DNA from: Eledone cirrhosa
Lineage: Eukaryota
DNA: 64,000 nucleotides
Assembly (NCBI GenBank): GCA_964016885.1
Contig: OZ024743.1
Coordinates: 306,528,001-306,592,000 of the forward strand
Direction: 5' to 3'
Position numbers and translations under genes: made by a program. The notes below the pieces were generated by a model that did not search any database, was not told the origin of the DNA, and saw only the letters and a program-made list of their open reading frames with translations. Positions within the stretch are counted from its first letter, which is position 1. Each line of letters begins with the position of its first letter. Of this stretch, positions 1-64,000 are shown in pieces.

Positions 1-3000
1 GTGGTGTTATTGGTGGTGGTGGTGTTAATGGTGGTGTTATTGGTGATGGTGGTGTTATTGGTGGTGGTGGTGTTAATGGTGGTGTTATTGGTGGTGGTGG
101 TGTTAATGGTGGTGTTATTGGTGGTGTTAATGATGGTGTTATTGGTGGGGATGGTGGAGTTAATGGTGGTGTTATTGGTGATGGTGGTGTTAATGATGGT
201 GTTATTGGTGGTGATGGTGGAGTTAATGGTGGTGTTATTGGTGATGGTGGTGTTAATGATGGTGTTATTGGTGGTGATGGTGGTGTTAATGGTGGTGTTA
301 TTGGTGATGGTGGTGTTAATGATGGTGTTATTGGTGGTGATGGTGGTGTTAATGGTGGTGTTATTGGTGGTGGTGGTGTTAATGATGGTGTTATTGGTGG
401 TGATGGTGGTGTTAATGGTGGTGTTATTGGTGATGGTGGTGTTAATGATGGTGTTATTGGTGGTGATGGTGGTGTTAATGATGGTGTTATTGGTGATGCT
501 GGTAGAGTTAATGGTGGTGTTATTGGTGATGGTGGTGTTAATGATGGTGTTATTGGTGATGGTGGTGTTAATGATGGTGTTATTGGTGGTGGTGGTGTTA
601 ATGATGGTGTTATTAGTGGTGGTGGTGTTAATGATGGTGTTATTGGTGGTGGTGGTTATGTTCATGATGGTGTTATTGGTGATGGTGGTGTTAATGGTGG
701 TGTTATTGGTGGTGATGGTGTTAATGGTGGTGTTATTGGTGGTGGTGGTGTTAATGATGGTGTTATTAGTGGTGGTGGTGTTAATGATGGTGTTATTGGT
801 GATGGTGGTCTTAATGGTGGTGTTAATGGTGATGGTGGTGTTAATGGTGGTGTTATTGGTGGTGATGGTGTTAATGGTGGTGTTATTGGTGGTGATGGTG
901 GTGTTATTGGTGATGGTGGTGTTAATGGTGGTGTTATTGGTGATGGTGGTGTTAATGGTGGTGTTATTGGTGATGGTGGTGTTAATGATGGTGTTATTGG
1001 TGGTGATGGTGGTGTTAATGGTGGTGTTATTGGTGATGGTGGTGTTAATGGTGGTGTTATTGGTGATGGTGGTGTTAATGGTGGTGTTATTGGTGATGGT
1101 GGTGTTAATGATGGTGTTATTAGTGGTGGTGGTGTTAATGATGGTATTATTGGTGATGGTGGTGTTAATGGTGGTGTTATTGGTGGTGGTGGTGTTAATG
1201 GTGGTGTTATTGGTGATGGTGGTGTTAATGATGGTGTTATTGGTGATGGTGGTCTTAATGGTGGTGTTAATGGTGATGGTGGTGTTAATGATGGTGTTAT
1301 TGGTGGTGGTGGTGTTAATGATGGTGTTATTGGTGATGGTGGTGTTAATGATGGTATTATTGGTGATGGTGGTGTTAATGGTGGTGTTATTGGTGATGGT
1401 GGTGTTAATGATGGTGTTATTGGTGGTGGTGGTGTTAATGATGGTGTTATTGGTGATGGTGGTGTTAATGATGGTATTATTGGTGATGGTGGTGTTAATG
1501 GTGGTGTTATTGGTGATGGTGGTGTTAATGATGGTGTTATTGGTGATGGTGGTCTTAATGGTGGTGTTAATGGTGATGGTGGTGTTAATGGTGGTGTTAT
1601 TGGTGATGGTGGTGTTAATGGTGGTGTTATTGGTGATGGTGGTGTTAATGATGGTATTATTGGTGATGGTGGTGTTAATGGTGGTGTTATTGGTGATGGT
1701 GGTGTTAATGATGGTGTTATTGGTGATGGTGGTCTTAATGGTGGTGTTAATGGTGATGGTGGTGTTAATGGTGGTGTTATTGGTGATGGTGGTGTTAATG
1801 GTGGTGTTATTGGTGATGGTGGTGTTAATGATGGTATTATTGGTGATGGTGGTGTTAATGGTGGTGTTATTGGTGATGGTGGTGTTAATGATGGTGTTAT
1901 TGGTGATGCTGGTCTTAATGGTGGTGTTATTGGTGGTGGTGGTGTTATTGGTGGTGATGGTATTGTTAATGGTGGGTTATTGGTGGTGATGGTGATGGTG
2001 GTGTTATTGGTGGTGATGGTGTTAATGGTGGTGTTATTGGTGGTGATGGTGGTGTTAATGGTGGTGTTATTGGTGGTGATGGTGATGGTGGTGTTATTGG
2101 TGGTGATGGTGTTAATGGTGGTGTTATTGGTGGTGATGGTGATGGTGGTGTTATTGGTGGTGATGGTGTTAATGGTGGTGTTATTGGTGGTGATGGTGGT
2201 GTTAATGGTGGTGTTATTGGTGGTGATGGTGATGGTGGTGTTATTAGTGATGGTGGTGTTAATGGTGGTGTTATTGGTGGTGATGGTGTTAATGATGGTG
2301 TTATTGGTGGTGATGGTGGAGTTAATGGTGGTGATGGTGGTGTTAATGGTGGTGTTATTGGTGATGGTGGTGTTAATGGTGGTGTTATTGGTGGTGATGG
2401 TGGTGTTAATGGTGGTGTTATTGGTGATGGTGGTGTTAATGATGGTGTTATTGGTGATGGTGGTCTTAATGGTGGTGTTATTGGTGATGGTGGTGTTATT
2501 GGTGGTGATGGTATTGTTAATGGTGGGTTATTGGTGGTGATGGTGATTGGTGGTGTTATTGGTGGTGATGGTGTTAATGGTGGTGATGGTGGTGTTAATG
2601 GTGGTGTTATTGGTGGTGATGGTGGTGTTATTGGTGGTGATGGTGTTAATGGTGGTGTTATTGGTGGTGTTATTGGTGGTGATGGTGGTGTTAATGGTGG
2701 TGTTATTGGTGGTGATGGTGATGGTGGTGTTATTGGTGATGGTGGTGTTAATGGTGGTATTATTGGTGGTGATGGTGTTAATGATGGTGTTATTGGTGGT
2801 GATGGTGGAGTTAATGGTGGTGATGGTGGTGTTAATGGTGGTGTTATTGGTGATGGTGGTGTTAATGGTGGTGTTATTGGTGGTGATGGTGGTGTTAATG
2901 GTGGTGTTATTGGTGATGGTGGTGTTAATGATGGTGTTATTGGTGATGCTGGTAGAGTTAATGGTGGTGTTATTGGTGATGGTGGAGTTAATGGTGGTGT

Positions 3001-3830
3001 TATTGGTGGTGATGGTATTGTTAATGGTGGTGTTATTGGTGGTGATGGTGATGGTGGTGTTATTGGTGGTGATGGTATTGTTAATGGTGGTGTTATTGGT
3101 GGTGATGGTGGTGTTAATGGTGGTGTTATTGGTGGTGATGGTGATGGTGGTGTTATTGGTGGTGATGGTGTTAATGGTGGTGTTATTGGTGGTGATGGTG
3201 GTGTTAATGGTGGTGTTATTGGTAATGGTGGTGTTAATGGTGGTGTTATTGGTGGTGATGGTGGTGTTAATGGTGGTGTTATTGGTGGTGATGGTGGTGT
3301 TATTGGTGATAGTGGAGTTAATGGTGGTGTTATTGGTGATGGTGGTGTTAATGGTGGTGTAATTGGTGATGGTTGAGTTAATGGTGGTGTTATTGGTGAT
3401 GGTGGTGTTAATGGTGGTGTTATTGGTGATGGTGGTGTTAATGGTGGTGTAATTGGTGATGGTTGAGTTAATGGTGGTGTTATTGGTGATGGTGGAGTTA
3501 ATGGTGGTGTTATTGGTGATGGTGGTGTTAATGGTGGTGTAATTGGTGATGGTTGAGTTAATGGTGGTGTTATTGGTGATGGTGGTGTTAATGGTGGTGT
3601 TATTGGTGATGGTGGTGTTAATGGTGGTGAAATTGGTGATGGTGGTCAATGGTGGTTTTATTGGTTGTGATGCTGATGCTGATGGTGTTAATAGTGGTGT
3701 TATTGGTGGTGATGGTGGTGTTATTAGTGGTGATGGTGGTGATGGTGGTGATGGTGATGATGGTGATGATGGTGATGGTGAAGGCTGTAATAATGGCGAT
3801 GGCGGTGTTAATGGTGGTGAGATGGTGTTA
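1..3830. repeat. GGT-rich minisatellite, ~30-33 bp unit (GGTGGTGTTAATGGTGGTGTTATTGGTGAT)
   Basis: The tandem unit is directly visible. Overlapping V/L/M, G/D/V and T/N/I ORFs in several frames are repeat artefacts. Confidence 0.95.
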
Positions 3831-3919
3831 ATGGTGGTGATAGAGTTGATGAAGTTATTAGTGGCGCCAGGGTTGTTAAGGATGATAGTGGCTTAATCGT
3901 AAAGACAAATGACTGTCTA

Positions 3920-4503
3920 TTATCACAACTACAACCACAGCCACAACCCCAACCCCAACCACAATTACAACTACTTCCACAACCACAACCTCAACCACAA
4001 TCACAATCTCAACCACAGCCACAACTACAATTACAATTACAACCACTACCACAATCTCAATTACAATCACAACACCAGCACCAATAACCCAACAACTCAA
4101 CTACTAAGAGAAAATTAAAATAAAATAAACCGAAGTAAACTGAAATAAAATGAAATAAAATAAAATAAAATAAAATAAAATAAAATAAAATGAAATAAAA
4201 TAAAAACAAACGCGCCATTTCCCTCCAAACAAACATCAGCAGAAAGTATCGAGATTTCTAGAAACGTCCATTTCTCATTTCTCATCTCTCACTGCTTCAA
4301 CAAAACAGAGAATTAATGTCCCTGGCTTTGCTTTGCCTCAACTTAGTCTCTCTCTCCCTCAATTGAATGACCACTGGTCAATTGAACTTGGCTCAAATTG
4401 GCTCTATATCTAATTGTCGATAATATCTCTGGCCAACCGGGATTGTCGCCGTTCACCCCCACTCCAATGGTCAACTGTATGTATATATATATATATACAT
4501 ATG

Positions 4504-4554
<51 letters not shown>

Positions 4555-4580
4555 GGAAATATATATATATATAATGTATG

Positions 4581-4621
<41 letters not shown>

Positions 4622-4634
4622 GCGTGTGTGTGTG

Positions 4635-4665
<31 letters not shown>

Positions 4666-4671
4666 GTTTAT

Positions 4672-4747
<76 letters not shown>

Positions 4748-4866
4748 CTCTATCACACACGCACACACAGACACACACACAATTAGACATTACTGCCATG
4801 CACACACCCTCCCTTATACACAGAGTTTCGCTTGCCAAAACATCGGTCAATCTCACATGGACATTT

Positions 4867-4917
<51 letters not shown>

Positions 4918-5039
4918 TTAATAATAATAATAATAATGTTCATCTTACTGTAGTTTGCGTAACAAAAGTAGTAATATTAGTTTTGGTGGTAGTAGCAACC
5001 TCTGTAGTAATAGTAGCAGCAGCAGCAGTAGCAGTAGTC

Positions 5040-5085
<46 letters not shown>

Positions 5086-5134
5086 CAGCAGCAGTAGTAG
5101 TAATAGTAGTAGTAGTAGTAGTAGCAGCAGCAGC

Positions 5135-5183
<49 letters not shown>

Positions 5184-5244
5184 TCCCCACGACCCTCCCA
5201 GGATTTAGTGGACGAAGAAGAAGAAGAAGAAGAAGAAGAAGAAG

Positions 5245-5277
<33 letters not shown>

Positions 5278-7600
5278 AACAACATCACATAAAAGTTAGT
5301 CGCGTTAATATTAAGAATGCCAGTAGTAGTCGTAGTAGTTAGTATTAATATGGTAAATGTTAAAGCAATGGTGACACAGTCATCAAACTGGTGGTGGTGG
5401 TGTTACTGGTGGCTGTTCTAGTGGTGGTGGTGTTACTGGTGGCTGTTCTAGTGGTGGTGGTGTTACTGGTGGCTGTACTAGTGGTGGTGGTACTGGTAGT
5501 GTTGCTGGTGGTGGTGGTGGTAGTGGTGGTACTGGTGGTGTTGCTGGTGGTACTGGTGGTAGTGGTGGTTGTGGTGGTGTTGCTGGTGGTACTGGTGGTG
5601 GTGGTGGTAGTAGTAGTAGTGGTGGTACTGGTGGTGTTGCTGGTGGTACTGGTGGTGTTGCTGGTGGTGGTGGTGGTGGTGGTGGTGGTGGTGGTGGTGG
5701 TACTGGTGGTGTTGCTGGTGGTGGTGGTGGTGGTGGTGGTGGTGGTGGTGGTGGTGGTACTGGTGGTGTTGCTGGTGGTTGTGGTCATCAAAGTGATGGT
5801 CGTTTTATTGGTGGGGGTGCTGGTGACGATAGTAGCATGGTGGTCATCGAAGTGGTATTGGTGTAGGGAGGCAGGTGTGATGATGATGGTGAAGTGGGAG
5901 GCATGGGTTGGTTGTATGGTCATCAACGTGGTGGTGATGTAGCTAGGGTTTCAGAGGGGGGGTGCAGGACCGTTAATGGCACCACAATGGCTATCGGCCA
6001 GAGAAGACATTCAACAGAGTTTTGCTACAATCTATCATGGCATTTTATCGCCGTCCGGCTTGTTAGCAATGTCCCCTACGGTATGAAGGGTTTTGCTATT
6101 TGGCTTTAGGTCAGCTAACCTCTCTCCTGTCTACTCACATCAATAGAAAGATTGGCAACTCTGATAACTTCTACTCACCCTCTCTCTCCTACTTTCTCTC
6201 CTACTATCGCCTCTCTCTCTTTCTCTCAGTTTTCACATCTCTTCTCTTTGCATGGTCCTTTCACTCCCTCTCTCTTTCTTCTCTTCTTTATTTTATTTTT
6301 TATTTTTCATTCTTCTTTCTTTCTTTCTTTCTGTCTTTATTCTCTTTCTCGAACGTCCACCCCAGCAGAACTATCTTCCAATGTCTTCCCAAGAACACCA
6401 CTAACACCACAAACACCACCACTATCCCCATCACCATCATTATCACTATCATCACTATCACCATCATCATCATTATCACCACCACCAACACCAACATTAT
6501 CACTAACAGTATCAGAGCCAAATACAATACCTCCCCATCAACACCAACAACTCCAGCACCACATCCCACCATTACCCCCACTACCACCACCACTATCACC
6601 ATCCCCACCACCACCATCACTACCACTGTCACCATAACCAGCAGCAATACTAGCAACACCACCAACACTAATACGAGCACCTCCACAACCAGCACGACCC
6701 CCTACCGACAACATCAATAATAACAACCCAGTAACACCACTATCATTGCTATCACTATCACCACCATCACAACCACTATCACCATCATCACCATTACCAG
6801 CACCATCACCATCACAACCACTACTACAAATACCACCACCACCACCACTTTCACCATTATCATCATCATCATCTCCACCATCCGACCCCTTACCGCAAGT
6901 ACCACCACCACGACTACCACTATCTCCACCACCACCAACTACACCATCACCACAATCACAACCACTACCACGAGTAACACCACCACCACCATCCCTATAA
7001 CCACAAACACAAGCATCACCACTACCACCACTTTCTCCATTATTACCATCGCAACCACAACCACAACTACCACCACCACCACCACCACTATCACCACCAC
7101 CACTATCATCATTATCATCACAGCCACTACCACAAGTACCACCACCACCACCACCACTTTCAATATTATCACCTTTACAACCACAACCACCTCCACCACC
7201 ACAATCATCATTTATCACCATCACAATCACGACCACAACTATCACCACGACCACCAACACCACTACCACCGCCGCCACCACCACTACCACCACCACTACT
7301 ACCACCACCACCACCACCACCACAACCACCACAACTACCACAGCCGCCACCACCACCACTACCACCGCCACCACCACCAACACCACCAACACCACCACCA
7401 ACACCACTACCACCAACACCACCACCAACACCACTACCACCGCCACCACCACCACCACTACCACCACTACCACCACTACCACCACCACTACCACCACTAC
7501 CACCACCACCATTACCACTACTACCACCACCACCACTACCACCACTACCACCACCGCTTCTACCACCGCCACCACCACCATACCACCACCACCACCAACA
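3920..7600. repeat. Mosaic of microsatellites: (AAAAT)n, (TA)n, (TAC)n/(GTA)n, (GAA)n, (CAA)n, (GGT)n, (CAC)n
   Basis: Visible simple-sequence tracts separated by short unique spacers. Confidence 0.9.
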
Positions 7601-7689
7601 TTATGTGCCATTGTGAGCAATAATCTGAACATCATGTTGTGATTCTCTACTTCAATTTGACATGTCAATATTTACAGGAAGTGGGGGTG

Positions 7690-9015
7690 AAAGTGGAAGT
7701 AGACTAAAGTATCAAGGGTATAGAAAGTGTGAGGGTGGGGGTGGTATCTACATGTGGGTGTATCAGGAGTACATGAAGTGTGAGGGTGTGTGTGGGGTGG
7801 GTGGGGGTATTTACATGTGGGTGTAGATATGGGTGTATCAGAAGTACATGAAGTGTGAGGTGTTGGAGGTGTCTGTACATGTGGGGGTGTATCTACATGT
7901 GGGTGTAGATGAGGGTGTATCAGGAGTACATGAAGTGTGAGGTGTGTTGGAGGTGTCTGTACATGGGGGGGAGGGGTGTATCTACATGTGGGTATGTATG
8001 TTGATGTGGGTATATATATACATGTGGGTAGTGTATGTACATGTGGGTATGTATGTACATGTTTGTTCATCAAGGGTAGATGATGTGGGATGGTGTATGT
8101 AGATGTGTGTGTATCAAGGGTAGATTGTGAGCGTGTGTGGTTGGTGCATGATAATGTGGGTATATCAGGAGTACATGAAGTGTGTGGGTGTGTGAGAGGA
8201 GTCTGTACATGTGGTTATATCCCGGGTAGAAATATGTGACTGTGAGTGAGTGATGCATGTACATGTGGATGAATGACGGGTAGATGTGTGAGGGTGTGTG
8301 GGTAGTGTATGTGCATGTGGGTATGTATGTACATATGGGTGCATCACTGGTAGAGGTGTGTGAAGGTAAGTGTGGTGTACATAGATGTGGATGTATCAGG
8401 GGTAGATGATATGTGAGTGTGGGTGAGGGGTGTATGCACATGTGGGTGAATCACGGGTAAATGATATGTGAATGTGGGTGAGGTGTGTAAGTACATGTGG
8501 ATGTATCACGGGTAGATGATTTGTGAGGGTGGGTGGGTGACGTATGTATATGTGGGTGTATCACGGGTAGATCATTTGTGAGGATGGGTGGGTGACGTAT
8601 GTATATGTGGGTGTATCACGGGTAGATCATTTGTGAGGGTGGGTGGGTGATGTATGTATATGTGGGTGTATCACGGGTAGATAATGTGAGGGTAGGTAAG
8701 TGGGTGACGTATGTATATGTGGGTGTATCACGGGTAGATAAGGTGAGGGTGGGTAGGTAGGTGACGTATGTATATGTGGGTTATCACGGGTAGATAATGT
8801 AAGGGTAGGTAGGTAGGTGACGTATGTATATGTGGGTGTATCACGGGTAGATAATGTGAGGGTGGGTAAATGGGTGGGTCAGGTATGTATATGTGGGTGT
8901 ATCACGGGTAGATCATGTAAGGGTGGCTAGGTGGGTGACGTATGTATATGTGGGTGTAACATGGGTAGATGTAGTGTGAGAGTGGGTTAAGGGTGTATGT
9001 ATATGTGGGTGTGTA
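7690..9015. repeat. Degenerate ~45-55 bp minisatellite (GTATGTATATGTGGGTGTATCACGGGTAGAT...GTGAGGGTGGGTGGGTGAC)
   Basis: The unit recurs about 10 times at 8440-9015 and is more diverged upstream. Confidence 0.85.
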
Positions 9016-9660
9016 TCAAAGTGGTTGAAATGGTGGGTATGTGCCTGTTTGTGTCTGTGTGTTTGTGTGTCTGTAAGCATGTGTTTGTGTATGTGTGTGT
9101 TTAGGTGTGTAAATGATTATATGTTTGTGTGTTTGTTTGTGTTTGTGTGTATGTATGTGTGTGTTTGCGTGTATATGTGTGTATGTGTGTATATATATAT
9201 ATATATGCATATATGTGTGTATTATGTATTATGTATATGTGTGTATGTATGTGTGTGTGTAGGCATGTATATATAGATGTATTATGTATGTGCATAAGTG
9301 TGTATGTGTATGTGTATGTGTGTGTGTGTATATGTATGTATATATCTATGTATTATGTATGTGTATGTGAGTGTGTATGTGTGTGTATGTGTACGTTTGT
9401 GTGTATATGTATGTATATATGTATGTATTATGTATGTGTATGTGTGTGTATATGTGAGTGTGTATGTGTGTGTATGTGTATGTGTGTATGTGTGTATACG
9501 TATGTGTGTATACGTATGTGTGTATACGTATGTATATATGTATGTATTATGTATATGTATATGTGTGTATATGTGTGTGTATGTGTGTATGTGTGTATCC
9601 AAATAAAGATCGCTATAATTTCCCATGAGTTATTCCTTCCGTTTTCATTCATAATATTGC

Positions 9661-9701
<41 letters not shown>

Positions 9702-10097
9702 CGGAGTGATTGACAACTTCTCGCTCTGTATCTTTCTCTCTGCCCCTCTCTCTTTCTCTATCCATCTATCTATCTATCTATCTATCCATCTATCTATCCA
9801 TCTATCTGTCTGTCTGTCGATACATACATACGTACATACATATATGCGTGTATGCATGTTTAAATATGTGTTTGTATGCATGGGTATATATATATGTGTG
9901 TGTGTGTGTATGTGTGTGAGCATATTTATTTGTATTTATGTTTGTACTCATGTATGTATGTATGAATGCATGTATGTAATTATGTATGTATGTGTGTATG
10001 AATATATCTATGTATGAATATGTCTATGTATGAATATGTCTATGTATCTTTTCTGCGTCTATCTATGTATGTATGTATGTATATATATATATATATA

Positions 10098-10365
10098 TGG
10101 CTTTGTGCAGTGCCTTTGCTCACTATAAAAGCTTCACGGCACAGGCATTGCTTTATATCTGGAGATCTCTCTGCACTTGTCGTCACATGGTACCATGGGC
10201 CCAGCACTATGTGTCAGTAATTGTCACAGGTATAGTGTTTGTACCAGAGTTTTCAAGTCGCTGGCTGGACTAAAATATCACACTCGTTCAGCGCATCAGT
10301 AGGGGTTCTCCTACATGGATATAAAGTAGTGGCCGTACTCGAAAACGAGTTGGCAGCCACCATGT
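10098..10365. repeat. ~265 bp dispersed repeat, copy 1 (copy 2 at 11551-11818)
   Basis: TGGCTTTGTGCAG...TTGGCAGCCACCATGTAT is nearly identical in both copies, and both end in (TA)n. Confidence 0.9.
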
Positions 10366-10535
10366 ATATATATATGTATATATATGAGAATTAGAACCCT
10401 GTAACTATTAAGCTCTAAGTATAAAGTACAAATAAATACTGAGCCGATTAACAATATATAGTAAGAAACACGAGGTGATGAATTCATCTTTCTGTGTGAA
10501 CGTTGGCAAATAGTGTTTGTGGCATTTAATCGCAA

Positions 10536-10613
10536 TCTCTCGCTGATGAAGCCCAGGATTATCTGTTACAAACACACTCAGGGCGAAACAGATTAGGGAT
10601 AATCTGTCCGAGA
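10536..10613 (+). ncRNA. Type I hammerhead ribozyme (copy 1)
   Basis: TCTCG-CTGATGA-A-GCCC..GGGC-GAAA-CAGATTA(GGGA)TAATCTG-TC^CGAGA: complete core, three stems and a GUC cleavage triplet. Confidence 0.92.
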
Positions 10614-11006
10614 CATATAATGGTTATTGAGGCGGTTTGTATTATTATGATAATATATTTTTATTTTCATTTTGTCATTCTGTCTGTTTCTTGGTTAAAT
10701 ATTTCAAGTATATGTGGTTTTTCAACCCTTGTAATTTTAGACACACGGTTTACTGTGTTTCTTACTATATATTGTTAATCGGCTCAGTATTTATTTGTAC
10801 TTTATACTTAGAGCTTAATAGTTACAGGGTTCTAATTCTCATATATATATTTCTGCTCCCTTACAAGTTGAGCTATTAAGTTGTGCGTGTTGGACTGTTA
10901 TTTCTGTTCAATACGCGCTTACCACGTTTGACTGGCGAAGCACGAGGTGATGAATTCATCTTTCTGTGTGAACGTTGGCAAATAGTGTTTGTGGCATTTA
11001 ATCGCA

Positions 11007-11088
11007 ATCTCTCGCTGATGAAGCCCAGGATTATCTGTTACAAACACACTCAGGGCGAAACAGATTAGGGATAATCTGTACGAGAGAT
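11007..11088 (+). ncRNA. Type I hammerhead ribozyme (copy 2)
   Basis: ATCTCTCG-CTGATGA..GAAA-CAGATTA(GGGA)TAATCTG-TA^CGAGAGAT: 8-bp stem I and a GUA triplet. Confidence 0.92.
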
Positions 11089-11205
11089 ATAATGGTTATT
11101 GAGGCGGTTTGTATTATTATGATAATATATTTTTATTTTCATTTTGTCATTCTCTCTATATATGTATATGTATATATGTATATATGTATATATGTATATA
11201 TATAT

Positions 11206-11814
11206 GTCAGGTCACCAGTTGGTGCTACTAGTAACATGTATCCCAGTACAACCTGTCTCATGGTCGGGTCGTTGGCGACTAAACTGACAACCCCACCAAG
11301 GTTTCTTGGTGAGGAGGGTGACTTTGGACATCCTGCAGGACAAAAAACAAAACCTGTCAAAGGGCAAAGGAGCTCTTAAGAGTCAATGGCCATCCAAAAA
11401 TCACCGAGAGAGATGACCCCTTAGCCTTTGTCAAGGCAGAATTCTAGGAGAAGGAAAACTCTGATATAACACCTGCAACCCTGATGGTATCCAATGATGT
11501 TGGCTTGTTCTTCTTTTTGGTAAATATCATCTTGGTTAAGAGAGTGGGACTGGCTTTGTGCAGTGCCTTTGCTCACTATAAAAGCTTCACGGCACAGGCA
11601 TTGCTTTATATCTGGAGATCTCTCTGCACTTGTCGTCACATGGTACCATGGGCCGAGCACTATGTGTCAGTAATTGTCACAAGTGTAGTGTTTGTACCAG
11701 AGTTTTCAAGTCGCTGGCTGGACTAAAAATTCACACTCGTTCAGCGCATCAGTAGGGGTTCTCCTACATGGATATAAAGTAGTGGCCGTACTCGAAAACG
11801 AGTTGGCAGCCACC

Positions 11815-11818
<4 letters not shown>
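11206..11818. mobile_element. ~610 bp non-coding interspersed element between TA tracts; its right 265 bp are duplicated at 10098-10365
   Basis: Sharp boundaries with (TA)n and a partial second copy nearby. Family not identified. Confidence 0.5.
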
Positions 11819-11867
<49 letters not shown>

Positions 11868-12008
11868 CATATTGACGACACGTTGTTATTGGTGGTAGAT
11901 TGGTGGTGGTCTCTCTAAAGTGTGTGTATTTACATATTTATATATACCTCTCTCTCTCTCTCTCCCTCTCCCTCTCATTCTCTCTCTCTCTCTCTCACTC
12001 TCTCTCTC

Positions 12009-12058
<50 letters not shown>

Positions 12059-12227
12059 GGGACGATGCTTTCGAACAGAATAGACACAGCTTTGGTCGTT
12101 TCTTCACTCACTCAATAATCTAATTAAGTCCATATTATTAAAATTCAATCAGTGAGGAAGACGGCTTCGTGTGTGTAGCAAAATTAAGATACCCGGGCCG
12201 ATGCACCACTTTCTACGATTTCGATCT

Positions 12228-12497
12228 ACAAGGTTACTTCTTCTACAAGGTTACATCTTCTACGAGGTTACTTCTTCTACAAGATTACATCTTCTACGAG
12301 GTTACATCTTCTACGAGGTTAGATCTTCTACGAGGTTACGTCTTCGACAAGGTTATATCTGCTACGAGGTCACATCTGCTACAAAGTTACATCTTCTACG
12401 AGGTTACATCTGCAACGAGGTTACATCTGCTTCAAGGATGCATTGCCTACGAGGTTACATCTGCTACAAAGTTACATCTCTTACGAGGTTACATCTC
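12228..12497. repeat. 17-bp minisatellite (CTACGAGGTTACATCTT)
   Basis: About 15 tandem units visible. Confidence 0.9.
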
Positions 12498-13067
12498 CTA
12501 ATATAAAGCAATGGATATTTAATATGTAGAGACATTTAACGTAATATGTAATAATAAAATATATAGATATTTGTGTAATTAAATACTTAAATTAATAACA
12601 TGTATATAACAATATGTAGTAATAATTGTTTCTACTTTAGGCACAAGGCCAGCAATTACCCAGTACATTACTGGTACTTTATTTTATCGACCCCGTAAGG
12701 ATGAAAGGCAAAGTTAGTAATAATAAAGTATATATACATTTATGTTTAAATATATAATGTAATAGCATGGTATGCAAGGGATTGATTTTTGAACAATAAT
12801 GTATATTGTTACACGGGTGATATATCTAGTTAAACATATAAACAGCTATTTCCCATAACATATATCTTGTCCAGTAATGAATGGATAACAATCTTAAGGG
12901 ACCTTTAATGTATTATAATAAAACACACTGTATTTAAAATCAAGTATAAATGTATAGTATTATGTAATAGAGATTCTATTGTATCACATTATAATGTGTA
13001 TTAGAGCAAAGATTTTGATTAACTGAATTTAATTAGCTAGTTACCGCCCCTTAAACATTAGCTCCCC

Positions 13068-13604
13068 TACATACTACTGTACGTCTGTATACATATATGT
13101 ATTTACGTATTCATACTTATATTTAAGTAACAGCCGTACTAAGAGTGAGAAATGAAATTTCGTTTCATTTTTTCCGTTTATCGTTTTCGGTACCCCGGCC
13201 AATTAACTCACTCGATATGCAAATTAGGCTGCTCAGCCATTAATATGCATAAGGAAAGTATATACTTTCAGACGTTCAACCATCTGGCAGGAAGGTATAC
13301 GTTGCTGACGATAGCTAATAAGCTTGAAACTAATACAGCGTTCCTTTGTCAGTGTTGAACAAATGAGCAACGATGGTTGCTAGACACTGTACGGCTTAAT
13401 TCGGGTTGTTTGTTTACAAACACACCGAGCATTATAATAAATGTTCGGTGAATCCATACGTACATATATATATGTGTGCATGTATGTATATATATATACA
13501 TACTACTGTACGTCTGTATACATATATGTATGTACGTATACATACTTATATTTAAGTAACGGCCGTACTAAGAGTGAGAAATGAAATTTCGTTTGATTTT
13601 TTCC

Positions 13605-13610
<6 letters not shown>
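13068..13610 (+). mobile_element. Second hammerhead mini-element: ~429-nt unit with ~110 bp terminal direct repeat, ending in (TA)n
   Basis: 13068-13181 is repeated at 13497-13610, with an internal hammerhead at 13300-13340. Confidence 0.7.
13300..13340 (+). ncRNA. Minimal type I hammerhead ribozyme
   Basis: CGTTG-CTGACGA-T-AGCT(AATA)AGCT-T-GAAA-CTAA-TA^CAGCG. Stem III ACTAAT is one change from the palindrome ACTAGT. Confidence 0.75.
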
Positions 13611-13650
<40 letters not shown>

Positions 13651-13707
13651 CTCTTTTACTCTTTTACCTGTTTCAGCCAACCGGTTGAGGCCATGCTGGG
13701 GCACCGC

Positions 13708-13744
<37 letters not shown>

Positions 13745-13811
13745 CAAGGAAAAGCAAATAAAGAAAAATTTTTAAATAAATTTCAAAAAATTGACTGTAC
13801 TTACTATATGT

Positions 13812-13896
13812 GCCTTTACCGCGGTTTCAGATCCCCAAAAAACAATTAGATAATCTAAGCGGGTTTCCATTGAGAAAGAGATCCTCGTCAGAAGGC
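13812..13896 (-). ncRNA. Type I hammerhead ribozyme with large loop II
   Basis: Minus strand GCCTT-CTGACGA-GGATC..(~45 nt)..GATCT-GAAA-CCGCGG-TA^AAGGC, with palindromic stem III ACCGCGGT. Confidence 0.85.
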
Positions 13897-14064
13897 TTTT
13901 CTCTCATGGAGAATATTATAAGATTCCCGAGTTCAAAATATAAACTGGCGCCATACAAAACTGCCCCAACAAATGAATGATGAAGCAATTTTGTCTAGTA
14001 CCGTGTGGAAAGATTAAAAGCAAGGTGGACAGGTCAATCTCTCGCTACTAAAAATAGCAGCCGT

Positions 14065-14250
14065 TGTGGATTGGCAGTATCAGTAGAGTGTCGGACGCCA
14101 TGCTTTCCAGCATAGTTACGTCCCTTTACGATCTGAGTTCAAATCCCGCCGAGGTTGACTTTGCCTTTCTCCCTTACGGGGTCGATAAAATAAAGTACCA
14201 GTAATGCACTGGATAATTGCTGGCCTTGTGCCTGAAGTAGAGACAGTTAT
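14065..14250 (+). mobile_element. tRNA-derived SINE family A; other copies at ~12630-12715(-), 21140-21290, 44840-44976, 48445-48600, 48655-48835, 51305-51495, 51945-52072
   Basis: A-box-like TGGCAGTATCAGTAG, B-box GAGTTCAAATCCC and a shared core CCGAGGTYRACTTTGCCTTTCATCCTTACGGGGTCGATAAAATAAAGTACCAG in all copies. Confidence 0.85.
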
Positions 14251-14261
14251 ATATATATATA

Positions 14262-14562
14262 TTCTTTCAAACACCCTGAAAAAAGAACACCAACGGCGCT
14301 TGCAAATAAAGTGTGGGAGTTCAAAGACAAAAACATTCCGTACACTATTGATTGGTCTATTTTAGACCATTCAAAAGAATATCAAAGGGGCACAAAGAAA
14401 TGTTCTTTGAGCACCACGGAAAAATTTAGAATTCTCCAAAACTTGAAAGCCCCTTCCACTTGCCTCAACTCAAAGACCGAGATCTTCAGATGTTGTCCGC
14501 ATCTGAAAGTGCATCTACTTTTTAACTGGATTAACATTCCTACGATTATTCAACCACCTTGA
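14262..14562 (+). pseudogene. 3'-terminal fragment of a PLE ORF (C-terminal GIY-YIG tail)
   Basis: T-A-L-A-N-K-V-W-E-F-K..W-S-I-L-D..Y-Q-R-G-T-K-K-C-S-L..TEK..LNSKTEIFRCCPH matches the C-terminal tail of the element at 33544-35536. It starts abruptly after (TA)n. Confidence 0.75.
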
Positions 14563-15106
14563 GCTTCTTTTTTACTCATCACGCCTTCCACTAACCACGA
14601 ATATTATTACCCATATATACTTTTTCTCCCTCATCTCCTTCTACATATCGCTTTATTTTTATATTTTTATTTTTATTTTTATTTTTATTTTTATTTTTAT
14701 TTTTATTTTTATTTTTATTTTTATTTTTATTTTTATCATTTTTTTCAGTTGACATATAATCCCCCCTACTTTCTACCTTACCTTTTACACATATACACCC
14801 ACCACCTTTATCCTTTACTCAGTTCACTTTTTAAACAAATACTCTTATCTAGATCTCATCACAAACCTTTTACAATACTTTTTTCCCTTACCTGTTCTTA
14901 ATAATTGTGTTTATTATTTTATTTCAATTTTATTCCGCTTTTGTCCTTACTTACCCACTAGGTTTGTTAATGTACTCACATAGGGTTGTGTGCGGGCGCA
15001 TATGCAGACAGGCTTATGTGTACATACATTTATAGTATTTTGCTTATTTAATTGTATGTGTGTGTATTTGTGTATGTGTGTGTGTATGTGTGCGTGTATA
15101 TATATG

Positions 15107-15228
<122 letters not shown>

Positions 15229-15239
15229 TGTGTGTGTGT

Positions 15240-15277
<38 letters not shown>

Positions 15278-15684
15278 ATGTATGTGTTTGTATATATATA
15301 TATGTGTGTGTGTGTGTTTGTATATGTTTATATTATATTCATATATGGTTATATGTATGTGTTTACATATATATTTGTGTGTATGCGGTTGTATATATGC
15401 TTTTGTATATATGGGTTGTTTTTTAGTGTGTATGGATTTACGTATGGTTTTTTGTATGCGTGTGTTGATTTCTTATTACGTGCGTGTGCGCGCACGCATT
15501 TATGTACGTATGTACGTAGATTATGAACCAATGCTCTTTATTGTAGGCTTTTATGTGTATGTATGTGGATGTGTGTGTATATTTGGTTGTATGCATGTTT
15601 ATATATACGTGTGTATGCGTGTGTATGTGTATATGTATTTTTGCACGCATGTGTATATGTACGTATGTTTATTTTATATTTTGG

Positions 15685-15747
<63 letters not shown>

Positions 15748-16269
15748 CATTTGTGTATGTGTTTTTTACGTGTGTATGCGTATTTATGCATGTTTATGTG
15801 TGTGTGCGTGTGTATGTATGTGTGTATATATATATATTTATATATATATATTTATGTATATACACATCCAGTGTATTTGTTTATTTTAGTTGTTTTTATT
15901 TCCCCCCAAACACTCATACTTATCGTTGTCAATACGTCTCCTTTTGTCTTTATTTTGTTTTTGACTTTTTTTGCTCTTATTCATTTATTTATTTATTCTT
16001 ATTACTTCATGTATATGTATGTGTATTTATGTCCCTGTCTGTAGACGCATATACGCTTATGTGAAAAAGTTTACGTCTACGTACTTTTTAAGTATATGCG
16101 CGTGGATGAGTGTGCATATGTTTACTTTCTGGATATTTATTGTTTATATATATATATTTTTTTATATTCTTTTTTCCTTCTTCTTTTTTGCCCATTTTTT
16201 TCTCAGCCTTACTTTCATATTTCTTAAATTTTGTTTTCAAATCCATATTTAATAAAAACACCATGTTTT

Positions 16270-16328
16270 TTATTCATTCTGACGACTGAAAACATCTGCT
16301 TTCAAGAAACCACTGGTAAATGAAATAA
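16270..16328 (+). ncRNA. Type I hammerhead at the end of the microsatellite-expanded 3' UTR of the 14262 PLE fragment
   Basis: TTATTCATT-CTGACGA-C-TGAAA(ACATCTGC)TTTCA-A-GAAA-CCACTGG-TA^AATGAAATAA. Confidence 0.85.
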
Positions 16329-16421
16329 TTATCTTATGTTGTTTATTACAAAAGTCATAAACTCTGTAGCCTACATAGAGCACTCTTTCTTCCTGTACCT
16401 TTCCGACGGAATTACTTCATT

Positions 16422-16486
<65 letters not shown>

Positions 16487-16617
16487 GTGAGGGTTTTTTA
16501 CAAAATGAAAAATAACCGAGGTGTCCTACACGAGTGAAAGTATAAAGAAAAAAAAGAGATGAAATCGAAAATGCAACTGGAGTCTTATTTTTAAAAAAAT
16601 ATATATATTTATTTGGT

Positions 16618-16657
16618 TCCTTTACCGGTTTCGCAATTCTTCTGCTTTTCAAAAGTA
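16618..16657 (-). ncRNA. Variant hammerhead (U3-A8 core, UUGAAAA); inverted copy at 18268-18307(+)
   Basis: CTT-TTGAAAA-GCAG(AAGAA)YTGC-GAAA-CCGG-TA^AAG, with palindromic stem III ACCGGT. Confidence 0.7.
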
Positions 16658-16976
16658 GAGTTGAGATGGAGGGTCTGTCGTTTTTCTCACATCTGGTTGG
16701 TCTTTGAATGTTACTTGTTTTATATGGAAAAAAGTGGCTCGAAACGCCAGGTTTTTAGAGAAGTAATTTGATTGGTTGGTCAGTAAGTATAATAAATTTC
16801 GCGCCAGTTCGCGTTACAAAGTTCTTCAAATAAGGGGGGGTGCTCAGGTTGCTTTTTTTTCATATATGAGTGTTTGAATTACCTTTTACTTAAAAAAGGG
16901 GGCTCACGAAGCCTTTTTCCAAAAGAAATGTAATCTAGGAGTATGGTTAGCATGTTAAGATGAAGAGAATATATAT

Positions 16977-17159
<183 letters not shown>

Positions 17160-17357
17160 GAAAATGATTCCGTTAGTAGGAATATTTTTGAATGAACATA
17201 TTTTCCTTACTTATTCGTATTTGTTCTGTTGTATTGTCAGCGCAAACGTATGTTAAGGTTTATTTAGTTCGGGTTTTTATTTTCTAATGTAGAAGGTGTT
17301 ATGTGTGTACGTGTCTGTTTGGATTGTTAGCATGTTATGGTGTTGACATAATGTATA

Positions 17358-17873
17358 TTAAACCATATTTAATGCTGGTCTATATTTTTGAATAAACATA
17401 TTTTCCTTATTTATTCGTATTTGTTCTGTTGTATTGTCAGCGCAAAGGTAAAATGGGAAGACTTGGAATTTGGGTGTCTTATTACTTGCGCAAATGTCTA
17501 GATGTGCGCTTAGTGGTATCTGTCTCGTGGTTGGATTTCGTAATTGTTGGCGATGAACTGTCATTCTATTTCTGAGTGTGAGTTTAGTTTGTCCTATATA
17601 ATCTTCATTGCATCCTTTATATTTAATGGCATAAACTAGATTTTTTGATGAGCAAGTGAAGTGATTTTTTACAGTAAAATGTTGTCCTGATTTAAATGTA
17701 TACGTGTTGCTTTCAATGAGGTGAGTGCACGTTCCACAATTAGAGCGACCACATTTTTTTACAGTTGGTTGTGGGTTTGTGGTAGGTAATTTGTCATTGG
17801 TGAGTAATGTTTTCAGTGATTTCGGTTGTCTTTTGCTTTTGATTATTTTGTGTGTTTCAAGGACTTTTTTCAT
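17358..17873 (-). CDS. PLE C-terminus: Cys-rich linker plus GIY-YIG endonuclease (truncated)
   Basis: CGRSNCGTC..FTCSSKNLVYAIK..DYIGQT..LRNRMTVH..KENMFIQKYRPALN. Confidence 0.85.
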   Translation of the reverse strand: MKKVLETHKIIKSKRQPKSLKTLLTNDKLPTTNPQPTVKKCGRSNCGTCTHLIESNTYTFKSGQHFTVKNHFTCSSKNLVYAIKYKGCNEDYIGQTKLTLRNRMTVHRQQLRNPTTRQIPLSAHLDICASNKTPKFQVFPFYLCADNTTEQIRINKENMFIQKYRPALNMV

Positions 17874-18367
17874 TCTTGGGTCTTGTTTCAGTAGTGGGAT
17901 GTTCTTGTGAATAGTGTTGTAAGCTTCCGCATTTCTTCGGTTGTGTGTTGAGATATATGATAGAATATTGGACGTACCTTGAATTTGTTTCTGTTTTTGT
18001 AATTCAGTGTTTGAGTTACCTTTTTTTAAGTAAAAGGTAATTCAAACACTCATATATGAAAAAACAACCTGAGCACACAGCCCCCCCCCCCTTGTTTGAA
18101 GAACTTTGTAACGCGAACTGGCGCGAAATTTATTATACTTACTGACCAACCAATCAAATTACTTCTCTAAAAACCTGGCGTTTCGAGCCACTTTTTTCCA
18201 TATAAAACAAGTAACATTCAAAGACCAACAAGATGAGAGAAAAACCACAGACCCTCCATCTCAACTCTACTTTTGAAAAGCAGAAGAACTGCGAAACCGG
18301 TAAAGGAACCAAATAAATATATATATATTTTTTAAAATAAGACTCCAGTTGCATTTTCGATTTCATC

Positions 18368-18430
<63 letters not shown>

Positions 18431-18629
18431 GATAGATTCGTGAGCTTTTATTGCTTGCATTTACTAGTCTACAATGTTATTTAAATTGCGTTCATAACGG
18501 GGCAGGTATAAAACAGTTTCTTTTTTTCTAAATTTTGTTAACTGATTTTCCTATATAAATGCTTCTAACAATTTCAAATCAATGCAGTTTGTTAAGTACT
18601 TTAAGCACGGAATTCTACGCTCTTCACTC

Positions 18630-18717
<88 letters not shown>

Positions 18718-18971
18718 TTAGCATGCTGCGTTTCATTTTTCTCGTTTGTATAAGTAACCTACACACATACATACACACATACATATATATGTTTAAGTAC
18801 AAATCTCTCTCTCCTTCTTTCTGTATATATATATGTGTGTGTGTTTGTGTGTGTGTCTGTGTATTTATATACATATGGATGCATAGATACACACACAAAG
18901 ACAAAAACATATATATACATATGAATTCCAGATGCATATTGAGTTTTACATGTATAAACTATATATAAATG

Positions 18972-19009
<38 letters not shown>

Positions 19010-19044
19010 CGGGGGGAGGGAGACTGACAGACAGATACATATGA

Positions 19045-19099
<55 letters not shown>

Positions 19100-19719
19100 T
19101 TACACACGTGTGTGTGTAATATATATGTGCATATATATGTATCCGCATATATATTACGATTGTAATTGTGTAAAAATACAACACAGTATATATAAAACTA
19201 ACGTGATTATGTAAAATAAGAATATTATCAAGATTTTTACGATAATCATTAATCGATAACGTGTTTATTTATCATTTAATATTTATTATTTTACTACTAG
19301 AAAATGGCTTCTCCAGATTTAGGGGAATACCTAAAAAATATAAAATATCAAGATTCAGAAATATGGATGCGAATAAGAAGCGAAGCAGGATATTTTTCCT
19401 CTAAAATATCTATTATAAAAGTTTGGATATTATTACAACTACCAAATCAAAGATTCAGGTAAGGTTTTTATGTAATGGAGATATCTCGGAGAGAATTACG
19501 TTGAAACGAGAAAATTGAAAAAAAAAGATCAAAACGAGACAAATATATGGCGGACATTATTGTTAATATTTTTTTTCTTTCTAAGTTTTACCTGCTTTTA
19601 TATCTTTGATTATACGTTAATGGATATAATAAAATTAGACTTGTATATATATATAAGATCAATTCCAGGAAGTAGAGTATATACATATATATATATGTGC
19701 GTGTGTGTGTGTGTGCGTC

Positions 19720-19761
<42 letters not shown>

Positions 19762-19983
19762 TGTGTGTGTGTGTATACATATATATATAAATATATGTAT
19801 ATGTATTATGTATATATGTGCGTGTATATATATATATATAAAATATGCATACATACAGTAGTTTATACAAACCTCAAAATCTATAAACCCGAAACCACTA
19901 AGCTCGCATATCTCTATATAATATCCTCATACAATATCTATCTATATGTATATCTCGATATATGTATATATGTATCTAAATCT

Positions 19984-20060
<77 letters not shown>

Positions 20061-20065
20061 CATAC

Positions 20066-20098
<33 letters not shown>

Positions 20099-20171
20099 TA
20101 ATACATATATATATATAAATATGAATATTTATATATATATATATGTATTATATATATATATATATATATAC

Positions 20172-20228
<57 letters not shown>

Positions 20229-20237
20229 ACATATGTT

Positions 20238-20356
<119 letters not shown>

Positions 20357-20987
20357 ATCTCCGTATAACTCTTTAAATATCTAATAGTGAAGTAATGACA
20401 AGGAGAGAGAAATGTGCAAAACTGGATGGTCGCGACGACTTCAATAAGAAACGTTGTAATACTTAGTGAAATTCTGACATATTTATAGAGAGAAAGCCCG
20501 TTGCTGTTATGTAATCAACATCTTAGACAATTACTGTGATAGAAGAGGGAAATCTATGAGATGTACAGCAATAGCAAACTCTCAATGATCTTTGGTCACG
20601 TATGTTTGAAACTGGTGGCTCTGTGGGTAGTGACAGTAGTAAGGGTAGTGTATGTCGTATGAGAGAGGAGAGGGTTGTGTGAGAGATGATAGGGCGGTGT
20701 GGCAGTGGTGAGGGTGATGCTAATGGTGAGGATGGTATGAGGGTGGTGAGGGGGGAAAGAGTGGTGACAGTGGTGAGGGTGGTGTTGGTGGTGAGAGTAC
20801 AGTATTTTTTAGTCTGATGAATCTGTATAACATGCGGTTGTTAAGAGTGCAAAAGCATCGAACGTTCAATTATTCAAACGATACGTATTGTTTTATACGG
20901 ATATATATGTATATGTGTGTATGCGTGTATGTGTATATGTTTATATATATATATATGTATATGTATTCGGCAACCTGGCCAGTTCGC

Positions 20988-21060
<73 letters not shown>

Positions 21061-21319
21061 GCAGGGCAAAGAGGCCGTCATCTCGGTAATATATATATAT
21101 ATACATATATAAAAGAAAGTTTCGCTCATAATTGCAAACGATACCATGCTTTCTAGCATAGTTACGTCCCTTTACGGTCTGAGGTCAAATGCCGTGGAGG
21201 TGAACTTTGCCTTTCATCCTTACGGGGTCGATAAAAATACCAGTAATGTACTGAGTAATTGCTGGCCTTGTGCCAAAAGTAGAAACAATTATTAATATTT
21301 GAAAAACTCAGATTACATT

Positions 21320-21431
<112 letters not shown>

Positions 21432-21601
21432 TATAGATAGGTAAATATACACGGGTGTGTATGATTGTGTATAGAAGATTATATTAATAAGAGGAATTCC
21501 AACTTTGTCTGATTTACTCGTTTTATTTACAATCCTTTAAAATATATATAATGGTATTATAATGAAATAGTATGATAGAATATTAAATTCTAAGTGTTAA
21601 T

Positions 21602-21640
21602 TGAACAAGTACTTTCATGCTTTCGCAATCTTCAGGTTCA
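21602..21640 (-). ncRNA. Minimal type I hammerhead in PLE 3' UTR
   Basis: TGAAC-CTGAAGA-T-TGC(GAAA)GCA-T-GAAA-GTAC-TT^GTTCA: GNRA-capped stem II and palindromic stem III AGTACT. Confidence 0.88.
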
Positions 21641-22015
21641 TGATATGTGGTGACAGTCGAGTTTGCAATTTTCAACTGTAATGAGATGGGTAAATTTCCT
21701 ACCTTTTATACATTTTATACAGAGAAAAGTGGCTCCAGAATGCAAAGCCCTGTAAACTGTATTTCGACCAATCAGTGTGTAGTTTCACTGAATTACTACA
21801 GCTGATTGGTTTAAGCGTCACGGCTGGTTGAGCATGCTAACGACCAATAGTCATATCCAACGTATCAATTGTTTTGCTTTTTTGAAATGATGAAAATAGC
21901 ATTTTCTATTAATCATCACCATCAACATCACTTTTATTATTATTATTATTGTTGTTGTTGTTGTTGTTAGTGGTCGTGGTCATAGTGGTAGTAGAAGTAA
22001 TACCCCTAGGCGTTA

Positions 22016-22840
22016 TTATTGTTCATTTAGCTTGGGTTTGAATTTATCAATAAAATTCTTTTCTTTGATTTTTCTCTTGATTTCACTTGGGCTGTGTAAT
22101 TTGTAGAATGGGAATATTATAAATATTCCCTGACCACATGTTGCCAGGTGACCGCTTAGGGGTATCTGACGGACATTTGGGTCTCTGATTTGTTGACGGT
22201 GTACCCGTGCACGTTCCGATAGTGCATTTCCAGTTTGACCGACATATAGTTCTTCACAATTCGGGCATTTAATGCAGTAAATTAGATTTCTGCTTTTGCA
22301 GTTCATATTTGCATTTGTGAATATTTTTCCAGTTTTTGTTTTCATATATTGACCGGCGTGTATGGATTGACATGTGCCGCATCGATTATCATTGCATTTA
22401 GATACAGTGAATGATTGGTCTTTGTTGTTAAGGTCAAACTTTGCTTTTGTTAGCAATTGCTTCAAATTTTTTGGCTGTCTTTTACTAAGAGTCAAAGATC
22501 GATCTGTGATTAAGCCTTTTAATTCATTACTTTGAGCAATGATCGGTAGGTTTGCTTTGGCAGTGTTGAAGATATTCTGGTGACATGGGTTGTGTGTCAT
22601 TATAAATGGTATGACCAGTTCTTGGTTTCTTCTTCTTTGGGTTGTTCTAAGTTGTTGTATAGGTATTTTTATAGCCCGCTGTATGCCATTTTCTATAAGT
22701 AGAGATGGGTATTTTTGTTTGAGCAAAAATTCTCTTAGTTCTGTTAGGCGTATCTTCTGGTATTCGTATCTTCTACAATGGTACAGATTCTTCTGGCTAG
22801 GCAGTATGGGATGTTGCGTTTTGTATGAGGTGGATGCAGT
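22016..22840 (-). pseudogene. 5'-truncated PLE ORF: RT thumb, Cys linker and GIY-YIG
   Basis: HPPHTKRNIPYCLARRI (frameshifted) then LLKQKYP..CNDNRCGTC..MNCKSRNLIYCIKCPNCEELYVGQT..KEKNFIDKFKPKLN. Confidence 0.88.
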
Positions 22841-23000
22841 GGCGGATTGGCCAGTTTGACCAATGGCAAGAGGGCCCTATGCAGCCCAAAGTAACATTGC
22901 AAAAGCCCACAGTAGCATTGCGGGGCCCACTGTAGTATTTTAGGGGCCAATGCTTTGCTTTCAGAAAATACCTCAAATCTAAGACAGAATAAATTTTTTT
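22837..23000. mobile_element. Probable hAT-type MITE end adjoining the PLE 5' truncation
   Basis: Starts CAGTGGCGGATT with internal GGGCCC motifs. Partner TIR not found. Confidence 0.3.
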
Positions 23001-23167
23001 TTAAATAAATAACACAATTAAGCAAAGCATTTGGTCAACCAATTCCTCGGGGAATTAATAGAAACGAAATTATATGATAGTGCCAATAGCTTGAATCAGT
23101 GGTTGTACATTCTACTAAATCTAAAGCTTAGTGTTTTCATTCATGCATGCAAACATATATATATATA

Positions 23168-23253
23168 TAGAAGTGGTAACACAACAATTAGTTCACCATA
23201 CCGAGAACAGTTGTTCTCGGTATGGTGAACTAATTGTTGTGTTACCACTTCTA
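23168..23253. repeat. Perfect ~42-bp-arm hairpin abutting (TA)n
   Basis: TAGAAGTGGTAACAC...CCGAGAACA-GT-TGTTCTCGG...GTGTTACCACTTCTA. Confidence 0.92.
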
Positions 23254-23557
23254 CCTAACTCGTCCCATGGACTGAGTGCTATACCACTCCGGATATTACC
23301 TTCCAGTGTTCTACCTCTCTCTCTCTTATGGGTGCAAACAAGTCCTGGCTCAGGTGTAATGATAAGAGGGTGTTAAAGTTTGCTTGAAGCATTGGGAAAT
23401 GTGTAAAATACGTAGTTTAGAAAGCCACAACAATGCAGAGGGAAATCTCGAGGTAGGAAGTGAATGATAGATAGGAGAAACAGGAGAAAGTGAAAATTGA
23501 GAGAGACAAAGATGAAAACAAAACAAAGGTAGAAGGGTTACCGTAGTGGAGATTTAA

Positions 23558-23593
23558 TCCCAATATTTCGGGCTCACGCCCATCAACGGGGGA
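23558..23593 (-). ncRNA. Degenerate hammerhead in the 3' region of the 24195 PLE
   Basis: TCCC-CCGTTGA-T-GGGC(GTGA)GCCC-GAAA-TA-TT^GGGA: stems intact, two core substitutions versus CTGATGA. Confidence 0.55.
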
Positions 23594-24194
23594 AAGTTCC
23601 AAAAGGGGGGGAACAGGCTAAGCGGAGAAAGTTGTGATGTCGTTAAGACAGGAATGCCGTTATGGGGAGAAAATGATTTAAAATTTAAACGAGGGAAAGA
23701 ATGCGCGTGCGCGTGATAGGCTGTGGCAAAAGCTACTGACCAAATGGGTTAAATCAAGAGGGTGCGCTAGCGTGTGAAAGCCGTAAAATATGTGTGTGTA
23801 AATATATATGTGTGTGTAACTGTGTGTGTATATGTGTAAGTGTGTATATGTGTGAGTGTGTGTGTGTGAAAGATAGTGGGCTGTAGAAGCTGGAAATCAA
23901 AGGGTGTGAAAGGTGGTAGGTTGTAAAACATGTGTGCGTGTATAAATATAGATGTGTGTGTGTAAGCGTATGGGTATACATGTGTGTGTAACTGTGTGTG
24001 TATATGTGTGAGTGCGTTTGTGTGTGAAAGATAGTGGGCTGTAGAAGCTGGAAATCAAAGGGTGTGAAAAGTGGTAGGTTGTAAAAACATGTGTGCGTGT
24101 ATAAATATAGATGTGTGTGTGTATGCGTATGGGTATGCATATACGTGCGTGTGTGTGAAAATAGCAGGCCGTAGGCTGTGAATGGTCACTATGG

Positions 24195-25443
24195 TTAAGT
24201 TAGCCATGTCGGCTCATTTCTCTCAGCTCGGTTGTTAAGTGGGGGTCTGAGGTTCTTAATAACAAGTGCTTCCTTTATCCTTAAGGATCCGATGCTGCGT
24301 TCAGTCGCTAGGACTGTGACCAAGGGTCTACCCTGTGGGTTTCCGCATTTAAGGATGTGTTTACGGAAGGAAGATGCGTTGGTGTTGATATGTTCCTTGA
24401 TACGAACATGTAGGGGTCGGATGGTGCTACCTATGTAAAACTTGTTACATTTATCGCATTGAATCTTATATACGACATAGGTGCGTAGGAAATCTGCCCC
24501 CCGTATCGGGCAGTTGCTGAGGGAACACGTCCCATCTGACTCGTCGGGTTTGTTGGAGAGGCATCTTCGCAGCGAAGGTCCTGTGTGGGCCAAATGTATG
24601 TCAAGTCCCTCCGTCCGTATGGCCCTGCGGATGGCGTTCGTGGTATATTCACTCAGGTGGGGGATTTTAAAGAAGCACCTGCTTTTATTTAAGTTTCTAG
24701 TGGGTGTCTGTCTATTGGGTCTGGGGTCTCTGATTCCGTTAATCAGTCGCTTGGGATAGCCATTAGATCTGAGTAGATTACGGAATTGCGTGGTATGGGT
24801 GAGACCACCCATCGGGTCGCTGCATCTGTTAGTGATCCGTGTCAGTTCATTTAGGACATAGCCTCTCTTAGCGTTGTTGGGGAGGGCTGAGTTGTAATGC
24901 ACAAATAAGTCCTTGCACGCTGCTTTGCGGTAGAAGGTGGTGTTTATGTCTCCTTCCTCCGAGATGTTGATACGGAAGTCGAGGAGGGCGAGTGACCCGT
25001 CTTCTCCTGGGTGTTCGATGGTGAAATCGACGTGATGGTCAGTATCGTTGAAGATTTGGTGAATTTCATTCGCCATCTCCCGGGAAGAAGTAAGTATCAG
25101 GATGTCATCAACGTATCTGGAGTAGAATGCGACGGCGTTGGGTTGGCAGGTATTGAGTGCCTTGCGTTCCAGGTGGTCCATGTACGAGATCGCAAGTATG
25201 CCGGACAGACTAGAGCCCATAGGTAGCCCAGAGATTTGTTTGTACGTGTGACCGAGGAAATTGAAGAGTGCATTATCCACAACGAAGGAGAGGAGTTGGT
25301 GGATGTCCGTGTGTGTGAGTCCGAAGCAGTGTAAGTTAGATGCTCGGACTCGTTCGGTCAACAGGTCGACGGCTGGGGATGCTGGTACGGAGGTATAAAG
25401 GGCGACCACATCAAGACTGAAGGCATAACCGTAGTCCTTTCTG
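24195..25443 (-). CDS. 5'-truncated PLE RT plus GIY-YIG (open from RT motif A to the stop)
   Basis: SLDVVALYTSVP, YKQISGLPMGSSLS, YSRYVDD, LALLDF, VVYKIQCDKCNKFYIGST, LRIKEAL..PPLN. The upstream part of the ORF-track call is microsatellite. Confidence 0.92.
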
Positions 25444-25444
25444 G

Positions 25445-25477
<33 letters not shown>

Positions 25478-25514
25478 CGAGAGAGAGAGGGAGGGAGAGA
25501 GAGATATATAGACA

Positions 25515-25599
<85 letters not shown>

Positions 25600-25883
25600 C
25601 TTATAGAATGGAAGTTTGTTTGTACGTTGACTGGTGGTTTATACATTCATCTCATTTCTTTCTATCTATATCTCTCTATCTCACTTAATGTCTCTCATTA
25701 TCTCTTTCTCTTTATATATCTCTCTCTCTCTCTTTCTCTCTCTATCTTTCTATATATGAGCATTTCTCTCTCCCTCCTCCCCCTCTCTCGCTTTATATAT
25801 ATATATATATATCTATATATAAATTTTGAGTGTGTTGGTTGTTTACCGACACTTCAGTATACAGGTAGGGGCACTCAACGATA

Positions 25884-25996
<113 letters not shown>

Positions 25997-28349
25997 ATAT
26001 TTGGGGAGGGTCATATTTGCGTAATATTGCCAGAATTAATAACAGAACACACTCACTGTTTGGTTGGTTTTCGCTTCTCGCTGTCTTTTATATATATATA
26101 TCTGTGATCTAACTTACTCGGTCCTCAATGTTGCCATTGACTGACCGGCGGTCAAAAATAATACAGATACAATATAGACAAACACATATATATATAGTTT
26201 ACATAAATCTTTCGTTGCACATCTGCAACATCGTCAGTGGTGTTATATTCATTGTTCCTCCTGTTGTGTTGTATGTCTACGCCATTTTTTTTTTGTTCAG
26301 TCTGTCTATATATTTATTTATTTATTTGCTTGTTTGTTTATCTTATTTTATTTTGTCTTCTTTGCGCATGCGTTTGCGTGTGTGTATAGTGTTATGTGTG
26401 ATGTGTGACTAGTGTGTATAGTGTTGTGTCTGCTGGGTGACTAGTGTGTGTTTATGTGCTTGTGTATGTATTTATTTATCTTATTTTATTTAATTTAATT
26501 TACTTATTTATTTATACTTCTCTTAGGTCAGTGTTGTTTGTTTGGGTGTTGTTGTTGTTCCACTCATTCTTTCTGTTTAGCTTTGGTCTTCTAATTTCTA
26601 TTTCACTGGCCTCTCTGATTTGCCTATCTGCTGGGTCATTCCTATGTTTAGATATTATTCTAATTTCTATGTTGTCTATGTTACCGTCATGATGTTGTCT
26701 AGCATGTTCGTATAGTACTGACCCGTTTTTTCGTCCTTTTAGTTCCCCCCAGTGTTGGTCTATCCTTTCACCTATGCTACGAGCTGTCTCACCTATGTAT
26801 GTTGTTGTCGTGTTTCTGCAAGTACCCTCTGTACATCTTATGCTATAGACTACGTTTCTAGTTTTACAGTTTATCCGGGGGTTCACCTTACATATGATAC
26901 ATTTCCTATTGGTACAGTGGGTTTTCTTAAAAGGGTAGGTTTTGCTGATCAGGGATTTTATGGTGGTTCCTGGCTTTTCTACCACCTTTATTTTTAAGTG
27001 GGTCTTTCTCAGGGCCTTTCTACACTGGTTAGCTAATTTCCCTCCAGGGGTGGCGTCCACAAACATGACACTCTGATATCTCTGGTTGTCGTACCATGAT
27101 GTGGCCTTCCCTATCTTATGTCTAGCCCTATCTAAGCTATTCCATGATTTGCTCCTGTATAGTGGGCAAATTCCTTTCATGTCCAGTTCTATGAGGGTCT
27201 TATACTTTTCCATGGCTCCTTCGTATACTCTGACTCTGTCTCTTTGGTTGTAGCCAGAGAACTGCATGCGGTTGATGAAGTGTTGGATGTGTCCTTCCAT
27301 TTCTGTTGGGTCGCACATCAACCGCATGCAGTTCTCTGGCTACAACCAAAGAGACAGAGTCAGAGTATACGAAGGAGCCATGGAAAAGTATAAGACCCTC
27401 ATAGAACTGGACATGAAAGGAATTTGCCCACTATACAGGAGCAAATCATGGAATAGCTTAGATAGGGCTAGACATAAGATAGGGAAGGCCACATCATGGT
27501 ACGACAACCAGAGATATCAGAGTGTCATGTTTGTGGACGCCACCCCTGGAGGGAAATTAGCTAACCAGTGTAGAAAGGCCCTGAGAAAGACCCACTTAAA
27601 AATAAAGGTGGTAGAAAAGCCAGGAACCACCATAAAATCCCTGATCAGCAAAACCTACCCTTTTAAGAAAACCCACTGTACCAATAGGAAATGTATCATA
27701 TGTAAGGTGAACCCCCGGATAAACTGTAAAACTAGAAACGTAGTCTATAGCATAAGATGTACAGAGGGTACTTGCAGAAACACGACAACAACATACATAG
27801 GTGAGACAGCTCGTAGCATAGGTGAAAGGATAGACCAACACTGGGGGGAACTAAAAGGACGAAAAAACGGGTCAGTACTATACGAACATGCTAGACAACA
27901 TCATGACGGTAACATAGACAACATAGAAATTAGAATAATATCTAAACATAGGAATGACCCAGCAGATAGGCAAATCAGAGAGGCCAGTGAAATAGAAATT
28001 AGAAGACCAAAGCTAAACAGAAAGAATGAGTGGAACAACAACAACACCCAAACAAACAACACTGACCTAAGAGAAGTATAAATAAATAAGTAAATTAAAT
28101 TAAATAAAATAAGATAAATAAATACATACACAAGCACATAAACACACACTAGTCACCCAGCAGACACAACACTATACACACTAGTCACACATCACACATA
28201 ACACTATACACACACGCAAACGCATGCGCAAAGAAGACAAAATAAAATAAGATAAACAAACAAGCAAATAAATAAATAAATATATAGACAGACTGAACAA
28301 AAAAAAAATGGCGTAGACATACAACACAACAGGAGGAACAATGAATATA

Positions 28350-28392
28350 ACACCACTGACGATGTTGCAGATGTGCAACGAAAGATTTATGT
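28350..28392 (+). ncRNA. Hammerhead-like core in the pLTR (identical copies at 32484-32526(+) and 26201-26243(-))
   Basis: CA-CTGACGA-T-GTTGCA(GATG)TGCAAC-GAAA-GATT-TA^TG. Strong stem II, wobble-palindromic stem III AGAUUU, but only a 2-bp stem I. Confidence 0.6.
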
Positions 28393-28578
28393 AAACTATA
28401 TATATATGTGTTTGTCTATATTGTATCTGTATTATTTTTGACCGCCGGTCAGTCAATGGCAACATTGAGGACCGAGTAAGTTAGATCACAGATATATATA
28501 TATAAAAGACAGCGAGAAGCGAAAACCAACCAAACAGTGAGTGTGTTCTGTTATTAATTCTGGCAATATTACGCAAAT

Positions 28579-30771
28579 ATGACCCTCCCCAAATATAACA
28601 ATATCTGTTTCGACACACGATTTCATATAAAAAACCTCGCAAAACTAATTCATCGCCGCTATGGCATTAGCTTGTGCCAAGCTGAAAGGTTATTGAAAGA
28701 CACTGTTTTCTGTTATATAAAAACTACAATAACAACAGAACAAATCCGCTTCTTAAAACACTGTGTTTCCTCCAAAACATACACAACAAACATATCAAAA
28801 CAAGTAAATAATTTATTATTGAACAAAACACAAGCTGAACGGCTAAAACACACAATAACAGTTAATATGAAAAGAACAACATACACAAAAGTCAACGCAC
28901 TCTACAGACAAAAACGCATCAACGGTAAGGAAATCCGAAATCTCATCACAGCAAACGAGAGAGATGACTTCATGAGCGTCATCCGACGCGAAACGAAATA
29001 TGCTCAAAACGAATGCTGTAGGCATTTCAAGAAGAAATTAGAATGGATGAATAAGAAAAAACTACAAGAAAGGAAAATCGAATATTCTCAAAAATACCCA
29101 GATAACATCGACAACATCCGTATGAGTGATGTAAAACTACCGGAAGAATTTACCAATGACCACACAGTAAATATCTATGGGAACACTTTAATCAGTGAAC
29201 AAGAACAACAAATCCTAAAGTTACCACCAAAATTTGCCATCTACAAAAAGATTAATCCTATGGAATGCAAAACGGAGCTGGAAAAGTGTTTCACAAAAAT
29301 ACGTTGGAATGCAAAGGTAAACAACAACAACAATAATAACGGTAGTAGTAATATAAACAATAACTCTGGGTATAGAAATAACAGCCATAACCATAACAAT
29401 GGCAGGAAAGTGAGAAATAGTGATAATGGTAATAATACTAGCGATAGACAGAACAACAACAACAACCACAATAATAATAATAATAGAAACGTTAACCACA
29501 GACACAGCAACAGTGACCACAGTAGTAATAACGGTAACAATACGAACAACAACAACAACAATAACCACAGTGGTAATAATGGAAATAGTACATGTAGCAA
29601 CATCAACAAAAACAAGAAACATAATAATAGTAACAACCACAATGGTAGAAATAGCAGTAACAACAACAACAATAACGGTGAAGTAAACAACAATACATCT
29701 AGCAATCATAACAATAATAATATTAATGCTAAGGATAGAAACAACAACAACCACCATGATAACAATAATAGCAACACACACAACTATGACGATAGAAATA
29801 ACGACAACCCCTTAGAGAAACTATTTTTCAACCCAGCTGACAAAACATATAAGATGGGTAATATCTATCCTACGAGGTTACCCTTTAATAAAAGAGTTTG
29901 CATACCACAACAAATAGATGACGAGACGGAGGCACAGTTCACCATAGCTAGAAATAAGATTAGACAAGTAGTAGACAGGTACACTATGAGACAGAGCAGA
30001 CCAGAGGCCCAACAACTTGGGATAAAACCTGTAGAAGGCTTGGTTAGCCTCAAGCAGCGCACAAGGGATGGTGAGGTAGTGTGTCTACCCACAGATAAGT
30101 CTGGTAGGATGTCAATAGATAGCATGCCGAACTACATCGAGGCAATGCAACCCCACATCACCAACACGAGCGAAGTTGCACAACTAACACACGATGGGAG
30201 AGAAAAAATCCTCAACGCTCACATGATGATGTGGACTGACATCCTAAAGCCAAGCAGACGCACTGCCAACAACTTCCAGGCGTCTAACAATGGCATACCA
30301 CCCTTGTATGGGCTCCGCAAAGACCACAAGACAGTCGACGACCCGACAATAGGACCACCAACAAGACCTGTATGCGGAGCTAATATAGCTAGCAACTACA
30401 GGATCTCCTACTTCCTCTCAATGGTTATACGCCCCATAATCAAGATGTCCCCAGATGTATGTGAAAGTACAGAGGACCTCCTCAGCAGAATCAGTGAGTG
30501 CAACAAAAACAGGAGCCTATCCAACTGCATAATAGGCAGCATGGATGTGGTGTCACTGTACCCATCCATTAACATTGATTTTGCTGTGAAAAGATGTGTG
30601 GAGATGATCATTGAGAGTGAGGTGGAGTTCTGCGACGTCGACACAGACGAACTGGGCCTCCTACTTAGACTTACCTACGACACTGACTACCTAGACAGCC
30701 ATGACCTTAGATGTTTCTGCCCTAGTAGACCTATAAGAGGTAGACCCCCCCACCATAACCTCAATGGCTAA
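28579..30771 (+). CDS. PLE polyprotein, N-terminal part: N-terminal domain, Asn-rich insert and RT fingers to motif A
   Basis: LKLPPKF, VCLPTDKSGRM, PPLYGLRKDHK, PPTRPVC, GSMDVVSLYPSI. Confidence 0.9.
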   Translation: MTLPKYNNICFDTRFHIKNLAKLIHRRYGISLCQAERLLKDTVFCYIKTTITTEQIRFLKHCVSSKTYTTNISKQVNNLLLNKTQAERLKHTITVNMKRTTYTKVNALYRQKRINGKEIRNLITANERDDFMSVIRRETKYAQNECCRHFKKKLEWMNKKKLQERKIEYSQKYPDNIDNIRMSDVKLPEEFTNDHTVNIYGNTLISEQEQQILKLPPKFAIYKKINPMECKTELEKCFTKIRWNAKVNNNNNNNGSSNINNNSGYRNNSHNHNNGRKVRNSDNGNNTSDRQNNNNNHNNNNNRNVNHRHSNSDHSSNNGNNTNNNNNNNHSGNNGNSTCSNINKNKKHNNSNNHNGRNSSNNNNNNGEVNNNTSSNHNNNNINAKDRNNNNHHDNNNSNTHNYDDRNNDNPLEKLFFNPADKTYKMGNIYPTRLPFNKRVCIPQQIDDETEAQFTIARNKIRQVVDRYTMRQSRPEAQQLGIKPVEGLVSLKQRTRDGEVVCLPTDKSGRMSIDSMPNYIEAMQPHITNTSEVAQLTHDGREKILNAHMMMWTDILKPSRRTANNFQASNNGIPPLYGLRKDHKTVDDPTIGPPTRPVCGANIASNYRISYFLSMVIRPIIKMSPDVCESTEDLLSRISECNKNRSLSNCIIGSMDVVSLYPSINIDFAVKRCVEMIIESEVEFCDVDTDELGLLLRLTYDTDYLDSHDLRCFCPSRPIRGRPPHHNLNG

Positions 30772-32215
30772 AAAGACTCCCATAGGAAGGTGGATTGGGT
30801 GGACCAAAGCTATACGGACCCCCCAAAACACTGATCAGGTAAGAAAAATGGTCGCACATGCAATAGGGGCTAGTATCAAAACTACCCTAAAGGGCCACAT
30901 ATTTAAGTTCAATGAGAAAATCTACACCCAAAATGAGGGAGCAGCCATCGGCGTCAGCATAGCTGGCGATGTTGCCAACCTTTTCATGGTATGGTGGGAA
31001 AGGAGACTTAAAGATCTCCTTAATGAAAGCTCCATAGACCTCATCATGTACTCTCGTTATGTAGACGATATCAATATAGTTATAAGAACACCCCCACTAG
31101 AGAGCACTAACAAGTTTGATTTAGAACGTAGCACGATGGAAAGCATCCAGCAGATAGCTAATTCCATACACCAGAGTATAACTGTAACTATAGACTTCCC
31201 TTCCAAACACCCTAACAATAGACTACCTGTATTAGACACAGAACTCTGGATCAACACTATAGACGAGAGAGCCCAAATTCTCCACTCACACTATGCTAAA
31301 CCCATGGCCTCCAAATACCTGATACTCAAAAACTCAGCAATGTCCAGTAGTGCTAAGTTTAATATTCTGATCGCAGATTTGGTACGAGTGATGAAGAATG
31401 TGTCCAGCATGTGCGACCCAACAGAAATGGAAGGACACATCCAACACTTCATCAACCGCATGCAGTTCTCTGGCTACAACCAAAGAGACAGAGTCAGAGT
31501 ATACGAAGGAGCCATGGAAAAGTATAAGACCCTCATAGAACTGGACATGAAAGGAATTTGCCCACTATACAGGAGCAAATCATGGAATAGCTTAGATAGG
31601 GCTAGACATAAGATAGGGAAGGCCACATCATGGTACGACAACCAGAGATATCAGAGTGTCATGTTTGTGGACGCCACCCCTGGAGGAAAATTAGCTAACC
31701 AGTGTAGAAAGGCCCTGAGAAAGACCCACTTAAAAATAAAGGTGGTAGAAAAGCCAGGAACCACCATAAAATCCCTGATCAGCAAAACCTACCCTTTTAA
31801 GAAAACCCACTGTACCAATAGGAAATGTATCATATGTAAGGTGAACCCCCGGATAAACTGTAAAACTAGAAACGTAGTCTATAGCATAAGATGTACAGAG
31901 GGTACTTGCAGAAACACGACAACAACATACATAGGTGAGACAGCTCGTAGCATAGGTGAAAGGATAGACCAACACTGGGGGGAACTAAAAGGACGAAAAA
32001 ACGGGTCAGTACTATACGAACATGCTAGACAACATCATGACGGTAACATAGACAACATAGAAATTAGAATAATATCTAAACATAGGAATGACCCAGCAGA
32101 TAGGCAAATCAGAGAGGCCAGTGAAATAGAAATTAGAAGACCAAAGCTAAACAGAAAGAATGAGTGGAACAACAACAACACCCAAACAAACAACACTGAC
32201 CTAAGAGAAGTATAA
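30764..32215 (+). CDS. PLE polyprotein, C-terminal part: RT motifs B/C, thumb and GIY-YIG endonuclease
   Basis: YTQNEGAAIG, YSRYVDD, LPVLD, CTNRKCIIC, VVYSIRC..TYIGETAR, RQIREA..PKLN. Joins the upstream ORF if one C of C7 (30745-30751) is removed. Confidence 0.93.
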   Translation: MAKKTPIGRWIGWTKAIRTPQNTDQVRKMVAHAIGASIKTTLKGHIFKFNEKIYTQNEGAAIGVSIAGDVANLFMVWWERRLKDLLNESSIDLIMYSRYVDDINIVIRTPPLESTNKFDLERSTMESIQQIANSIHQSITVTIDFPSKHPNNRLPVLDTELWINTIDERAQILHSHYAKPMASKYLILKNSAMSSSAKFNILIADLVRVMKNVSSMCDPTEMEGHIQHFINRMQFSGYNQRDRVRVYEGAMEKYKTLIELDMKGICPLYRSKSWNSLDRARHKIGKATSWYDNQRYQSVMFVDATPGGKLANQCRKALRKTHLKIKVVEKPGTTIKSLISKTYPFKKTHCTNRKCIICKVNPRINCKTRNVVYSIRCTEGTCRNTTTTYIGETARSIGERIDQHWGELKGRKNGSVLYEHARQHHDGNIDNIEIRIISKHRNDPADRQIREASEIEIRRPKLNRKNEWNNNNTQTNNTDLREV

Positions 32216-32793
32216 ATAAATAAGTAAATTAAATTAAATAAAATAAGATAAATAAATACATACACAAGCACATAAACACACACTAGTCACCCAGCAGACA
32301 CAACACTATACACACTAGTCACACATCACACATAACACTATACACACACGCAAACGCATGCGCAAAGAAGACAAAATAAAATAAGATAAACAAACAAGCA
32401 AATAAATAAATAAATATATAGACAGACTGAACAAAAAAAAAATGGCGTAGACATACAACACAACAGGAGGAACAATGAATATAACACCACTGACGATGTT
32501 GCAGATGTGCAACGAAAGATTTATGTAAACTATATATATATGTGTTTGTCTATATTGTATCTGTATTATTTTTGACCGCCGGTCAGTCAATGGCAACATT
32601 GAGGACCGAGTAAGTTAGATCACAGATATATATATATAAAAGACAGCGAGAAGCGAAAACCAACCAAACAGTGAGTGTGTTCTGTTATTAATTCTGGCAA
32701 TATTACGCAAATATGACCCTCCCCAAATATAACAATATCTGTTTCGACACACGATTTCATATAAAAAACCTCGCAAAACTAATTCATCGCCGC

Positions 32794-32824
<31 letters not shown>

Positions 32825-32871
32825 TAAAAGAGAAAACAGAGGTAAGCATTAAGAGAAGGATTTTATCCAGG

Positions 32872-32973
32872 TATTTACGACCGTTTCATTGGTGAGTGCA
32901 ACCTTATATTACTATACTGCAAATAGCAGCCACTCATTTATAATTGTTGTTCACAGTCCAAATTTTCAAAATA
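32872..32973 (-). ncRNA. Variant hammerhead (UUGAAAA core) with ~65-nt loop-II insertion
   Basis: TATT-TTGAAAA-T-TTGG..CCAA-T-GAAA-CGGTCG-TA^AATA on the minus strand. Confidence 0.6.
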
Positions 32974-33543
32974 GTAAGTTAATCTTGAAATAATTCTTAA
33001 TATATAGAGAAAAACATTTATTTGGAATTGTATTTACTAGTACAGAGAGAGAGGAATCAGAAGGTGAGGGGACAGACGGAATAGTATAGAGAGAGAGGAG
33101 GGGGGAAGAGGTAGGAAGTAGAGTGACAACCTGAGATGGAGGGAGGGGTAGAGGTGGAAGGATTCCTTGGTCAGTTTTGATAGCAGACTTCATGTCGTGG
33201 AATGTAGTGAGTTAAAGAGAATTAAATTCATCATAGTGGGAGGGATGGATAGAGAGGGAGAGAGAGAGGGGGGGGAGATATAAAGAGATAAATATATATA
33301 TATATAAAAAATAAAGATAAAGATAATAATGACAAAAATAAAAGCAAAGAAGGGGGTGAGAAAGAAGAAAAGAAAAGATAGCCAAGAAGAGGAGGGAAGG
33401 AAGGAAGAAAACGAAGAAATAGAAGAGGAATGATGGAGAAGAGGGGGATATATGTATTGGTTTTGTGGGTAATTAAAGGGTTTAGATACAACAAGAGGGT
33501 ATAAAGTCTAAGTATATGCAGTTTGTCAGTTGGTAGTAAGAGG

Positions 33544-35536
33544 TTAAGGGTTCGATTTGTAGTGCGAAAACTTCTCTTTGAGTCTATGGTTACAATAAAT
33601 TGATCTCTCGATTTTATTGTTGAGTAACTTATTCTTCGAACTTAAGATGTGGAACAGCTCAAGGTCGCATAATCGACAGCTTCTCATACCACTCCGATAT
33701 GGGGGCGCGTTCGATAATTTGTTCCACTTCAGGGTGTATTGATGGTTACTTTCCCCTCAGTTGCCAGGTCTTGTTTGCAAGGGTAGTTACATAACGGTGC
33801 TGGGAATGTTTCATTGCGTAACGGTGTGTATACCAACGGGCTTTAAATATATTCCCAGTCGCTCCGATGTAATACCATTTCTGGTTGTCTGATTCCACTG
33901 TGCATTGGTAAACCAGGTTAGACTACATACATTCATTATGTAATGGACAGGTTTCAGGTAGGTAGCAGTTACAGTTCTTGTCATGGGCAACTTTGGCATT
34001 ATTTGTGGGCTGCGATGCCTGTACAAGTGTGTTACGTTTTGTTTGCCTATTAGCGGGTGGTTGTGTATTAGATATTCTGTTGTGTTCGGTGGTGATTGTA
34101 TTGTTATTGTTGTAAATTTGTGTTTTGGTGTTGTTATGTATCTTTTTAGCGTTAAGCATCTTAATGTGTGCCTCTATATTTGGTGCCGTGGAGTAAGATA
34201 GTCTAATATATTTAGTGTTAAGGATTTTGCTGTATCTATGTGAATCTGGAAAGTGCTTATTTATTATTCTAAAGAAGGTAGAGGGTAGGTTAGTACTAAT
34301 AGAGGTGTTAAATATGGGGTTATACCAAATATATTTTCTACTGCGTGACTTGTTTGATTTCGATGTTGTATTTCTATTTACCGTATAATTTGTAGTTCTA
34401 TGCGTAAGTGCGTGTGTGCGTGTGTTTCTGGAGTTTGTGTTATGCGTGTTCGTGTGCGCTTCACGGAAGCTTTCATCTATATATTCTACTCTATCTAAGT
34501 GGCCTGCCTTGTCTAATGCGGTATTGTAGTATTCTGCATGTTCTTCGAAGATTTGTCGGTTAGACGAGAGGCGGGAGATCCTAAGGGATATGCTGCGTGG
34601 AATGGATTTAATTATGGATAGTGGGTGGTTTGAGTTACAGTTGATGTATGCTAAGTTTTCATTAATCTTGTGAAAAGGTCTTATAAGTCCCGTATTTAGG
34701 TTAAGCGTCACGTCTAGAAAGTTAACTGTTTTAGTGCTATACTCATACGTTATGCTAAGGCCTAGTTTTCCGAGAGTCTTTCTAATATTCTTACGGAGTC
34801 TTTCTATGCTCTGGTTATTTAGGTTCTTAACTAGGAGAAGGGCGTCGTCTCTGTAGATTCCACCGTGAAGGTCGCTAAACTCACTTTGTAAACTATGGGC
34901 TATGTAAATACCTACTAAATCTGTGACTTGAGCCGAGTCGTTAGCCCCCATCGTGATGTCAAAGTTATTTAATCTATCCTTACGTTCCCAATAGGCGTTT
35001 TCAAATTTAATTATTGTTTTCCTAGCAGCTAATATGATTTTTATCTCGTCGTCTGTTATGTCAGGATTGGCTTTGGCGAATGCTAAGGCTTTATCCAAGG
35101 TGTTGGGGGATATAGATGAGTAATAATCGTTAATGTCAAATTGTATAAATTTAGATACTTCTTTGTTAGCTATATTGTTAAACCACTTAATTGTTTCGGT
35201 AGCGTTACCCCATAGTTTAATCACTAGTTTATTCTTCATTTGTGCTATCACTCTGTCTAATATATGTTTACTAATTTTCCCGATGTCCAATTTGGACGGG
35301 TATATAAGTCTAATTGTGGGGTTATAATCAAAATTTACCTTGTGGTCTTTGAGGTTAAATGTGGGGGTACATGGCCTAAGTGGCTCCGTTCTGTCGTCTA
35401 TTCCTAGGTGTTTGACTATACTGTGTGCCTCGTTGTTGATGTTTATCAGTGCCGCCTCATTTGTTTTTTTGTATTTCCTATGTAATTCCTTCCGTATGAA
35501 GCTATTGTATGTATTAACATCCATCGTGAACAACAA
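33544..35536 (-). pseudogene. PLE RT plus GIY-YIG with an in-frame TAG (33923) and a later frameshift
   Basis: LKDHK, FIQFDINDYYSSI, FDITMGANDSAQVTDLVG, GIYRDD, VNFLDV, CPL..C*SNLVYQC..YYIGAT..W, then CRLCDLE..LLN..IYCNHR in another frame. Confidence 0.9.
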
Positions 35537-35892
35537 TTATAATTGAGTGGCTGCTATTTGCAGTATAGCAATATAAGGTTGCACTTACCAATGAAACGGT
35601 CGTAAATACCTGGATAAAATCCTTTTCTAAACGCTTACCTGTGTTTTCTCTTTTATACTTTATACTCCAAGATTGAACGGAATTCTTACAAACTTGTGGA
35701 GTTACCCCTAACCGTACGTTGAAACCATCCTTGAAACTGGCTTTCTTAACCAAAAACTGGATCACAATAAGCAATGTTTTGCTTCTCTAACTATATATAT
35801 ATCAAAATTATGGGTGTCATGCCAGAAAGACATGCGCCATATCACCCGCAAAATAAGCTCTAAGATTCTAACGAGTAGGTCCGAGCATTTTA

Positions 35893-35980
35893 TAATAACT
35901 AGAGATTGATTAACATATAAATAAACAGGAATAATCACAGGAGATTATTCATGTTTATTTATATGTTAATCAATCTCTAG

Positions 35981-35985
<5 letters not shown>
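35893..35985. repeat. Fold-back hairpin abutting (TA)n
   Basis: ATAACTAGAGATTGATTAACATATAAATAAACA..TGTTTATTTATATGTTAATCAATCTCTAGTTAT. Confidence 0.85.
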
Positions 35986-36051
<66 letters not shown>

Positions 36052-36683
36052 AATATAGATTAAGCGAGAATCGCATTTCGGCGGGTAGGAAAGGCGAAAC
36101 GAAACGCAAAAATCATAAATGACACAGGCAAAGTGCTCAATAGTTAACCAGAGCTAAACAATATGTTAAGAAGCCATACAAAACTGAAAAAGTGGTCAAG
36201 AAAGCATCAACCACCTAAGCGAAAAAGCAAATCAAGCTAAACAGGTCAAAACAAAATAAATGATAAAAAATAAATGATAAAACCTGACCTGGACCCCTTG
36301 GAATTGCTATTAAAATCCGAATGCAGGTTTTCTATGACACCTAAATCAAAGTACTGTCTGCTTAAAAATATAAGCTTTAGGTATAATGATCGAACAAAGA
36401 ATATCACGTTATCAACAGGTATCTTGCTCCGTACCAAATTTGTGAGTGACACAGAGGCAAGTTAAACCACGTGTGGAAATCACAAGGGGAAATAACCCCA
36501 GATTTTGGCAAAAGAAATCAGTAAGTGTATATCATGCAAAAAATTGCATAAATAGCACAAATCGAATAAGTTCTCAACCGGGTGGTTTTTAAAATAAACT
36601 TATACAATTAACCTGTCAATAAAAATTATTAACAAGTTAATTGTAAGACACGGGAGATTAATACAAATATAGATTCAGCGAGA

Positions 36684-36788
36684 TGCAAGCATGTCAGAGG
36701 TCAGATTAGTTGAAAACACACGAAACACATTAATAATTATCAATTTCATTTAGTGTCATTGGAGGTCACCTAAAAAACAAATACAATT

Positions 36789-36829
<41 letters not shown>

Positions 36830-36933
36830 ATTGTATTTGTTTCTTAGGTGACCTCCAATGACACTAAATGAAATTGATAATTATTAATGTTTTTCGTGTG
36901 TTTTCAACTAATCTGACCTCTGACATGCTTGCA
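36684..36933. repeat. ~110-bp-arm inverted repeat centred on (TA)n (head-to-head Helitron-like 5' ends)
   Basis: TGCAAGCATG...ATACAATTCTTTT-(TA)n-AAAGAATTGTAT...CATGCTTGCA. Confidence 0.8.
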
Positions 36934-37294
36934 ATGCACTTTTTCACCGAAAACGGAATAGAGGGTGAGGTGGGGTCTCTCGAACATTCCCGGCAATTTT
37001 TTTAGTGAAAATGTTTTTTCTTTTTTATGTTTTTCCTTTCTTTTCGACCGATCTGACATCCGATTCACGCGCCGACGACTCCTTTTTTCCGAAAACGGAG
37101 GTGGAGAGGGAGGGGGCTTCGGAGTTACAGGTAAACACTTCTCAGGCGTATGAATCTAAAGAAAAGCACCCGCAGGGGAGCACGAAGAATTTTTTTTTTC
37201 CTAGGTTATTTTCGTATGTATTCAGCCCTCTTACTTTCGACATGCTCGCAATTGCCCACTTTTTCCCGAAAACAGAATAGGTGGGACGGCTGAA

Positions 37295-37460
37295 GGAGTA
37301 ACTATAAATTATATGTGCAAATACGTTAATAAGAGTTCTGATGCTACCATGTTTGCGCTACAACAACGGAATATTTCCGACCAGGTGATCAACACGGTCG
37401 ATATATCAACAGTAACGAAGCATTCTAGCGCATTTTTGGATTTCCAATGCAGGCCCATTA
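37295..37460 (+). pseudogene. Helitron RepHel remnant
   Basis: INYMCKYVNKSSD and, frameshifted, GRYINSNEAF*RIFGFPM resemble the conserved Helitron Rep-region motifs KYICKYVNKGSD and RYISSNEAxWRIFxF. Confidence 0.75.
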
Positions 37461-37689
37461 CCCACCGGTGTAAAAATTCGAAAATAACAGCTAGTGTATT
37501 TTCAGTCTAAAATGAAGCCCAACAAGCGATGACACCAAGAAAGACAGCTTGTTAGCATCTTTTGTAGGTTGAGCCAACTTATGCAGCTTCATATGCAAAT
37601 GAAATTAATCACCTCATTTACACAGACGATAAAACTATATATTCTCGGCTGTTTTCAAGTCCAGCAGTCGCAGAGCATTGGGAGGGATC

Positions 37690-37727
37690 GTCCTGACGAT
37701 GGCCAGTCAAGCCAGAAATGCATAGAC
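37690..37727 (+). ncRNA. Minimal type I hammerhead
   Basis: GTC-CTGACGA-TGGC(CAGTCAA)GCCA-GAAA-TGCA-TA^GAC, with palindromic stem III ATGCAT. Confidence 0.82.
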
Positions 37728-38142
37728 CGTTGTCCCCCTTGCTTCTGCTGGACAACACCAGAGGGCGTTAGCCCCCCGGTGTTCGCATAGCTACGGCTTC
37801 CTAAAATCGTATTTCTTTCGAAATACGAAATTTCTATACATATTGTATAAAGCTATGCTTGAAGCGAAATCCTATTTCTATATATATATATATAAACAAA
37901 TGTCCCGCCAGACCTTTCGTCTCCCCATGGTAACCAACTTATCAAAATTCATGACATTCTATGTCCATATATAAATATCTATATGAACTAATCATCGACA
38001 TATATGCACATATTAATCTGTTTCGTTTTCAAATTTCCACTTGTAACTAATATATGCATGTTTTCATGCTTCTGTACGCATATACATATATATATATGCG
38101 TGCCCACATACACACACACACGTGTATATATATATATACATA

Positions 38143-38249
<107 letters not shown>

Positions 38250-38251
38250 AA

Positions 38252-38385
38252 AGGTGCGTGGTTTCAAGGTTAGAGAATTGGATTTGCAATCGTGATGTTG
38301 TGAGTTCGATTCCTGGACCGGGTGATGTGTCGTCTTCTTGAGCAAGACACTTTATTTCATCGTTGCTCCAGTCCACTGAGCTGCA
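38252..38385 (+). mobile_element. tRNA-derived SINE family B; related copies at ~40040-40175(-), 44300-44420(-), 49650-49765(+)
   Basis: B-box GAGTTCGATTCC followed by CTTGAGCAAGACACTTTATTTCA..GTTGCTCCAGTCCACT. Confidence 0.75.
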
Positions 38386-38401
38386 GAACTCCATACATAT
38401 A

Positions 38402-38850
38402 AAACTTTTAAAGAAGTGAATATTTAAATAAACGATAAAATATCTTTAATCTTTTAACGAAATTTAGAAGACAAAAATACCCTCACTTTCTTACTTGGAA
38501 AAAGTTATATCTATGGTGCAAATTTGGTGCTTTTTTGTCCAGTCGTTTGGTGAAGATTTTCTTACATACATACGGCCGTCAGCTTTATAATATAGATATA
38601 AACACAAACATGTATGTGTGTGTGTATGTGTGTGTGTGTGTTTGTGTGTGTTTATATCTATATTATAAAGCTGACGGCCGTATGTATGTAAGAAAATCTT
38701 CGCCAAACGACTGGACCAAACAGCACCAAATTTGCACCATAGATATAACTTTTTCCAAGTAAGAAAGTGAGGGTATTTTTGTCTTCTAAATTTCGTTAAA
38801 AGATTAAAGATATTTTATCGTTTATTTAAATATTCACTTCTTTAAAGTTT
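38402..38850. repeat. ~210-bp-arm inverted repeat (two divergent copies of a Helitron-like 5' end) around a (TG)n spacer
   Basis: 38402-38610 is approximately the reverse complement of 38640-38850. Confidence 0.9.
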
Positions 38851-39207
38851 CAGATGTCAACACTTCCGGTTATACGACATTCTTCTATCTTTCTTAGTCT
38901 GTCATTTTAGATAGATACATAGCTATAACTTCGCGGCCTTATAATATGTCTCTGTATGTCTAGCTGTCTGCATTAGATACATAGCTATAACGTCACACGC
39001 TTATAATATATGTCTGTCTGGCTGCCTGTCTGCATTGACTTCGCTTCTAACCAACTTTTAATTAATTCAGTGCAAAGATACCACACGCCCTGCAACGTTT
39101 TTCGAAATATTTACTTCTGTGTTCACAGATTGATTCTTTTAGTTTCAGAAGATCCCGTTAAGGGTGAAAGCACCAATTCTTTGCTTAAACTTTAATCTGT
39201 TATTTTA

Positions 39208-39276
<69 letters not shown>

Positions 39277-39868
39277 TATATTCGTTTACAGATATTTTTG
39301 CATACACAAAAACAAAATATAAACAAACGTATTTATTTCACAAAAGCACAGATGGCTTATCGTCATTGTTACTGCCGATATGCCACCCAAAGAGTCCCAG
39401 CGTGGCCGCAAGATCAGATTTTCCAGAAGAAAAAATGTTACTAGAGCATCAGAGAGAGTAAGCTCAGGGTCAAACCCTAAAAGTGGATGGCCTTCATCTG
39501 GGAAAACCATGCTTCTCCAATGGTCAATTGTATGTAGGATGCTCTAGGGCGAGCTCGCCAAACAATCTCTTCACCTTTGCTCCCGAGGGCCGAACAAAAA
39601 ATAGTGTATACTCTGAGGCTCTAACAATGTAATTTATGTATTTTCTGTTACTTGGAATTTCCATTATGTTGTACAAATTATTGTAAAGTTTGTTAAAAAG
39701 TGTGTTCTCTGTTCCCATCAGAGCACGTTAACCACACCCCCACCACGCCCACATACACACCCTCGCTGACTTGAGAGTGGAGGGGATTTGCACTGGAGGG
39801 GAGGGGGGATTCCTGAAAAGATAAAATGCCGGTATACCTAGCCGGCCGCCAGCCGGACGGGCTCGCTA

Positions 39869-39869
<1 letters not shown>
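38657..39869 (+). mobile_element. Putative non-autonomous Helitron
   Basis: 5' TCTATATTATAAAGCTGA..(TATG)n start. 3' GC hairpin CCGGC-CGCCA-GCCGG followed by CTAG-T. Confidence 0.55.
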
Positions 39870-39915
<46 letters not shown>

Positions 39916-40187
39916 GATTTTTGTGGAAGACTAGCCGTCATCCATGCATACCAATCATCCCTCTCCAAGCCACCAGTGTTGTCCAAGGGAAGGACAATGG
40001 CCGATAAAGCTTGGCACCCGTGACGTCACAACTCATTTCTACAGATGAGTAAACTTTAGCAACGTGAAATAAACAGTCTTGCTCAAGGACACACCTTACC
40101 ACCAGATCCGGGAATCGAACTCACGTCATCACGATGGTGAATTCAAATTTCTATCCACTAGGCATAGCGTATTCACATGCACACACA

Positions 40188-40261
<74 letters not shown>

Positions 40262-40262
<1 letters not shown>

Positions 40263-40440
40263 TTCACCGTATTTTTGACTAAAGGAATTTTAGCCTGATA
40301 ATGGAGTTTAGAACCCTCAGATAAATGGAAAAAGATGAGTATTGACGTATATGTACGTCAATACTCATCTTTTTCCATTTATCTGAGGGTTCTAATCCCA
40401 TTATCAGGCTAAAATTCCTTTAGTCAAAAATACGGTGAAA
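40262..40440. repeat. ~87-bp-arm fold-back hairpin at the start of a short insert between (TA)n tracts
   Basis: TTTCACCGTATTTTTGACT...ATTGACGTA-TATG-TACGTCAAT...AGTCAAAAATACGGTGAAA. Confidence 0.92.
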
Positions 40441-40497
40441 GCAATTCTATTTTCTAATTTCAAACCTGCTCACTGTTTCAAAGCATACTTACTTGCC

Positions 40498-40597
<100 letters not shown>

Positions 40598-40767
40598 ATA
40601 ATAATAAATTTGAAGACTAAAATCCAAAGAGGGCTCGATAAGGATAAATATATATCAAATATATAAGAACCGTTATTTTAATAAATATAATATATATATA
40701 TATATATACATGTATATATTGAATGCATTCAGCCACATACCTATGCACATATGCATAAGACACACAC

Positions 40768-40851
<84 letters not shown>

Positions 40852-41008
40852 ACACATATGTATATATATGTGTGTGTGTATGAGTAATGTTTGTGCATGC
40901 GAAAAGTGCATAAATAATTTTGCTTGACTCATTATTAATAGGTCATGTTCCATTTTATGCATGTCTCTTAAGTAGACACACATATGTGTGCAATGTGTGT
41001 GTGTGTCC

Positions 41009-41112
<104 letters not shown>

Positions 41113-41161
41113 ATATCTATATATATGTATATATACATATATATATAGATATACATATATG

Positions 41162-41271
<110 letters not shown>

Positions 41272-41272
41272 C

Positions 41273-41379
<107 letters not shown>

Positions 41380-41699
41380 CATATATATATAGATATACAT
41401 ATATATATATACACACGCACACATATATATATATAAACAATCGAAGCCCTGGGAAAGAAGATTCTTATCTGAAAATGTGAGCGTCCCACATGAAGAATAT
41501 GATTGTAATTATGTGTAGATATGTACCTTCTCTATGAATTTATTGAGTGATTTATTTTGCTGTGGTGTTCTCTTCCGTTCCTCTTCGGAAATCCATTCTT
41601 AAATGCATATTATAATTTACTCCGGATAATTTGATTTGATCGGTTGAGTTCTTTGGAGGTGCATTTTTCCGTTAAGTTACCCAGATAGCCTATCCTTTC

Positions 41700-44100
41700 A
41701 TGCTACTATAGAATTGATGGCAGTTATTCTAGCAGTGCACAAGGCCAGTTTCGCTTCAGCTCTCTCTTGAGAAGGTTATCTTATTCCTGGGAGGATCATG
41801 GGGGAAGAGTCCTCAAACACACTATCCAGCGGGACCTGTCAGAACCAACCGCCTCCAATTGTACTGACTGGATCTCAAAGCCGAGCTCAGGGATGTTGTC
41901 CAACCATCTTGGCGAATTACTGCACCTGCTTCTGCAATTCTTGTACTTCTTTTAGCCTCCTACCTTTCATCACTCGTGAACTCGGCCCCGAGATATTTAA
42001 AGGAAACTCCACTTACATGTAGTGTGCACTGCGCAGGTTTCTTTGAGAGGACGAGTGTTTCAGTCTTCGCAGTACTGATTTTCATTCCAGCCATGCAATA
42101 CTCGGCACCAAACCTATCAGGAACAAATCGGAGATCAACTTCTGACGAGCTACGTAATACCATGTCGTCTGCAAATTCCAACCGACGGATCCTACACCTA
42201 CCAGTGGAGATACCACTTCCAATTCATGAAGATTATGAGATGAGCGTATTTGAATTCCCTCATTTCGATTTAGCACCATTTATGTATACACAAATAATAG
42301 GGCATTCGTATACAGACATCATGGCAACAAGAAGCTGTCCATTGATCTCATATTCCTGCAGGTCACGTGGGATGCGGTCGTATACCTTTACGAGGTCTAA
42401 GAAGTAAGCATACACTCCTTGGCAGTACTCCCACAATTTCTCAAAGACCAGCCGCAGTGTGAATTGTCGGCTGCACTGCATCCGGGACGAAAATCCCACA
42501 GTTCATTAGCTAGCTTGGACTCGAAATTTCCCTTCATCTCTTTGCCAGACACTTAGCAAAGACTTTATCGGGAAAGCTTAACAAAGAGATCCCTCTATAA
42601 TTGGAGTAATCTTTCATGTCTCCCATTATGTCATTACCTAAGTGCCTTCTGTTTAAAGGCTTTTAAGGTCTCGGGCCGAATTTCATCCTACCAAGCGACC
42701 TTGAACTCTTTAATTGCTATTGTGACCTCATCCTCAGAGAGATTAGTCATCGCTCCCAGATACACTTCATGTACATCAACAGATGCTGCTGTGACCGAGT
42801 GTAGGCGATCAGCAAAGTATTCTCTCCAGCTCTCGAGTATGCACCTTTCTGAAGAGAGAACACCAGACGCGTTCCTGATAGCAGGGACAGAGGAAGACTC
42901 TTGTTACGAAGTCGGCAGATGGTGTGCCAGAACTCTTTATTTGCCCATCTGAAGTCGGATTTCAGCTTGACCCCGAAGTCATCTCTTAACTTTGGGCGGC
43001 TTTACTGTCACTGTGCCTGTTTGTACCGCAAGTCCAAGAAGAGGGACTTATTCCATACCAAGAATGGTAGGTCTCTTTGACCACTTGATTGAACCATAGC
43101 GTCTTCCTGCCACCCGGCTCTACACCAAGCCACTTTCGTCTGCAGCATTTAATAGCCAAAGAAAAAATTGCCAAGCTGAACAATATCCAACCCTTTTCAA
43201 CGTTCTCGGTTTGCTCAGGGAGTTCTCTGGATTTGAATGCGATAGTATCAGCATACCTGGTCCTGGCTTCCTTATCCTCTAACGCTTCCTACTTTATTCT
43301 GTAAATCAACTTTACCTGCCAGGTGTGTGAGCTTCTATGGCTTTAGGTTACCTCAAGCTACAGATAACTAGATGGTGATCAGTTGACAACTCAGCCTCTC
43401 TCTTAACACGAAATTTCAGCACAGATTTGAAGAGATCAGAGCCAATAACAAAATCAATTATTGATCGTCGTCTATGATTCCCCTTATACCATGTATATTT
43501 ATGGAATTATTTGTGTTGGACAAAGGTGTTCATAATAGTGAGCCCATTCGTAGAACAGAAGTGTCATAAGATCTCTCCTTTTGTATTTAGATCGGGGTCG
43601 CGGTTCCTTCCAATTACCCCTTTCTATATCAGATGATCAGTGCCAACATGTACATTGAAGTCTCCCATCAGGGTATATAACTGAATCTTAGCTACATCTA
43701 ACTCTGCTGTGACTGCATCAAGGCAGGCTATGTATTCAGACGTTTTGTTTGGTGCATAAACTTGCACCACCCACAGACCTCCTATCTTTCAACCTAACCT
43801 TTAAGAGGAAAATTCTAATGGTATCTGATCCATAACACATTCCGACAGCCGAGGACTTGTGAGTATCCCCACTGTCACCTGTGCTGATTTTTCTGGCACC
43901 ACACTTGAATTGAGGAGTTTCCACCATCCATCCAAATCTACAATACCAGAGCCACAGAACAGTGTTGAGGAATCTCTCACTATATATATCTGATAGCATC
44001 TGACCTCCTCCACTAGTTCCTGCTCCTTATCTGTAAGGGTTGTTGTATTCCAGGTTCCAATTGTTACGGTTTGCTCCTTTCCATGAGAAAGAAAATCAGA
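41700..44100 (-). pseudogene. Decayed RTE-type LINE (APE endonuclease plus RT)
   Basis: IGTWNTTTL, GDFNVH, GFSSR..QFTLRLVFEKLWEY..FLDLVKVYDRIPR, EFADDMVL, GMKISTAKTE, FKYLG, with many stops and frameshifts. Confidence 0.88.
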
Positions 44101-44534
44101 CAGAAAGTGGAATAGAGAGAGATCCATGCGTGATTGACTTCTGTGGGCTCCGCCAAGAAGTTCGAACAAAGTTATAGACTGGTCGTGAAACTGGTGTGCT
44201 AGTGGTTGAGAATTGCAATGACATGTGCACCCTTAACATAGTTTTCTTCGTGATAAAGTGTATAATAAAACTGCCCTTTGAATGACAGGCAGAAATCATT
44301 TTTTGCAACTGAGTGGACTGGAACGACGTGAAATAAAGTGTCTTGCATAATGCCACAGTGGCCGGGAATTGAACCCTCAACCTTACGATTGTGGGTAGAA
44401 CAGCATAACCACTATGGTACGCATTTATACATAGTAGAGAATCATAGCGAATGAGAAACACACATGAGACAAGCCTTGAAGATAATCAAAGATAGAGAGA
44501 GATATAGAAATATAGATTGGAGCAGGCGGGGGAT

Positions 44535-44582
<48 letters not shown>

Positions 44583-45108
44583 CTACGACGACGATGACGG
44601 CGGCGACGACGACAACGACGATGATGATGGTGATGATCATGATCATGATCATGATAATGGCAATGGTTTGTTTTCATTTTTATTGCTTTTATTTATGGCA
44701 GCTTTATGAGTTGGAATAAAAACCTTTATGTGTGACAACAATATTTTGGAGCTGTTGTCGAAACTGTTTGTTGCTCTAAAGAATACCCTGTCAGAGTCTC
44801 AAAGAAGAATATTTTTTTCAATTGCCTCAATAAGACGGTAAATTGGCAGAGTCGTCGTTAGAACGACGTTGGATATAATGTTTTCTAGTCTTCGTTCCGG
44901 TTCTGCTTCAGAACTAAAGACTTGCCAAACTAAACTTTGCATTTTATCCTTTCGAGGTCGATAAATAAAGTACCAGGTGATTCTTATTCTGTACCCTCCA
45001 TTCTCTCTCTCCCTCTCTCTCTCTTCTGGAAGCTATCGGCTGTATTTAATTCTGGATAGGGATGGGCCCATTGTCAAGAGAGTTCTCCTACGACTCCATG
45101 AATATATC

Positions 45109-45201
<93 letters not shown>

Positions 45202-45209
45202 ATATACTA

Positions 45210-46118
45210 CTAGCAGTGGTACCCGGCGTTGCACGGGATAAGGTATTTGGAACGCGGGCCGCCAACAGACCTAATCGTGGAAAAACTGCATTCCTGGACA
45301 ATATGTAAAGAAAATAAACCGAATACTCTGATGGCTGGATAATCTTTAGTATTTTCCTCGATGAAGCAGGAAAAATGCAGGTTTTCACCTAGAGGATCAT
45401 AAAATAAATTTTTTTTATGTGCATAATATGCCTTGAAATTTCGGGAAAAATCGGCTAGACGTAACGCCTCCAAAAAGCCCTAAAAAGCTGAAAAAATTAA
45501 GTTTTTCACCTAGGCCATAAAAAGTTGGATTTTCTTTGCTCACGGTATGAAGAAGAGACTGACTAATACATAGTTACAATTTTAAGGAAATCGGTCTGAC
45601 GTAACGCCTCAAAAACCCCCTAAAAAGCTTTAAAAACTCAGTTTTTCACCTAATGCGGATCCTAGGAGTTCAAAAAGATGATTTTGTATCTGCATAACAC
45701 TCCCTGAAATATAAGTAATACACATGTAAAGTTTGAAAAAAATCGGTTGGGTACTTCTCGATTCAAACTCACAGACACACACACACACATACACACACAG
45801 AGACAGAGATCCTCAGAGAAGTGACGTAATGCAGACAGCCAGACATACAGACAGATATTATAAGGACGCGACGTTATATGTATGTATCTATCTAAAAAGA
45901 GAAAGACTCAGAATTATAGAGAGAGATCGCTAAATCGCCTAATGCGGTGCCTAGGGCATTGAAAATTTTTAATCTTTTTGGCTCAGAACACTCCCTGCAA
46001 CATAAGTATTACATGTGTAAAGTTTGAAAACAGTCGGTTGGGAGGTTATCGAGTTTTAGGAATTCAAACTCACACACACACACACACACACATACATCCT
46101 CAGTTTTATATATAGAGA
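45210..46118 (-). mobile_element. Non-autonomous Helitron with internal tandem duplications
   Basis: Minus strand 5' TCTCTATATATAAAACTGAGG.. and 3' hairpin CCCGTGCAACGCCGGG + TACCACTG-CTAG-T. Internal repeats at 45380-45660 and 45690/45985. Confidence 0.75.
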
Positions 46119-46143
46119 TATTCATGAATTAATGAATATATAT

Positions 46144-46264
<121 letters not shown>

Positions 46265-46837
46265 CGTGTACGCATGTATACATACACCTCTTCCACTCTG
46301 CTTTTGTCAAAATACATATTATAGAAGAAGGCACCATAAACAAACTAACTCTCGAAGTTTCAGACACAAACACATACACATACGTACGCACATTACACAC
46401 AAAGACACACATACACACACATACACGCACACATACACACACACATGCACATACACCAAACACAAAACACACATTACCATATATCTCTATCTTGTCATTT
46501 TGTCTTATTGAGGTCAAGTGGAAAAGGACATATGAGGTGGGAAAATAACGACAACAACAACAAGCCAAAAGAGCGCCCAAGAACGACAACTCAATCCACC
46601 CTAGCTGTACATCAACAGCGCCAATTTAGAATATTCATTGAGAGTAAGTAAAGAAAAAAGAAGAAATATATATAAAAATACAATAATTAAACAGAAAAAA
46701 AAGGTTTTCACTCACGCCAAGATCTCATCGGTCGCTTAACACATGCCGTGCTAATACCTTGTGTGTTATTGATCCGGGAATATAGAAGGGTGACGGCAGC
46801 TCTGAACTTTTTCACTGCACGACAATAGAGTAGAAAA

Positions 46838-48345
46838 TGGTGGTGGTAGTGGTGGAGTTGGGGGATAGTAGTGGGGGGGGGGCGTAGTTGTGGTGGTGTA
46901 GTTGTGGCGGTAGGGATGGTAGTGGTGGTGTAGTTGCGGTGGTGCTAGTGGTGGTGGTGGTGATGGTGGAGGTGGTAGTGATGGTGGTGGTGGGGTAGTT
47001 GTGGTGGTGCTAGTGATGGTGGTAGTGATGGTGGTGGTGGGGTAGTTGTGGGGGTGCTAGTGGTGGTGGTGGTGATAGTGATGGTGGTAGTGGTGGTGGT
47101 GATGGGGTAGTTGTGGTGGTGCTAGTGGTGGTAGTGATGGTGGTAGTGATGGTGGTGGTGGGGTAGTTGTGGTGGTGCAAGTGGTGGTAGTGATGGTGGT
47201 AGTGATGGTGCTGGTGGTAATGGTGTTGGTTGGGTAGTTGTGGTGGTGGTGGGGTGGTAGGGTAGTTATGGTGGTAGTGGTTGGGTAGAGGTGTAGTTGA
47301 AGTGGTGGCGGTGGTGGTGGTGGAGTGTTGGTGATGGTGGGTGTGATTGTAGTGTTGGTCATGGTGGTAGTGTTGCTACTGCTTGTTGTGGTGGTGCAAG
47401 TGGTGGTGTTGGGGTAGTGGTGTCTGTGGCGCTTGCAGAGCTTCTGCTGGTGGTTGTGTTGGCGGTAGCGGTGGTAATGGTGCTTGTTGGGGTGGGTAGT
47501 GGTCTTGTTGGCGGTGGTGCTGGTGGTGTTAGTGGTGGTTCTACTGGAGGTGGTGGTGGTGTTGGTGGAGGTACTAGTGGTGGTGGTACTGGTGTTGGTG
47601 GTGCTGGTGTTGGTGGTGCTGGTGGTGTTAGTGGTGGTTCTACTGGAGGTGGTGGTGGTGTTGGTGGAGGTACTAGTGGTGGTGGTACTGGTGGTGGTGG
47701 AGGTACTGGTGGTGGTGCTGGTGGTGTTAATGGTGGTTCTACTGGTGGTGGTGGTGGTGGTGTTGGTGGAGGTACTGGTGGTGGTGGTACTGGTGGTGGT
47801 GGTGGTGCTGGTGTTGATGGTGCTGGTGGTGTTCGTGGTGGTGCTACTGGTGGTGGTGGTGGTGTTGGTGGAGGTACTGGTGGTGGTGGTGCTGGTGTTG
47901 GTGGTGGTACTGGTGTTGGTGGTGCTGGTGGTGTTCGTGGTGGTGCTACTGGTGGTGGTGCTGGTGGTGTTGTTGGTGGAGGTACTGGTGGTGGTGCTGC
48001 TGGTGTTGGTGGTGGTACTGGTGTTGGTGGTGGTACTGGTGTTGGTGGTGCTGGTGGTGTTCGTGGTGGTGCTACTGGTGGTGGTGGTGGTGTTGGTGGA
48101 GGTACTGGTGGTGGTGGTGCTGGTGTTGGTGGTGGTACTGGTGTTGGTGGTGCTGGTGGTGTTCGTGGTGGTGCTACTGGTGGTGGTGTTGGTGGTGGTA
48201 CTGGTGTTGGTGGTGCTGGTGGTGTTCGTGGTGGTGCTACTGGTGGTGGTGTTGGTGGTGGTACTGGTGTTGGTGGTGCTGGTGGTGTTCGTGGTGGTGC
48301 TACTGGTGGTGTTGGTGGTGGAGGTACTGGTAGTGACGTTAGTGG
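46838..48345. repeat. (GGT)n-derived minisatellite with ~50-100 bp higher-order units
   Basis: Recurrent GGTGGTGTTCGTGGTGGTGCTACT and GGAGGTACT variants. Confidence 0.85.
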
Positions 48346-50214
48346 TATTGGTAGTGAATATGTTATATATTATATAATGTACTTATATTTTACTTTCATA
48401 GTCGGCATCAATTTGTCTTCTATCAGTTGTATATTATTTCATTGTTTGGATTGGCAGAATCAGTAGAGCATCGGACATGCTTTGCAACATAGAGTTACGG
48501 CGTTCTGAGTTTAAATTCCACCGAGGTTAGCTCTAGCGTCCATCCTCACAGGATCGATAAAATAAAGTACCTGTAACGCACTAGGGACGATTTAATCAAC
48601 AACACCCCCACCCCCACCACCTCCGCCGAAATCAGAAAACATTATTTCATTATTTCTGGACTGGCAGAGTTGATAGAGGGTTGGGCATGCTTTCCAGCAT
48701 AGTTACGTCCCTTTACGATCTGAGTTCTAATCCCGCCAAGGTTAACTTTGCCTTTCATCCTTACGAGGTCGATAAAATAAAGTACCAGTAATGTACTGGG
48801 TATTTGCTGGCCTTGTGCCGAAAGTAGGAACAATTATTTCATTATTTCATTCTTTCACTGATTTCAGTCATTTGATTGCGGCCATGCTACGACATCACCT
48901 TCTGTTATTTTACGTTTCTAGATAGCGTTGCCACCAGTCCATATTTAGACCTTGTGGGGCCCCGGGCAGTTCAGGTTTGGAAGCCCAGTGTTGTTCCTGG
49001 ATGGCTCTGATTGGCCCTATTTCTCAAGGAGTGCCCAAGGCATTCACCCCCTTCACCCCCGATTAATCCAGCCCTGGTTGCTGTTGTTTCCTATTACGAT
49101 CCTTGTTGATGTTATGCAGTACTTCTCTCTAATCTTCATCTTCTTGCTGCAGTTCAGAACCAAGCAGCTTCTCGGTCACAGAGAAACTTCTATTATTCTA
49201 TCAGAGAATTTTCTATTATTCTGACAAATATACATGTTGGATCTAAGTTAGTTATGACGACGGTTCCAATAGTTTGCACAACGAAGCAACCGACTCGTTA
49301 AATAAACACGCAAGCGACTGAATATTCCACAGACACGTGAATTACAGCTACAACATATATTTTCCACCGGTGATCGAGTTCAGGATCTTTCACTCTTCAG
49401 CTGAACACCTTCACAGAATAAATTCTAAAGAACATAAAACAACCCTCTACATGAAACACCCCTATACATAGCAGGTTGGACACAGGTTACATTCACAGAA
49501 CATATACATAATACATAAGGAAACTAAAGGGGGGACAATCATTTATCACAGCAACCTTTAAACACCACAGTCTCTGTTTTTGTATAAACTCCTTATCCAA
49601 GATACCCAGACTCTAACATTACTCCAGAAACATCCTAAAATCATTACCAGGGAGGCTAGCCTAGTGGTTAGTAAGTTGGACTCAAGGTCATAAGGGTGAG
49701 GATTCGATTCCTGGACCGAATGGAGCGTTGTATTCTCGAGCAAAACACTTCCTTTCAAGTTGCTTTTCATGATAGGACTGAGGCCTCTATCGTTAATACA
49801 CATAAGGAATACTTTGCGAGATGTAACCTCAGCGGAGACAAGCTAAACCTACATAGGTGTGAGATTTAAATTCCATTTTTCCTTCCATCTCCCTCTCAGC
49901 TCATATAAGCATATGGAACACATACAAATAGAAATAGCACTACTAACCTCAAATATTATGCTAGAATGTACACCACAAACTATGTGTGTTGAGGAACAGC
50001 AACGCTCATGGTGTTACTGCAATCTCTGCCTCTGTGGTGGTCACCACCAGAATCTATGGCACAAGACTTAATGTCTAGAGAGTGCAGTATATATAAGCTA
50101 TCTTGTTGTACACCATTAAATGTCTTGCTATATATCAGACTGTGCAGTATGGTTCTCAGATAGACAAACCCAATGTATAACTGAGAAGAAAGATCTGTGT
50201 ACTTAACCGGCCGA

Positions 50215-50690
50215 CTAATTGTTTTTCATTATAGGACTGGGCTTCTATCTTTAAACACTCTATGAAATGAAACCTCATAGGAGGCCAGCTATATCTACAT
50301 AGGTGTGAGCTGTAACAACAGCAAACATATGTGTGTGCATGATAGGGCTCTGGTCCCTGTCGTTAAAACACTCAAGGATACTTCCTATGAAATGCAACCT
50401 CGTAGGAAGCCACATAAACTTGCATATGTGTGAGTTGTAACAACAGCATACATATGTATGTGTATGATAGGACTCTGATCCCTGTCATTAAAACATCCGA
50501 GGAAACTTTCTATGAGATGCAGCTTCGTAGGAAACCAGCTAAACCTGCATAGACTGCGAGTTGTAACAACGTACATGTGTGTGTGTGACAGAATTGTGAC
50601 CCATATCATTAAAATAGCAGAGGAAACTCCTATGATATACAACCTCGGAGGAGGACAGCTAAACTTGCATAGGTGTGAGTTGTAAATTTC
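50215..50690. repeat. ~115-bp diverged tandem repeat (4 units; related copy at 49760-49865)
   Basis: ATAGGACT..TTAAAACA..CTATGARATGCAACCTCGTAGGA..CAGCTAAAC..CATAGGTGTGAGTTGTAA recurs. Confidence 0.75.
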
Positions 50691-50935
50691 ATTTCATTTC
50701 ATTTGATACTAGTAGCGAGCTGTTGTACCACTCGCTTGATACACCAGCGCCCACTGGTGTGGAGAATTGAAATGTAATCCAGCGTGTAAAGGAAATGACA
50801 TTGTTTTCTGTTTTGAGTTGAACAAGGGCCAACTGAGAACGGTTCGTTAGCGTTGTGAGAGAGCAAGGATGAATGGGAAGAAAGGGAAAGAGCGTGGAGA
50901 AGAAGGCAGAGCGGCAGGAGGGACGTGGAAGGGAA

Positions 50936-51003
<68 letters not shown>

Positions 51004-51041
51004 ATGGTGGTGAGGTGGTGGTGGTGGTGGTGGTGGTGGTG

Positions 51042-51083
<42 letters not shown>

Positions 51084-51132
51084 ATGGTGGTGAGGTGGTG
51101 GTGGTGGTGGCGGTGGTGGTTGTGGGGTGGTG

Positions 51133-51168
<36 letters not shown>

Positions 51169-51256
51169 GTTGAAGAAGATGATGATGATGATGATGATGA
51201 TGACGAAGAAGGAAAAAAGAGGTGGCGGTGGGTGTGAAGGGGACAGAGAGGAAGAA

Positions 51257-51295
<39 letters not shown>

Positions 51296-51711
51296 AAGAA
51301 AGGGTGTGGATTGGCAGTATCGGTAGAGCGTCAGACAGCATGCTTTGCGGTATAGAGTTACGTTCTGAGTTCAAGTCCAGCCGAGGTTAACTTTGCGGTC
51401 CATCCTTACGGGGTCGATAAAATAAAGTACCAGTAACGTACTGGTTCAATTTAATCGACTTTTCCCTCCCTCAAAATTGTTGGCCTTGTGCCAAATGAGT
51501 ACAAGTCTTGCAATTTGAGGGAGAGGTTTTGATTATATTGATCTCCGTATTTCACTGCTATTTAGATTATCGACATCACCCCCCCCCCCCCCCCCCCACC
51601 CCCCACCCCCACCCACCCCAAAAAAAACAAATATCGCAAGGCGTTTTTTTTTCTTTTTGTTCGCCGCTCCAAACATTCTGCTGTTTGGTTTCCTTTGGTC
51701 TCTTTATTGCT

Positions 51712-51935
51712 AATGGGGGAAAGAGAAAGCGGGGTAGACAGAGGAAGCGGTGGGCAGACCACATAGGTGAGTGGACAGGAAAGAACTTTGCCACAACCCA
51801 AGCTCTCGCCCATGACCGCCAGAGATGGAGGCAGTTGGTGAGCGTTCAACACCGCAGGTCTCAACGACCCTGAAAAGGGTAAAGGCACCATGATGATGAT
51901 GATGATGATGATGATGGGGATGATGATGATGATGA
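51712..51935 (+). mobile_element. 3' end of an RTE-type LINE with (GAT)n tail
   Basis: GKRKRGRQRKRWAD..ALAHDRQRWRQLV followed by a short UTR and (GAT)n. Confidence 0.8.
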
Positions 51936-52715
51936 ACTATCTACTGGAGTCGTTAGAACGTCAGATAAAATGCTTTACGGATTTCGTTCTGGCGTTCCAC
52001 CGAGGTCAACTTTGCCATTCATTCATTCATTTGAGTTCGATAAAAAAAATACCAGTCTAATACTGGGGTCGATTCTTCCTATATATATCTTTCTCACTTC
52101 AATTCTCTCACTTCCTATCCTTCTCTGAAAGAAATCTGCTGTATTCAAATCTGGAGGAGAGATGGGTTCCGTCAGGCTTAAAAGGGCCTTATGAAATGCC
52201 GTATGTCAATATGGCACTCCTATGACTCCCTCTGGAGTTTTGGAACTATACCATGCCTTACCGTTATCTGCCAGTGGCAACTCCTGGCAGAAGCGTGACT
52301 GCATTTCTGGTGAGAGGAGCCGGGATTTGAACGTAGAACGCTGAGACACGTCAGATTAGATGCAGAAACAGCATCCTATCCGACTCTTTAACCATTCCAC
52401 CACATCTATACAACCCATGGACTGGTCTGGAATTGTCCGACTCTCCAATGGTTCCACCACATCTATACAACCCATGGACTGGTCTTGTACCTAATTTATC
52501 GACACCGGAAAGAAGAAAGGGAAAGATTTCAACTCAGTAAGCGGAGAGCTGGAACAAATCTGACATTGTAACAACTCAGCCCAATCACCGCCTACATGAA
52601 GGGATATGGGAGGGCGTCATCCACATGGTGGGATTCGGAGCACGGGAAAACAAGGATCACTAAAGCAATTCTCAGGGAGATTCAACGTTATACAGGGTAT
52701 CTAGTACGCTATGTG

Positions 52716-52772
<57 letters not shown>

Positions 52773-53063
52773 ATGGTGGTGGTGGTAGTGGTGGTGGCAG
52801 CGGTGATGGTGATGCCAACAGAAGATAGGGAGAAAGCGAAAATAGAAAGGACTTTAAAAGACAGAGTTAAAGAGAGGGTGGAGGTTGGGTAGTGACAGAA
52901 GAACGAGAGAGCGGGGTGTTGGTTGAGGGTGAGGGTGAGATAGTGACAGAAGAAAGAGGGAGGGAGATAGGGAGTGGAAGACTATGCTTCAGACGCCCTT
53001 ATCCCAATGGGGGCTGTCCTAAATAAAAAAGAAACTAAAAACGAGAAAAAAATATATATCTGC

Positions 53064-53110
<47 letters not shown>

Positions 53111-53197
53111 TGTGTATGTGTGTGTGTGTTTTCTCGCGCGCGTGTGTGTATGTATATTATACATATATATATATTTGTGTATATATATATATATATT

Positions 53198-53255
<58 letters not shown>

Positions 53256-53285
53256 TATTTGTATATATATATTTGTATATATTTG

Positions 53286-53356
<71 letters not shown>

Positions 53357-53367
53357 AATATATATAT

Positions 53368-53456
<89 letters not shown>

Positions 53457-53508
53457 CAAATATATATATATACAAATATATATATGTATATATTTGTATA
53501 TATATATT

Positions 53509-53546
<38 letters not shown>

Positions 53547-53578
53547 AATATATATATATATATTTGTATATATATATT

Positions 53579-53636
<58 letters not shown>

Positions 53637-54069
53637 CGACTTGTAGAGATATGGAAGAGGGGTGGGTGGGGTGAACTGGTAATTGAAAGAAAGAAGTGTT
53701 TGTTGTTTGTGGGAACTGGTGTAGTAGTTGCTGTGGAGACCAGGCTGTGATTGACAGTTGCAAAACTATAGGGACTTATTGAGTTTTCACACCTGGATAT
53801 TGCGAATCTGGGGTCTGGGGTCAGATTGCCAGATATGTTAGTCAGCGGGCACTGGTGGGAATCATAGTGGTTTAAGCCTGATGATGATGATGGTGTGGTG
53901 GTGGTGGTGGTGTATGTGGTGGTGGTGGCGGTGTAGGTGGTGCTGGTGCAGGCGGTAGTGGTGGTCACGGCCGTTGGATCATCTCTCTTGTTTTATTTGA
54001 TATCATCATACAATAACTCTTTTAAAGTTAGAGGATGTCTTCGGTGACGTCGGAGTGAAGGAATGTTAG

Positions 54070-54312
54070 GGAAGAAGAGGGGGAGGAGGGGTTAGAGAAG
54101 AAGAGGGAGAGGAGGGGTTAGAGAAGAAGAGGGAGAGGAGGGGTTAGAGAAGAAGAGGGAGAGGAGGGGTTAGAGAAGAAAAGAGAAAGGAGTGGTTAGA
54201 GAAGAAGTGGGAGAGGAGGGGTTAGAGAAGAAGTGGGAGAGGAGGGATTAGAGAAGAGGGAGAGGAGGGGTTAGAGAAGAAGAGGGAGAGAGGAGGGGTT
54301 AGAGAAGAAGAG
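54070..54312. repeat. ~23-bp purine-rich minisatellite (GGGAGAGGAGGGGTTAGAGAAGAAGA)
   Basis: About 10 tandem units. Confidence 0.85.
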
Positions 54313-54550
54313 AGAGAGGGGGTGCATGGGAGGAGTGAGATATGAGTGACTGAGACAGCGAGAAGAAGAAAAGAGAGAGAGGTGGACAAAGACAGGGACA
54401 GAGGTAGAGAGAGAGAGGTAGAGTGAAACAGAAAGAGAAAGAGAGTGAGGGGCTAGCGTGAGAGAGAGAAGTAGCGTGAGAGCGAGAGTGAGAGAGAGAA
54501 AGAGAGAGAGAGCTAAAGATTTCATTCTCTGAAACAAATGTCAAACACAA

Positions 54551-57394
54551 ATACTCATACTCATACTCATACTCATACTCATACACATACTCATACACAT
54601 ACTCATACACATACTCGTACACATACTCATACTCATACTCATACTCATACACATACTCATACACATACTCATGCACATACTCACACTCATACTCATACTC
54701 ATACACATACTCATACTCATACTCATACTCATACTCATACTCATACACATACTCATACTCATACTCATACTCATACACATACTCATACACATACTCATAC
54801 TCATACACATACTCATACACATACTCATACTCATACTCATACTTATACTCATACTCATACACATACTCATACTCATACTCATACTCATACTCATACACAT
54901 ACTCATACACATACTCATACACATACTCATACACATACTCATACTCATATTCATACTCATACACATACACATACTCATACACATACTCATACTCATACTC
55001 ATACTCATACACATACTCATACACATACTCATACTCATACTCATACTCATACTCATACTCATACTCATACTCATACACATACTGATACACATACTCATGC
55101 ACATACTCACACTCATACTCATACACATACTCATACTCATACTCATACACATACTCATACTCATACTCATACACATACTCATACACATACTCATACTCAT
55201 ACACATACTCATACACATACTCATACTCATACTCATACTCATACACATACACTTACACATACACATACTCATACTCATACTCATACTCATACTCATACAC
55301 AAACTCATACACATACTCATACTCATACACATACTCATACGCATACTCATACACATACTCATACTCATATTCATACACATACACATACTCATACGCATAC
55401 TCATAATCATACACATACTCATACTCATACACATACTCATTCACATACTCATACTCATACTCATACTCATACTCATACTCACACACATACTCATACTCAT
55501 ACTCATACTCATACACATACTCATACACTTACTCATACTCATACTCATACTCATACACATACTCATACACATACTCATACACTTACTCATACACATACAC
55601 ATAATCATACTCATACTCATACTCATACTCATACACATACACATACTCATACTCATATTCTTACTCATACACATACACATACTCATACACTTACTCATAC
55701 GCATACTCATACTCATACTCATACTCATAAACATACTCATACACATACTCATACTCATACACATACACAAACTCATACACAAACTCATACACATACTCAT
55801 ACACATACTCATATTCATACTCATACACATACACATACTCATACACATACTCCTACTCCTACTCATACTCATACACATACACATACTCATACACATACTC
55901 ACACTCATTTACATACTCATACTCATACACATACTCATACACATACTCATACACATACTCATACACATACTCATACTCATACAAATATACATACTCATAC
56001 TCATACACATACACATACTCATACACATACACATACAAATACACATACTGCTACTCCTACTCATACACATACTCATACTCATATACATACTCATACTCAT
56101 ACTCATACACATACTCATACACATACTCATACTCATACACATACTCATAATCATACTCATACTCATACTCATAAACATACTCATACGCATACATATACTC
56201 CTACTCCTACTCATACTCATACACATACTCATACTCATACTCCTACACATACACATACACATACTCCAACTCATACTCATATTCATACACATACTCATAC
56301 ACATACACATACACATACGCATACACATACTCATACTCCTACTCATACACATACACATACTCATACACATAGTCATACTCATACACATATTCATACTCAT
56401 ACACATACTCATACTCATACACATACACATACACATACACATACTCATACTCATACTCATACTCATACTCATACTCATACACATACTCATACTCATACAC
56501 ATATACATACTCATACACATACACATACTCATACTCATACTCATACACATACTCATACTCATACACATACTCATACACATACTCCTACTCATACTCATAC
56601 ACATACTCATACTCATACTCATACACATACTCCTACTCATACTCATACACATACTCATACTCATACACATACACATACTCTTACCCCTACTCATACTCAT
56701 AATCATACTGATACACATACACATACTCATACCCATAGACATACTCATACTTATACTCATACACATACACATACACATACTCCTACTCATACTCATACAC
56801 ATACTCATACTCATACACATACACATACTCTTACTCATACTCATACTCATAATCATACTCATACACATACACTAACACATACTCATACTCATACTCATAT
56901 TCATACTCATAATCATACTCATACACATGCACTAACACATACTCATACTCATAATCATACTCATACACATACACTAACACATACTCATACACATACACAT
57001 AATCCTACTCATACTCATACTCATACTCATACACATACTCATACTCATACTCAGACACATACACTTACAGATACTCATACTCATACACATACTCTTCCTC
57101 ATACACATACACATACACATACTCATACTCATACTCATACTCATACTCATACACATACTCATACTCACACACATACACATACACATACACATACTCACAC
57201 TCATACACATACTCATACACATACTCATACTCATACACATACTCATAATCATACTCATACTCATACTCATACACATACTCATACGCATACACATACTCCT
57301 ACTCATACTCATACTCATACACATACTCATACTCATACTCATACACATACACATACACATACTCCTACTCATACTCATAGTCATACACATACTC

Positions 57395-57425
<31 letters not shown>

Positions 57426-57838
57426 TACTCATACTCCTACTCATACACATACACATACTCATACACATAGTCATACTCATACACATATTCATACTCATAC
57501 ACATACTCATACTCATACACATACACATACTCATACTCATACTCATACTCATACTCATACACATATTCATAGTCATACACTTGCTCATACTCATACACAT
57601 ACTCATACTCATACACATACTCATACACATACTCATACTCATACACATACACATACTCATAGTCATACTCATACACATACTCATACACATACACATACAA
57701 ATACACATACTGCTACTCCTACTCATACACATACTCATACTCATATACATACTCATACTCATACTCATACACATACTCATACACATACTCATACACATAC
57801 TCATACACATACTCATACACATACTCATACTCATACTC

Positions 57839-57875
<37 letters not shown>

Positions 57876-59332
57876 TACTCATACTCATACTCATACTCAT
57901 AATCATGCTGATACACATACACATACACATACACATACTCATACTCATACTCATATACATACTGATACTCATACTCATATTCATACAAATACACATACTC
58001 ATACACATACTCATACTCATACACATACTCATACACATACACATACACATACTCATACACTTACTCATACTCATACTCATACTCATACTCATACACATAC
58101 TCATACACATACTCATACTCATACTCATACACATACACAAACTCATACACATACACATACTCATACTCATACTCATACTCATACACTTACTCATACTCAT
58201 ACACATACACATACTCATACACATACACAAACTCATACACATACTCATATTCATACTCATACTCATACTCATACACATACTCATACACATACACATATTC
58301 ATATACATACACATACTCATACTCATACTCCTACTCATAATCATACTCATACACATACACATACTCATACACATACTCACATTCATTTACATACTCATAC
58401 TCATACACATACTCATACATATACTCATACTCATACACATACTCATACTCATACTCATATACATACTCATACACATACTCATACACATACTCATACTGAT
58501 ACACATACTCATATACATACTCATACTCATACTCATACTCATACACATACACATACTCATACACATACTCATACTGATACACATACACATACTCATACAC
58601 ATACTCATACTCATACTCATACTCATACACATACTCACACTCATACAAATACAAATACTCCTACTCCTAATCATACTCATATTCATACTCATACTCATAC
58701 TCATACACATACTCATACTCAAACACATACTCATACATATACACATACTCATACTCATAGACATACTCATACTCATACTCATATTCATACACATACACAT
58801 ACACATACTCATACTCATACTCATAATGCTACTCATACACATACACTAACACATACTCATACTCATACTCATATTCATAATCATACTCATACACATACAC
58901 TAACACATACTCATACTCATAATCATTCTCATACACTAACACATACTCATACACATACACATAATCCTACTCATACTCATACTCATACACATACTCATAC
59001 TCATACTCATACACATACACATACTCATACTCCTACACATACTCTTACTCATACACATACACATACTCATACTCGTACACATACACATACTCATACACAT
59101 ACTCATACTCACACACATACACATACACATACTCATACTCATACACATACTCATACACATACTCATACTCATACACATACTCATAATCATACTCATACTC
59201 ATACTCATACACATACTCATACGCATACACATACTCCTACTCATACTCATACTCATACTCATACACATACTCATACTCATACACATACATATACACATAC
59301 TCCTACTCATACTCATATTCATACACATACTC

Positions 59333-59363
<31 letters not shown>

Positions 59364-62300
59364 TACTCATACTCCTACTCATACACATACACATACTCAT
59401 ACACATAGTCATACTCATACACATACTCATACTCATACACATACACATACACATACACATACTCATGCTCATACTCATACTCATGCTCATACTTATACTC
59501 ATACACATACACATACTCATACTCATACACTTACTCATACTCATACAGATACTCATACTCATACACATACTCATACACATACTCATACTCATACACATAC
59601 ACATACACATACTCATAGTCATACTCATACACATACTCATACTCATACACATAAACATACTCATACACATACAGATACAAATACACATACCGCTACTCCT
59701 ACTAATACACATGCTCATACTCATATACATACTCATACTCATACTCATACACATACTCATTCACATACTCATACACATACTCATACACATACTCATACAC
59801 ATACTCATACTCATACACATACTCATACTCATATTCATACACATACTCCTACTCATACTCATACACATACTCATACTCATACACATACACATACTCTTAC
59901 TCCTACTCATACTCATAATCATACTGATACACATACACATACTCATACCCATAGACATACTCATACTCATACTCCTACTCATACTCATACACATACTCAT
60001 ACTCATACACATACACATACTCTTACTCATACTCATACTCATAATCATACTCATACACATACACTAACACATACTCATACTCATAATCATACTCATACAC
60101 ATACACTAACACATACTCATACACATACACATAATCCTACTCATACTCATACTCATACACATACTCATATTCATACTCAGACACATACACATACAGATAC
60201 TCATACTCATACACATACTCTTACTCATACACATACACATACACATACTCATACTTATACTCATACTCGTACTCGTACTCATACTCATACACATACTCAT
60301 ACTCATACTCGTACACATACACATACACATACTCATACTCATACACATACTCATACTCACACACATACACATACACATACACATACTCACACTCATACAC
60401 ATACTCATACACATACTCATACTCATACACATACTCATAATCATACTCATACTCATACTCATACACATACTCATACGCATACACATACTCCTACTCATAC
60501 TCATACTCATACACATACACATACTCATACTCATACACATACACATACACATACTCCTACTCATACTCATATTCATACACATACTCATACACATACACAT
60601 ACACATACACATACTCATACTCCTACTCATACACATACACATACTCATACACATAGTCATACTCATACACATATTCATACTCATACACATACTCATACTC
60701 ATACACATACACATACACATACACATACTCATACTCATACTCATACTCATACACATATTCATACTCATACACTTGCTCATACTCATACACATACTCATAC
60801 TCATACACATACTCATACACATACTCATACTCATACACATACACATACTCATAGTCATACTCATACACATACTCATACTCATACACATACACATACTCAT
60901 ACACATACACATACACATACAAATACACATACACATACTCATACTCATATACATACTCATACTCATACTCATACACATACTCATACACATACTCATACAC
61001 ATACTCATACACATACTCATACACATACTCATACTCATACTCATACACATACACATACACATACACATACTCATACTCATACTCATACTCATAATCATGC
61101 TGATACACATACACATACACATACTCATACTCATACTCATATACATACTGATACTCATACTCATATTCATACAAATACACATACTCATACACATACTCAT
61201 ACTCATACACATACTCATACACATACACATACACATACTCATACACTTACTCATACTCATACTCATACTCATACACATACACAAACTCATACACATACTC
61301 ATATTCATACTCATACTCATACTCATACACATACTCATACACATACACATACTCATATACATACACATACTCCTACTCATACTCATACTCATACACATAC
61401 ACATACACATACTCATACACATACTCACACTCATTTACATACTCATACTCATACACATACTCATACATATACTCATACTCATACTCATACTCATACACAT
61501 ACTCATACTCATACTCACATACATACTCATACTCATACTCATACTCATACTCATACTCATACACATACACATACTCATACACATACTCATACTGATACAC
61601 ATACTCATATACATACTCATACTCATACTCATACACATACTCATACTCATACTCATACTCATACTCATACACATACTCACACTCATACAAATACACATAC
61701 TCCTACTCCTACTCATACTCATATTCATACTGATACTCATACACATACACATACTCATACTCATACTCATACACATACTCAGACTCATACACATACTCAT
61801 ACACATACACATACTCATACTCATACACATACATATACTCATACACATACTCACACTCATTTACATACTCATACTCATACACATACTCATACTCATACTC
61901 ATACACATACTCATACTCATACTCATACACATACACATACTATTACTCATACTCATACTCATAATCATACTCATACACATACACTAACACATACTCATAC
62001 TCATACTCATACTCATACTCATACTCATACTCATAATCATACTCATACACATACACTAACACATACTCATACTCATAATCATACTCATACACATACACTA
62101 ACACATACTCATACACATACACATACTCGTACACTTACTCATACTCATACTCATAGTCATACTCATACACATACTCATACACATACTCATACTCATACAC
62201 ATACACAAACTCATACACATACACATACTCATACTCATATTCATACTCATACTCCTACTCATACACATACACATACTCATACACATAGTCATATTCATAC

Positions 62301-64000
62301 ACATATTCATACTCATACACATACTCATACTCATACACATACACATACACATACACCTACTCATACTCATACTCATACTCATACTCATACACATACTCAT
62401 ACTCATACACATATACATACTCATACACATATTTATACTCATACTCATACTCATATACATACTCATACTCATACTCATACTCATACTCATACTCATACTC
62501 ATACTCATACTCATACACATACACATACTCATACACATACTCATACGCATACTCATACTCATACACAGACATACTCATGCACATACTCACACTCATTTAC
62601 ATACTCATACACATAGACATACTCATACTCATACTCATACTCATACACATACTCACACTCATACACATACACATTCTCCTACTCCTACTCATACACATAC
62701 TCATACACATACACATACACATACTCCCACTCATACACATACTCATAATCATACTCATACTCATACACATACTCATACACATACACATACTCATACTCAT
62801 AGACATACTCATACTCATACTCATAATGCTACTCATACACATACACTAACACATACTCATACTCATACTCATATTCATAATCATACTCATACACATACAC
62901 TAACACATACTCATACTCATAATCATACTCATACACTAACACATACTCATACACATACACATAATCCTACTCATACTCATACTCATACACATACTCATAC
63001 TCATACTCATACACATACACATACTCATACTCCTACACATACTCTTACTCATACACTTACACATACTCATACTCATACTCATACTCATACTCATACTCAT
63101 ACTCATACACATACTCATACTCATACTCGTACACATACACATACTCATACACATACTCATACTCACACACATACACATGCACATACTCACACTCATACAC
63201 ATATTCATACACATACTCATACTCATACACATACTCATAATCATACTCATACTCATACTCATACACATACTCATACGCATACACATACTCCTACTCATAC
63301 TCATACTCATACTCATACACATACATATACACATAATCCTACTCATACTCATATTCATACACATACTCATACACATACACATACACATACACATACTCAT
63401 ACTCCTACTCATACACATACACATACTCATACACATAGTCATACTCATACACATACACATACACATACAGATACACATACTCATGCTCATACTCATACTC
63501 ATGCTCATACTTATACTCATACACATACACATACTCATACTCATACACTTACTCATACTCATACAGATACTCATACTCATACACATACTCATACTCATAC
63601 TCATACACATACTCCTACTCATACTCATACACATACTCATACTCATACACATACACATACTCTTACTCCTACTCATACTCATAATCATACTGATACACAT
63701 ACACATACTCATACCCATAGACATACTCATACTCATACTCATACACATACACATACACATACTCCTACTCATACTCATACACATACTCATACTCATACAC
63801 ATACACATACTCTTACTCATACTCATACTCATAATCATACTCATACACATACAATAACACATACTCATACTCATACTCATATTCATACTCATAATCATAC
63901 TCATGCACATACACTAACACATACTCATACTCATAATCATACTCATACACATACACTAACACATACTCATACACATACACATAATCCTACTCATACTCAT
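54551..64000. repeat. Hexamer satellite (CATACT/CATACA)n with higher-order repeat structure; continues past the window end
   Basis: >9.4 kb array in which diagnostic variants recur at ~3.2 and ~4.0 kb spacing. Confidence 0.96.

What the first reader, a model, noticed from the sequence alone, without database searches (positions are those of the whole stretch)
10381..11153. ORF-less twin-hammerhead mini-element that copies the Penelope architecture: candidate circular-RNA-producing retrozyme
Seen: two near-identical complete type I hammerheads whose cleavage sites (after 10608 and 11080) are exactly 472 nt apart inside a direct repeat. They are preceded by a 90-bp inverted copy of internal sequence, and the element sits in TA microsatellite. 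This is a miniature of the layout of the autonomous PLE at 25989-32795 (inverted arm plus tandem partial unit) with no coding capacity. Known: PLE pseudo-LTRs carry hammerheads, and non-LTR retrozymes of some metazoans release monomers that circularise. Inference: this is a non-autonomous family mobilised in trans by PLE RT/GIY-YIG through a 472-nt (circular) RNA. I do not recognise it as described for this lineage.
Basis: partly seen in the sequence, partly recalled or inferred. Interest (0 to 1): 0.9.

Follow-up and report, generated by a model that had tools for sequence, protein, structure and literature searches.

The report
Penelope-hijacking retrozyme with lockable hammerhead
A 472-base non-coding repeat with a hammerhead ribozyme motif is scattered in hundreds of young copies whose ends match the insertion pattern of Penelope-type jumping genes, so it is likely a parasite copied by their enzymes; its ribozyme is predicted to be held off by a conserved hairpin, and whether it cuts itself or forms RNA circles is untested.

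Summary
Confirmed: two type I hammerheads 472 nt apart, a 95-nt inverted arm and TA flanks. The unit belongs to a young dispersed family (358 exact stem-III copies) within a non-coding superfamily (2,408 copies of a shared tail motif). 71 of 73 3' ends fall at two fixed sites 77 nt apart, and 23 of 25 inverted copies carry one of each. This is the Penelope 'tail' signature and direct genomic evidence for mobilisation by Penelope-like element (PLE) machinery. No copy continues into its own ORF, so it is not a mere 3' UTR fragment. The kind is known: animal non-LTR retrozymes, proposed PLE derivatives. New here: a probable octopod host; a 7-bp helix III; and a 17-bp pairing between upstream sequence and loop II, kept with different sequence in sister families and predicted to lock the ribozyme (or act partly as a pseudoknot). 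Not shown: cleavage, circles, the autonomous partner. A hammerhead-less sister family spreads the same way, which weakens the circle model. The window's PLE shares layout, not sequence. The scan noted similar PLE-mobilised units in other genomes, but not this sequence.

The parts
10365..10380 (.). left (TA)n target microsatellite
   Evidence: sequence
10377..10471 (-). inverted arm = unit positions u147-241 in reverse; its outer end is the family's second fixed 3' end (E2)
10465..10608 (+). 5'-truncated upstream partial unit (u329-472)
10512..10531 (+). 'lock' strand X, predicted to pair with loop II of hammerhead 1 (second copy 10984-11003)
10536..10615 (+). type I hammerhead 1: stem I 10536-42 / 10609-15, core 10543-49, extra A 10550, stem II 10551-54 / 10581-84, 26-nt loop II, GAAA 10585-88, 7-bp stem III 10589-95 / 10600-06, cleavage predicted after 10608 (GUC)
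10609..11080 (+). 472-nt monomer between predicted cleavage sites (u1-472); folds better than shuffles, z -4.85
10743..10758 (+). small AC-rich hairpin just upstream of the first fixed end
10771..10777 (+). E1, first fixed 3' end of family copies (u163-169); inferred reverse-transcription start site 1
10774..10850 (+). 77-nt 'tail' between E1 and E2, with motifs shared by sister families (10782-87, 10808-14, 10822-29); candidate PLE-protein recognition signal
10837..10850 (+). E2, second fixed 3' end (u229-242, on the unit's own TA run); inferred reverse-transcription start site 2
11008..11087 (+). type I hammerhead 2, cleavage predicted after 11080 (GUA, private change from GUC)
11081..11153 (+). 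downstream partial unit u1-73, about 90 nt short of the expected E1 end (copy-specific truncation)
11154..11205 (.). right TA-rich microsatellite

Best explanation
This is one insertion of a young, dispersed, non-coding 472-nt repeat family whose copies end at two fixed sites in TA microsatellites, and it is likely a non-LTR retrozyme copied in trans by a Penelope-like reverse transcriptase/GIY-YIG endonuclease, likely from a unit-length circular RNA whose hammerhead is predicted to be held off by a local hairpin. Steps: (1) A dimer-like copy is transcribed (inferred; promoter unknown). (2) The hammerheads, which have a stable 7-bp helix III, occasionally cut to release the 472-nt monomer, and a host ligase closes it (inferred from coral, mussel and axolotl retrozymes). 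(3) Strand X pairs with loop II over about 17 bp; this cannot coexist with stem II and would protect the circle (predicted, about 4 kcal/mol more stable than the active fold). (4) A PLE protein binds the tail region, nicks (TA)n and primes cDNA at E2 on one target strand and at E1 on the other (end positions shown; enzyme inferred). (5) RT runs through the intact ribozyme junction and stops at variable points, giving 5'-truncated tandems and head-to-head inverted copies (pattern shown). My odds: trans-mobilised non-autonomous PLE-type element about 0.9; circle as the usual template about 0.5; lock as an off-switch about 0.55.
For: Family: 141 matches from 40 scored of 1321 candidates, 88-100% identical, on many contigs, with arrays up to 5.5 units; 358 exact stem-III copies with 0 in the reversed control; 902 with a looser pattern. 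Ends (48 non-redundant insertions): 71 of 73 3' ends at E1 or E2; 23 of 25 inverted copies have exactly one E1 and one E2; the 23 direct copies split 11 E1 / 12 E2; 53 of 73 3' ends versus 7 of 23 5' ends run straight into (TA)4+. In the anole PLE the tail is the stretch between two RT start sites and both target strands are cut and extended (PMC11167929). 64 of 75 arms cross a cleavage site and none starts exactly at u1 (the sample is enriched for hammerhead-bearing arms). Repeats within one insertion share subfamily alleles: 272 concordant vs 13 discordant, about 109 expected at random; 10 of the 13 lie at the terminal TA boundary. Hammerhead helices are kept across relatives down to about 70% identity, with the PLE-type extra base between positions 9 and 10.1 (PMC4209133). 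X:loop II duplex beats shuffles in families A 0/500, C 1/500, E 2/500, F-L218 4/500 and F-L207 0/500, and fails to in the 5 other hammerhead-like motifs tested (45-345/500). No copy examined continues into a same-strand PLE ORF as its own body.
Against: There is no experiment and no RNA evidence for cleavage or circles. Family G shares the tail motifs and the tandem/inverted anatomy, yet has no CUGANGA core in 2 of 2 tandem units examined. Hammerhead mutants do not affect PLE insertion in vitro (PMC11167929), and 8 of 9 Xenopus retrozyme dimers did not cleave in vitro. Autonomous 4.1-kb PLEs here also form tandems, so tandems do not need circles. The L002 array has alternating unit variants, which points to local duplication. 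The lock forms before the 3' half of the ribozyme is made, so how monomers are released is unexplained. The duplex is not significant in L208 (69/500). 14 of 75 arm 5' ends fall in u1-40 (about 6 expected if uniform), which may mean some run-off near cut ends. No autonomous partner was found; unit vs window pLTR alignment is at chance (128/300 shuffles).
Confidence: 0.55

Rival explanations
1. Same non-autonomous PLE parasite, but copied from uncut linear multimeric or read-through transcripts, with tandems regenerated by template jumps or local duplication; the hammerhead is mostly off and serves a side role.
For: Hammerhead-less sister family G; hammerhead not needed for PLE insertion in vitro; predicted lock in the precursor; autonomous PLE tandems; alternating units in L002.
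Against: The catalytic core and all three helices are kept through complete sequence turnover in families A-F, implying selection for cleavage. No site shows a fixed difference between upstream and downstream repeats. Characterised animal retrozymes accumulate as circles.
Confidence: 0.35
2. On the ribozyme only (compatible with either model above): the X:loop II pairing is an activating pseudoknot between stem I and loop II rather than an off-switch.
For: About 40% of hammerheads use a pseudoknot to align stems I and II (PMC3088659 passages); the proximal 5 bp next to stem I have suitable geometry; ViennaRNA cannot model pseudoknots.
Against: The conserved duplex covers about 17 of 26 loop nucleotides, too long to leave stem II closed (structural inference); the tested pseudoknots in that paper are 4-6 bp.
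Confidence: 0.3
3. The unit is only the pseudo-LTR of an unseen autonomous PLE, and the copies are its 5'-truncated stumps.
For: The genome search scores only the top candidates, so a rare full-length parent could be missed; other scan notes found such cases in other genomes (unchecked).
Against: After E2 the sequence returns directly to the next unit, not to an ORF, in every dimer or array seen. Several diverged subfamilies, each non-coding, have their own unit lengths (about 450-570 nt). The PLE ORFs found joined to 5' ends belong to three different families.
Confidence: 0.05
4. Satellite DNA spread by DNA-level recombination, with an incidental hammerhead.
For: Some arrays show local duplication (L002).
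Against: Dispersed copies with two fixed 3' ends, scattered 5' ends and strict E1/E2 pairing in inverted copies.
Confidence: 0.02

Closest known systems
Non-LTR retrozymes of animals (Cervera & de la Pena 2020, PMC7229834; Li, Clavereau & Pollet 2026, 10.64898/2026.07.22.740005)
   Same: Non-coding, low-GC tandem units with one type I hammerhead each; dimers to multimers; co-occurrence with autonomous PLEs; PLE mobilisation proposed.
   Different: The unit (472 nt) is above the ~170-400 nt of the tested circles, though within Li's 51-972 bp. Helix III is 7 bp, not 1-2 bp palindromic. The hammerhead is predicted to be blocked by a conserved local duplex, whereas most animal retrozyme circles were predicted to leave it free (some mussel ones excepted). 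The insertion ends give a two-start-site PLE signature that the parts I read of these papers do not analyse. Expression and circles are untested here.
EN+ Penelope-like elements and their pLTR/tail anatomy (Craig et al. 2021, PMC8557442; Frangieh et al. 2024, PMC11167929)
   Same: Partial tandems, adjacent inverted 5'-truncated copy, optional tail between two RT start sites, (TA)n targets, extra base between hammerhead positions 9 and 10.1.
   Different: No ORF; tail 77 nt instead of 30-40; full, monomer-competent hammerhead instead of minimal dimer-dependent ones; both start sites sit on or next to UA runs; no sequence link to a partner found.
Non-autonomous Chlamys elements such as MRC1 (PMC8557442)
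   Same: ORF-less PLE derivatives making pLTRs and head-to-tail multicopy insertions.
   Different: Those usually resemble their autonomous family at the 3' end, and most Chlamys elements lack canonical hammerheads; green algae, different clade.
Plant LTR retrozymes and hammerhead viroids (as discussed in PMC7229834)
   Same: Ribozyme blocked by a complementary strand in the monomer.
   Different: Type III hammerheads and Ty3/Gypsy mobilisation (LTR retrozymes) or RNA-RNA replication (viroids); here type I, PLE-type ends, and a short local lock 5' of the ribozyme.

Membership tests
Non-LTR retrozyme | Tandem units each with a complete type I hammerhead (at least two consecutive) | tested here: met
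Non-LTR retrozyme | No protein coding | tested here: met
   (52-58 aa microsatellite-like frames inside the unit); no same-strand PLE ORF as body in the loci read
Non-LTR retrozyme | Multicopy, dispersed, no LTR features | tested here: met
Non-LTR retrozyme | Self-cleavage releasing unit-length RNA | not testable with these tools
   only folding predictions, which favour an inactive fold in context
Non-LTR retrozyme | Accumulation as circular RNA | tested here: inconclusive
   contigs only, run kind unknown, and the circle junction equals the genomic tandem junction
Non-autonomous PLE | Fixed 3' ends with optional tail, variable 5' truncation | tested here: met
   71 of 73 3' ends at E1/E2; 75 scattered 5' ends
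Non-autonomous PLE | Partial tandems plus adjacent inverted copy; microsatellite target | tested here: met
   25 of 48 inverted, 23 of them E1+E2; 53 of 73 3' ends into (TA)n
Non-autonomous PLE | Sequence similarity to the pLTR or 3' end of an autonomous PLE family | tested here: inconclusive
   not met for the window's p28/p30 family, and the tail motif is absent at the two ORF starts tested; most PLE families in the genome were not examined
Autonomous EN+ PLE | RT + GIY-YIG ORF | tested here: not met
Rfam hammerhead families (Hammerhead_1, _3, HH9, HH10 and others) | Score at or above gathering threshold | tested here: not met
   Rfam also misses the hammerheads of families E and F, so this reflects the long loop II, not absence of the motif

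The most novel reading that the evidence does not exclude
A superfamily of 450-570-nt non-coding RNA parasites in this genome shares one cis 'address label' (the tail between two RT start sites) that recruits a PLE protein. Most members replicate through viroid-like circles whose full-length hammerhead is gated by a covarying X:loop II switch that the PLE protein or refolding releases, while family G has dropped the hammerhead or replaced it with an unrecognised ribozyme. That would give a natural, minimal system to test what PLE hammerheads are for and whether a PLE RT does rolling-circle target-primed reverse transcription.
Probability: 0.25. Interest if true: 0.78.

Novelty: new variant of a known kind. 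Interest (0 to 1): 0.52.

Why it matters
How animal retrozymes move, and what hammerheads do for Penelope-like elements, are open questions; the published case for PLE mobilisation rests on co-occurrence and pLTR similarity. Here hundreds of young copies record the insertion chemistry itself: two start sites, one per end of inverted copies. Sister families point to a short shared cis signal, a conserved ribozyme switch, and a natural hammerhead-less control. This makes the PLE-retrozyme link and the circle hypothesis directly testable with short RNAs. The class itself is not new.

Tried and rejected
Rfam: 0 matches at gathering over 64 kb; only microsatellite or chance matches at E<=10 and on 4 sister loci. 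Sequencing runs: no RNA holder listed; laying 4 runs of unknown kind and X4 alone at 80% gave contigs only, which cannot show ends, strand or circles. Partner search: the window PLE pLTR shares a 12-nt motif with the unit near E1, but alignment scores are at chance (A 128/300, B 18/300 shuffles); rejected as evidence. PLE fragments near copies belong to several families, and direct 5' junctions involve three different ones (L005/L096, L023, L180); read as shared TA targeting or stray template switches. A tail-motif match upstream of the Hydra-like ORF in the window first looked like the partner but proved to be a stump of non-coding family G. An apparent pile-up of 5' ends at the cleavage site vanished when arms were aligned to a natural multimer. 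The long L002 array is not evidence for rolling circles (alternating units). One search failed on string length and one search used a mis-registered structure; only one search is valid. The sigma-70 promoter scan is irrelevant to an animal and was used only for hairpin coordinates. Literature searches for this lineage (octopus or cephalopod with retrozyme, hammerhead or ribozyme) and for tail plus non-autonomous anatomy (0 papers) found no description; the library lacks most subscription papers and Repbase/Dfam were not available. Scan look-ups by sequence and by place were empty.

Full report
OBSERVATION. Two type I hammerhead motifs have cores at 10543 and 11015 and predicted cleavage after 10608 and 11080, inside a 221-nt direct repeat with 4 mismatches; a 95-nt perfect inverted arm precedes them and TA runs flank the element. 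They were the only 2 hits of a strict two-strand scan of the window, and each folds as a hammerhead in isolation. Rfam misses them, as it misses related motifs in sister families. On 23 hand-picked relatives the 18 helix pairs are kept in 98.1% of cells with 4 pairs changed on both sides; much of the double change comes from one distant sequence, and rows were found through stem-III patterns. Coordinates below use u1 = 10609 to u472 = 11080.

THE FAMILY. The genome is about 3.0 Gb. The best named homolog of the neighbouring PLE protein is from Octopus vulgaris at 66% identity, so the host is probably an octopod (inference). The unit search gave 141 matches from 40 scored of 1321 candidates. 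An exact 27-nt stem-III pattern occurs 358 times (control 0) and a looser one 902 times. Subfamilies at about 68-90% identity have the same layout. More distant families E (542-545 nt, 2015 candidates) and F have full type I hammerheads with different stems and share short tail motifs; one such motif has 2,408 exact copies (control 0). No copy examined has a PLE ORF as its own body. After the second fixed end, dimers return to the next unit. This rejects the 3' UTR-fragment reading as far as sampled loci allow; the search scores only top candidates.

INSERTION ANATOMY. In 48 non-redundant family-A insertions (clusters under 250 nt, under 95% identity or touching a locus edge were left out), 71 of 73 3' ends lie at E1 (u163-169) or E2 (u229-242). 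Of 25 inverted insertions 23 have exactly one of each; the exceptions are the window copy (ends at u73-77) and L076. The 23 direct insertions split 11 E1 and 12 E2. 53 of 73 3' ends and 7 of 23 5' ends run straight into (TA)4 or more. Craig et al. (PMC8557442; passages and section 11) describe partial tandems, an adjacent inverted copy, an optional 30-40-bp tail and (TA)n targets for PLEs. Frangieh et al. (PMC11167929; parts 1-2 of 4) show that the tail is the stretch between two RT start sites and that both target strands are cut and extended. The pattern here fits that chemistry with a 77-nt tail; the window's own PLE has a 56-nt tail. Arm 5' ends are scattered: none of 75 starts exactly at u1, 64 of 75 cross a cleavage site, and 14 lie in u1-40 (sample enriched for hammerhead-bearing arms). 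RT therefore usually reads through an intact junction, on a circle or on uncut multimer. Within an insertion, repeats share subfamily alleles (40 elements, 17 sites: 272 concordant, 13 discordant, about 109 expected; intra-element divergence 1.07% vs 2.25% between elements). This fits a monomer template but also jumps between identical RNAs.

THE RIBOZYME. It has the extra base between positions 9 and 10.1 typical of PLE hammerheads, but a 7-bp helix III where most animal type I motifs have 1-2 bp and need dimerisation (PMC4209133 passages). In context, stems I and II are predicted at probability near 0 (one short-context exception at 0.84), because the 20 nt upstream of stem I pair with the 26-nt loop II. 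This duplex beats shuffles in families A, C, E and two F copies (0, 1, 2, 4 and 0 of 500), not in L208 (69 of 500), and not in 5 unrelated hammerhead-like motifs from the flanks. Own-family pairing equals or exceeds cross-family pairing among A/C, E and F. The locked fold is 4.2 kcal/mol below the active fold for a typical copy, and removing X restores the active fold as the minimum. Cervera & de la Pena (PMC7229834; passages and parts 3-4 of 6; supplement not read, and its mussel folds may show something similar) state that most animal retrozyme circles leave the ribozyme free, unlike plant retrozymes and viroids. A partial pseudoknot role is a real alternative (PMC3088659 passages).

AGAINST THE CIRCLE. 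Family G (stump in this window at 35803-35981; tandem units of 546 and 568 nt; 1931 candidates) shares the tail motifs and anatomy but has no hammerhead core on either strand in 2 of 2 units. Hammerhead mutants do not affect PLE insertion in vitro. Li et al. (10.64898/2026.07.22.740005; parts 1-3 of 5; supplements not available) saw cleavage in 1 of 9 dimers. Autonomous PLEs here also form tandems. Public runs did not help: contigs only, kind not on record.

PARTNER. The window PLE at 25989-32795 has the same layout and belongs to a very young family (150 of 150 scored matches 100% identical over 130 aa, many in ~1217-aa open frames), but this copy is frameshifted and its pLTR does not align to the unit above chance. 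At least four other PLE fragments lie in the window. None could be tied to the unit, so the partner is unidentified.

COMPARISON AND VERDICT. It works like, and meets every sequence-testable criterion of, an animal non-LTR retrozyme and a non-autonomous PLE; cleavage and circularity are untested and similarity to a partner is unshown. Li et al. sampled 31 vertebrates, 3 insects and 1 coral; Cervera tested coral, mussel and axolotl. My searches found no cephalopod retrozyme and no description of the end signature or the lock in retrozymes, within a library that lacks most subscription papers. Family labels A-G and E1, E2, X are mine. Clade names for the window PLEs rest on linker motifs compared, not on a tree. 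Verdict: new variant of a known kind; interest 0.52.

Noticed in passing
window 35803-35981 (minus strand); L240, L241, L257: Palindromic stump of sister family G: same tail motifs, tandem units 546-568 nt, 1931 candidates, no hammerhead core and no Rfam ribozyme match; possibly ribozyme-free or carrying an unknown ribozyme.
   Followed up: partly
L021:230-805; L173-L202: Family E, a second retrozyme family (542-545-nt unit, GUA hammerhead with covarying stem I, 2015 candidates) with the same two-end anatomy and lock duplex.
   Followed up: partly
window 25989-32795: C-terminal-EN PLE with CX4CX2C linker and a long Asn-rich insert; very young family with many intact ~1217-aa copies and 4.1-kb tandem arrays; this copy frameshifted near 30737-30771; hammerhead-like core at 32490, 28356 and 26237(-); the 56-nt tail lies within the first 27 codons.
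   Followed up: partly
window 21602-21640 (minus strand): Minimal hammerhead with palindromic 4-nt loop III and 5-bp stem I in the 3' UTR of the PLE fragment at 22016-22876.
   Followed up: no
window 33923-35536 (minus strand): RT fragment with a CxCX5C linker, matching the Hydra clade description; close copies (about 92% aa) elsewhere in the genome.
   Followed up: partly
run X4 laid on window 10472-11125: Run of unknown kind, another sample: one unbranched 287-nt contig of a sister subfamily at depth 246 spans the cleavage site, and a depth-6 family-A contig has four T>C changes absent from 88-100 genomic alignment columns per site. If X4 is RNA this would suggest one dominant expressed variant and A-to-I editing of antisense RNA; not established.
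   Followed up: partly
L148, L166, L013 vs window 10589-10606: In one subfamily the stem III hairpin is the exact reverse complement of the window's (loop inverted), as expected from a template-switch inversion within a palindrome.
   Followed up: no
window 10098-10364 and 11205-11817: Two copies (98% identical) of an unrelated dispersed repeat ending in TA flank the element, which sits in the TA tail of the shorter copy; found in several other loci; not identified.
   Followed up: no
L023/L076, L180, L005, L096: Retrozyme 5' ends joined directly to pieces of three different autonomous PLE families; template-switch chimeras or nested insertions.
   Followed up: partly
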